A stretch of 64,000 bases of DNA from Podarcis melisellensis. Its lineage: Eukaryota. Made by a program: the position numbers and the translations under genes. Below the pieces are notes generated by a model. The model was not told the origin of the DNA, ran no database searches, and was given only the letters and a program-made list of their open reading frames with translations. Within the stretch, counting starts at the first letter, position 1. Every line of letters starts with the position of its first letter. Location of the stretch: NCBI GenBank assembly GCA_964234715.1, contig OZ174276.1; one strand, given 5' to 3'. Of the stretch, positions 1 through 64,000 are shown one piece after another.

Positions 1-652
1 CAGTAACAATTTTCCTGGCGTAACTGTGGGAAAAGTCCCTCTATTTCTATGGGATCCATTGACAGGCACAATCCCAAAACAGTTGCATGGACAAATTGAT
101 TCAATTTAACCTCTCCAAATGCAATATCTCTCACAATTCTCTCTGGTTTAGATAGAAATGGTTCTACATCCAATGCACAAAGTGATCCACAACAGTGTCT
201 ATGGCAGCTGCATATCAGCATATACCCAGCAGATGCATCCCAATTGCTAATCTGCCAGTATTGCTCAAATCCCCAGAATGCAATGAAATCCAAACAGAAA
301 CCTAGCCATGTTTTTGAATGAGTTTCCAATAGCCACTGCAAAATGTGAGAACTGAAGCATTTGGTGGGGGGTGGGTTTAGAGAATAGTAAACCACCCACA
401 AGGCACCATATGAAAAACTATTTAGAGGACTAATGACAGATACTCGGAAAGTTTCCTCTACTATTAAAGTGTCACTGAATTCAGCCATTCGCTGCTATTG
501 TGACAGGAGCCGATGAGCAGCTGTCAAGGCTGCCACACAGCTCTCTGGAAGGAAGAAAAAGTCAGTCGTGCAAGAAATGGTACAAAGGAAGACAGGGGAA
601 GAATGAGGCTTTCTGCCACCCCCTGCGCATTAGTGTTGAGGGATTATATGTA

Positions 653-2008
653 GGGTGAGGCATGGGGCACATTGATACACCAGCAACATTTCAATTTTGA
701 GAAATGTCATTCGTATCGTGACATCATTAAAATGTGTCTATACATGTGCGAATACAACACGCTGCCCGCCAGTTAGCTGTTGGCGTTTGATGAGAGTAGG
801 TGTGTTTTTAGTGCAGCCAACTAGAAAAGTACGTGAAATGTAAAAGTGTTCCAACGCTGTTTTATGTCATTTAGTTAAGATTTAAAAATACCAAATACTG
901 AGTTATTCCACTCAGTAATCAGGATTACACGTGATTTTTAAATAAGTTCAGTCGTTTTATTAATAAGCGTTAGTTTTTTGAAAATGTCCTTTGGGGTACT
1001 TTAATACACTAAGACACAGGACACATTGATATGTATAAAAGTGCCACGCTAGTGTACAATAGTGCCCCAATATACAAGTTTGCATGAAATCTCTAAACTA
1101 GTTATTCTGTTTTCCAAAAGATGAGGATATAAATTTTGATGTTCCCAATCCTGAAAATATAAATGTTGGAGATTTCCTACTCATTAAATTTGAAAAGAAA
1201 GAAAACTGTTGTTTACTACGAAGCCAAAGTCATTTCTAAATATAATATGACCGATTTTCAAATGTCGTATCTCAGGGAAAAACCAAGATCTTGTATGTTT
1301 GTCTTCCCCATTGTAGAAGATAAGGCAAGCGCTGATTTCAAGGATGTTGTTTTGCAGTTGCCAAAACTGAATTTCTCAAAGGGCACATCTCAAACATCAT
1401 CTCTTTGTACTTTTTCTATTGACTTCAGTGGATATAATGTGCAATAGAAGCTAAACATTAAGTAATTATCTTATTTCTTATAAGAATTTTGTTTAAATTA
1501 CTATTTTTTATGATCTAATGTGAGTTCTTATACTTTTTAAAGTTTTTTCAAAGTTGTTTTTTTAAATGGAGAAGTATTTGAGGAAAGATTAATACAAGTT
1601 TTGATGTTTTGTTAAGAAAACCACAAAGTCTATGATATATGTGAAACACTGTTGGTTTTGATACGTTATTTAGATTTTAAGTAACAAATTGTAAGGCTGA
1701 TTATGACCTCTCACAATAAAAACTGTTTTTTCATTAAATTTTTGTAAATAGTTACCATTCTCATAAAATTTACGCTTTGTATCAAAGTGCCCCATCCAAT
1801 GTATCAAAGTGCCCCGTAGGTGGGGCAGAATGATACAAAACCCATTTTTTTACTCAAGTAAAATCTTCTAACTACAATGGTTCTTTTGATTGCTATTATA
1901 ATATTGATTAGTTATGCCATGCATAAAGCAAAAAATATATTTGACTCGTTTTTTGTTACATAAAATATGATATTGATTTTTTCTGCATCAATATGCACCA
2001 CCTCACCC
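653..2008 (+). mobile_element. Internally deleted pogo-type (Tc1/mariner-pogo) DNA transposon
   Basis: TA flanks at 651-652 and 2009-2010; imperfect TIRs GGGTGAGG..TGGGGCACATTGATAC / GCATCAATATGCACCACCTCACCC; about 8 copies of a GTATCAAAGTGCCCC-like motif; transposase C-terminal remnant inside. Confidence 0.8.
1120..1447 (+). pseudogene. Frameshifted C-terminal fragment of a pogo-type transposase
   Basis: DEDINFDVPNPENINVGDFLLIKFEKK, then a frameshift, then KTVVYYEAKVISKY...YLREK...FVFPIVEDKAS...VVLQLP...YNVQ*; resembles the C-terminal module of pogo-like DDE transposases (recognised from memory). Confidence 0.65.
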
Positions 2009-2099
2009 TAAGAGGACATTGTTCAGGACTAAGAGGCACGGGTCAACATAAACGTTCCATGAATGTTCACTTTATGTTGGGCCTAATCTTTTTTTATAA

Positions 2100-2820
2100 T
2101 GCTGGGACAGGTGTAGAAAAGGGCAATCAAAGTGATTAAGGGCCTAGAGAAATTCACACCAAATATTACAATGTATAGAGCTTCTCAGTTTACCAGGAGC
2201 AAGGTGTTGAGAAAATGGATAGAGAGAAGTCCTCCCTACCCCCTCTTTCATTAATACAGTGGTACCTCGGGTTAAGAACTTAATTCGTTCTGGAGGTCTT
2301 TTCTTAACCAGGAACTGTTCTTAACCTGAGGTACCACTTTAGCTAATGGGGCCTCCCGCTGCCGCCGTGCGATTTCTGTTCTCATCCTGAAGCAAAGTTA
2401 TTAACCTGAGGTACTATTTCTGCGTTAGTGGAGTCTGTAACCTGAAGCATCTGTAACCCAAGGTACCACTGTACTAGAACTGGGCTCATCCAATGAAGCT
2501 AAATTACATTTTTCCTATTTATAGACCACTTAACCACCTGGAGATTCCAAGGTGAATAGTGGGAGATTTGGAACAGGCAGAATTTTCTGCTAAAGGATGT
2601 GGTGACAGCCATCCAACTTCAAAAGTGGATGAGACAAGTTCACGGAGGGTTATCAATGGTTACTAGTAACTATGGCTAATATTCTACCTCAGCATGCCTC
2701 TGAATACCAGTTGCTGGGAACAGCAGTATGAGAAGGCTAATGTCTCCCTGGGCTGGTTGTCGGTTTCCCACAAGCATATGGTTGCCCACTATAGGAAACA
2801 GAATGCTCAACTTGATAGGC
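2100..2820 (+). mobile_element. CR1 LINE 3' fragment, interrupted by a MITE
   Basis: CR1-like ORF2 end and 3'UTR motifs (agggcaatcaaagtgattaagggcctagag; catccaatgaagct; ctctgaataccagttgctggg); boundaries approximate. Confidence 0.7.
2257..2471. mobile_element. Tc1/mariner-pogo MITE family A, copy 1
   Basis: TA TSD; TIR CAGTGGTACCTCGGGTTA / TAACCCAAGGTACCACTG; closely similar copy at 42009. Confidence 0.9.
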
Positions 2821-3232
2821 AGCAGTACATGTCTCAGTCATGGGGACTGGGGCAATCGCAGGAAACATGCACACAGTCTGCATGGAGGGGAAATGTATCA
2901 AATTGTTCCTGTTTTCCAGGGACTTTCCCATACTCCAGCATTACTAAATGAGTACTAGAGACGAGCAGGAAGCTCCCGCACCCCCACACTTTTAGGGAAA
3001 TGAGAAAAGACCGAAGCAACGGACTCACTGCTTTTGTAAGGTTCACTGCCGTAAAGTTAACCACAGAGAAACACTATCAGAAGACACCACCGTTTTCAAA
3101 CTCATGTTAGTGTTCTAGTCTGATGCACAAATGCTGTTCCGCTTCACAGGTGGAGCAAATAGTAAATAGTAGAACAAAATATGTTTGTGTGGGTGTGGGT
3201 GTGGGTGTAAATGATTCTTCTTGGTTTCTTAC

Positions 3233-3361
3233 CTGCAGAGTTGTGCTTTGATCTGAGAATGGGGAACTGAAGAAAGTGGTAACTATACTCATCACAATTT
3301 CAGTCACATACTTCTCTAATACAGAATCTGCATGCTTCCTGTCACTGGTGTTGTTGCAAGT
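3233..3361 (-). CDS. ITPR1: ITPR1 exon w31 (129 nt) [43 protein letters not shown]
   Basis: cag|ACT...CAG|gtaaga. Confidence 0.97.
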
Positions 3362-6300
3362 CTGGAAAACAATTCACATTCAAACAAAACAGAATAAAAA
3401 CAAAAACAAAACCCTATACAATAATGATAATTCCCCGACAAATGCAAGCTAATATCACTGCGATATGCACTTTCTGAAATACCACAGACTGTACTAGACA
3501 TAAACTTAAGTGATACATCATTCCTGATAGTAACAAGTGATACTAGGACTATAGTAAAAAATGTGCCACTGACAAATGTGAGATATCTCAATTCTCAAGG
3601 GAACTTCAAGGTTTGCAAAAAGAAGAGGGGGAACCTGAGGCAGCAAAAGAAAACAGCCCGTTGAGGACAGAGCGTGTTCTGTGGTCATGGAATAGAAAGT
3701 GAAATTGGATTGTGAGGGTGGGAGAGAATAGAATGCTCTCTACTTAAAGGGAGTGGCCAGCTGAAGATCCAAACAGAAACGCTCATTTTAGGAGGGAGAA
3801 TAAACTCTGCAACATTTTGTTGTATGCAGCATTTGTACAACACTGTAGCAACATGAACTAAGGAAGAAGTTCCCACAAATTCTAACGAAGAGACAACGAG
3901 TCAAGAGAACAGAAAATTTTCCCCCACCTAATTTCAATACTTTATTTTGTTACAGCTAGAAGCAACCCAAGAGTGAGAAGGACTAAAGTGCTAGGAACAT
4001 TGACTGTGTGAAGAGCCTTCAAGGCATGCACAGATGTGCTCTGTACATATAATTAGCTTTGGCCATGCATCATCATTATCATTGAATCCTATAGCCATGG
4101 ATGAATGAAAATGTATGAAACTAAGGCAATGGATATTACTTTCATGAGTGTTAACTATATGATGTGATGTGATTAGCAGTCAGTTATGGGTGCTTTGTGT
4201 CACTCAGCTTTTTTAATATTTCCAAATATAGAAAACACTTACCCTACAGATGTCAACGAGGAAATTCTCAAAGAGCTTCCACATGTGATTGCTTGTATAA
4301 ATCTCTTTCATTTCAACTTCTGTGTCTACATAGCAATGATTTAGGAAATTTATATAGGCAATTTTAACCTGCAGACAGGAAAACACAGGCGATGAGAAAA
4401 CCTTAGTAATGACTTGTCATCAAATTATCTCTAATAATAAAGTTAATTGTTCTCCTGATAACAAGAATAATCTGCAGTGAACAGGATTTCACCCTGCTTC
4501 TGTAGCCCCCCCCCCCCAGTATTATAGGGATACTGACAACCACAGTGAGGTTAATGTGGCAAAACGATTGTTTTATAGGTAGGTTTTGAATTTATTATAA
4601 AGTTCTATACTTAAAAGCTAACTTGGAATCCTTCTGCCGACTTACATAAGCCCCTCTTAGAAAACTTGTCAGGGAGCAGTAGGTCCTTAAATTTGAGTGA
4701 CAGATAAAAGTGACCAGAGAGTTATTTGGATGAGACCTCTGAATGAGAGAGGAAGGGGAAGAAAGGACAATGGACAGAACCTCACCTCAGGTATGCAGTC
4801 CTCATGGGTCACCACCCTAACAATGTCATCCAAAGGGAGGAGAGAATTGCACTTGATTTCTGTGTAGACATTTTTGCCCTCAGTGCAAACAGCCAACAGC
4901 TCAACTAAATGGATATGATACATTAGAGCACTGTTTTCATCCATCCTGTCCCGTTCTGATCTCATCATCTGCACTAGTGTCTGAAAAGAGGCCCTGTCAT
5001 TGTAGAAAACAAGGACATCTTCTCCCGCGTTGACAAGCTGGCAAAAGAATAGCATTATTGTCCCATTAAACTTAAAAAACAGAGAAAATGTAAAGTAATC
5101 AAGTTTTCATATGCACCAACATGCATGCTATCTCTGTCTGAAGATTAATGATTTCTACAGCTCTATCAGTGTACAAAGCACTTTACGATGTTTTTTTGAT
5201 CGCTTATTTATTTATTTCCTAAATTTATAAGCCACCACTAAAGCACCAGACTGGTGCAAGCTACAAACTTTCAAAACATACACAGCTACAATGTACACAA
5301 TTTTAACAAAAGTGAAATTGCGGAAGCAGCAGTCCATAACCTGATTGAGGGTAAACAGAAAAGAACCAGCTAGTTAATATAATGAAATGATGGATTAAAT
5401 CAAAAAGTCTTTCATTTCGCTGCCGGACATTGGTGATGGTGACATGCAAATTTCTTTAATAAGAGACTTCCTAATAAAATGTTCCTGGTTAGCTAACCAT
5501 TTTGTTTTGTTTTGTTTTAAAAAAACTGTGCTTCATGTGTTATTGCATACATATTACTGTACACTGCTCAGATATTTCCTGAGTTAGCAATAAATACATC
5601 CTCCCCACCTATGTGCAAACGGCAACACCAGAAAATAAAGAATTCAAGTCCAACTTTGTTGGAGACAGCCAATGCAATTAATCTGAAGTTTCATAATGCT
5701 GACACCTAGGCAGCAGTGCCTGTGCACTCTTTGCATGGATTTTCCTCAGGCTGATTTTATGCTCACAAATATGTATACACAGCCTTCTCACCTCAGCCAT
5801 GACCATATCCTGGCACTTCTTAATGAACTTTCCTTCGGCCTTAACAATTGTCTGCAGGAACTTAATGTACTGGACATTCCGTCCATGAGTTTCAATACAG
5901 TGCACAAAGTGTTGAACCACCCGCTCATTAATCTCGCTGCATAGCTGGAAGTTATTCATGAAGATATGTTGCATCGTTACAGCCTCCAGGATCTATTAAA
6001 AGGGACAGTAGTAGAGAAAAAACGTGAATCCTGACAAAGTCAATACTACAACATTTGGAAGCTTTTAGGGAATGCATATTAGAGCAGAACAGTAGATTTA
6101 GTGCTAACAGACAAACTTCCGAAAGCAAGCTGATGGAAGGCGAGTTTGGTCAGAGAGGATTCAGAAATCAGGCATTCTGAACATATTGACACAGAAGTAT
6201 TTAGAGGCTATTTTCCTTAGTCCCTGAACTGCTTGAACTCTCTTTTTCCTTAGGAAAACCCCCCACAATAGGCGTACACCATGCCAAAAGCAACTTAGCA

Positions 6301-9300
6301 GCAATGTATTGTGGCCTTCCAGGTACACTACAACTTTCCCTGTTTTTTGCAGTTCCAGCAAACCAGTAGAAAGAAGAAGAAAAAGGCAGGCTGCACTGTA
6401 AGCTGTAGTGCATAAGGAGCATAAGTTGTGCAGGCCTGGTGTACACAATGCAAGACATCTCATTCCTTCCAACTTATTATGTATTTCCTCCCCCACCCCT
6501 CCATATACAGAAGCACAATCTCGCTACAACACTGGGGAAAGGACACTGTCCTCCATGCACCTGAGATCAGCAGAAATAGTTTAGGGGTTAAAGAACAGCC
6601 TTGCTGCCTGAGATGACTGTCCCACTCTGTCTAATGAATGATAGTCCTGCTGAAAATCTGGAAAACTCATGAAAAGACTGTAAAGTGCCGAAATGCCATA
6701 GCTGTGGTGATGGGCTTGTAAGAAATTAAAGCAGCTTGGAAAACGAGATGCAGCCCCCAGGAGAGCTTTTGGAGAACACAGGGGTGGCAGTAAGCAGGGC
6801 AGGGGGTGTGGTGTGGGAAGCTACTTTGCAAAAGAGGATTTCCACACTCAAGTAACTCTGCTTACAGCCCCCAATCAGGAAAAGGTTTGCATTCTTTTCT
6901 ATATTTTTAATTTAGCTTCTTACCCCAGGGTTGAGAAACAGATTTATATGCTTGTGGAGCAATGCTTGGTTCTGTTGGTTGCCAGCACAGAAGTTCTGCA
7001 GGAACGCATGGGCGAGCTTCATGATCTCCTGCATTCTTGTATCTTCAGCCTGGAAATATAAGGCACAAGTGCTCCAGAATAAATTAAAGTTAAATTGATT
7101 TACGAGGTACTTAAGCAAACTGACCTGTCTGCTCAGTTCTAATTTCAAAATACCAGTATTCCCATTCTCTTTTTAAAGCATGCTGCAAACTGGGATAAAT
7201 TGGGGGGGCTGGGGGAGAGAGAGATTAAGTTTTTTAAGGCTTTGTAATGTTTAAATGGGGTTGCGGGTAGCACTGTGGTCTAAACCACTGAGCCTAGGGC
7301 TTGCTGATCAGAAGGTCGGCGGTTTGAATCCCCACGAAGGAGTGAGCTTCCGTTGCTCGGTCCCAGCTCCTACCCACCTAGCAGTTCAAAAGCACGTCAA
7401 AGTGCAAGTAGATAAATAGGTACTGCTCTGGTGGGAAAGTAAATGGCGTTTCGGTGCGCTATTCTGGTTTCGCCAGAAACAGCTTAGTCATGCTGGCCAC
7501 ATGACCTGGAAAAACTGTCTGCGGACAAACGTCGGTTCCCACGGTCAGTAAAGCGAGATGAGCGCCGCAACCCCAGAGTCATTCACAACTGGACTTAACT
7601 GTCAGAGATCCTTTACCTTTACATCTCAAGCAGTGTGTCAGATTAGGATTAGGATCTATAACAATATGCCTTGAAATATTAGCCAGAACTAGTTGCATCA
7701 TTTTTATTTTTCTGCTTCTTAACTAAAATACTTGTAGGGCTGCTATGTTTGCTTCCCTCCTGTTTTACCCCCCCCCCCCAAAAAAAAATATGAGTCCAGA
7801 CTCCTTGCCTAAGGAGGCACAAATCTCCTTCCTTCTCATTTTCTCCAGCACAATGTTTTTTTTTTTTTGCATGGACTAGAGGACTTCGAAGACTAAAAAT
7901 GGAATACATATGCTCCCCCCCCCCCAATTCTGAACCACAGCAACAAGTGCCTCCATTATCTTCATCTGACTGACCATTCTGGAAGCAGATACAGCATATT
8001 GCGCTTTTATAAGGACATTTAAAGCAGGTAAATCAACTTGTTGCTGTGATTTAGAATAATGACCACTGTGTGAACTATACAGCTTCAATTTGTCTTTCCA
8101 CAATAAAAAGGTTTGGAAAGTCCTCAGCTGACTTATGAAGAATTTGTACAAGAGAAACTCAGAAACCTTGGGGGCACCTTTGTAATGTTATGCCTAGAGC
8201 CTCCTTGAGACAGCCAGGAAAGACTATATAAACCTTAGTTCCTAATTTGTTCGTCCTTGCAATAATTAATGTATGAAACTGCTTCAATAAACCCAAAACA
8301 AATGAATTATTCCTTAAGACATGAATATTTAGCAACCGCTCCTTTGATGTTCAATGCGACTTGTAAGAGACAACTTTTAGGAAGATCTAAAGACACTTTA
8401 GTGGTTTGTTGATGGATTGTAAAGTAACTGATGCATGCAAACCTCACTTTCTCATACGGGATCTGTAAGAGCTCCAGGACCACAGTGTGAGCTCCCATGT
8501 TTCGGAGCAACCTCTGTTGCTGCTTCCGGCTTTTCCTGACCAGGATGCTTTCTTGTACACAAAGCTTGCTAAGTCGAAGCAAAATCTGCAGAAACACATT
8601 TCTTTTAGAGCCAGATGACATACTAATGTTTCCCCCCCCCCCCCCCAGACAGGCTGGAGGAAAAGCTCGCTTTCAATAGATCACAGAATAACATTAAACA
8701 AGCAGAATGAAATTAAGGAGATAAAGACAAAAATGTGTACACCATATTGCATGCAACTGACACAGCAATTACGTTTGGATGACATGTATTGCATCATGCG
8801 TGTACAGGAAACTGGCACTGGCTAAGGTATCTTGGCTTTCCTTTACCAAGGAAATGAGTGTCAGCCTTTAAGTGCTACAATGACAAGTCTTATGGTGCCT
8901 TCTAGATGTTTCAGACTACGACTCCTGTTGGCCATGCTGACTGGAGTTAATGGGAGATTCAATTCAAAACACTTGTAGGTGGAGGGGGGGGGAGAGGCTG
9001 GTTTAGACAACGCCAGGCAAAACTCCCATGTCAGTAAGTATTATTTCCATTATATAGGGATCAAGCCTTCTTTGCATCACACAACTTCCTTGCCCTTTCC
9101 AAAAGGACCAAAAGAAACAGAATGCTGTGGACAAAGTTGATTCTTTTGCCTAATTTATACCTCATGTAGCTTTTCTTTCATTCACACACGACCCTGAATA
9201 TAACCCTAGAATTAATGTTAAGACTGAAAGACTGTCCGTGGAAATTATACAACAATGTTGCATAAGGTTCTTCTTACTTTCCTTCTAAAAACCAGTGGTA

Positions 9301-12300
9301 AACCTGTGTAGATTATTTTAAAGCTCGCACTTTGAGTACATTTTAGTGCATGCATTATATAAATCATTAACACGTACATTAACTGTCTGTACCTCATTAG
9401 TGTAGTCCATAGCACTATGAGATTTTAATGATTTCGTTAAATCAAGTTATTATACATACTATACACCCAGGTGCTGTGATCCAACAACTCATTTGGCATA
9501 CAAAGGCTCCAGTATACGCACAGAGCTCTTTGTGTGCAGAGGCCTATTATCTTCTAGGAGGCAAGGAATATTCTATATTCAGACAGGTAAAGGTGCATGG
9601 TATATATTCATAGCATTCCTCAACTCATAGAAAAGAAGAAGAAGAAGGCAAAAGTAATGGGCAGCTGGGAAAGGATGAGTCTTACCTCTTTGACCACCCT
9701 GTAATTATAGCTACTAGTGCTTTCGGGTTTCCGCGATTTGCTGTGGCCTTCCTAGGGGACAAGCAAGATTTATTAATTTATTACATTCCCCTCCCGCCCA
9801 CCCCCAATTCTGGTGATCATTAGTACAAATTCTAGCAGCTATTTCACACCAAAAAATCTCCAGAAGTTTTAAAACTTCTACCAACCTTTCTCCCTTCACC
9901 AATATTCAGTTTTAACACAAACTTAACAGCGGTATTGTCGGAACATGCCTGGGGGGCACATGCAGCCCCCGGAATGAGACAGGCCTCTCCGGGCATCTTC
10001 CTGATGAAGCGCAGCCCGGGACATTCACAAATCAGTTCCGATGCACACAAGTGGCACATATCAAAAGACATGTGCACGCTCATTCAACAGAGTATAGCAG
10101 AAACCATTGTGGAGTGTGAGTGTAAGCACTCTAAGTGATTTATTAAGCAATATATACAGGACAAAGTAACTATGGCGTCCTCTCACTTCTTCTCCAAGAG
10201 AGAGAGAGAGAGAAAGGAAGTACAAAAGTACAGCACAGTGGAAGAGAGATAAGACTGACTTCCGTTCTCACACTTTCCAAGCCTAGAAAGTAAACACTGA
10301 CATGTGATGTAACAATCACACATCCAGCTACAGAGGAGTGAAATGCTAACAGGTATTTCTATAGTGAGTCTTCACAAATTATCAAGTCACACACCCGTGC
10401 TATTTACCTAAGGCCCCCTACCCAATTCATTTAAATGGATAAATCTTATAGCAGCACAATAATATAACTGCAGCATTCAAAAAAAATACTAGTTACATTA
10501 AAGGCACAATATGATTAGTGGTACTGCTTGCAAGTAAACAGTGAAGAGATATTACACATATGTACACTGTGTTATTGGTCTTTTATTCTAAATTTTAGTT
10601 TAATGTGAATAGCTATGGAAGAGGTGGTTGAGGCATAGGGACAGGGGACAGGGGACGGAGGTTAGAGAAGGCATATATAACATGATGAATGGAACAAAAA
10701 AGGAGACAATCCGATTTTAGGGTTAAAAGCAGCTGGGAAACAGACCAAGAAACCTCTTAGAGGAAATCTTCAGGATTCCCATGAATTAAAAATGAATAAA
10801 TATGTAAATGTAGCTTTAATAATATATTGCACAAACATGAACAACGATACAACTGGCCGGGAGCAGGGGGAATAAACATAAACTGTGGAAAGAGAAAACA
10901 GCAGCAACAACAACAAAGGTGTAAGAAGACGGTGAGAGGGGTGGGAGGAGAAGAGAGGGAAATCAAAATGTTAAAACTATGATTCTAGCATAACTTTGCT
11001 AAAGTCTTTTAGAACTTATGTTTAAAATATAATACTTTTAAGGTTGTGTACAACATTGAAATGTTATTCATGTTAATCAACCCAGTCAACCTTCACAAAA
11101 GCCATCTGAGTTAGTCAATGACATTGTTCTGGAGCATAGGCAGCACACAAAATGAAGACTGCAAGAAAGCAATTTGCCCCAAAGCCACCATTACTTTATA
11201 TAGCTTCAGGCTGAGATGAAATTTGAACTCTCCTGCTCTTGACCACTACGTTACGCCGACAATGCAACGAAGAAAAGCTATTCTTACCTCCTTTTTCTTA
11301 TGTTCATTCTCTCCTGTCGTTACATCCATCGTTTCATCAGGTCCCTGGCCTTTGTACACCCAGAGTTCGGATTTTTCCACAATTGATCTCAACTGATCCA
11401 AATCTTGCTTTATCTGCTTGTAGTTGTCCACATCTTGGCTGGTGACAAGCAGTTGGACCTTACATGAATTGCAATCCATTAGTTGCATAACACCCTTGCA
11501 TCATCACACAAATTTAGAGTGAAAGTGTGGACGGTATAGAACACTACATTTACCTGTTTAAAGGCCTGAAGGACTTCTTGCCTCTGACTAAAGTGCCTAA
11601 AGAGTAGCTGAAGGGCTCCAGACACGAGAGGAGGATAGTCGTGCATTGTTAAATGGAGTAATACTCTAAGGAAAGTTCTGCCACCATGATCATCCAAATC
11701 CAGCGGTGTATTCTCTTCACTGAAAATAATAAAAATATATAGAGTAAAATTGGGGTGGGGGGTGGGGAGGAAATGGTTCCCTTTAAGAACTTCCAGGCAG
11801 CTTCCATAACTGTGTTAGTCTATCTGATGTTGGGAAAGGAACCAGAAACCACCACAAATTCAAATACGGTGGTACCTTGGTTTTCGAACGTCTCCGTTGA
11901 CAAACACACCTCGGAAGTCGAACAAGCCATGCAGCTTCCGCTGAGGCCTAGCTGTTGGCTATTGTGTTTTCGGCTTTCAAACGTTTCAGAACTCAAACAG
12001 TCTTCCGGAACGGATTATGTTCAAAAGCTGAGGTATCACTGTACAATGTAAGCTACCAGTGGCAATGGAGGAAGGGCACCCTTTTTCATATTAGAATCAT
12101 AAAACTGTGGAGATGGATGGGACCCAGAGGATCATCTAGTCCCATGGTTCCCAACATGAGGCACACGCCCCACAGGAGGGCAATTTGATAGCTTTTAAAG
12201 ATCAAGGTAATGGCCTTTTAGGCCTCCTCCATATGGAGTTCACTTTCTGAATAATAAAAATTATATGTCACCGGGGGGGTGGGGGAGGGGGGCATCAGGA

Positions 12301-15300
12301 TTTTAGAGATGCTTAAGTGCGGCATGGCCAAAAAAAAGGTTGGGAACCACTGATTTAGTCCAACTCCCTGTAATGCAGCAATCTCACCAACTCACCACCA
12401 CGATCATATGTGGAGGAGCCCTTCACCTCTTCGTTTATTCTCTTGAAACTTAGCAACACCCTAAAAATGTATTTACCTTTCTCTAACTAATCTAGACCAA
12501 GGTGGGAGATTTGTGGCTTTTCAGATGTTTCTGGACTGCCAACTCTTATGAACCCCAACAAACAGGGATGGTGGGAGTTGTAGTCCAGCAACATCCATGA
12601 TATCGACACTTTTTTTAAAAAGAGCAGCCCTCATCATAGTTACTCTTTCTCTAGGCTTCCCTCCACAGCTAATACCTTGGATTCCGCAAAGTCTTCCCCC
12701 CTTTTGCCATTCTGAAAACATTATTTGTTTAAAAGTTATTTTCCCCCTAATGGCCTTTAAATTATGTCCTGCATTTCGGCAAACACTAGCAAGGCTGTCC
12801 GACCCGGCAGTGCTACCCAATCATTGGCAAACTCTCTTCCTCCCGTGAGTTAAAAGTGTATTTCTTTGATTTACATTCTTCTTCATTTTAGGAGTACGTA
12901 TCTATCCCATTGGGGACACGGGTGGCACTGTGAGTTAAACCACAGAGCCTAGGACTTGCCGATCAGAAGGTCGGCGGTTTGAATCCCCGTGACGGGGTGA
13001 GCTCGCATTGCTTGGTCCCTGCTCCTGCCAACCTAGCAGTTTGAAAGCACGTCAAAGTGCAAGTAGATAAATAGGTACCGCTCTGGCGGGAAGGTAAACG
13101 GCGTTTCCGTGCGCTGCTCTGGTTCGCCAGAAGCGGCTTAGTCATGCTGGCCACATGACCCGGAAGCTGTACGCCGGCTTCCTCGGCCAGTAAAGCAAGA
13201 TGAGTGCCACAACCCCAGAGTCGGTCACAACTGGACCTAATGGTCAGGGGTCCCTTTACCTTTATCTATCCTATTAAATATTCTGGGTGACATTTAGCAA
13301 TGACTGCTTGCTTGCACCACCAAAATCTGTTGTACAACAGGACATCCAGTTTTTATTCTTCCCCCTCCAGCCCCTACATGCCCCCTACATTGGTTCCAGG
13401 GGGTCCACCCCACCCATGCTCCTGGGCAGATTCTAGGGTTGCACTGGGAACTGAAGCAGGGAGAAGAGGAAGGAGATATCGTGTTGAACAAGCAGCTGCT
13501 ATACTGTATCACACCCCTGTTCTCCTGTATGGTATTCTTAACACCCACACACCCCACAAACAGACACCCCTACCCCCTGTGCAGGGGAGGGGGACAGACA
13601 ATGGGGTCATGAAACCATAGCTGCAAGAATACAGTTTACCTCAGTCTGCCCTCTCATTTAGTAAGTACCTCAGGAAACATACATGGATAATTCTTTTAAC
13701 TCATTCATGGTAATTAAAGTAACAATTAGTGTATGAGCAAATGGGTACATGAATGATTAGTGCAAGTGACTTGCTCCTCTGAAGAACTGTGGCCTGCAAC
13801 GGTCCAGAAGCAGTTTCACATACAGTTCAGAACAGACGAATGCAAATCGAAATAGTTTACTTTCCTGCCTCCAAATATCCCTTCTGCTTGCTCTTCAATG
13901 TGTTCAAAGTCAAGAGCTCCTGTAAAGGAAAACAAACAGTTTTGTCTTCTATGCCAAGCTGAAAATATAGCTTAAAATTCATTAAGGGGAGCAGAGGAAG
14001 CAAGCTACCATTCTTTCCATCACAGAAACTACACTATAAGAATCCTCTGCTGAAAGGCAAGGAAATCCTCTGTGAAATAAGATCCAAAAGGTTGTTTTTC
14101 GATCCAATTGTATAAATTTAATCCAGTTGGCATCCATTTCAGTTGTATGGGCAACTACTGTGTGAAGCTGTTTCAAACTATACAGTAGAATATGCGAGGG
14201 TATTGTGTGCATGCAAACTTATGCCTGCATCTGTACACAAACACACAATATTTAAAGGCAGCCTTGGATTTTTCCAGAGGAGCAGTATAGCAATTTGTGA
14301 CGCCTCCACCTTACATAGTTTCAAAGGGAACTTATGTCTTCCATAGTGTGAGACTGTGCACATATGATTTATTTATTAAACTTTCTTTTTGGAAATAAAA
14401 GTTTAAAAATGAAACAAATAGTGCAAAGGATAAGCTCAATAACTATGCATACTGATAATCTTTGTACTTTATTCCTCCTTTGTATTTTCTTCACGGTGTT
14501 TTCTTTACAGGAATTTTCCTCACAGGGTTTCAAGATGTGGAGGTAACTAATGACATCCACAATCTAGAGCAGTGTTTCCCAAAATTAATAAAGTTATTAT
14601 AGTCTGATAGCATATTATTGTATCTTGCCTAATTAAGAAAAACAAAACCCACATGGACAATGGAATGGCTGTTTTCCTGCTTTTATTCACAAATGGTTCA
14701 ATAAGTCATTATTGAGGGAATATACCAAGTGGCACATACCGGCACCTAAGAAAATTTTCACAGCACTTTAAGAGAACGTGTTGTAACTGACCTGGTACAT
14801 TTGGCATTTCTTGGTTATTGCTTCCTGTAGGTGAATCAGGTGTCTGTGCGTTGCTTTCATCAAACTCATGTTTAAATATGCACAGAAGGCATGAGATTCT
14901 ATAATCCAATCTCACATTCAAAATGAACTGATGATTCCATAGTGTTTTTAAAAAGGGAAAAAAAGAAAAAGAAGCTTCAATAGCACAACTCATTACCTCC
15001 CCCTTTTGCGTTTTTAATATACGATATATACGATATACGATATCTTTATTGTCATTGTCCCATGCAGACAATTTTGCGTTTTTAAAAGCAAGGACCTTCC
15101 CTTTCACGTCCTTAAAGCATGCATTTAAAATATATTAGATACTGAAAGTAACTCCTGCCATGAAAACCCAAATCTACCGGTCTAGTTTGTATTATATATT
15201 ATAGATGCATATTGTGTCTAGACAAAAACATACACAAAACAAAACAAAACACATACCACCTTTTTCAAAACAACACAATATAGCAGATTTTTTTTTCTGT

Positions 15301-18300
15301 TGTAGCTAAGTAAAAATAAGAAGATGGTCATTCTGGGTATTTCCAATGTGTTTTAATTCATATTGGCAGCATCAGTCAGTTTTACCCTTTCAGTTCATGC
15401 TTATACATTTCAGCAAGTTAAGCAATAAATCTGTATAAGCATAACTAGGGAATGCTCATGAAGCCCAGTTCTGGGTACCCTAACTGGCAGCAGCTCCTCA
15501 GGGTTTTGAGCAGAGAGTTCCCTATGACCTGATGTTTTAGCTGCAGAATGTCAGAAAATGAACCTGAGGCCTTCCACTTTCAAAAAAATGTACTTTATCC
15601 ACTGAACTACAGTCCCTTCCTCATGACATTTATCTAAGAGTAGCACAGGCTATAGAGCAGACACAAAAAGTTTCAGTTTCCTTCTAATTTATAATATATT
15701 TTTTTCAGTAGTTATCCTAGGGCTATGCACTCTGACCCAGAAACCTTGCCCCAGTTCCAGATGGGTAGATGGGTTGATGAAAATGCACAGCACACTGAAT
15801 GTCAGACAGCCTATTGCAAAGCCATAGCTTTCAAAATAGGATCTGCAGTGGAACTCAAACAAAGCCTTGGAAATACTGTCATGGGAGCATTGCAGCTTTC
15901 TGAACACCTCCACTGGATTGCTCTGCTCCAACTCTCCTGAACAATATCTGTACAGTGGTGCCCCGCAAGACGAATGCCTCGCAAGACGAAAAACCCGCTA
16001 GACGAAAGGGTTTTCCGTTTTGGAGGCGCTTCGCAAAACGAATTTCCCTATGGGGTTGCTTTGCAAGACGAAAAAAATCTTGCATCCCCCCACAGGTTTT
16101 TTTCGCTTTTTTCGCCCTTTTCTTAAGCCGCTAAGCCGCTTATCAGCTGTTCCGCTGATAAGCCGCTTAACAGCTGATCGCTGGAAGCTGCTAGACAGCT
16201 GTAGCGCTAAGCCGCTAAGCTGTCAATGGGCTTGCTTCGCAAGACGAAAAAACCGCTATACGAAAAGCCTCACGGAACGGATTAATTTCGTCTTGCGAGG
16301 CACCACTGTATTTCAATCTGACTGCTCAATGTATTATAGGAGCTGGGTTATTTGAAGTTACCTTGCACGGAAAAGTTTTAAAGTATGTAACTGGTTTTAA
16401 TGGTTATAATGTAACTGGTTTAATGGTTTTAATGTAACTGGTTTTAATGAGGGCATGGGTTAAACATTTGCAACTGTTCACAATGAGTAGTTGTTATTAG
16501 TATTTTGTTGTTAATACCTGCAACAATGTTTATTAATTCTTTTTCTAATGATAATTATTTTAAAAAAACAACAATAAAGCTTACACGCAATCCATCCAGT
16601 GAAAAAATTATTCATTTCTAATTCTGTCAAAAAGAGAACAATGGTCTAGAATGAAAAATCCCCAAACAACATAAGCATGACAGTACAGCTCTTGCGTCAA
16701 TATAGTTTTCTAAGCTATGTCACCTGAAGTATACCTGAAGTATCTCAATGATTTTCAGCTTGGTGTCCATTACCAGGATGTCTTCTTTCTCAGGTTCAAC
16801 CTGTTTCACAGTACCTTCTGGGGCAGCAGCAAGAGGAGTCATGGGCAAGAACCCTCCACCCCTAAGCACAACTTGGGTCATCAGCTCCCCAACACCGTGG
16901 ATAGATCTCATCACATTGCTCCCTTCAGAGAGACAATACAGGATAAAGTTTTGTAATACAGTAATTAAGGTAAGACCTGTCTCAGCATTACCTGTCTCAG
17001 CCTATTACACACATTACTGTATAGCGGAATCAGATTTAATGTGTTCCTGCTTCTTATCTATCAGATGCAACATGCGCAACCTACGAACTGCAAATATAAC
17101 GTATTTGTGGTATTCTGCTATTTATTAAAATGCTTTGAGATCACCCTTCATCTGCAGAGATACAAAATGGGCATGCAAAGGCAGAGAAAAATAAAACAAA
17201 CAAATCCGATATAATACAATTAAGGATACAACATTGTTATAAAAATTCTACATGCTGTGAAATAGGCAACACCTTCCACACTTACAGAAAGTAGCAGGAA
17301 CATTTAATGGATACTGTGTTGTACGAAGCAATTTCTATTCCAGGTTGTAGTTATAAGAGCAGTTACTTTAAGAACTGGGACCTGTTTTTTTCTCCTCTTC
17401 CTTCTCCAACCCTTTCTCCTTGTGTGACATATCTTTTACACTGTAAGCCTAAGGGCAGGGACTGCCTTACTAGTGATTTTTGTAAGGTGCACTGAAAGCC
17501 TTTTCAGTGGGGCACCAATGCATTAAATAAAGAAACAAACCCTACCACTATATCATATTGAGGGGAAATCTACATATTACATGCAACATGGGAGTTGCCC
17601 CCAAAATTTGCATCCTTATACTTTATTCTTCCTCTCCCCTGACCATGTGAAACAATGGCACAAGAAATGGATCTTTATCTGCCTCTCCTGTCCCATACTA
17701 TGCACTTCGAAAATCTACTCCAGAGGTTCCTTCAGCCCTCCGGAGCAGATTTTGAGATTACATGGAGGGCTGATGGTTGGGGAAGAGCAAGGTAAAAATA
17801 TGTTGCACCATTCAGATAGTGTTGGATGCATCCCACTGATAACACCTGGGAACAGTTGCAAGCCAGGTATAAATGAGATGCTGAAGGTTGCACAACAGGT
17901 ATAAATGAGATGGCATGCATTTTGTGCCACCAGCTCATATGCTCAGTCCACATTCAATCATGCAGTTGCAAGCTCATGAGCATATGCACATGTTAATAAT
18001 GTGCATTGACAAGGCTGGGTGATGGCGGTTTTTCAATATCACCAGCCAAACATCACGGTCTGGCAACGTACCGCAATGTTGAAAAAACAAGCCACATTGG
18101 CCTCAGCCTGTGAGGTGCTGGGTGCAATTGCCACAGCAATCACCATGGGCACTGAGGCAGTTTCACCCCAGGGCCTGGTCTCCTTGCTCACGGACAAGTG
18201 GGAAAAGTACCGGGTATTTCTTGCGCGTCTCTGCCGGGGATGGGGACGGCTCCCCATCTCTAGCAGAGCCATCCCCGGTGCTCTCCCCATTTGGATGGGA

Positions 18301-21300
18301 GCCAGTGCCGGGCTGGGGTATCATTTAACTGCTTGGCTGAGGGGAGCAGCAGCCGCACACTTCTCAGCCAAGCACTTTAATGATGCAGAGGAAGGAACAA
18401 GCTGTACCGGCACCTCGTGGATGCAGCTTTTTTCTCCCTCTGTGCAGTATGATGTATGATGATATATCACTGGTGAAACCGCCACCGTTCCTGAGTCCCT
18501 CTGCTAGCAATGCTCACTGGAGGAAGTCGCTAGTAGAGGGACTCGGGAGCGGTGGCGGTTTCACCAGTGATATAGCTGACATTGCGGTCTGCTCCTCATA
18601 TATTGATATATCACCCAGGCCTAGAACTGACTGTTTCTTTGGCTGGCACAGCCTGAGAGCAAAGGAGAAGCCATGAGAAAAATTCAGAAGCCACGTGAAA
18701 CTCAAACTCCTGTGAGTATTGTCTGCAACCTGGAGCATCAAACTACCACCATCATTAACCAGAGGAACCTTGTCAAATACGGATGGAATAGGTGTTCCCC
18801 ACACCTGACGTTCATGATAAGAGGCCTCTACGATAGGAGTAAGTCAGGAGGAACAGTGCTAGATTGCCTATCTTTTACAATTTACAAGCCTGCTTCCCCC
18901 ACTCCTTAACACAGGCTGACAAAAACGAATGGCACCGACAGAGACCAATCATTCTTCAATAGCATGTTTTTCTTCCTCTATGCTCCATGGCCATTCATAC
19001 CTTTACTCTCTTCTCCTTTTGCAACCTTTGTGATAGGAAAGATCGTAGCAACATGGACACAGTCCAAAATAGCTAGGAGGATTTTTGTTAGCCTGAGCAG
19101 GTCACAGAAGTTGTAGAAGCCAAAATAGATCAGGTTTCGGGCCAAGTTTACCACCTATTGTTTTAAAAAGAAACAAAAAATGGTTTGTTACAATTTCTAT
19201 GATATGTACCAAAGCACCTGAATATTGACTTTCTGGCACCCACTATTCAAAGGAGCCAGTGTGGTACACTGGTAGACTTCAACCGTGGAGATGAAGCTGA
19301 GTGGAAGATCTCAGGCTAGTTACTAATTCTAAGCCTATCTCATATGACTGGGCCACTGGGAGCATTAAAAGTTGGTAACACCCTGAATACCACCCTGAGC
19401 TGCTTGGAAGAACAGGATGCAGCTATCCTTTATTTTTCAGAATATATAATCATAACACACCATGCTGTACGACTTCACTATACCTTGTTGTCATAATAAA
19501 CATAATTTTCTGTATTTTAATAAGCATTCTACTGTGTTTTACTGCATATACAGATGTATTATATACAGAAACTGAATATTCTGGATTTAAATCTGCCAGT
19601 TCATATTTTTTACATTTTTTTACCATTGATTTTTGGACACCAACCTAAGGCAGTGCTTTTTCAGAGCGCTTTTCTCAATATTTCGTAACAGATCTCCTGC
19701 AATTGTTTCTGTGGGCTTTTCTGCTTTTTAATGACTTGCTATTCTTTTTGGTCTTTTTTTGTATAGTTTCACTTATTATTGTTGTGCTTTGCCTGTCTTA
19801 GTGTAAGGAAGTTCCATCTGTTGATACTATTAGTCCAACTATGTGGGCAATTTAGGATTAGCTCCAGCATGAGTTAGCATCTACTGTATTCAGAGGTCTT
19901 GCAACTCAGCTTTATTTTTTTTAAAAAAGATATTTACCTCAAAGGTGAGTTTATTTTTTTCTTTGTCAGAGAAAGGAAATCTCTGACAGACAACATCTCT
20001 TAAATATTCCTCAACGAAGTCCATGGTTTGTGAAAACCGCTCCTTGATTTCATCTTTGGAAGTTCCACTGCTATCATAGCTGAAGAAATTAAACAAAAAA
20101 CTTCAAATGGGTGAATGCCATAGGTAACTTATGGTTCTTTTCCTTTTCTTGAGTCAGTCAGAAAGTACACAGAAAACTGTCTTATGCCGAGTCAGACCAC
20201 TGGTCCATCTAGCTCCATTCTGTAACATATTTTTAGCATATTATTTTTTTAAAAAAATGTGGCTCCTGGAGCAAGCATTCCTGCTTTCCAAAAGCCAGCC
20301 ACCAAGCAGTCACTCCTGACATTCCTGAAAACGGTCTCACAGTAGGACTGCTCCAAGGCATTGTGCAAAGGAGCGAAAAAGCATCTAGGTATTTGATAGC
20401 CCTCATTTCAGAGAACCATTTGATCACAAAATACTCACTCATCGATTGCAATTTCAGAAGGAATCTCTGACCACAACCGGGCATATTTTACTGGTGTCAC
20501 TTGTTCTTGGGGATCTCGGTCAACGTGCATATGCAGCATCAGCCGGCAGAAGGACGCTCTCAAGTCATAAGGCAAATTTTCGTCGGACATGCAGCGAAGG
20601 ATGAGATCTACATCTAGCTGGCCAGATATTTCATTTATAGCCAAGTACTGCCGATCAAGGCACATCCTAGCAAAAAGATTCAGCTGGTACCTTTGGGAGT
20701 TAGGAGAGAAGGAGAAGAGTATCATTTTGCTTGCCTGGGACTGAAAATTAGAAGATACCTCAGAAGGAACAATACAATGCATATTCTGATGCAGCAGCAG
20801 AAATAACACTTCTTCAGGAACAGAAGTACATTAGCAGTCCATGGGAGGATAAATTTCTCACTTCTGGACCCATTACATACATACATACATACATACACAC
20901 ACACACAAACACACACACATATATATAATCTGCATATAATTAAACATTACTATCATTTCTTTAAATCCAATTTGAAAAATATCCCAGATGAACTGCTGAT
21001 GAACCTTTAAAAAAACAATGTATTTTATGTACGTATTTTAGAAATTTGGACAAGTTCCACCAAACAAACATGAAGCCTCCAAACAATTTTAAGGAGTTTA
21101 TAATACAAAAGTAGATTTGAACAACCAATTTTGCCTCAGTGAAAAATGCCGCTTGATTGTAAAGAACCAATATCACAGCTGTATGAAACTGGTGTTACGG
21201 AAAGCATCATTTGAGAGCTATCTCTTTAACCAATTATATAAATTAACCTTGAAGTCTTCTAGAAGCTGGTTAACATTACAAATAGCTAGAGTCAGTTGTC

Positions 21301-24300
21301 TATACACTTCAGGTTACACTGCCGTAGCCAAATATCGCTTGCGGTGTTAACCTGTAGTAGCTGAGCACATCCCGGTCTTCCTTCTGCCCTTCTTTAGCAT
21401 CCTGAGCCAGCTCTCTGATACTCTTACTGCGGACCTCTTTGTTGCTGTCTCTCCAGAATAACCAGACTTCTTCCTCATCCTCACCAACCTCCAATGAATT
21501 CTCTCCAGACGACAGCTCTTCAAATTCAAACCGAGACAGGACCAGTCTAAGAATTGAGCAAGAGTGAAAAGCAATTATTCATATTAAATATCTTAATGAA
21601 CCTACACAGGTTTCTTCTATTAGTTATCAGAAAGCCATTTTCTACCAGCCAACACTACATACAATGGCAACAGCACACCTTGGCGTAGGGTAAAGGCTTT
21701 TGATAATTTTAAATCTACTTCATGACACACCTACTTCTAGGATTAAAAGCTTGTTGAAGAATCCATTGTTCCATCAAAAATAATAATCTACGTATTATCT
21801 GTATTTTCCCCAAACTGGAGGGGGGAAAATTTATGTGTCATTATTGTCAGGCTCAGAACACCACAATCTTCTTATTTCTAAAAGAAAGTTCTTGAAAAAC
21901 ATCTCAACTTACTTGGTTTCAATGAGTATGTCTGCATTTGCTGGGTTTAACACAGCTTTACAAATCAGCTCCTGGGTCACCGGAATAGATTTGTTCATGG
22001 ACACACAAAGATCTGAAAGGTAATCCAAGAACCTAATAGGGAGGGAAAGCCAAAGCCCATTAATCTTTGTACAATGTTTCAGATGCTAAAGAGATGTATT
22101 AAGGAAGGTGATAAAATATACCTCCCCCCACCCCCGGACAGGCCCTCAAAAGATTAAGGCCTAGGGTATGCAACAAATAACTTACCAGATGCACCTAACC
22201 TACCAAATCATTTTTTGTCATCAGACATCTCATTTTTAAAATCTCCTTTTCTACAAAAAAAGTATTTTTAAAAAAATCATAAAATCAAAGAATTGTAAAA
22301 TTGGAAGGGATCCCAGGGGTCATCTAGTCCATCCCCCTGCAGCGTAGGGATCTCAACTAAAGAAGCTATGACAGACAGCCATCCAACCTCTGCTTAAAAA
22401 CATCCAAGGAAGGAGAGTCCACCATCTCCTGAGTGAGAGCATTCCACTGTCAAACAGCTCATACTGTCAGAAAGTTATTTGTGGTATTGAGTTGGAATTT
22501 CCCTTGAATCCATTGGTTTGGGCCAATGGATTCAAGGGAAATTCCAACTCAATTCCCAGGAATCCATTGGTTTGGGCCTACCCAGTGCTTTTTTTTTAGA
22601 AAGGGCCATTAAGTTGTTGCAGCAAATGCCACACTTTTAACATTTGAAGAAAAACAAAGGTGCTGTTACTACATATCCTTGAGTATCCCCCTTCAAACCA
22701 ACCAACCAACCAACCAACCAACCAACCAATCCTACCCTCCAGAGCAGGAGAGAACAAGCTTGCTTCATCTTTCATGTTATGATATTTAAAGATGGCTATC
22801 ACAGCTCCTCTCAGTCTCCTCTTTCCCAAGCTAAGTATACCCAACTTCCTCAACTGTTCTTCATAAGGCTAGGTTTCATCACGACTCCCACGAAACCAGG
22901 GTTTATTCATTTTTGAATCAGCAGTAGATTTCACCCCATTAGGCCGCATCCAGACATTATAACACATGACAGAAGTAGGTGCCCCCAAAAGTATTCACTG
23001 GGTGTCTGCTGACAACAGCACAGGGCACAGGCACTGATAATAACCCCTACCTACCTGTAACAATAACACCTTCGATAACTTACGTTGCACCCCTTGTGCA
23101 TCATTACAACTCATGACATCATGTGGAAAGCTCACGAGTGTTGTTGGCACGTCTATTTCTCCAAGCAGAAAGACCCAGGCAGGCATGAAAACAGACTACT
23201 GACCAATCGTTCAGGTAGTTTCAGAAACCTACAGGAGTGTTTATGCACCGTTTATTTTGTCTAAGCAGTAGAAAGAAGAGTCTTCTCTTACCTCGGCTCT
23301 CTGTTTTTCCTTACAAGGCTAACAAAGGTATCAATCTCAGCAGCAGTAATGTGCTTCTCCAACAGCTTGCGGTTATTATGGAGCAGTGCTGTTATGGTGT
23401 CTTCTGCCAAGACGTCATACCCAATTTGCTTCTGCATAAAGCCAAACTGCTTGGCTATATATTCCTTGCAAAGAGAAAGTGGGTAGGGTGGAAAAAGAGA
23501 GAGAGAGAGAGAGACTAGATGCTTACTTAAAAACCTTAGAATGAAAGGAAATGTGAAATTATCCATGTATATTGATTTCTTGATGTGATTTTTTGTTTTT
23601 AGGAAAAGACTACTGAAAAGCAGGGTGTGCATTATCCTTTTGTCATATGAACTGCCCAGTCTAACTTGGATCTGCAGTTTCAGTTTGCAATCAGCCCAAT
23701 TGTTCTTTGTGCAAGTCATAGTTTTTTTCCCGGTTTGAGTTTAACAGCAAACAATTGTTATTATTGATCATTACTGGGTGGTGGTGGGGAGGCTACAAAA
23801 GCCTTTACACCAAGCAGTTCAGTTGTCCTTTATGGTTACATTTTAGAAACGCACCAGACTGTCTCAAACTCCTTGCTAACCTGGTTCTTCCTGTAGTCTT
23901 GTTGGGAGTGTCTCAAAACTCTGTAACAGAGCCGACATATGTGTCTGAAAGGAGCGTGGCGTTGGTCTCCAAGTTCTTCTAGTCTCAGCATTGGTCCATC
24001 TCCACAGTCAGTAAATGGTGCTTGTAATAGCTTGAATATCTGGCAAATTATTTTAGAAAGAAGAAATGAATCAGCATTAACATTGCAGCATTAGAACCAT
24101 GAGTATCATCTACACAGAGTCTTGCCTTAAGTTTACCATGAGACTGAAGTGATCCTGTCTACTGACAGCCACTTCTGTTTCACCAGAGACCGTGTCTACA
24201 TGCCAGGATCCTTGCCTACAGCAACTAATCACATGATGGAGAAGCCTATATTGCCAAGCTGCTAAACCCCATACATATGCAAATTAGCATTTTAAAAAAT

Positions 24301-27300
24301 AGGCTTCTGAGCATGGCAGGTGACACCAGACAAGCAAATTTCCCCTTATAATCAGTTATATAAGGGCTGGTTCACATGTTACAGTAGACCATGGTTAAAG
24401 GTTTACCAAGAATGAGCAGATTGATTTACTTCAATTCCTCTCCTAACATGTGCGGGAGCAATCAGCCACACTCCTTGGCTGAGTGTTAAGCCCAAATCAA
24501 GTATCATAGTTTGTTTTGCTCACACCATAACCGGGAAGTCAACAAGAACAATCACTGGCTTTAGATCATGTTTGCTTGGAGCAAATATTCATTACTGTCA
24601 TGCAATGGGCTGACACTTTTTCGTAGAGATATTCACTATGACTTCAACTTCTCTCCCCCAGTTAGCATACACCCATCACTGTAGATGTGAACTTCAGATA
24701 TTTGCCCCACTATTCATAACTTACATTGAACAACATTTGATATTTTGTTGCCCATTTATTCAGGGTCCGATTTCCCAAATACTTTTCAATTGAAATCTGG
24801 GATTCTGGCCAGGGATTTATGTTGTGGCATCTCTATTTACAAGCCCCTTCTCCCAAGAAGTCCAGACCATCAGCTATTTTATTTGTGACATCTATGTCAT
24901 CAGAAAAAACCTTATTAAACACAATTTACTGTACCTGTTTCAAAATATTTTGCTCTCTCATTAGCTTTTGTCGTTCTCTGTTTGGCTTTGAGAACATGAC
25001 TTCAAGCACATCTTGTCCAGAATTTGTTCCACCGGTAACAAAATATACCAAATCTTCCAGCAACTTTGTAACAGACCTACAGTTGGTTTGTTTTGAAAAA
25101 AAATCCTAGCTGTTAATCCAAAATATAATATGAACAGTGAAAATATCACCCTCTTAAAATAAATACAAGCCACTGAGTTACAACGAAGAAAAGGTGCTCA
25201 TATTAAAAACAGAGCACTGTATTCAGAGCCACTCCAAAAATGTATTACATTTAATACATTTCAAAGTTATATTTTGAGTAATTGTTGAAGGAGAGGGGTT
25301 GTTAAATTCATAGGTATCCAAGGAAATTGGTACAAGAAACACATGCAAGATCATTACAATATGTAACAGTTTTATTATTGACTCCTTGTCTAACAATCCC
25401 TAGCACGTTTTAAAACCTAAAAGTAACTTGATGCTTATTGTTGCAAATGCTACTTTTCTGTACCACTCTGTGACATCCACCTGAAAAGCAGTATATACGG
25501 TAAGTAACTTAAATATTAAATTAATGGATGAAATAAACAAAGCTGCCTTCTCTGTCTTTCAACCTTTGTCTTATGTTGGAGAACATATTTTTTTCCATTA
25601 AGAAGCTCGCATTATTATTTTTCCTTACCTCCGTTCATTCTGGGTTATTGTCCCCTTTTCCAACTTGCCAGCAATGGAACCCAATACTTTGCTTGCGTCA
25701 TTTGCAAAATCCAAGTCTCGGACTTCTGCTGGAGAAACTGGTACTATAGCAAAAGCTTCTTTGTCTTCTTTTACTGGAGAGGTGCCAATCTTTAAAAACA
25801 AGGCAATTTTAGTCACAATCTCACAGAGAAAACGCTTTTGTAATGAAGACCCTAGGGAAACAATGCTCAGGTTCTCCAAACATTATTGTGAAATTGTGGT
25901 AGGAATAGTTCCATTACCACAATAGGCAATTCATTGTCTTCAATTATCATAGTTCAAGCCAAACTCATTGCTTCAGATTCTTCAGTTTGTTTTTAGTGAA
26001 TATTCTACTATTATCCATTGGATTTTATTTTATTTTTTTATTATGGGCTATGATCTGACTTCTGGTTTCCCCTTTGACTCTAGTGCTAAACCAGAAAAAA
26101 GCAGCAGGGACGAGGAAGATGATTTGTTAACCACTTTCTTATTTTTTCTGATGAAAAGCAGTACACCAATGCTTGAAATAAATAATTGGATGAGAGACTA
26201 GCTACTATAAGGGTTTAAGTGTTGAGACAGTAGAGGGACTTGCCGTTAGACAAATGGACAAGCACTCAGCACGAGTATCGTGCCTGATACACAAAAACCT
26301 TTGCAAGGTCTTCCAAGAGATACTTATTTAAGATGCAAAGTGTTAATTTATGTTCTTCTACTATTCCATTTTAATAATGGACTGGCGTTGTGCCCAAACA
26401 ATGCTGTGTGAATCATGTCCTAAATAAGAATTGTGTTCATCATTGTCTTCTCTGAAATAGCTTTATTGGTAGCAGAAGAGATGAGATATAAATGAGATTC
26501 CATTGCATGACTTACTTTAAGCATCACAGGTTTTTCTTCTTCTTTATCAATGGGGATATTTGTGCTGTGAACCCAGGTATTTGTACACAAATGTCTAAGT
26601 CTGACATAGGAGTTCCTAAAAAGAACCAGGTATTATTTATATTATTAAGCTCCTCAGCAAGCCAATACTTTTCAAATAAAAACAACACCTTTTCAATCTC
26701 CTTTTAATTTTTTACTTGCAAGGTTTTATTTCAGCTGGAATATGAAATGCAGCCAAGTCTTAAATTGCAAGGTATTCAGTATGTAATGACTTCTATGAAG
26801 CCTGATTCACTATTTCAAATTATCTTTCCCAGGTACAAACAGGATGCTAGTTGCAGAGGTGTAATATGACACTGTTTTTTTTAAAGGTGAGATCCAGCGT
26901 TGTGCTGGCAGCTGCAATGCTTCATCCTGCAGCCCTCAGCTATTCCAGAGGGGGGCCCCCAACTCACTGGCACAGATTTGGGGGGGAGTGCTGTTTCCTA
27001 GCCATAAACACATCAAGGAAGCACTGGAAAATAAGTCACAATTCGTTTCTGCAAAAGTGCTGCCTTTTGTAACTGTCTGCTGCAGCTATCCAAGACTGCC
27101 TAGCAAATGGTCTGGCATTTTAAAGTGGTCTCACAACAGCTGCAGACACCTTCATCATTTATAACATCATACCTTGGGACAAGGCTGTCTCCCCCTCGTA
27201 AAGTAGTGGGGTCAAGCTCAAAGATGGAAGAGATATCATTTCCTTCAGGCACAGAGACTAAAGAGTATGCCATCTTCTCTGGAGTATTATGCAAGCCCCT

Positions 27301-30300
27301 TCTGGATGCATCCTGATCAGGATCCAGCTGTGGAAGAAATTGCAAATCAAATCAACATTGCAAAGCTGCCTGCCCAGGCTGGAAGGCAGAGCACCTCATG
27401 GTTATAACTGAAGCATTTCAAATATAGATACAGGCACAAGAACTCAATGGCACATCACAATCTAATAGGGTTAACTAGAACCGGGCAGAAGACTTATAAG
27501 CAACAGTAAACCATCAAGCTGAGTTGTGTCAAAGTCACGGAGAAGCCAAGACATAGCCTAGGGTTTTCCAGAGCTCCTCAGTCTCCTAGAAAGGACAATT
27601 CTACCCAAGTTAGGCAACCCAAATGACAGCTGCCAAGTTTTGGCAACCAACAATTAATTCATATTTGTTCTCATTGTTTTAAGGGCAAGTTGATATCCTC
27701 TTAACCCCTGAATTCCGCTTGTGTAGGGAGAGGCCTACACAAATCTACTTGGAGGGTTGAGAGACCCTCTGGAGGAGCATGAAAGGTGGTGTAGAGGGCT
27801 TCAGAGAGAAGGGGGGAAATAGTGGAAATTGCCTCCCACTAAAAATAAATCTTACGAATTGAAAAAACTGAAGGTTCTTGGAAAGGCCAAGGATACAAAG
27901 GGGGGAAAATGAATTATCTTTTCTTCAATTTTTATAACAAATATGAAGGTGCTGGACCACCCTGAGATCTGTGGCTATAAGGTGATATGTAAATTTAATT
28001 AATTAATTAATTAATTAATTATATTGTTACAAAGCTGAATTACAAGAAAGCAACCCTAAATACAAAAGGGCATACGATTTTTACTTGGAGGAAGTAACAG
28101 TTTCTATGGGTACATGCACATAAAATAAGTAACTGCAAACGGCTGGTCCACCCATCTTCCTAGAGGCAAACTTGAATCCCTTGCAACTCCTCCACAGAAA
28201 ATGTGAACAATCCCTTCTGCAAAAGCACCTCACAACGAACTAGAAACATTGTCCAAGAAAACCATAGTGAAGAAGCACTCCGCAGCGCTGTAAGTGAAAG
28301 GAGGCAGAGGAAAAGCAAAATTCAAACCACCGAACAAATCAGATGAAGAAAGGTAAAGCCAGCCCTTACAAAAAGTGGAGTTTGGAGTGAGGGGAGGTAA
28401 TTTAGTTGAGGCACCACAAACTGCCCTTGCAGTGTATGGACGGAGCAGTAAAATGTAGATCTAGAAGGGGCAGCATAGATCACCTGTATAGATTTTGGCC
28501 CGATGTCTTGCTGAGTACACTGCCAGGTATTTCTAGTTCAAAAAGAAGAGAACTTAAAGGAGCCTGATTTGGTTGAAGTGGAGCTTCAGGGAAGTGGGAA
28601 ATTTCAAACTTTTGGGTTACGTTCCAAAAGACAAAATTGTGCCTTCTGCGCAAGAGACTGAGCCCTTGATGTCTTATTTTACTATATGCTTATGTATCCA
28701 GCGACCATCTCCACACCATCTCGTCATTTCTCTTACATATCCTGTACATTGTTGTACAGGAAAAAAATCAATTTGCCTCACACTATGTTTATCTTGCTTA
28801 CGGTCTAATCTCGCCATCTGGTGGTTAAAAGCAAGAAAAGAGGAAATTGTGCAAGTAAGACCTCCACCCTCTGTATGTGTAAGAAACGTAGTTGTTTATT
28901 GGTTTGCACAGAGTTTCCCCTTAAGGCTTTTGGAATGTTGCTTTTTTCTGTTTTAGAGTAATATGTAACAGAGGAGGAGAAGATAATGGTGCAGCCCTTA
29001 TGCCAAGACAACAGCAGTGCCACATGGGCCTGTGCCACAATCATGGGGACCTACTGGTTCTTTCTTGTGACACAGTTACTGGCAAGACAACTCATCCTAT
29101 CCCCAAAGTCCATAGCATTATGTAAATGCTGTGGACAACCTTGTTGTGCACCCTAGTGGCTCAGCACCCATCTAGCAAAGTCCCCTCACCCTTGGACAGT
29201 GGGAAATCATGCTCAGAGTGCACAAGACCCCAGATGCAATCCCTGATTACACAGAAGGGATATCAAAGAACTACAGCCGAGAAATAAGTTAAATTAGGCA
29301 TTCCTGGGATCCCTGCTATTTTACTTGATTTAAAGCAAACCCTGGTAATAAACTGATAAACCAAAATACCAAGCCTGTTAAATTATTCTTTCCCTCCCAA
29401 GGAGACTCTGACAGTATCTGTCAACCACAAAAGTGACCCCACCAAAACTTAGCATTTCCGACAGATTGTAGTGTAAGCAAAATGTGTTGACACTAAAAAA
29501 GAAAAAAAGGGAATGAGGAAACTGGCAGCCATTGGCTCTGAGCATATAAGGCAGCAATCTCTGAACCTCAATAAGCTAGTTCTTCTCATTAAAAGGACCA
29601 TGCTGCAACAGCCTACTTCTCCTGAACCTAAGTACTTTAGTCCTCTTCCAGCTTCCACTGTTTCTGCTTTCGTATTTGAAGCATTTCTCCCACTCTAACC
29701 AAAAGGGCTCCCAGATTGGTTTACAAAAGTAATAAAAAAGCTCCCTGCTCTCAGGCCTACAATCTAAAATAAAACACATACAAGGAAAATGTGATGTGGA
29801 GGGAGGAAGAAAAGGGTAAGTTAAGGAAGCTGGTTATTTTTAGTTACATTTCTTATAACAACCAGCTGGGATGGAATGGCTGAAGGCAGATTGACTCTCA
29901 GCAAAAGGGATGAAATAGACTTGCTTCACTTGTTAGCACTTTTCTCAGCAGTTCCTTCATTGTCTGCTTTACAGATTGATTTCAACTTCAATTAGCATTG
30001 TCGGATTGTAAGCCGACAGGGGAATGTTGGAAATTGGACATGTTGATGACGGTGGGGATGCTGGCTGCAAGGAAAAGCAGCTGGGTTCTATATTTAGATG
30101 GATGCAAGTTGGATCAGCACCACTTTGGTGAATTGACTGAATCTACCCTTGTTTAACTCCTGCCACCCTAGCAGTTCGAAAGCACGTCAAAGTGCAAGTA
30201 GATCAATAGGTACCGCTCCGGCAGGAAAGTAAACGGCATTTCCGTGTGCTGCTCTGGTTCACCAGAAGCGGCTTAGTCATGCTGGCCACATGACGGGAAG

Positions 30301-31517
30301 CTGTACACCGGCTCCCTCAGCCAATAAAGCGTGTCATCCGTGCCTGGACCTAATGGTCAGGGGTCCCTTTACCTTTACCCTGTTTAACACAGCTATAAAG
30401 TGGGGGAAGGGGTTTTGGGTGGAAGCAAAGCAAAGAGGGAACTACTTTAATTCCTCCCCCCTTCACTAATATTTAGGTTCAGGGCTAGGGCGCTTCATGT
30501 GTGTGTTTTGAACATTCTGCAGGACCCTTCTTCATAGCCATATAAAATATATATGAACAGCATTATTTTGTGTGACAGCCTATATCATGCATTCCAGGAC
30601 CTTAAGTGGTAAAGAGAATTTGGGTTTGACATATTAATGATGATTGCAGTGAAGACTTACCCACCCTTCATGCAAAGTCCCCAGGCAGGTTACAGCAATT
30701 AAAGTAGAGTGTTTAAAACAGTTCAAAAACAACTTACAATTGCTGCTTATAGTTGCATTCCCATCCCCCCTTCTCCTCCTGTCCCCCAAGTTCTGTGTTG
30801 CAGAAGGCAAAGCATGATAAAATGCTGGAAATAGCTATGAGAAACAAGCATCTCTCACAGCATTAGCATGTAGAAACAGAAAGGGGAAAACCCCAAAATT
30901 TCTTTTTTAAAAATTATCTGAAATCAGCAACCTTGTAATGAAACTAACATGTTATTGAACTTCCTCAGTCTTTTTTTTCCAGAAGTTACATTTTTTTGAT
31001 AAGTGTCCTTAAGGGATTTTCCAAATTCCCCCGCCCTCCCCAAAAGTTCACAACTCTAAATAGGAGACAGTCTTGTCTGGGGTGGTAATCCAATGCTGTT
31101 TGCCAGGAAGGAAACTGTCATTAGTACAGGGGAGGGAGCTAATCTTCGGTGCTGCTTCCTAAAGGCTCCCTAACCCTCTAAATCTGCTCTGGAAGGTCCT
31201 AAATGCAGGGGGAGGGGGCTGCAGGGAGATATCTCTTAGAACCACCTCAATCCCCCATTTTGTTAATGTATTCCTTCAGCCAGTAAACGAGCGGCGCTGA
31301 ATGAACAGCACAGAATACCCACCTCTGTGATTTGCTGCACACAAACCACCATTAGAAACCTTTTAATAGTTTCTGAAAGAGCTGAACAAGTCTCCTTAAT
31401 TTAGCACTGAAATCATGTCCTTCTGGTTACTGACACTCCCATTGTCCTACACAATATCCTCAATCAGGAGATGGGATACAATTTCCTGTATCTATACATA
31501 TACTTTCTCTGTCTCTC

Positions 31518-31568
<51 letters not shown>

Positions 31569-34500
31569 ACACTTCCTGAGGTCCTTTAATTACAGCATCT
31601 CGCTTCCAAGTGCTTAGAACCCTGTGAAAATGCTGCCGCTCAATTCACGGACAAAGATCTGCAGTTTCACCTCCACTATTCGTACACAATGTGCTCCCTG
31701 CACCACATAAGCATTTCGAACTGCAACAGCTAGCTTGGCATATTCAACTGCTGACACACACATCCCACTATTATCCATACATTGGAGACATGACCTTCAA
31801 CCTCCTACAGTCTGGAGGACAATCAGCATCTGCATATGCCATACTTCCGAAAGACAGGAGTGGGGAACATTCAGCTCCTTGTTTTTTCTGGTCATGCAGC
31901 ACAGAAAATGCTTGCTCACTGTTCTGGAAACTTATCAACAGACACATCGTTTATTACAAGCAAGAGTGGAGAGTGACTACAATTTCAATGGAGGGATATA
32001 GTTTCCCTGTTTCTAAGGTAGAGAAACACTGTTCTAACCAAGGTGTAAGAAGGGCTTTATAACATGCTTGGATATATAAAGGTGAGATTACAGCAGGCAG
32101 AAGGATAGCAGATTTGTTTAGCTAGGTATCTTACCTAGGTAACTAATGATTACCACAGCCCAGTATCACTAGAGATGGCAGTGGAAAACGCCATGTTAAA
32201 TACTTCATCAATTAAGAGGTTAACAAAAAGCTGCAATACTAACCCTGCTTAGTGAGTAAGCCCCACTGAATTAAATATAACTTATTTCTGAGTAGACATG
32301 GTTAGGATTGCACAGTAAGCTTTGATTTGTCTACATGCTTGCCAATCATACCAGGGCCTGTGTCAACACCAGTGCTCAAATTACAGGGGGCAGGCGGGGC
32401 TTAGCCCCCTTATTTTTTGTGTTGCCCCCTTAGAGACTTACTTTAGAAACTCTAGAAGCATATCAGGGGCATAATTTAGCTAAAATTTGGGGGGTAGGCA
32501 GGGGTTGAGTTTGTGGATTTTGTTAAGGGCCCCCTTAACTTCCACTCCCCCAATAATTTGAGCACTGGTCAGCACCCCTTGATTAGAGGCAAGAGGATAC
32601 TCTTGCCTATACTTACTGAGGACTGACATTCCTGGTAATCTTCCACATAGTCAGGATTTACCTGATGGAAGAGAATCACAAGCAGGTCAAAATAACAACT
32701 AGCTTTCCCCCCACCCAAAATCTATAACACAGTACACAATGAGCATAAATAAATTCATAAAATGCTATCATAGCCATGCTATGGCCAGCCACTCACAAAA
32801 GCAAGCTAAGCAACTGTAAGGCTAAAGCAAAAGAAAAAAGAAAAACCCATCAATGTAGTGAGCTGGCTCAGCTCTTTAATATGAACAAATTTGTGCAGGA
32901 CATAAGAAGAGCTTGCTGGATCAGACCAATGACCCATCTAAGTCCAGGATCCTGCTCTAACAGTGGCAAACCAGATGCACGTGAGAAACCTGCAAGCTGG
33001 ACAAGAATACAACAGATCTCTGTCCACTTGTGATTCCCAGCAAGTGGTATTCAAAGGCATATTGCCTCTGACAGTGGAGGTAGAACACAGCCATTGTGAA
33101 TGTCGCTAGCCTTGTGGCTCCATGAATTTGTCTAATCCTCTTTTAAAGCCATCCAAGTTGGTGGCCCATGGCTGCCTTCCGTCGGATAGCGTTCCGTTGA
33201 CTATGTGCTATGTGAAGAACTTCCTTTTATCTGTCCTGAGTCTTCCAACATTCAGCTTCATCGGATGCCCATGAGTTTTAGTGTTATGGGAGAGGGGGGG
33301 AAACTTTTCTGTATCCACTTTCTCCATGCAATGCATCATGTTATAAACTTGTTTTATGGTACCTCTCACTCATCTTTTCTCTAAACTGAAAAGTCCCAAA
33401 GGCAGCAACTTTTCCTCACAGCGGAATAGCTCCACCCCCTTGATTATTTTGACTGCCCTTTTCTAACTGTACAACATCTTTTTTGAGGTGACTGTATCAA
33501 CCAGTTCAAGATATCACGGTTTTCAGGGCACTTTTTTATTAAAGTACATCCACAGAACTCTATAGTAGGAAAGTCACTTATGGAGAGAGTTTAGTCTTTG
33601 TTTCAAGCTTAATTCAAAGAAATGTCGGTCCTGCCTAACTTGTGACCCCTTCAGATTAAGATATTCTTTCCAAGTCTCAGTTTAGTAACCCAGCACTTAT
33701 CCTGAGTAACAGTACCTATAAAATAAAGGAGGATGGCAGCATGTTAGGAAAAGGTTCTCGGGATACTGACCTCTGCAGCTAAGTAGTGTCCAGTGGCAAG
33801 ATGTTTGAACCGAAAAAGGCTATTCCAATATCCCGCACCACCTCGACAAGGGTCATGTTGTACTACCTGTAATGCAATAAGAAGAGATGCCCTTCCATAA
33901 ACCACCTCTCATTTGACCTTAAGAGGGTGAACAAGAGAATGGGCCAAACCTAACAGATAGGGTGAAGAGAACGGGGACGATCAACAAGAAAAAAGTTGTC
34001 TAAACAGCTATGACAAAATATATTTCCAAAGGTTTCAGGTAAAAAGTGCTTGGTTATCTCAACATGTTTGTGATAGTGCATATTCCTATGATGAGTAGCA
34101 ATGCTACGCTGATAAAACATTGGCACCAGTGAGTGTAAAAAAAAATGGCTTGGTGTCGGAGGATACCTGCCTTGAGTGAGAGCATGAAGGAGTGGTTCTA
34201 TGACCACAGGTGAAGAGGACTGAGTTCTGGAGGAAAGGGTTATATTTGGTACCTGGACTCCTCGCAGATAGATAATGTAACATCCATATTTGGGGATGTA
34301 TTTGTTTGTGGAGATGTATACTGTGCATTTATTGGTGCCACAATAAATGTTGTGCAGGCAAAATGGTGCTGTGAATAATAAATAATTAATAATAATAATA
34401 CAGTGGTGCCCCACAAGACGAACGCCTCGCAAGACGGAAAACCCGCTAGACGAAAGGGTTTTCCGTCTGGGAGGCGCTTCGCAAAACGAATTTCCTATGG

Positions 34501-34736
34501 GCTTGCTTCGCAAGATGAAAATGTCTTGCGAGTTCCTGTGGTTTTCCCCCCCTTCCCCCCCTTTCCCTAAGCTGCTAAGCCGCTTATCAGCTGATCGCTA
34601 AAAGCCGCTAAACCTCTAATAGCGCTAATCCGCTAAGCTGTCAATGGGCTTGCTTCGCAAGGCGAAAAAACCGCTATACGAAGAGCCTCACAGAACAGAT
34701 TAATTTCGTCTTGCGAGGCACCACTGTAATAATAAT

Positions 34737-34782
<46 letters not shown>

Positions 34783-37700
34783 TTATTTATACCCCGCCCA
34801 TCTGGCTGGGCCTCCCCACCCACTATGGGCGGCCCCCAACAAAATATCTAAACACAGTAATGCATCAGACATTAAAAGCTTCCCTAAACAGGGCTGCCTT
34901 CTAAAGTCTTCTAAAGTCTGGTAGTTGTTGTTCTCTTTGACATAATTGGTCAAGAGGAGGACTATTAAGACAACTGTGACACAACATCCTCCTAGCCTCA
35001 ACAGTTTAGAGGGCTTGTTTTTAGCACCCTCTAACCTGGTCTGCAGGTGCTGCTCTGAAATGCCGCTCTGGCAGGTGGAAAGGAAGTTTAAGCACCAGCC
35101 TACTGCTTGAACATCAAGCCAACCTGAAATGTGTAACAGAAATTAGGTGAGACAAGGGTGAGGGGTAAAGCTCTCCTAAAGTGTTCACTAGCTTTCCAGG
35201 CACAACACCAGGTGGCCAGGTATCCAATCCAGTTAATAACCTGTCCTTGAGAACATGTTGCTGTTTTTGAAATCTAAACAGTGTTTCCAGGTAGGGGAAA
35301 AAATATAGGATGGGAAGCGCAACAAGCTTTGGTGTATGTGGAGCTTTCCATCTATCTTTTAAATAAAGGCAATACTCATAACAAACCTATTCAGAAATCT
35401 CTATTCCCATCTTTACCTCAACTTCCCACAGAGCTTTTGAGCTAGTTGCAGAAGTAGCTGACTGTCTCCCAGTGGTTCTCAGGAAGACGTGCTGCTTCTT
35501 TCTGTGCTCATCACAAGTCAGAAATTTTTCCTGCTCTGCATGAAACAACCGCACCACATCTCCCTGCAAAGGCAATGAGAAGGCAAATGGGTAGGAAGCT
35601 CAACAAATACTTTTAAAATTTAAAACCTAGCAATGAGGCGCATTGTTCATCTTACCCCTTTCAGGATATCGTCTTTGTTATCGCTCCATTTCATAAAGAG
35701 GACTATTTTCCAGCTTGTGTTGCAGTTCACCGAGTTCACCTGTAACAAAAGCAAGCATAAGCAATTAAAACAGAAACATGCAGACACATGATTTGTTATG
35801 AAATACTTTTGTTCAGCTGTTGCCTTTTTTAAAAAAACAACACACACACACACACGCTTCATTGGTGATATAAATTTTGCAAGGGAAGTGGCAGTGTGCA
35901 TGAAACATTTGGAATGGTAATGGAAACCATGATTGATGCTAACTAGGAATTTCTCTCATTAAGAGCTTGCTAACCATGGTGGGAGCTGTCCTTTTTTGGA
36001 GTTTTATTTATTTATTAACATTCTTATGTTACATCAGTAAACATTATCATATTACATCACAAGGCTTATTATAATTTTCAGCATGTATGCAAAGTTTATA
36101 TACCTAAAGAAAAGAAACAAGGACAAAAAAACTATTCCAAAATCATATATGTACCAACACTTTGGACTTCCTGTCTATCCCGTTGTATATTCCTTTTTTA
36201 CAAATGAATGTGCTCTTATTATTGTATATTTCTTTACATTTTATCTAATGAGAGATGTCTGATGAATGGAATTTCTGGTGAAAGTGCAAACACTCCCAAA
36301 GCTAATTTCACTCATGCAGCATAGTTAAGTGTGGCAGCATTTGCCAAAACTACAGGGAATCTTTACAGTTTAGGAGACAGGTATAGAAACAGACAACAAA
36401 GCTTAGTTGAACAACCTTACTGAGGCTATGATTCTGAACAACTTGAATGTAGCTGCCTAGTTTGCTCAGCAAAATTTACAACATGCTTATGCAGTTTTCA
36501 GAATTTGAAAAGACTTACAGTGCAATCCTACTCATATCTAATCAGAAGTAGATCCAAGGTGAATTCAATAGGGCTTGTCTCCAGGTAAGCTTAACCCAAC
36601 TTCCCTAGGAGTAAGTTCCATTGAAATCACTATAACTTACTTCTGAGAAGACATGGGTAGGTTTCTTGAATTTAGCAAACTTACTTCTGCATAAGCAAGT
36701 TGGGAATTTTGCTGTTAGTGGTCAATTCACGGCTCTGTCCTTCAATAACATCTTCAGTAAAGCTAACTGAGCTACAGATGAAAAATGTGTCATAGCAATA
36801 TTACTATTAATGTAGTATTACTATTAATGTAAGTGTTGAAACATCTCATTTATACTCTTTATTTGCAGCTTAAAAAACCCACTCCAGTTAATCTGCAAAC
36901 CAGTTTATAGTACAACAATTTTTTATTGGTTTGGGTACTTTGTTTTAACTTACCTCATTACAGCCAGGATTGTCTACTAGTTGGTGACTACTGGCGTGCA
37001 GAGGCTGGCCAGCATTAACAGGATTCAATACCACCTTGTCCCCTATGACGACCTGAAAAACAAAAGAGTAAAGGTACAGTGTTGCCCCTATAATTCTAGT
37101 GACCTCCTGTTTGTGCTACTGCAATGTTCTCTTTGTGGGCTGCCCTTGAATTAGCTTGAATTAGCCAGATGCAGAATGAGGCTGTCAGGCTGATGCATGG
37201 CACAGTTCAATGGAGCTGTGTGTCATTGGTCCTGAAAGTGCTGCACCGCCTACCAGTGAGCTTCAGGGCGCAATTAAAGAGTGTTAGTGCTAGAGTACTA
37301 ACCCATAAATGGCCTGATAACCCAAGCAGCATCCTAAAATGTCACCTTCTGAAGGAAGCCCACTGTTAGTGGTGCTGCTGAATGGCTGACACTGACACAT
37401 GACAGGGCCTTCTTGGTTGTGGTCCTCCACTTATGTTGTTGTATTTATACTGTTTGCCACCCTTTGTCCCGTTCAAGAGGAAGGGCAGGATAAAAATCCA
37501 GAAAATAATATGAATAATAAAAAGAATATTTCTACAAGTTCATTTCAGAGTAATGCCATTATTAAGCCAACCAAAATGTCATGAAAAAGTGTGTGAGCTT
37601 TTGAGTTTCCCAGAACTCTTCTTCAGGCTAGATGGTTTTATTTAAAACACACACAAACAAAACAGGTAGGGTAGAGAGAAAGAAAGAGAGAACAACAATT

Positions 37701-39116
37701 GGTGTTTGTCAAGTCCTCCATATCCACATCTTGTTAAGTTTTAAGATGGAGTGTGGGATGAGTTAGCAAACATTCAAATGAGGCACTTTCAGGTGCACAT
37801 GAAGGTTTCAGGTTGCGCTTTTGCCTCTTGGGGAAAAAGAAACACAGAATGGTTGAGCCACGATCTCTGCAAATAAAACAACCAGCTGCTGCTCAGTTCT
37901 GCCTCATGGAAACTTTGAAAAACAAAGTTTCGGATGGACTGTTTGACCATCAAAGAATGGAACTCAAGACAGAGGCACAGTTTTTCTAGTGCTCCTTCCA
38001 CCAGCATTCATACTTCGAGGTTAATCTGAAAGTTGACAAAGTGAGTCTTTTTCCATCCACAATAGTTCAGAGATTAAACTATTTTATCATCTCTCTCACA
38101 GACATGACTCAACAACATCAAAAAGTATAACCAAAAATGCAAAATAGCGAACAATAGTTTACTTCAGCGATGCCATCCGCCTTCGCTAGTGCATGTTATC
38201 ATGAGTCACGGAAACCTCTCTTTAAAAATAATAATGCTTAATGCATTTTAAATGAAGCTCTCGACTCTTGAGCAGTATTTCCACAGCAGTACTGAGACAT
38301 TACTTTAAAGCGTTCGCACACATGGGAGGGTGGGAGACAGCAAGGATGGAAAGTACCAGCTACACCACCCCTATCATTACAGTTTGCTGCTTATCAAGTC
38401 ATTCATGGAAGGCAGCTGCCTGAAGCAGGAAACCTTTTGTAGGTTCCAGGGCACTTCAGAACTCTGAACAATCAGAGGTCTAACAGGTACAGGGAGTCTC
38501 CATGAAGACAGGAGGCTCTCCCTGCCATATTGTTGCCTTCCATAATTTGGAAGGCGACAGAAATGGAAACCAAGTGTAAAGGCTATGCATTTGTCCCTGC
38601 TGCTGTTCCTCATACATTAACAAACACATTTAAATAATGCCTGAAGAGGGTTCATATCCTCAATAAAGCTACATTTAAATCACTCTCACAAAAATATGTA
38701 TGGCAATATAATCTGGAGCCTCTCCTGAAAACTGGCTATTTAAAATGCTTTGACCAAACTGATACAGTAATTGGCTGTGTTTCCTGCTTGCACTATTATA
38801 ACAGGTGCATCAAAACTTCATCAGCTTCAGAATCTCGCAGCTATGGTACCCAATTATCTACCATCACTATCAAGAAACAGTATACTAGAGTTGCCATGTC
38901 CTTCATGTTATTTCCATAAAGCAAAACAAAACATATTAAAAACGTCTCAGTGCTACATCTTCTGCCACAGAATCACCTATGTGGAAAATCAAGGTCATGG
39001 AAAGAATTATAATGCGCCACATTAAAGATTCCCAACAAAAGCCTGGAATCAGCAATGGACTGGATGAAGGCCAATAAACTGAAATTCAGCCCTGAGTGTT
39101 TTGTGGGAAAGTTACC

Positions 39117-39170
<54 letters not shown>

Positions 39171-42100
39171 TCCCTCAAAGAGCTAGTATTTTGGGGGTAC
39201 TCTGAGATTCGGCTGTATTCAAAGTGGCCTAGGTCTTTCTCTGCCTTTCTTCAGACTAGGTTGGCGTGTCAGTTGTAGCCTCTATTGGACAAAGGCAGCC
39301 TAGCCAGTATGTTCTAGTAACATCCGGTTTTGCCTAATATATTATGTTATATGTTAGGCTGTCTTTGAAGACTATTTGGAAACTTTAATCAAAGCAAAAT
39401 ACATTCTCATAAATCAGTCCTGGATTAGAGATTGCATCTCAATAGTATTAAAAGAACCTTCAGGTCCATTTCCAAACACAATTCAATATATCACGTAGGA
39501 CAATATATCACTTAGGACGCAGGTTCTTAAAGGAATGCCTACCACTGCCAACCTGCCTGAGATAAGGTGTGCAGTGATCAGAGGGTGCACATTCTCAGGG
39601 AAGGCACCGTAGGTCGATTTCCTTCCCTAGAGAGACGTGTCTGACACATATTGTTAGAGGCAAATGGATTTTTATTCCCCCAGGCTTTGAAATGCATTTT
39701 AATATTTTCATTCTTAAAATGCACAAACTATTACATATTCGGCTCCACTGAAGGGGATATATACAACTTTTAAAGAAATGAACAATACTAGCCCCATGTA
39801 ACTGAGGGGCAGACATGCTAAGCTGTTACAGAAAAAGCCAATGGAGACTACCATGACACTTTAAAGTGAATGGGTGACATCCAACAGGGTTTCTCCTTCC
39901 TCTCTTCTCCCACGCAAGTGCCTCCATATTATGCTCCAGAGGATTAAGAAACTATTTGGAGCAGATTTTGCAGGGTGCCCAGGGGGCTGGAGGGAGAAAG
40001 GGGGAACAAGAAATCCAGTTGCACAAGTAGATTTCTGTTGTGCAGATGGGCAGACAACAGAGGATGTCCCCCAATGCTAATTTGGGCACACAACTTTCAT
40101 GGGTGCTATGCCCCCTCCCTCCAGTTTTTGCTGCAATGAAAGTAATTTTTTTAAAAAAGGTTCCCAATCGTTTTATGATGGGGAAACTAAATGCTTGGCG
40201 CATTGCTATATTTTAACTTAAGAACAAATTAATACATCAACAAAATAACTTAAGTGTTTTCATAACCATTTGAAGTAAGTGGAGATTTAGATGGCTACTG
40301 TTCCAGTCTTTAAAAAATGTCCCTTGTTTCCAAAACATTTGTTGCCATAGCAATTCACCTCCCACTCTCTTCAGTCCAGGAAAAAGAGACATGTATACTG
40401 TATAAACTCTTGTGCATTTAATTAATCACAAGAAAGTAAGCTACTGACGAAACAGCTTTGCAATATATTGCACCGCACACCGTTTTCTCTGACAATCCTG
40501 TAAACTTACGCTATCTCCTATGGAACGCAGTTTGTAGAAGGGCTGTATGTAAAACCAGGACCCTTCATTGCCAGCCTCATCCAGAGTCACCCTCATAGCA
40601 TTCTTCTCTAGCAGAGCTGGAAGTCTCTTATTTACCGTCAAGTATTTGTTGCTTTTCAAGTGCAAAAGCTAGAAGTTAAAAAGAAAAAAAGGGGGAAAGA
40701 GAAAGAAGGGCACCACAAACACAATTAGAACAAAACAAAACAAAAAGTTTTATCCCACTGACTACAATAGTCAAAGTTTTCACAGGAACGATGAGAAAAT
40801 TCCTTTTGTTCCTTAATGCTTTCACATACTGTACTTGTACATACTGTACTTGTACAGTTCATACTGAGGATGAAAGCAGAAGACAATTCGGTTTTTAAGG
40901 CCCCCTTAATTATCCCAAGACATTTCTTACACGGAGTAGTAAAGCTAAAAGTTGAAACCTCCTACCCAAAATTCTCCATAGTTGAAGGAATACTGCTCAC
41001 TATGGAGTAAAAATCTGTAGAATACCAATATAATTAAGAGCTATATAGGGTGCTATAAAGAGCATTAAATGTTCACTCAGTATATTTATAAATACCTTAC
41101 AGCTATTACTGCATATACCCTTGTATCAGCTTTAGGAAGATGCTAAAGGCTACAAAGATGCCTAGGCTACAAAAACTAGCAACCAATCTAACACCCTCCA
41201 AGTGCCATATTTTTCCGTGTATAACACCCCCCTGTGTTTAAGCCGACCCCTGTTTTTTGGGACCCCAAATTAAGGAAATGGGGGGAGATTTCCCAGAGTT
41301 GTTAAGCTTTTAGCATTTTTTATAATAAAAAACATTGTCTAATACACGGAAAAATATGTTACATATTGGGATTTTAACCTGTGCCTCTCATATTCAAACC
41401 CATCACTCTAGGTGCTGCACCACATTAACCCCTTAGAAGAATGCCTACATATATATGGATAAAAAGTACAAAGCCCAAAGTGCTGTGACAACACAGGGCA
41501 ACAAGTGCTCACTAAAGCACAACCTCTTGTGAGTCGAAGAAAGCCTATGATGCTTGTGCATCTCTACTTGCAAAACAAGGAAGTTGCAACTTCATGGCAA
41601 TTCAAGCCAGTCTGTGTGGCATATACAGCTGCATAGAATTATGGGTGCCAGGTTCACGGAGACTTCTTGAAACACAGCTGCAGCATACCTGAATAACATT
41701 GCCATACTGGATAACCGTGCCAAGCAACTTCCTATTCTCTGTCTCGTTCTGCTTTTTCTCCAAATCTGCAGCATGCTACAAAGAAAAAAAGAATGCTGAT
41801 AAGGAAAGATGGGAAACTGGGTGACCAGCTGCTTGCTTTAGTAAACAAACATATAAACAAACAAACAAAAGTATTTTATGAAGACTGCTTGGAGAGCAAG
41901 GCAGTGGTGAAGCTTGGAAAGAGTTTTAGGGAGGAAAAATACTGTGGAAGTCTAAAAGGTCGGCCCCTTGCTGAATGCTAGTTTTAAAACCATCTAGCTT
42001 TACTTATACAGTGGTAACTCGGGTTAAGTACTTAATTAGTTTCGGAGGTCCGTTCTTAACCTGAAACTGTTCTTAACCTGAAGCACCACTTTAGTTAATG

Positions 42101-45100
42101 GGGTCTCCTGCTGCTGCCGCGCCGCTGGAGCACGATTTCTGTTCTCATCCTGAAGCAAAGTTCTTAACCCGAGGTATTATTTCTGGGTTAGCAGAGTCTG
42201 TAACCTGAAGCGTGTGTAACCTGAAGTGTATGTAACCCAAGGTACCACTGTACTTTAAAACATTTTCAAAAAAACCCCACAACCACCCCAAAACCAAATC
42301 AGGACTCATGTTTCCCAAAAATACCGCTACACAAATATATAAAAACCAACATTATGAATTAAGGTAATATGTGCTGTTGTTGTTTTATTTATATACCGCC
42401 TTTCTCCCTGACAGGGACTCAAGGTAGTTTACAGCTCAAATAAGAACAGCTAAAAATGGGGGGGGGGGCGACAACAAAAATTGAAACACACACATACATG
42501 ATTAAAAAACATACCGCTAATTACAGTAAAAACAGCACAACACCAGCCCTTTCATTAAAAGCAGTCAGTACACGGATGGAATCAGTAACTTCTCTAGGGA
42601 GGGCGTTCCAAAGTTTTGGAGCAGCCATGAAGAAGGCCTTCTCAGGACGAAGAGAAAGGCCTCCCTCAAGTATATAAAGCCAGGCACGTTCGTATGAGGG
42701 AATACAGTCTTTCAGAAAGCTTGGATCTAAAATGTACGTCTAGATGGTTTGTTGCTAGTTCAGTTCCATCATGTACAGTGGTGGCCTGCAGTGCATTACA
42801 AAAGGAACAAGAAGTCCTGCACTGTGGAAGAAAAGTCATCTTTCGTATTTCACAGAATGTTTCCTAAGACAAACATTCCTTTTTGACGTGCTTGCTAAAC
42901 AGGCTAGTCAGCTTTCCATTAAAACATGCTGGAAGTGGCTTTACATTGCAGAACACCAAGAAGGATATTTTGGAACAACCATACAAGGTTAGACAAGAAG
43001 GGGGATATAAACCCAAATGATTGTATTCCTCTAATCCATTCTTTAAACAAAAACAACAAAAATCAAAATGAAAGAGAATACTTCAAGTGTTTCTTACACT
43101 TCATTCTTTCAAGAAGTGAACATTTTTTGAAAGGTGTTAAATGGAGGTATAGGGTCCCACAACTCTTGATACTCAGAATCCCAAAAGTGTTAAATTAAAA
43201 AACGCTCGCAAGACCAAGAAACCTAAAATATGGGATTACTGTCTACTAGTAGCAAAGCTATTATATTTATCTAGATCCATTTCAGTCAGACTTGGGTCAG
43301 GAAGACACCTTGGTTAGCCCTGGGTAGCATGGGAGCAGCAGGACTAGAGGAAGAGCACTTCGGCCACAATATTTGGTCCAGGAACACACATAGCTGCTAA
43401 TTTGTGCTAAGCCGTGGTTTGGCTTAGTGTTGTAATGTGTGAACTCCATCAGTGTCCTGGAGTCACAAAATGTTTCATCATTGGTTCTGCTTGGAAACTT
43501 CACAGCACTTTCAAAACCATCAACCAGAGTAAACTTATCAGTTGAGGTCCTGAGCTGCTGGTAGAGGTGGCAAAGAACTAGATGTGGGTTAACAAGTATA
43601 AACATCACAAAATGACAGCACTGTAATGGCTTACACACAAGGGGCACACACGTGGAACGACCAACTTTTGATGCTGAAGAACAAATCAAACCAAGCACTA
43701 TATGAAAAGGCCACTAGGTGTCAGCTTTCCAAAAGGAGCATTGATTTTTGATGCTGGTCAAAAACTTCAGCGTCCCAGATTCCTAAATCCCTTAAATGGC
43801 ATTAGCTTAAAATAACCTGACCCTTCGCATTGGTTGATCTGCAACAGAAGATGCTGAATTCCATTGGTAGACACACAAGCCAAAAACGCAAGTGATTAAA
43901 TATTGGAGTTTTAACGTTTCCTTAAAGATTACGCCAAACCCACATGACACAAAAGCAGTAAGACAGGAAACTGCTTTCACGTTCCGCAAAGACTGCGCCA
44001 GGAATTCTCAATGAACAGTCCTCACACACTAAGATGCTTGTGTGCTTCTATGCTGGCAAGAGATTCATGCAATAATAACACCATGGTACCACTTAGGCAT
44101 CTTCTAACCATATTAGTTTGTTTGCAGCACAAACAGCAGAAGAGCCCATTGGCATCTTGAAGGCTAACTCATTTTATTATGGCATTATGTATTGTGATGA
44201 AGGTTCATGCTGTAATAAAACTGCCGTAATTAAACTTTTACTGCTACAGGAAATTGTGGTGTCTAGGTCTGCGGTCTACAGGCACATGCTTCAGCTGTGA
44301 ACCAGTAAATATGTTTTCCTTTAGATTTACCCCTGAAAAACAAACTCCGCTATCCCTCCTAAATGCTTTTCTTTTTATATACCCATGTGTGTAGTTTAGG
44401 TTTGATAAAACAAATTATCATTGTTAAAAAAATCTCCTGGTTGGTGTGATGGTAATCTCAGATCTTTTTCTGGATGAGCTGTTCCTTTAAAAACTCTTGT
44501 ATATGATAAAAATCCATCACTTGTCTGCCACAGTTAAGTATAGCACTGAGATCCATGACTTGCTGAGGCAGAGATCTTAAAATAATAATAATAATCTGCT
44601 TGCTTTGAACAATCCAAGTCATATCAACTGTTTCTGAAACCCCTCTGTTTCAGAATAAGTTGGTCATGAGACACTGTGGGCCATCGTGAATTTGCTTTTA
44701 AAAGACAGACTCGTATCTGCTGTGACTACAGTGAAGGTTTACAAGCATCCAGTGAAGGTAGTTTTTCATATGTGGAACTGACCTCACATGCAAGGTCAAC
44801 CCATTATTAATTATTTCCCAAGAATAAATTAAGAGTTAATACACTTGGCAATTATACACTCTGCTGGTTCTTTGGATTACCTATGTCTCATTCCTTTCCC
44901 AAAAGAACTTAGCATAGTCCAATGAGCATTTGATTTGTTCTAGCTAGATCGATACGTGCAGGGGTATTTTCAGGTCAAAGCATGCCAAATACATGGTGCC
45001 AACGCAAGAGCTATATACATATATTCTGAATGGAACATATTATATTCAAAACTGAACATTTAGTGAGTCCTGATTACGATGTCACAAAACTGATCACTGA

Positions 45101-46886
45101 AAGGATATCCATCCATCTCAGAAAGGAAAGAATTAGGGAAAAGAGGAAATAACAACAACAACAACAACAATAATAATAATATATTTATACCCCACCCATC
45201 TGGCTGGATTTTCCCAACCACTCTGGGCGGCTTCCAACAAAAGATTAAAAATACATTAAAACAGTCATTAAAAACTTCCCTAAACAGGGCTGCCTTCAGA
45301 TGTCTTCTAAATGTCAGATAGTTGTTTATTTCTTTGACATCTGATAGGAGGGCGTTCCACTGGGTGGGTGCCACTACCAAAAAGGCCCTCTGCTTGGTTC
45401 CCTGTAACTTCACTTCTTGCAGTGAGGGAACCACCAGAAGGCCCTCAGAGCTGACCTCAGTGTCCGGGTTGTACGATGGGGGTGGAGATGCTCCTTCAGG
45501 TATACTGGCTGAGGCCATTTAGGGCTTTAAAGGTTTAAAGGTTTAGGACTTTAAACTCACATTTCAAATAGGTTTCCTTTAAAAAAAATAGCCCAGTAAT
45601 TATTTATAATGGGAATATAATAAAATAATCACTTGTTTAAAATATGCTCCTATTTCAACTTGAGTGTAAGCCTTTGCCTTGTATTTATGTACTTCATATA
45701 AAGTATTTTATGTACTTTGTGTAAAACCAGCTACAAACTGCAGGAATAAAAGAACTTAAAAACATCTGACTTCAATTATTAAGTCTTTATTTTCAAAGTA
45801 AGATAGACATAAAGCTTATTTCAGTTTTCTTCCCTACCCATGTAGAGAAGTTTATTTTCAAAAATTATATGTTGTTACTCACACCACACTTTCGTAGTAA
45901 GAGATTTGCTTACTGCAGATATGAGAACTGGAAAGTTTAATTTTTTAAAAAAGCAGACTCGGGTACCTGTCTAAACTATGAGTACTTTCAGCAACAGGCT
46001 TGTTATGAGAAACTACTGTGTAATAAGAGGTTTCCCAGCCTTTCCTTGCCAAGTTGCTACCACATTTTTAATGATTCAGGTCTGGGGAAAACACCTTCTC
46101 CCCTACCTAAAAGGGGGTAGGCATTGTTTCCCTGTGGAGCTCTCTCGTCCTACGCATGCAGAATCTATTCAAGGCCCATGGCCCTCATTTCTATGCTCTT
46201 AGTTTCTTGCACTCTCTTATACGTGTAGCTGATTACAGATGTTAAGAAAAAGTATCATCAACTCTGATTCCCCCCCCCCTCATTTGACCTGGGTTTGGTT
46301 TGTTCACATTAAAGCATGTATTGAGAAGACCCCTCTGCCTACCTCTTTGTTAGCCCCCTTTGTCCACACCTAAACAAAGACACCCCCCCCTCACCCTTCA
46401 CACCTCCCCATCCCCTCGCAGTTTGCCTCAAGCACCTCCCCTCACAGATCACAACAACTCCCACCCCCTTTTAAAGGAGAGCAGAGGTGCTTCCCAGAGT
46501 AGCTTCTGTAAAGTGATACTCCACTCAATTAAAGAGCTCGCCTAGGCAACCTGCCACCAGCACTAATTGCCTGCTCACCTGTGTGTCGTTCACCATGCAG
46601 GAGTTGGCATGGCTGCCTGTTGAAAGCCATATGAACTGCAGCATGGCAACAGTCTTACATATATGCGTGTCTGTGTGTAAAAATGATTATCTAAAAGTAC
46701 TGTAACATAAGATGTTGAAATCAAAAAGAAAGTAGCATAAGATGAAGATCAAGATCAGTACCATACTCACATGTAGCTTGTTGAGCAATACAGCGTCAGT
46801 TGTGCTGTTAGCTCCTGGCTTAGCAGCTTTCCAAAACTGCTTCTGTGCAGAATAGCGATTCATGGGACATAACTTGAAGAGGCAAT
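3233..46886 (-). CDS. ITPR1: ITPR1, inositol 1,4,5-trisphosphate receptor type 1; partial multi-exon CDS (31 exons in window, 4340 nt, approx. aa 55-1500)
   Basis: Translated exons match vertebrate IP3R1 almost residue for residue ([20 protein letters not shown] ... [13 protein letters not shown]). IP3-contact motifs [17 protein letters not shown] and DYRKNQ are intact. A type-1-specific SI exon is present. Exon phases chain into one frame. Confidence 0.98.
4243..4368 (-). CDS. ITPR1: ITPR1 exon w30 (126 nt) [42 protein letters not shown]
   Basis: cag|GTT...AGG|gtaagt. Confidence 0.97.
4786..5037 (-). CDS. ITPR1: ITPR1 exon w29 (252 nt) [18 protein letters not shown]...THEDCIPE
   Basis: cag|CTT...GAG|gtgagg. 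Confidence 0.97.
5792..5992 (-). CDS. ITPR1: ITPR1 exon w28 (201 nt) [15 protein letters not shown]...CQDMVMAE
   Basis: tag|ATC...GAG|gtgaga. Confidence 0.97.
6924..7049 (-). CDS. ITPR1: ITPR1 exon w27 (126 nt) [14 protein letters not shown]...NLFLNPG
   Basis: cag|GCT...GGG|gtaaga. Confidence 0.97.
7257..7621 (+). mobile_element. Sauria SINE, full length
   Basis: tRNA-derived head with B-box-like GGTTTGAATCCC; body gcacgtcaaagtgcaagtagataaatagg; ACCTTT tail. Confidence 0.92.
8448..8585 (-). CDS. ITPR1: ITPR1 exon w26 (138 nt) [12 protein letters not shown]...LLQIPYEK
   Basis: cag|ATT...AAA|gtgagg. Confidence 0.97.
9686..9751 (-). CDS. ITPR1: ITPR1 exon w25 (66 nt) [22 protein letters not shown]
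   Basis: tag|GAA...GAG|gtaaga. Confidence 0.95.
11288..11458 (-). CDS. ITPR1: ITPR1 exon w24 (171 nt) [14 protein letters not shown]...GENEHKKKE
   Basis: aag|GTC...GAG|gtaaga. Confidence 0.97.
11554..11719 (-). CDS. ITPR1: ITPR1 exon w23 (166 nt) [18 protein letters not shown]...VLQAFKQ
   Basis: tttcag|T...CAG|gtaaat. Confidence 0.95.
11867..12041. mobile_element. Tc1/mariner-pogo MITE with a TIR related to family A
   Basis: TA|CGGTGGTACCTTGG ... CTGAGGTATCACTG|TA. Confidence 0.8.
12142..12352. mobile_element. hAT MITE nested in a CR1 3' end
   Basis: TIR CCATGGTTCCCAAC / GTTGGGAACCACTG; 8-bp TSD ATCTAGTC / ATTTAGTC. Confidence 0.85.
12912..13264 (+). mobile_element. Sauria SINE, full length
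   Basis: Same consensus; TSD TATCTATCCCATT / TATCTATCCTATT. Confidence 0.93.
13865..13919 (-). CDS. ITPR1: ITPR1 exon w22 (55 nt) [17 protein letters not shown](S), with a non-canonical GA donor
   Basis: cag|GA...GGC AG|gaaagt; the phase-2 end is needed to join T GAA GAG (S-E-E) of the next exon. Confidence 0.88.
14792..14927 (-). CDS. ITPR1: ITPR1 exon w21 (136 nt) [15 protein letters not shown]...QEMPNVPG
   Basis: cag|TTC...G|gtcagt. Confidence 0.96.
15953..16308. mobile_element. Tc1/mariner-pogo MITE family B, copy 1
   Basis: TA TSD; TIR CAGTGGTGCCCCGCAAGACGAA / TTCGTCTTGCGAGGCACCACTG; CpG-rich, so probably young. Confidence 0.92.
16735..16922 (-). CDS. ITPR1: ITPR1 exon w20 (188 nt) [14 protein letters not shown]...KLKIIEILQ
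   Basis: aag|GG...CAG|gtatac. Confidence 0.96.
18011..18622. mobile_element. GC-rich hAT-like non-autonomous element with an internal 48-bp inverted repeat
   Basis: Ends AGGCTGGGTGAT / ATCACCCAGGCCT; GC- and CpG-rich relative to flanks; no clear TSD. Confidence 0.6.
18463..18574. repeat. 48-bp inverted repeat (4 mismatches, 16-nt loop)
   Basis: Arms 18463-18510 and 18527-18574. Confidence 0.95.
19001..19154 (-). CDS. ITPR1: ITPR1 exon w19 (154 nt) [52 protein letters not shown]
   Basis: tag|GTG...G|gtatga. Confidence 0.96.
19938..20079 (-). CDS. ITPR1: ITPR1 exon w18 (142 nt) [15 protein letters not shown]...KNKLTFE
   Basis: cag|C...GAG|gtaaat. Confidence 0.97.
20439..20690 (-). CDS. ITPR1: ITPR1 exon w17 (252 nt) [15 protein letters not shown]...PSEIAIDD
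   Basis: aag|G...GA|gtgagt. Confidence 0.97.
21352..21546 (-). CDS. ITPR1: ITPR1 exon w16 (195 nt) [31 protein letters not shown]...VLSYYR
   Basis: tag|A...AG|gttaac. Confidence 0.96.
21913..22032 (-). CDS. ITPR1: ITPR1 exon w15 (120 nt) [40 protein letters not shown]
   Basis: tag|G...AA|gtaagt. Confidence 0.97.
22279..22875 (-). mobile_element. CR1 LINE 3' fragment, locally rearranged
   Basis: Minus-strand translation [21 protein letters not shown] matches the CR1 ORF2 C-terminus; typical 3' end. Confidence 0.8.
22486..22553. repeat. Perfect 31-bp inverted repeat with 6-nt spacer
   Basis: ATTGAGTTGGAATTTCCCTTGAATCCATTGG-tttggg-reverse complement. Confidence 0.95.
23292..23464 (-). CDS. 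ITPR1: ITPR1 exon w14 (173 nt) [13 protein letters not shown]...VRKNREPR
   Basis: aag|GAA...AG|gtaaga. Confidence 0.97.
23881..24039 (-). CDS. ITPR1: ITPR1 exon w13 (159 nt) [15 protein letters not shown]...QQDYRKNQ
   Basis: cag|ATA...CAG|gttagc. Confidence 0.97.
24935..25076 (-). CDS. ITPR1: ITPR1 exon w12 (142 nt) [13 protein letters not shown]...[15 protein letters not shown]
   Basis: tag|G...CAG|gtacag. Confidence 0.97.
25629..25789 (-). CDS. ITPR1: ITPR1 exon w11 (161 nt) [13 protein letters not shown]...TITQNERR
   Basis: aag|ATT...AG|gtaagg. Confidence 0.97.
26516..26615 (-). CDS. ITPR1: ITPR1 exon w10 (100 nt) [33 protein letters not shown]
   Basis: tag|G...AAA|gtaagt. Confidence 0.97.
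27173..27327 (-). CDS. ITPR1: ITPR1 exon w9 (155 nt) [10 protein letters not shown]...GGDSLVPR
   Basis: cag|CTG...AG|gtatga. Confidence 0.96.
30157..30378 (+). mobile_element. Sauria SINE, 5'-truncated
   Basis: Body plus ACCTTT tail; TSD TACCCTTGTTTAAC / TACCCTGTTTAAC. Confidence 0.9.
31521..31566. repeat. (AC)23 microsatellite; (UG)n on the ITPR1 sense strand
   Basis: Directly visible. Confidence 0.97.
32370..32567. mobile_element. hAT MITE
   Basis: Perfect 14-bp TIR CAGTGCTCAAATTA; 8-bp TSD GTCAACAC / GTCAGCAC. Confidence 0.9.
32617..32661 (-). CDS. ITPR1: ITPR1 alternative exon SI (45 nt) [15 protein letters not shown]
   Basis: ttctcttccatcag|GTA...TCA|gtaagt; 15 codons, phase 0/0; positional and partial sequence match to mammalian SI (VDPDFEEECLEFQPS). 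Confidence 0.9.
32901..33492 (-). mobile_element. CR1 LINE 3' fragment
   Basis: cataagaagagcttgctggatcagacc 3' terminus; ORF2-end motifs (cttccaacattcagcttcat, ttttctctaaactgaaaagtcccaa). Confidence 0.82.
33771..33866 (-). CDS. ITPR1: ITPR1 exon w7 (96 nt) [32 protein letters not shown]
   Basis: cag|GTA...GAG|gtcagt. Confidence 0.97.
34401..34726. mobile_element. Tc1/mariner-pogo MITE family B, copy 2, inserted in a (TAA)n tract
   Basis: TA TSD; same TIR and internal sequence as 15953-16308. Confidence 0.92.
34727..34943 (-). mobile_element. L2-clade LINE 3' end, same family as 45150-45540
   Basis: Shared ttccctaaacagggctgccttc and tatttataccccgcccatctggctgg; (CAA/TAA)n tail. Confidence 0.82.
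35417..35563 (-). CDS. ITPR1: ITPR1 exon w6 (147 nt) [15 protein letters not shown]...[22 protein letters not shown]
   Basis: cag|GGA...GAG|gtaaag; carries the IP3-binding RTTGR motif. Confidence 0.97.
35656..35739 (-). CDS. ITPR1: ITPR1 exon w5 (84 nt) [28 protein letters not shown]
   Basis: cag|GTG...GGG|gtaaga. Confidence 0.97.
36954..37052 (-). CDS. ITPR1: ITPR1 exon w4 (99 nt) [33 protein letters not shown]
   Basis: cag|GTC...GAG|gtaagt. Confidence 0.97.
37095..37435 (+). mobile_element. Degenerate L2 LINE ORF2 fragment
   Basis: LVTS..YCN...GLPL and QNEAVRL...LH.LPV motifs; begins about 40 nt from the exon w4 acceptor. Confidence 0.6.
39119..39166. repeat. (GA)24 microsatellite
   Basis: Directly visible. 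Confidence 0.97.
40510..40668 (-). CDS. ITPR1: ITPR1 exon w3 (159 nt) [10 protein letters not shown]...KLRSIGDS
   Basis: tag|CTT...AGC|gtaagt; ORF 40441-40665. Confidence 0.97.
41205..41359. mobile_element. Tc2/pogo-like MITE family C, degenerate copy
   Basis: CCATATTTTTCCGTGTATAA ... TAATACACGGAAAAATATG. Confidence 0.7.
41689..41775 (-). CDS. ITPR1: ITPR1 exon w2 (87 nt) [29 protein letters not shown]
   Basis: tag|CAT...CAG|gtatgc; read manually, not in-frame in the ORF track. Confidence 0.97.
42009..42250. mobile_element. Tc1/mariner-pogo MITE family A, copy 2
   Basis: TA TSD; same TIR and internal sequence as 2257-2471. Confidence 0.9.
42380..42730 (-). mobile_element. Degenerate L2 LINE 3' fragment
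   Basis: tttatataccgcctttc tail; agggagggcgttccaaagttttggagcagccatgaagaaggcc corresponds to the [12 protein letters not shown] motif. Confidence 0.65.
45150..45540 (-). mobile_element. L2-clade LINE 3' end with (TTG/TTA)n tail
   Basis: [41 protein letters not shown]2 ORF2 C-terminus. Confidence 0.85.
46771..46886 (-). CDS. ITPR1: ITPR1 exon w1 (116 nt) [39 protein letters not shown]
   Basis: tag|AT...CAT|gtgagt; suppressor domain. Confidence 0.97.
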
Positions 46887-49800
46887 CTACAAAGAGACAT
46901 AAAAAGAGCCATAGTTTAGCCATAGTTACATGATATTAGTTTTATCAACTATTGTTAGTTTTAATAACGTACACCAATTTAAAATATTTGGGAGACGTTT
47001 GGGAGATTTTTTTTTTTAAGGAAAACAAAGCCATTGTATAAAACAGAAGAATTCATTATTCCATGATTTATGATAAACACCAGAATGGTGGTATTTGACT
47101 TCAAATCTGCAAAGCACAAATAGTATGTTGATTTCTATATAATCAAGCACGTGATAAAAGAATTTGTGCTTTCCAAGTTTAATTCTCTTTAGCTCTAGTA
47201 CACAGATCTAGATTTGGCCTTCTAGATATGGCTTGATTTTTATTTTTAGAAAAGATAAATTGATGATTCATATAATATTTTTTGAAAACTCAGAGGAAGG
47301 CTGTGACATTTATAATTCTGGAATCAAACTTTTGTGCCCTACTCTTATATGGAACTGAAATAGGGGACTTTAAAGTAGCACCAAGGAGATTGCTGCATCA
47401 GTACAACCATTTCTGCTTGTTTGATGGAATTATCTCCTTTTTTCTTGCCCCACATGACGATCTGTGGGTTCTCCCCAGAGCCTATTAGGTGGGCAAGAAG
47501 GGAGGAGAAGGGGGCAAAGCCCTATTGCACTTGCAGGACTTGACAAACTGGCTACCACTAGGCACAACTATTTGATTTTACCCACCCTTTTGACAGTACA
47601 ACTAATGCAATTTTCTTTTCAGAATAAGATCTGGCAGGTCTATTTTACGAGCACCTAACCTAAGGGAAATCCCCTCAATTCTTGTTGAGAGCTGAAACTG
47701 GGATATTACCTAGCAGAAATGAAAGTTCATACACAGTAGAAGTTAGACTTCCAAGACTTAATCTAAGCAAGCAGATGCAATCTTTTTCTGACTCAAATGT
47801 TTGATTTCACAAAGTTGCTCATATGGTTCAGCTATATGTGTCTTCTACGTACTGTTTTCAGGAAATGTAGCCACTGAACACAAACTGGAATCCAAACGCA
47901 AATACATTATTCTTGGGCAGAGATTTTGTTTATTGGCAGGATTAAAAGCACCCTGATATGCAATAATTAATTCCACCTATTAATAGCCCTATCAGATTTC
48001 ATGCCAAGGAGTGTTCCAAGCCTTCTGCGTTTTCAGTGAGTTTCCTCCACAATTTCAGACAAATAAAGGATATACATGCCTATGATTCTATGCGTTGTTT
48101 AAGTTATAGCATCATACTTGTAGAGGTACAATGTTCCCTACAATTCCACTGTAGCCTTTTTCAGGAGGTATGGAAATGGGGGAGCTACCATGTGGTGGGG
48201 CTGCAGCAGGGTTATAAGCATGCTAGATCCAGTCCTGGGTCTGTGGCTTTCCAATAATAAGGCCTTTGTGAATACATCTTGTAAAATCCAGATTGCAAAA
48301 TGTGTAAGGAATCCCCGTGCATACAAAAAGTTGTCCACTGCAAAAAGTCACATTCTAAATCATGGAAGGCAACTAAAATGCGGCCAGAGGGTAGCTCTGA
48401 TATGTTGTCAGATATCTGATATCCCTCACCTGATACGTTTTCTATTTCCATAATTCCTGTGGAGAGATTGGGTTATATCTCATAAAATGCAGTGAATAAG
48501 ATACTGAAAAAATTAAGAAAATTATTCAGACCAACAGAAAGAATAATCTTTCCTGGTCAGTGAAAACAATGACAGGAGTCGAAACTATGGAAACTTTTGC
48601 CTTGGCAGCTGTGAAACAATGGCAAACCTCTTGTGGCTTGAATGAAGCTGAGATGGAAGCTTTTATTTTATTTAAAAATAAAAAAAACCACACCAAAAAT
48701 AGCTTCCTTCTTTACGAGCAAATTGCTGTGTACATTTTAACATTGTTGTTTATGCTTCGGTTCCATGATCACTTAGATTTACTTATTGTTTAAGTGGTTC
48801 CTTTGGTCTGACATTTTCTTTTTGCAGCTTACAGATAAAACAGCTTATGGCTAAAACTAAAACTGGCTAAAATCTAGTCAAGCAAGAAACACCAAAATAA
48901 TTGCATTTTGAAGCAATGTATTTAAATAGGATAAATGGACCTAAACAAGAATTATGGGCCAAATCTACTTATGCCAACAGACAAATACTAAAAAGGTTGC
49001 AATAGTTGTTTGCTCACAGAGATTTATACAAGTTGCAATACTCTCTTCTACAACTGGCTTAATATTCCACCATAGAATGTGTGAGCGCCACTAATGTGCA
49101 AAGTTTCATCTCTACATCCAAAGTAAAGATTACTTTGTCATCCCTCACAGCAGTACCAATCTTCCGAGCAGCTATAATTTAAAGGACCCATGACTGTGCC
49201 ATCAGGCTTTTCAAGCTGAGAGAGAAAGGCAACTGTAGACAGGTTCTGGACATTTAATACCTATGACTACCTTCTGTTTTGCCATAAGCACGAGTGAGCA
49301 AACACGTGACATTTAACCATTTATGCAGGCAGTGACAACATGGCAAGAAGAACAGAGATAAGTAGCGAAACAGGTAAGTGACCTTCTAAGGGCTGCTTAT
49401 GGAGTTTAGGTTGTCAATCACTGACTGCTGCTTGTATTTGTGGCATGAAGCAAATATATTAATGTATTGTAAGTTTCAGCAGTGAGGGTTTTTAAATAGA
49501 ACGTGTTTTAGCAAGTTCAAGATGCTATTTCCACCAACAACTTGGGAAGCCACAATTAGATATAACTGCTTGGGAAAGGGGGAGAGAAAAGGAAAAGAGA
49601 TTCTCCCTAGATCAGAACGAATTTTCCCCTCATCAGTTGCTAAGCAACAGATAATGCAAAAATTAAATCAAGCTCTTTCAGAATTGAGTGCTCCAAGTAA
49701 CCATTAGAACTTCTAGCTGCCAGAAAAGTGAAAAATAGAACAGCTGTTCCAAGTGCCTCTTTGCAATTATGCAGAAATAAAACTTTAGGCTGTTCATTAT

Positions 49801-52800
49801 GTAATGCAATAGACAATGCAATGTTATATGCAGTTGCATAATCAACTTCAAAATATGGCTTAATATCCTGGTTTGTCCTAGAGCAGTTAACCATAGTCCC
49901 CCAGTTCGGACAAAACAGGAAACGATGGTTAATTAAGAAATTTAATCACAGCTTGCATGGCGGGGCTCTGTGCATGAGTAAAAGGCCTGTGCATTGTTTC
50001 AGCTTAATAAGCAGTATAGGATCATCTGAAGCCTCTTACTAAGGGGAAAAACTTACTTCAAGGGATCTTAGTATCCCACATCAAGTTATTGAAAAAGACA
50101 AGAAATGAGCCAATCTAACCTATTATCCTATTCTGCAGGTAGTCAGTCCCAATAATCTTCAGCAGAAAAAATACATTGATGGCTCAAGGCTCAAATCATT
50201 TGTACCTGGAACAACAAGTCACCTGGATCTTATCGCTGAAAGTTATTTACTATCCTACCCACACAATTACAATCCTAAATTCATTTCAGAAAGAGTCCTG
50301 GCAAAATGAGAACAGGAAATCTTGGGAGCGCAGCTAAATAGTTAGATTTGAACCCTAGCAGGTAACCTGCAGGGTTTTAGATACAGAAGATCTCCAAACA
50401 TAATCCTGCCATTGGACAGTGAAAATATTTCAGTCCTAGGGGCCAGAGGAGGAAGAAAGAAGCATGCATCCAGGCAACAGCCTAATGAGAAGAGGATTTG
50501 GGGGTGGGGTGCAGTATGGAACAGGAAATAGAAGGATGTACATTGTATTTTAGGTAAACCACCTTGAGATGCTTCTAGATCAAAAGAAAGAGCAGAAAAG
50601 AAGAACAGAATATTCCATTTTATTGACCATGACCACCACAACAACAACCCCTTCCCAATTCCATAAATCAAAACAAAAACAAAGCAAGAATATTTGACTT
50701 TAAAAAGAAGGAAATGGAAGAGGGGTTAAGCTTTCAAGTTGAGTTTTTCCCCAGACACTAATGTTTCAAATTTACATCCAAATGATTTGCAGAGATTGAC
50801 AGCTGTGACTAACACAGAAGGTACACTTCAGGCTGGTATTTTTGTATTGCAAATTGTAATCAACGTGCCAGCCACAAAGAATCTTCATTTCTACCCGAGA
50901 GAGAAATGTATTCATTTGCCATTAGCAATCAGCAAATGGTATGTAATAATGCAGCAACTTGGAGAATCAGGGGACAAAAATATTTCCCAACCAACTGGAA
51001 CATATTTAAGTTTGCACAGATTTTAGACCAAGCTAAGGAACCTGTGGTCCTCCAGAAGTTGACTGACTCGAATTCCCATCCATTTCAGCCAGAATACCAA
51101 AGGTCGAAATTATGGGAGCTGTAGTCTTGCAACATCTGGATATCCACATATTCCTCATTTCTGGAGTAGAACTTCTGGATAATGCCATGGGTTGGGCCCA
51201 GAACATGCAAGTGTGACCAAGACAGCTATTGCCTCCACCTGCCTACTCATCCTCTCTCCAGGTTGCACAGTAGAGAGAATATCATGCTTTCTTGCCCTTT
51301 CCCCACCACTTTGAGAAGCAGCAAGGGAGGGAGACACCATCCATTCCTATTGCTCACACGTTCCAAGGGAGGGAGACTCTACTGGGCACAGTTTTTAAAA
51401 GCCACAATTCCATAATGAAACAGGTAATGCAGTGTGTAACGGACATTAGAAGCAAGGACAGAAGTGCTAGCATTCTAAGCAGGAAAACTAACACAACAAT
51501 CTCTCTGTCTGAGTGCTCCCAGGGAAAAAAGGGGTGAGTTCTGTGATGGTGTTGCAACTTTGAATTGTTTCCCCCCAGTTTGCTAACCTGACACCTGGTT
51601 TCCCATGTTTTAAGCACCAGACTATATTTAACTGATTTAACTGATATTTGACAGTAAAACGACAGCACCACCTGGATGTACTTTTCAGTTATTGTTTTTA
51701 GTGTGTGTCTGTGTGTGTGTGTTTGTGTATAGCAGCTTAACTTGTGCTTCATTCACCTCAGGCTCGACATTAAAAAAGTTACAGCATTGAAAGAGACACG
51801 TTGATAGCTCATAGCTTATCAGTGGATGCCATACAAAGAATAAATATAACACAGAGAAAACAAAACCATGCATTTAAATTACCAGAAGGATGTGAAGAAA
51901 CGGTTGCAATGTGAGAGGATATTTATAACAAAACCCTGTTGTTACATTTTAACACTGGTAAAGAGTGAACTGTATGAAGAGATAAACTGTCAGTTGATTT
52001 CTGACTAAAGCCAGGAAGAGCTGCAATGCATAGGGGTTCAGTTGGCAGTTTTCCAAGAAACGGCTAGGCTGTTGGTTTGTGGAGTTTTTTAAAAGGTCTT
52101 TACATACTTGGAAGGTTTTCTGTGATGGCAATTAACACCAGAACTTGGCTTTTATACAAGAAAGGAGAGTTGGGAAAGGGTCAGATTATGACAGTGGAGA
52201 TTCTATTTAAAAAAATAAAATAAAGCATCAGTTCTTAGTTGCCACAGATTCACAATTCCAAGGAGTACCTAATGACTGGCCAGAGGGATCTGACTGGAAA
52301 TACTATAAGGGCAAGCAGAGCACTGTTTGAGAGGGAAAGGGGCTAGTCAATGAAGCGCCGAGGCAGAAGCTGAGAAGCCAGAAAGGACAGGAAGTCTCCA
52401 GAGACAGTTTTCTAGGATAGCCTCAGACCAGAGCTGCAGTCACCAACAGCTGGCCACAGGAAGACTTCAGAGGAGGCAACTGCAATATTTTCCTGGGATC
52501 TTCAAGTTACCTGACCAGAAGGAAGACTTCAGGGGAAAGCTGAAGGGAGCCTTTCAGAGGAACAGAGGCAGCCTCAAGGAGATTGAATCTAGTGTGAGTG
52601 ATGAGCCAATCTTGGACTCCCGGCAGTGTGTCCACTCAGCCCCAACTTTTGCCACGGCCATGCCCACTTGCAGCCCTATCCAGGTAAATTGTTGTACTTT
52701 AGTAGCAGTAATGGCAGTAAGCAACACTGTCAGGGAAGTCTAATATTGTACAAAAGGTACAATATTAGAAACGTTTTATTAAATACGATGGAACAAGCCA

Positions 52801-53303
52801 CTTCCAGAAACTTCCTTTCAAACACACTTAAGAGTGGGCTGGGCAAGCATCTCTCAGAGGCCAACACTGCTCCAAATACAATTATATTCCGTTTATTTAT
52901 TTCCCACAATAATATAAAATTAACGCTATAAATATAAAAAAAGTATGTGAGCAAAAAGGAGGAAATAAATACATAAATAAATGATCAAATGGGCTGAAAG
53001 ACGTTAAATTAATGTTTGAAATGCTAAATTTGTTTACAATATAAAATAAGGATTAACATTTACTTGTGCTTTATTGCACCAATGCATGATAAAATAAAAC
53101 CCTCAATTTTTTAATGAATAAATTATCTGGTTCTTTACCCTCACTCACACTTATAACGTTAGTCAACTTATGGGTGCTGGCTAATTAAAAAATATATTTA
53201 TAATCCATTATTTCAATGTAAAATGCTTCATTAATTTTAACAGGATTGCATGTGCATATCTCTGCAATGAATTGTGGTTACTGTCTCCAGCTGGATTAGA
53301 CTA

Positions 53304-53678
53304 CTGTATTTTTCCATGTATAAGACGTCCCCTGTTTTTTTTGAACTCTAAATTAAGAAATCAATATCTTAAACACCTGAGATCGCCCAAACATGTTGAC
53401 TTTTTTTTAGGAAATTCACCCAAATGTGCTGCCGCTGAGGGAGGGAGGCAAGGCAGGGCAGATGGGTGAGCGATAACTAGCAACAGGGAGCGGGAGAAGG
53501 ATTCAGAGCCAAGCAGGGCATGAAGATAGCTGACACCAATCAGAAGTACAACGGGCAGGTGAAGTGCTGGACCGTATTTTTCTGTGTATAAGATGGCCCC
53601 CGTGTATAAGACGGCCACCTATTTTGGACTAAAAAAAATAAGCAAAAAACCCCACCTCTTATACACGGAAAAATACGG
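53304..53678. mobile_element. Tc2/pogo-like MITE family C (composite, two left ends)
   Basis: TA|CTGTATTTTTCCATGTATAAGA ... TCTTATACACGGAAAAATACGG|TA; second left end at about 53572. Confidence 0.8.
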
Positions 53679-55537
53679 TACCTGCAAAGTGACTTTTTTT
53701 TTAAGGCATGTGAAGAAAGGACATTTAGAAGCAAAATTCCATTTTCATATCAGTCACACATGCTTTTCACAATATATATTTAAGTATTCAGGTCATATAT
53801 TAAGCGCCTATGAAAATACCAATCCACCTGTTCTCATTCCACGATAGAATCAACCTGAATTTCTATTATTCTAAACTACTAAATTCACAGCTCCTTTCAA
53901 AAAAATAAAATAAAACTTGCAAGTCTGAAGTCACCAGTCAAGATATTTAAGTTTTATATTCTTCAAAATTATTGGAAATGGAATCATTAAAAGGAGAACT
54001 GTGACTGGCAGGCAGGAGATTGCAGTGTAGATATATGCTAACATCCTGCCCCATCCTTATGACAGAAACAAAATCTCTGCCTGTCTCTGTGTATATCAAT
54101 ATTAGACAGAGATACCATGAAAATCCCCATGGAAGAAACAATATTTTCTGGCAACAGAATCTCAAGCATATCTGGTCTAGCAACAAACAGCACTCTATAT
54201 TTCTACTAAGGGATTCATATTCACAGACTTCCCTGGTCCGACTGCCACAATTTCCAATTGATTGCATGCATGCTTTAATAAATGGGTAGCTCTTTAAAAA
54301 AAAAAAAAGCTTCAGATAATGCAAATCTGAAGAAAGCAGGAAAATTGTCATTTGGTTTGCCTGTAAGTAGTTGATTTTTTAGAAAACAGTGGGAGGACAA
54401 GCCAGGCCAAGACAGGGACAACAGTTTAGTCTCTTTCCCTCATGAACCCAAACTCATAACCCTAACCCCTCAAATACTAGCTTATTTGCTTTTTTAAAAA
54501 TGCTATTCAATGACAAAACTATGTGACAAATGCCACGTCTAGTTTTGTCCTAAGTTTTCATTCCCAGATTGGCATGGGACAGGGAAAATAACTGATAAAT
54601 GGAGAAGGTAGCCACAACGTTGCCTGCTCCTTATTTGCTTTCAGTAGTTGTGTGAAACTTTGCATTAAAAATGCAGACAGCCACAAAAGGCTCAACAAGA
54701 ACTGTAATTCTTGCAAGGTATTTTATATTCAGGTACAGTTAACCAAGTACAAAATATGCATAACGTTGTCAATGGCAAAGGGTATGCAAATTTCAAATGT
54801 GACTTTCCCCCTTTTTGGAGGAGGGAAGATTTAGGCTGTGTAGAAACTTCTGAGCAGAAACAGGACAGCCACATTTGAAAGAAATGCACCATATTCAGCA
54901 ATCTATTGACTAGCATATATCAACTGGTGACAGAACGGTGGGAATACCCAAACTCTACCTTCACAGCTAGAGAAAGGACAGTAGCTCTGAATCCCCGTTA
55001 CCAGAATTAGAGCTGCCCCAAATATTCTCCATTTTGTTTTCAGAAAGAAGCTAGCAAACTAGGTGGAGCGCTATTGTCCCGTCCCCTGCCAAAGAAAAAT
55101 GCAGTTTATGCGAATATCTACCCTACCCCACCCTATCCAATCCTGTTTGGCACCATTATTCTCTCTGATGGCTGCTGCTTCCTCTTTCTGCAGCTCACCC
55201 AAAGAAGGATGATGCAACAAACCCAATGCACTGCACTGCACTGCACACACAATCAGATTTGGCTATGTGACAATGTTAGGGGGGCCCTTGAGGATGTTTG
55301 AGATAAAGGAGGCAAGTGAGGGCAATGTAAATGAATAAGTGAATATTTTCAGAAGTTTGGGGGGGCCATTTTGGGAACTCCTAGAAACAGTATGCTGAAA
55401 AAACCAGCCTAGCTGATGCACTCTACTTGTAGAATATCAGAGTCTTATTTTTTTTAAATGCAATCTAGTAGTTGGCCCAAGAGATAACTGAGTGAAATGG
55501 AGATAAGTTGGAGATGGGTAGAGCAAACTGGGATTTC

Positions 55538-55584
<47 letters not shown>
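55538..55584. repeat. (AAT)n microsatellite
   Basis: Directly visible. Confidence 0.97.
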
Positions 55585-55585
<1 letters not shown>

Positions 55586-55638
55586 CAGTATTTCTTTGCT
55601 CCGTATTTTCATATTTAGCAGCAAAGTAAATAATACCT

Positions 55639-56002
55639 GGGACGCGGGTGGCACTGTGGTCTAAACCACTGAGCCTCTTGGGTTTGCCGATTGGAAGGTC
55701 GGCGGTTCAAATCCCCACGACAGGGTGAGCTCCTGTCGCTCGGTCCCTGCTCCTGCCAACCTAGCAGTTCAAAAGCACGTCAAAGTGCAAGTAGATAAAT
55801 AGGTACCACTCCGGCAAGAAGGTAAACGGCATTTTCGTGCGCTGCTCTGGTTTTGCCGGAAGTGGCTTAGTCATGCTGGCCACATGACCCGGAAAAACTG
55901 TCTGCAGACAAACGTCAGCTCCCTCGGCCAGTAAAGCGAGATGAGCGGCGCAACCCCAGAGTCGTCTGCGACTGGACTTAACTGTCAGGTGTCCTTTACT
56001 TT
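55639..56002 (+). mobile_element. Sauria SINE, full length
   Basis: GGGACGCGGGTGGCACTGTGG head; TSD TAAATAATACCT / TAAATAGTACCT. Confidence 0.93.
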
Positions 56003-56270
56003 AAATAGTACCTAGCTTCATGTGATGTTCTCTAACACTCACCAGACAGATAGTTAGAAAGGGCTTGGGGAGTCTCAGAAAGCAAAGCAAGTTATAGAGG
56101 AGATAACTACGTTTTAAAAGGACAGTGTTTGTCAAACGTCTATCGGCAGTCTTGATTGTGTGAGGTGACATGCACAATCCCCAACATTTAAGAGCTACAG
56201 TAGTTTGTATGATCAGCACCTTCACAAATTTCTTGCCTAAAAATGCAAGTGTGTGTGTGTGAGTGTGTGA

Positions 56271-56310
<40 letters not shown>

Positions 56311-58724
56311 ATGAAAGAAAGATCAGTCAAAACCTGCTGTTTCCCCACATCTACAAGAGAGGAACAAAGCCCACTGGTCATTTGATAAAGCTGATAAAGT
56401 ACACTGCCTAATATTAAGACTTAAACAGGGGAGGAAAGCCACATCCCTGAAAATACTACTTAATTAGTCAGCTTTAAACTATAATTTTCAAAGCATACTT
56501 GCTAATTTTTTGGTAGTACTACTTCCCTATTTTGTTAATGCAACTTCCCTATTTTGTTCAATAGTGCCCTTTTGCATTTCTCTGAAACCCGTAGAATAAC
56601 ATGGCTCAAAGCTGCTTTTTGAATGTTGCACAGTTCTTGTTTAATTTTAGATGCTTTTAGGGAAAGACCCAACTGCTCAAGCTCAGAGGAATTCACCCTT
56701 CTCTTCCCTTCTTCCCGCCCTGCTGAGCTCTTCAAATCCTTAGTGGAGGCCCAAGACAGTCTACATTAAACAACTACAATCTTTTGGCAGAGGATCAAAA
56801 ATTATTGTAACATAGCATGGAATTTCTCCATCAAGACATTTTTAGAGACATGGCTTTGAAACAGTCTCCCTCTTCTTCCGAAAAGAAACAGAGAAAGTTT
56901 CTCACTTGGCAACCTTCTTGTAATCTGAGATAAAAAGTCAACAAACAAAACCTGAATTGCTCCAAATATTGAAAGATAAGTACCTGTTAAAAGGTACGAC
57001 CCCAAAAGTTTTAAGTGCAATAAAGCCATGTGTGGCAAAATGAACATAGGCTTCAGCCTGATCCAGCATAGTGTTCTCCAACTAATATGTTCTCAGAATG
57101 GCCAACCAAGAGGCCTCTGGGAAGTCTGCTAGAAGCGCCTAACTGCAACATGGGAGTGGTCTATTTGCTCCCACACAGCCTCAACCTATCTTGGAATACA
57201 AAGCTCACCTGTGACCACTGAAGCTTCCAAAATCTCGATAGCTCTAACTTCCCCTATGAATGTAAACAGAGAGAGACTTTGGGCAAGTTGGTAAGCAGCT
57301 CCGACTCAGGGCTCCATGATTGTCTCCAACACACTACCTGCTCCATATTGGCACTAGGGTCCTGGGGAAAGATGCCTGCAATGGGCCCCATCTCCAAGTG
57401 GGCTGCCTCCATGTCATTGCCCAAAAGGAGAGGGGCAAGGGAAGTGGAGGGTATTGCTCTCTTTGGCCCATCACTACTTGCATGCTTGTGAAGGGCAGGG
57501 GGAGGAAGGAGCAACAATGATGGGAACCATGGAATTAGTAGCCAGCCCATAAATTCAGGAGTGTTGGCTTTCTGAGGTCCTCAAGACCCACCCTGCTCAC
57601 CAATTCTCTTCTTCTGCCTTGGTCTGATCCAAGTCTTTGGCTCTTACCTGGACTGTTTGCCTATATGGGTCCTTAGTGTTCTCCTGACCCAGCTATGCCT
57701 TATACATGCCCACGGCATTCCCTTTCCAAAATTACAGAAGAGGCACAATATCGTCAACTCAGCTATTCCAGCACTTTTTATAACACCGAAAGCCATTCTC
57801 AGAGGAATTGGCAGACATGGGTGCCCTGCATGAAGACATTGAACTAAGTGGACTTTTAATTCCCTCAAACGCTTAAAGATTCAATGACACAGATATACAC
57901 AAACAACCTCCCACCAAGCCTATTTCCTATCCACAATAATCCAAGTTGATTAACACTGACGATTTCCCTACTACTGAAAACAATCTCCTTAACTTTGGAG
58001 GAAGGGAAACGAAAGTGGAAAAATAGTCCCTAAACTAGCAGAACAGTTCCTTCCAGAAGCAACAAGGAGCAGAGCGTTACCAAATAAGGCAAGTGAAAGC
58101 TAAACGCCAGAAAGAAGCAGGCCTCATTGTGGGTATTTTTATTTTTTTATTTTTTTGGTGGTGTGTGCTAAAGATCAGACAGCTGGATAATAGAAAATGC
58201 AACTATACCAGCATTATTAGAGTGGTTCTCAGATGGGAAGAACAAATGTTCAGAAACCATGAACGGAAGCAAGGTCTGCCAGAAAAAGGGACCTAAAGGC
58301 ATTTAAACAAGGCTTCAGAATGCTACCACATATTTTTAGACACAGAAGAACATATTAAAGTCTAGAGTTAAACAGCCTATCCTGTCTTTTTCAGCAGGGT
58401 AGTTAAAGCTTAATATCTGCTTGTGCTGTTGTTGCTCATGAGATACAAGCAATCACTAGATACTGTAAACAACTGCAAGTTTAAAATGCAGAGTGCACCC
58501 CAGTATAATATACAGTACTCTACATTAGACACTTGTGTTTTTGTGGGGGTTTCCCCCCTTTTTTTCTTTAAGTGCTTTAACACCTCTCTTCTAGGCGACT
58601 CTCCTTTCCACTGTAAGACTTAAGCAAAAACCATGCAAAATGCTCTAGACATAAGGGTATTCACACCTTGGAATGTAAATGCTGCAAGATAAATTCTGAG
58701 GGAAATTTTTGAAATGTTGAGGAG

Positions 58725-58815
58725 CATAGACAGCTTAACTATGTGCTGTGTGAAGAAATACTCTCTTTTGTCTGCTCTACATCTTCCAACATTCAGCTTC
58801 ATTGGCAGTCCCTGT
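58725..58815 (-). mobile_element. CR1 LINE short fragment
   Basis: KLNVGRCRADKREYFFTQHIVKL, a CR1 ORF2 C-terminal motif. Confidence 0.7.
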
Positions 58816-60828
58816 GTTAACAGTAGTGCCCTGAGAAAGAACTATCTAAGATTGTCAATTAAGTTCAAGGCCACGGCAAATTTTTAACTAGGACTGCACA
58901 CTTTGCCAGCTTTAAAACCTTTACTTCTTCAGAAACCACGTTTCTTTCAAAAGCTAAATTGATTTCTGCTTCGAACCTACATCAGGAGAATAATATGAAG
59001 CTATTCTCATTGCCTATTCACGGTTACAAAGCCCTAAATAGCACGGTCTTTGAAAATCCTACTTGCTGAACCACTTCAATATGAGGAGCATTCAAATTAA
59101 GAGAGCCTTACAAAGCAGGATTTTAAAAAGGCGTCCTGTTTAATGGATGTGCGTTTACAGTAATGATAATGTGCTTCAATGTCTCACATCTTTTGAATGC
59201 CTTAAAAACAAAAGTGATTTCTGCATATCACTTTCAGGATATTAAGCTATATTTCAGTAAATAGGATAAGCCATAAGAATATAAATGCATGGGTGGTAGC
59301 AAAAAGAGAGGAAGAGGCTAAGCTGGGGCAAAGAAATGAGAATGTGGTTGAAGTATGATTCAACATTAAGTTGTCCTCCAGCACAATCATTTAGTATATT
59401 GCTCTGGGAAGCTGCCTAAGACATTTGTCAACCAAGAGAAACAGAACCAGCAGTCAACTTGCATTTCCTGTTTGAGCAGCCAGTCTGTGGCTCAAGCTTC
59501 TCTCCACACATCTGGTGTTCCCACGGTTCCCCATATAGACACTCGCCACTGAAACACTGCAAAAACTGGGGCCTAATTTGAAGGTTCCCGAAAGAAAGCT
59601 TCTCCAGTGTGAGCATCGTAGAAGTGCCTCTCACTTATGACAGGATTGATGCATGCTACAGTATTTTTAAACATAGGCTACATCACATGCTATACCAAGG
59701 TGGGCAGAAGATATTGCAGAAGCACTTGGGAATGCTGAGCATATTAACAGGTCTCTGAATAAAAGAGAGAGTCCTTTCCATCAACTATTGGTTCAATTTT
59801 CTACAAATATTCACACAACACTTTGCTTTATTTATATCCTGAAAATATGATGGGTAGAGTGTAGAATTCACACTACATGACCATGCATGCTTCTAATTTA
59901 AAATATGACCATTTTACCCACTAGACAGGAACAGTGAATGAACAGGTGCTAATTTGCAAAAGACAAAAGGATTGTGATAGCTTGAGCATTAGGAGAGAGA
60001 GAAGAAACATAAGAGTAGCTCTAACTGCCTCCTGAAGGAATCAGTTGCTCAGTGTCCAAGAGGAAACATGGTTGACGTGAGTCTCTCAGTAACAATAAAC
60101 AGAAGTCCTGTGATAGAGGGTAAAATCAAGCAGGCATTTCAAAGTCAGTAGCAAAGATGTCCAGGGCCTCCCTGATCAGCTTTAATGGAAAGAGTCTCAA
60201 TTGTTGACACTCCAAGACTGATGGTGGAAATGCCTGCTCTAAAAATTAGATAATACTCCCAGAAAGAACTAATGTGTGATTGGAGAATGTTCCTAAATCC
60301 AGGTTCTCTCTGGGATGCCCAAGTGCAGGTAGTGTCCAGGAGCATGTTTCATCAACAAGTGGATTTGTAAATTATGCCCCTTCCTTTTAAAAAAGAGAGG
60401 ATTTTTATCATCATGGTGTGTGCCCTGGGAACCTCCTGACCAGACTAATATATTGCATGTGAGGCTGGCCTTTAAAACTGTTGAGAAGCTACAAAATGTG
60501 GCAGTTAGACTGGTTTCGGGTATGAGACACAGAGAACAAGATGCACAACTTAGCATGAACTGCACTGTTTGTCAATTCCTTTGCAGGTTAATCTGAGGTG
60601 CTGCATCTTACAGTCTTCATAGACTGGGACCAGCATCCTCTTTCTTCTTGCTCTTTGAGACCCAGCATTTAAAATGTGCTGACAGTATTATTGGCAACAC
60701 AGGTTGCTGATGATGGGGTGCAGGTGCAGAGCTTATCTCGAGCATTTTTTACTAGCTAGTATCGCAGAACATTTCCACTGCTGCAGAATAGTACCAGAAT
60801 AAAAACATATAGCATGTTTTTATAGCTT

Positions 60829-60912
60829 GCCTTCTATAGCATGCTTTTATAGCATGCTTGTCTCACTATGCACAGCCTTCTATAGCATGCTTGTCTCACT
60901 ATGCACTATGCA
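60829..60912. repeat. Short imperfect tandem duplication (tatagcatgcttgtctcactatgcac units)
   Basis: Directly visible. Confidence 0.8.
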
Positions 60913-61204
60913 AAGGACATTCATGTGAAAAAATACAAGTCCAACCATTTTCAAACGCAGAGCTGCAAGGCTTTGCACATCTATAGATTTCTGAATTCAC
61001 CCCTGATACCAATGCCATGTTAGAACATCAAGGACACAAAGATAAAATCAATGCAGAATTCGCTGCCTCTGAAGACTTCGCCTGCGCCTGTCCCTATTTC
61101 AAAAGCAGTATTAGCACTACTTTTGAGTTACTGGGGCATTTTACTATTTTTAAAGTTACATTTTTGTTTCATTTTAGCTAAGTGGCTTTTATTACCATAG
61201 TTTG

Positions 61205-61498
61205 GTGGTTCGAATCCCCACGAAGGGGTGAGCTCCCGTTGTTCAGTCCCTGCTCCTGCCAACCTAGCAGTTCGAAAGCAGTTCAAAGTGCAAGTAGATA
61301 AATAGGTACCACTCCGGCGGGAAGGTAAATGGCGTTTCCATGCGCTGCTCTGGTTGTGCCAGAAGCGGCTTAGTCATGCTGGCCACATGACCCAGAAGCT
61401 GGCCAGCTCCCTCGGCCAGTAAAGCGAGATGAACTCCGCAACCCCAGAGTCGGCCACGATTGGACCTAATGGTCAGGGGTCCCTTTACCTTTACCTTA
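61205..61498 (+). mobile_element. Sauria SINE, 5'-truncated near the B box
   Basis: GGTTCGAATCCC start; conserved body; ACCTTT tail. Confidence 0.9.
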
Positions 61499-62584
61499 CT
61501 ATAGGTTATTGGTGGTTTGTTTGTTTGACAAACTGTTAGCCACCAGATGACATTAGGATAAAAGACTGAAAGATAATTCTATATGTGTCTATTCAAAAGT
61601 AGAAATGAACAAATCTATGCATTTTGGTTTCTCTCAGTTTTAAAGTACTGTACAGTTTACCTCACTTTTTTCCATCAGTGGACAAACTTCATTGAAATAA
61701 AGAAAAACCTGCATGAAAAATTATACTCATTCTCATGAACGTTTTACAAGCCATTCCACCTATTATTTTTGCCTGCTATTTCCCCAATATATACGGTTGG
61801 ATGCTTTTTGTTGCTGGAAAACTGCATTACAATATCCAAAGCATCGCTGTGCAAAGAGCAAAATTGACAGGTCAACTGACATCAAAATGCAAACCAAGAG
61901 AACTTCTGCTTCATCCCACATTATTTTTATTATGTATTTTGTGCTTTTATATCTTTATTATGTGAACTGCCCTGAGACCCCCAGGTATAGGGCGGTATAT
62001 AAATTCAATAAATCATCATCATCTCCTCTACACAGAAGCAAGTCCTGCTGAATTCAACAGGGTTTCCTCTTGGGGGAAACGGGTAGAGAACTGTATCCTG
62101 AATAAGCTAAATTAGCATGAAGTGTGTGAGCAACGGAAAGGGCAGAAGGAGAACAGGAAACAGAAACTCTTGCACTGGATGTTCCACCACTTGTTTTCTT
62201 GCTGTTAGTGTTTTAGAGAACTAACAAGGTCCTCCTACTTCAAAAGCAGTCCACCAGGACTGTATCAGCAGTGACATTTGATATCTCATTCTACACCGTA
62301 CCGTGCCAATTTCTGTTCGCTACCACAGAAGAAAACTGGCTCCCTATTAAAATGCCACCATCTGATATTAGGCCTCCCACGGAAAAGGTTTTCTTCCAGG
62401 CAAAAGAAAATCTCAAAATTTAAAGCCAGAAACTTGACTTATTACTGAAGCTGTTTGCAAAAATTAATTGACCCCTGAGCTTCAAGCACAAGTTTTAGCT
62501 TTTAATCCTCCCGTTTTAATCCTACGCCGTTTAGCTAAAATCTGATTTCCTATCTAAAAACCTACATTTTCCTTAAAAGCAATG

Positions 62585-62850
62585 GCATTGTCACTAGAGG
62601 CTCAGGTGGCCTCACTAGCTATGGCTGCCTATTTCCAGCTCCAGCTCCTTTTGAACATAGATGACCTGGACATTGTACTCCGTGCTCTGGTAACTTCCAG
62701 ACGGGATCATTACAACGCATTATGCTGGACTCCCCTCCAAAGACAACTCAGAAAATTCAACTGGTCGAAAATGCAGTGGCCAGATTCCATTCAGAAAGCA
62801 TACAGTCCCTGTGATAAAACAGCAGAACTGGTTGCCAGTTCATTTCCAGC
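62585..62850 (+). mobile_element. Degenerate L2 LINE ORF2 fragment
   Basis: LSLEAQVASLA.AAYFQL...ALVTSR.D.YNAL motif. Confidence 0.65.
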
Positions 62851-64000
62851 TGTCGCACATTGGGTCAACATCTTCATTGAGCTATCCACTATGATCCTGA
62901 AGTCTTGTTTGTGGTCTGTCAGCACCAATTCATATCTCATTAGCATATGGTGTGTTTTTTAAAAAGGGGGTGTTGGGTTGTTGTTTTTTGTGTCCCAATG
63001 TACATCACTTTACATATGCTTAGATTGAATTGTATTTTCCATTTAACTGCCCATTCACCCAGTTTGGATAGATTGTTTTAGAACTCTCTGCAATCTTTTA
63101 TTTTTAAGCATGATGAGCAATAGGCATCAGCAGTGATTAAATAATAAAGTAAAGGCAGCAAGCAGTGGGGAAACACCCTTTTAAAAACGCCTGCTTCTTC
63201 GTTAAACTGTTTGTGACCAGAAGGACTACGTGCACCCATATGAATCTCCCTGTGCTGTAAGGTTAGTATCCAAGCTCTTCCTTGTGGGTCACCTTTAAAG
63301 ATCAGTTAGACTGGCAGGCACTAGGGATAGGGTCATATTAGTCCCTTCTCCAAGAATATACAGTTGGGCCCTTCAGTTGTAATACTAAATAAGACGTTGA
63401 AAACCCTCCTATTTCAATTAGCCATTACTTGATGTGAGGTTTGTTTCTATAGCTCTGGAAACGGCTTTATGCAGATTTATATTCTAACATTGCTATTTCA
63501 TTAATCATGCCTTAATTTTAGTGGGTCCACTCAGAGTAGGACTTACACTGAATACAACACACTGGGTGAGGTTTACATAACCAGCCCTATCAGTGGAAGC
63601 CTTGTGCAAGGACTTCCACTTGTGTGATGGGACTCCCCAATTGCATCCCTCCAAAATTGGCTTGGGGCAGTCAGGAGAACCCCTAGAACAGCATGAGGGG
63701 GTGGAAGGGATAGTTCTACCTGGCAAGCTGAAATCCTTGTATAGGTAGAACAACTGAAAGAGATGGTGGTGTTGTATTTCACCCAATGATTCCAATTTTC
63801 AATTGAAAAAACAAATTTACATTAGACCAAGTCAAAAATATTTAAATTCCATTCACCACTGGATATCATACAAAATAGATCCTGATGAAGTTTATCCAAA
63901 ATTAAGTTAGCTTAATATTCTTATTAAAATTTTAATATCCTGGTTTCAGAAATATTATGCACATTCATACTATATAATCTTAATATACTATGTTTTGCTA

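What the first reader, a model, noticed from the sequence alone, without database searches (positions are those of the whole stretch)
11720..13864. Non-canonical GA-AG intron in ITPR1 (donor AG|GAAAGT)
Seen: exon w22 ends GGA GGC AG and exon w23 begins T GAA GAG AAT. The conserved protein GIFGG-S-EENTP therefore requires a donor reading GAAAGT, which is the U1 consensus AG|GTAAGT with only +2 changed T>A. The nearest GT (4 nt downstream, AAA|gtaaac) spliced to the same acceptor gives AGG AAA TGA, an immediate stop and a potential NMD switch. Pairing that GT with a GAG acceptor 7 nt downstream gives an in-frame variant GG-RK-NTP, which annotation pipelines may wrongly choose. Established: functional GA donors exist (FGFR genes) but are very rare. 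I recall a GA-AG site reported in human ITPR1 but cannot verify it here. If correct, this lizard sequence shows deep conservation of a suboptimal donor.
Basis: partly seen in the sequence, partly recalled or inferred. Interest (0 to 1): 0.75.

Follow-up and report, generated by a model that had tools for sequence, protein, structure and literature searches.

The report
Known GA-AG intron of ITPR1, lizard copy
The lizard calcium-channel gene ITPR1 has an intron that starts with GA instead of the usual GT, at the same place as an already published and validated human oddity, so it is real but not new.

Summary
On the minus strand a 55-nt ITPR1 exon ends ...GGC AG at 13865. The intron (13864..11720, 2145 nt) begins GAAAGTAAAC and ends ...TTTTCAG. 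The next exon starts T GAA GAG AAT at 11719. Only this GA-AG pairing gives the conserved ...IFGG-S-EENTP... seen in solved mouse/rat ITPR1.

This is the orthologue of human ITPR1 intron 24. Parada et al. [quoted passage not shown] The TOGA2 preprint (2026) calls it a non-canonical U2 intron.

The donor matches the U1 consensus at 8 of 9 positions. Predicted U1 pairing is -9.0 kcal/mol, against -3.2 for the GT four bases downstream. No U12 motifs are present.

New here: four compact ITPR1-like loci (unlabelled, probably teleost), one invertebrate-like locus and one ITPR3-like locus share the intron position and phase but carry ordinary GT donors. GA is therefore a derived state shared by human and lizard, not pan-vertebrate.

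The proposed NMD switch remains speculation. Verdict: real, already known, low interest.

The parts
13865..13919 (-). 55-nt ITPR1 coding exon that ends ...GGA GGC AG (phase 2); it supplies the first two bases of the Ser codon
   Evidence: the frame agrees with mouse ITPR1 1031-1044.
13857..13867 (-). Non-canonical 5' splice site CAG|GAAAGTAA (positions -3 to +8). It matches the consensus at every position except +2 (A13863)
   Evidence: U1 duplex -9.0 kcal/mol, 9 bp with one mismatch
13859..13860 (-). It lacks both -1G and +5G
   Evidence: -3.2 kcal/mol; stop codon with acceptor 11719; GG-RK-NTP with acceptor 11712
11720..13864 (-). GA-AG intron, 2145 nt, orthologous to human ITPR1 intron 24 (1967 nt)
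   Evidence: human data
11722..11749 (-). U2-type 3' signals: candidate branch site TTTAC (A at -26, about 11745) followed by a 77% pyrimidine tract. There is no U12 branch motif
11720..11721 (-). Canonical AG acceptor (..TTTTCAG|T)
   Evidence: The AG|T arrangement is conserved in every ITPR1-like read-through ORF
11713..11714 (-). AG inside the exon (TGAAGAG|AAT) that a GT-only aligner or annotator could take as the acceptor
   Evidence: the analogous human misannotation is described
11554..11719 (-). Downstream ITPR1 exon, T + 55 codons (EENTP...AFKQ), followed by a normal CAG|GTAAAT donor

Best explanation
This is the lizard orthologue of the known constitutive GA-AG, U2-type intron of ITPR1 (human intron 24). 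U1 snRNA probably recognises the site in the normal register, because every donor position other than +2 is consensus (CAG|GAAAGUAA). Cleavage occurs before G13864 and the intron is joined to the ordinary AG at 11720, producing the Ser codon AG|T and the conserved ...IFGG-S-EENTP.... The GA state is derived. The same intron, at the same position and phase, has GT in ITPR1-like loci that are probably teleost, in an invertebrate-like homologue and in an ITPR3-like paralogue. Shown here: the sequence, the gene identity, the uniqueness of the GA-AG solution, the human precedent from the literature, and GT in the other lineages. Inferred: actual use of the junction in lizard RNA, and the idea that strong pairing at +3 to +7 compensates for the +2 mismatch.
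For: Sequence. Gene identity: the downstream exon is 100% identical to ITPR1 1045-1099 at 109 bits, against 88 for ITPR2 and 77 for ITPR3. Mouse ITPR1 reads ...IFGGSEENTP... across the junction. Only GA(13865)-AG(11719) reproduces this; the canonical in-frame alternatives delete or replace conserved residues. [quoted passage not shown] U1 pairing is -9.0 kcal/mol for the GA site, -3.2 for the GT site, -6.6 to -8.1 for the GT donors of the probably teleost loci, and -8.3 for the next donor of this gene. The S-E-E codons after the acceptor are kept as coding, with synonymous differences, in L001-L004.
Against: No raw-read check of base 13863 was made. The organisms behind L001-L007 are unlabelled, so 'teleost' is an inference from two paralogue groups and 60-90 nt introns. 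The human donor context GAAAGT is deduced from Parada's description of the misalignment, not read from sequence.
Confidence: 0.9

Rival explanations
1. The lizard does not use the GA donor. It splices from the GT at 13860 to the AG at 11713/11714 and makes a protein with GG-RK-NTP in place of GG-SEE-NTP.
For: Both sites are canonical dinucleotides and the product is in frame. Such a model was once annotated for human.
Against: In human this model was shown to be an alignment artefact. The GT site lacks -1G and +5G and pairs with U1 at only -3.2 kcal/mol. S-E-E is conserved in mouse, in the probably teleost loci and in the invertebrate-like homologue, and its codons are kept as coding.
Confidence: 0.04
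2. Assembly or sequencing error: the true base at 13863 is T and the donor is an ordinary GT.
For: The probably teleost orthologues have GT.
Against: The human orthologue has the same rare GA at the same position. An error that reproduces exactly that state is very unlikely. Three runs of the same organism hold 0.90-0.93 of the sampled words of the region, though this is not position-specific.
Confidence: 0.02
3. The intron is U12-type (minor spliceosome), as it was once filed in U12DB.
For: U12DB listed the human intron as U12, according to the TOGA2 authors.
Against: The donor is GAAAGT, not RTATCCTT. There is no TCCTTRAY branch motif in the last 60 nt, and a pyrimidine tract is present. intronIC and Parada's scoring class the human intron as U2.
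Confidence: 0.01
4. In addition to the main GA use, the GT at +5/+6 is a regulated leak that joins to 11719, creates AGG AAA TGA and sends part of the transcripts to nonsense-mediated decay.
For: Reading frame only. Non-canonical sites are often involved in alternative splicing, 76% in Parada et al..
Against: The GT is simply the +5/+6 of the consensus and pairs very weakly with U1 as a donor. The papers read report no such isoform for human ITPR1. No RNA data were obtained here.
Confidence: 0.08

Closest known systems
Human ITPR1 intron 24, GA-AG U2-type intron (Parada et al. 2014, PMC4176328; TOGA2 preprint 10.64898/2026.06.30.735536)
   Same: Same gene and same codon (Ser between ...IFGG and EENTP, split AG|T). 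Same GA...AG dinucleotides and similar length (2145 versus 1967 nt). The same nearby GT and downstream AG mislead GT-only aligners.
   Different: A different species, with no RNA validation here. In the lizard the misleading acceptor lies 7 nt inside the exon (TGAAGAG|AAT); the human description implies TGAG|.
GA-AG introns of FGFR1-3 (Brackenridge et al. 2003, as summarised)
   Same: A U2-type GA donor with otherwise strong consensus, used efficiently and conserved in evolution.
   Different: The FGFR GA site is an alternative to a canonical GT 6 nt upstream and depends on it. The 50 nt upstream of 13865 contain no GT dinucleotide, and the only GT near the donor is the +5/+6 of its own consensus. 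The ITPR1 site appears constitutive.
BANP GT-GG intron (Parada et al. 2014)
   Same: The same evolutionary pattern: non-canonical in most vertebrates and canonical in fishes.
   Different: In BANP the change is at the acceptor. Here it is at donor position +2.
Genome-wide GA-AG introns of Eurytemora affinis and Oikopleura dioica (Frey and Pucker 2020, PMC7072748)
   Same: A GA donor flanked by an upstream AG and a downstream A.
   Different: Those are thousands of sites per genome, possibly linked to a variant U1. This is a single isolated site in a genome whose other inspected donors are GT.

Membership tests
Orthologue of human ITPR1 intron 24 | The host gene is ITPR1, not ITPR2 or ITPR3 | tested here: met
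   100% identity to ITPR1 1045-1099 at 109 bits, against 88 (ITPR2) and 77 (ITPR3)
Orthologue of human ITPR1 intron 24 | Same position and phase: the Ser codon between ...IFGG and EENTP is split after its second base | tested here: met
Orthologue of human ITPR1 intron 24 | GA at the 5' end and AG at the 3' end | tested here: met
   for the lizard; for human (literature)
Functional U2-type non-canonical (GA-AG) intron | Consensus at the other donor positions and strong U1 complementarity | tested here: met
   8 of 9 consensus positions, -9.0 kcal/mol
Functional U2-type non-canonical (GA-AG) intron | Branch site and pyrimidine tract of U2 type | tested here: met
   TTTAC at -26, 77% pyrimidines. 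This is a simple motif check, not a scored model
Functional U2-type non-canonical (GA-AG) intron | The junction is observed in RNA of this species | not testable with these tools
No listed run was on record as RNA
FGFR-type GA donor (dependent on a neighbouring GT) | A canonical GT donor 6 nt upstream of the GA | tested here: not met
   no GT in the 50 nt upstream of 13865
U12-type intron | Donor RTATCCTT and branch site TCCTTRAY near the 3' end | tested here: not met

The most novel reading that the evidence does not exclude
The T-to-A change at +2 arose once on the tetrapod or amniote stem. It was tolerated because the site gained +5G/+6U: the GT donors of the probably teleost loci read GTAAT or GTAAA and pair with U1 more weakly than the lizard GA site. 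On this reading the retained GA makes splicing of the 55-nt exon rate-limiting, or leaky into a stop-containing isoform, and so tunes ITPR1 dosage.
Probability: 0.08. Interest if true: 0.55.

Novelty: already known. Interest (0 to 1): 0.22.

Why it matters
The main practical point is annotation. GT-only aligners and predictors will mis-model this exon pair in reptile genomes as GG-RK-NTP or as a frameshift, as happened for human. The small addition made here is that the same intron has an ordinary GT in ITPR1-like loci that are probably teleost and in an ITPR3-like paralogue. This makes ITPR1 a clean natural example of a canonical donor that became GA and then stayed so for the time separating human and lizard. 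That could be useful for testing how the spliceosome tolerates +2A.

Tried and rejected

2. Joined spliced model. Full-length annotated ITPR1 proteins were therefore out of reach of the word search (length limits). I could not check how lizard annotations model the junction.

3. The big representative search was not used, because it is costly and the protein is not in question.

4. Contigs for the 100%-identical hits P0001-P0004 and P0028 were not fetched. Their origin cannot be told and a human origin could not be excluded. P0045 matches the solved ITPR2 chain exactly and was avoided for the same reason.

5. ITPR2-like locus L008: the upstream exon is not on the contig, so there is no result for ITPR2.

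6. Searching papers for the run accessions of the fetched contigs gave nothing, so the organisms remain unlabelled.

7. U12 reading: rejected.

8. A-to-I editing of +2A would give GI (read as GG), not GU. I rejected it on established knowledge.

Full report
**Observation.** A short exon (13919..13865, 55 nt) ends ...GGA GGC AG. The following bases are GAAAGTAAAC (G13864, A13863), and the first GT is at 13860/13859. About 2.1 kb downstream the sequence ..TTATTTTCAG (A11721, G11720) precedes T11719 GAA GAG AAT ACA CCG. The downstream exon (11719..11554) ends ...AAA CAG followed by GTAAAT, an ordinary donor.

**Gene identity and required junction.**
- The 55 codons after T11719 are 100% identical to residues 1045-1099 of mouse/rat ITPR1 in solved structures. 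They score 109 bits, against 88 for ITPR2 and 77 for ITPR3.
- An alignment of an invertebrate-like hit to the same solved chain displays the mouse protein across the junction as ...IFGG-S-EENTP.... The Ser codon must therefore be AG from the upstream exon plus T11719.
- I enumerated all GT, GC, GA and AT donors and all AG acceptors within about 25 nt of the two sites. Only GA(13865)-AG(11719) gives this peptide.
- The canonical in-frame alternatives remove or replace conserved residues. GT(13861)+AG(11712) gives GG-RK-NTP. GC(13869)+AG(11714) gives IFG-ENTP. GC(13844)+AG(11719) inserts eight foreign residues (RKVNYFDF) in place of the Ser.

**What is known.**
- Parada et al. 2014 (PMC4176328) describe a GA-AG junction in human ITPR1 whose reads TopHat mis-aligned, with three mismatches, to a nearby GT-AG pair. 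The same error was present in a GENCODE isoform. RT-PCR with Sanger sequencing confirmed the GA-AG junction.
- Their supplementary table lists it as a 1967-nt intron with dinucleotides GAAG, class U2_GTAG, seen in 14 tissues. Their figure legends list ITPR1 among the validated junctions.
- The lizard intron (2145 nt) sits in the same codon of the same gene, so it is the orthologue of a published, validated feature.

**Mechanism.**
- The donor reads CAG|GAAAGTAA. Every position from -3 to +6 other than +2 is consensus.
- Folding the 11-mer against the 5' end of U1 (textbook sequence, pseudouridines written as U) gives 9 base pairs with one mismatch and -9.0 kcal/mol.
- For comparison, the GT at +5/+6 taken as a donor (AAA|GTAAAC) gives -3.2. 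The next donor of this gene gives -8.3, and the GT donors of the other species gathered here give -6.6 to -8.1.
- The 3' end has a TTTAC candidate branch site at -26, a 77% pyrimidine tract, and no U12 donor or branch motif.
- The most likely mechanism is ordinary U1/U2-dependent splicing in the normal register, with the +2A tolerated.
- Unlike the FGFR GA sites, which depend on a canonical GT 6 nt upstream (as summarised), no GT lies in the 50 nt upstream here. This site belongs to the constitutive kind that Parada et al. say the FGFR model does not explain.

**How deep the conservation goes.**
- A word search with the downstream exon alone returned 232 short proteins. Nearly all are read-through ORFs from genomic contigs that start in the intron and continue x-S-EENTP, so the ..AG|T acceptor is general.
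- I fetched contigs only for hits that differ from the mammalian exon.
- Four ITPR1-like loci (L001, L002, L003, and L004/L005) have exons 95-98% identical and introns of only about 60-90 nt. They fall into two sequence groups, as expected for duplicated teleost itpr1 genes. Their organisms are not labelled.
- All four have ordinary donors: AAG|GTAATC, AAG|GTAAAG, AAG|GTAATT and CAG|GTAATC.
- An invertebrate-like homologue (L006, exon SEEC...) has CAG|GTAACA. An ITPR3-like, fish-like locus (L007) has TGG|GTAAGG, with the intron in the same phase.
- The ITPR2-like contig (L008) did not reach the upstream exon.
- The intron position is therefore old, GT is the ancestral state, and GA is a derived state shared by human and lizard. 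Parada et al. describe the same pattern for the BANP acceptor, which is non-canonical in most vertebrates and canonical in fishes.
- The GT donors of these loci lack +5G, whereas the GA site has +5G, +6T and +7A. This suggests, but does not show, compensation.

**What could not be done.**
Work continued beside them.
- There is therefore no junction-read evidence and no raw-read check of base 13863 for this species.
For that reason annotated full-length lizard ITPR1 proteins could not be inspected.
- Contigs behind the 100%-identical hits (P0001-P0004, P0028) were not fetched, because a human origin could not be excluded.

**Verdict.** The feature is the lizard copy of a known, validated GA-AG U2-type intron of ITPR1. 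The NMD-switch suggestion rests on the reading frame alone and on a very weak GT site. The only addition is that GA is derived relative to GT in ITPR1-like loci that are probably teleost, in an invertebrate-like homologue and in an ITPR3-like paralogue. Interest is low. The practical value lies in avoiding mis-annotation.

Noticed in passing
window 12966-13265, 55764-56000, 61267-61578 (minus-strand frames): Three stop-free stretches translate to closely similar peptides (...LWGCG.HLALLAE.A...HVASMTKPL...). One lies inside the GA-AG intron. This looks like an interspersed repeat family scattered through ITPR1 introns.
   Followed up: no
window 10187-10882: An earlier first-reader note (s1-505139) proposes a three-microexon cluster just downstream of the exons studied here. 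I did not examine it.
   Followed up: no
L006:198-518: In this invertebrate-like ITPR homologue the stretch ...[21 protein letters not shown]... is one continuous ORF, whereas the lizard has an intron there (between about 16723 and 15134). So some ITPR introns are lineage-specific, while the intron studied here is shared.
   Followed up: partly
runs X15-X20 (organism F): Six small runs guessed to be RNA hold 0.10-0.11 of the sampled words of window 11200-21199, about the exon share of that stretch. They are the obvious source of junction reads if the stretch beside 13880-13922 can be laid.
   Followed up: no
P0047, P0063, P0065, P0084: These short ENA contig ORFs run straight through ...AEGIFG(S/T)(S/C)EE... 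without an intron. Either some invertebrate lineages lack this intron or the contigs derive from transcripts.
   Followed up: no
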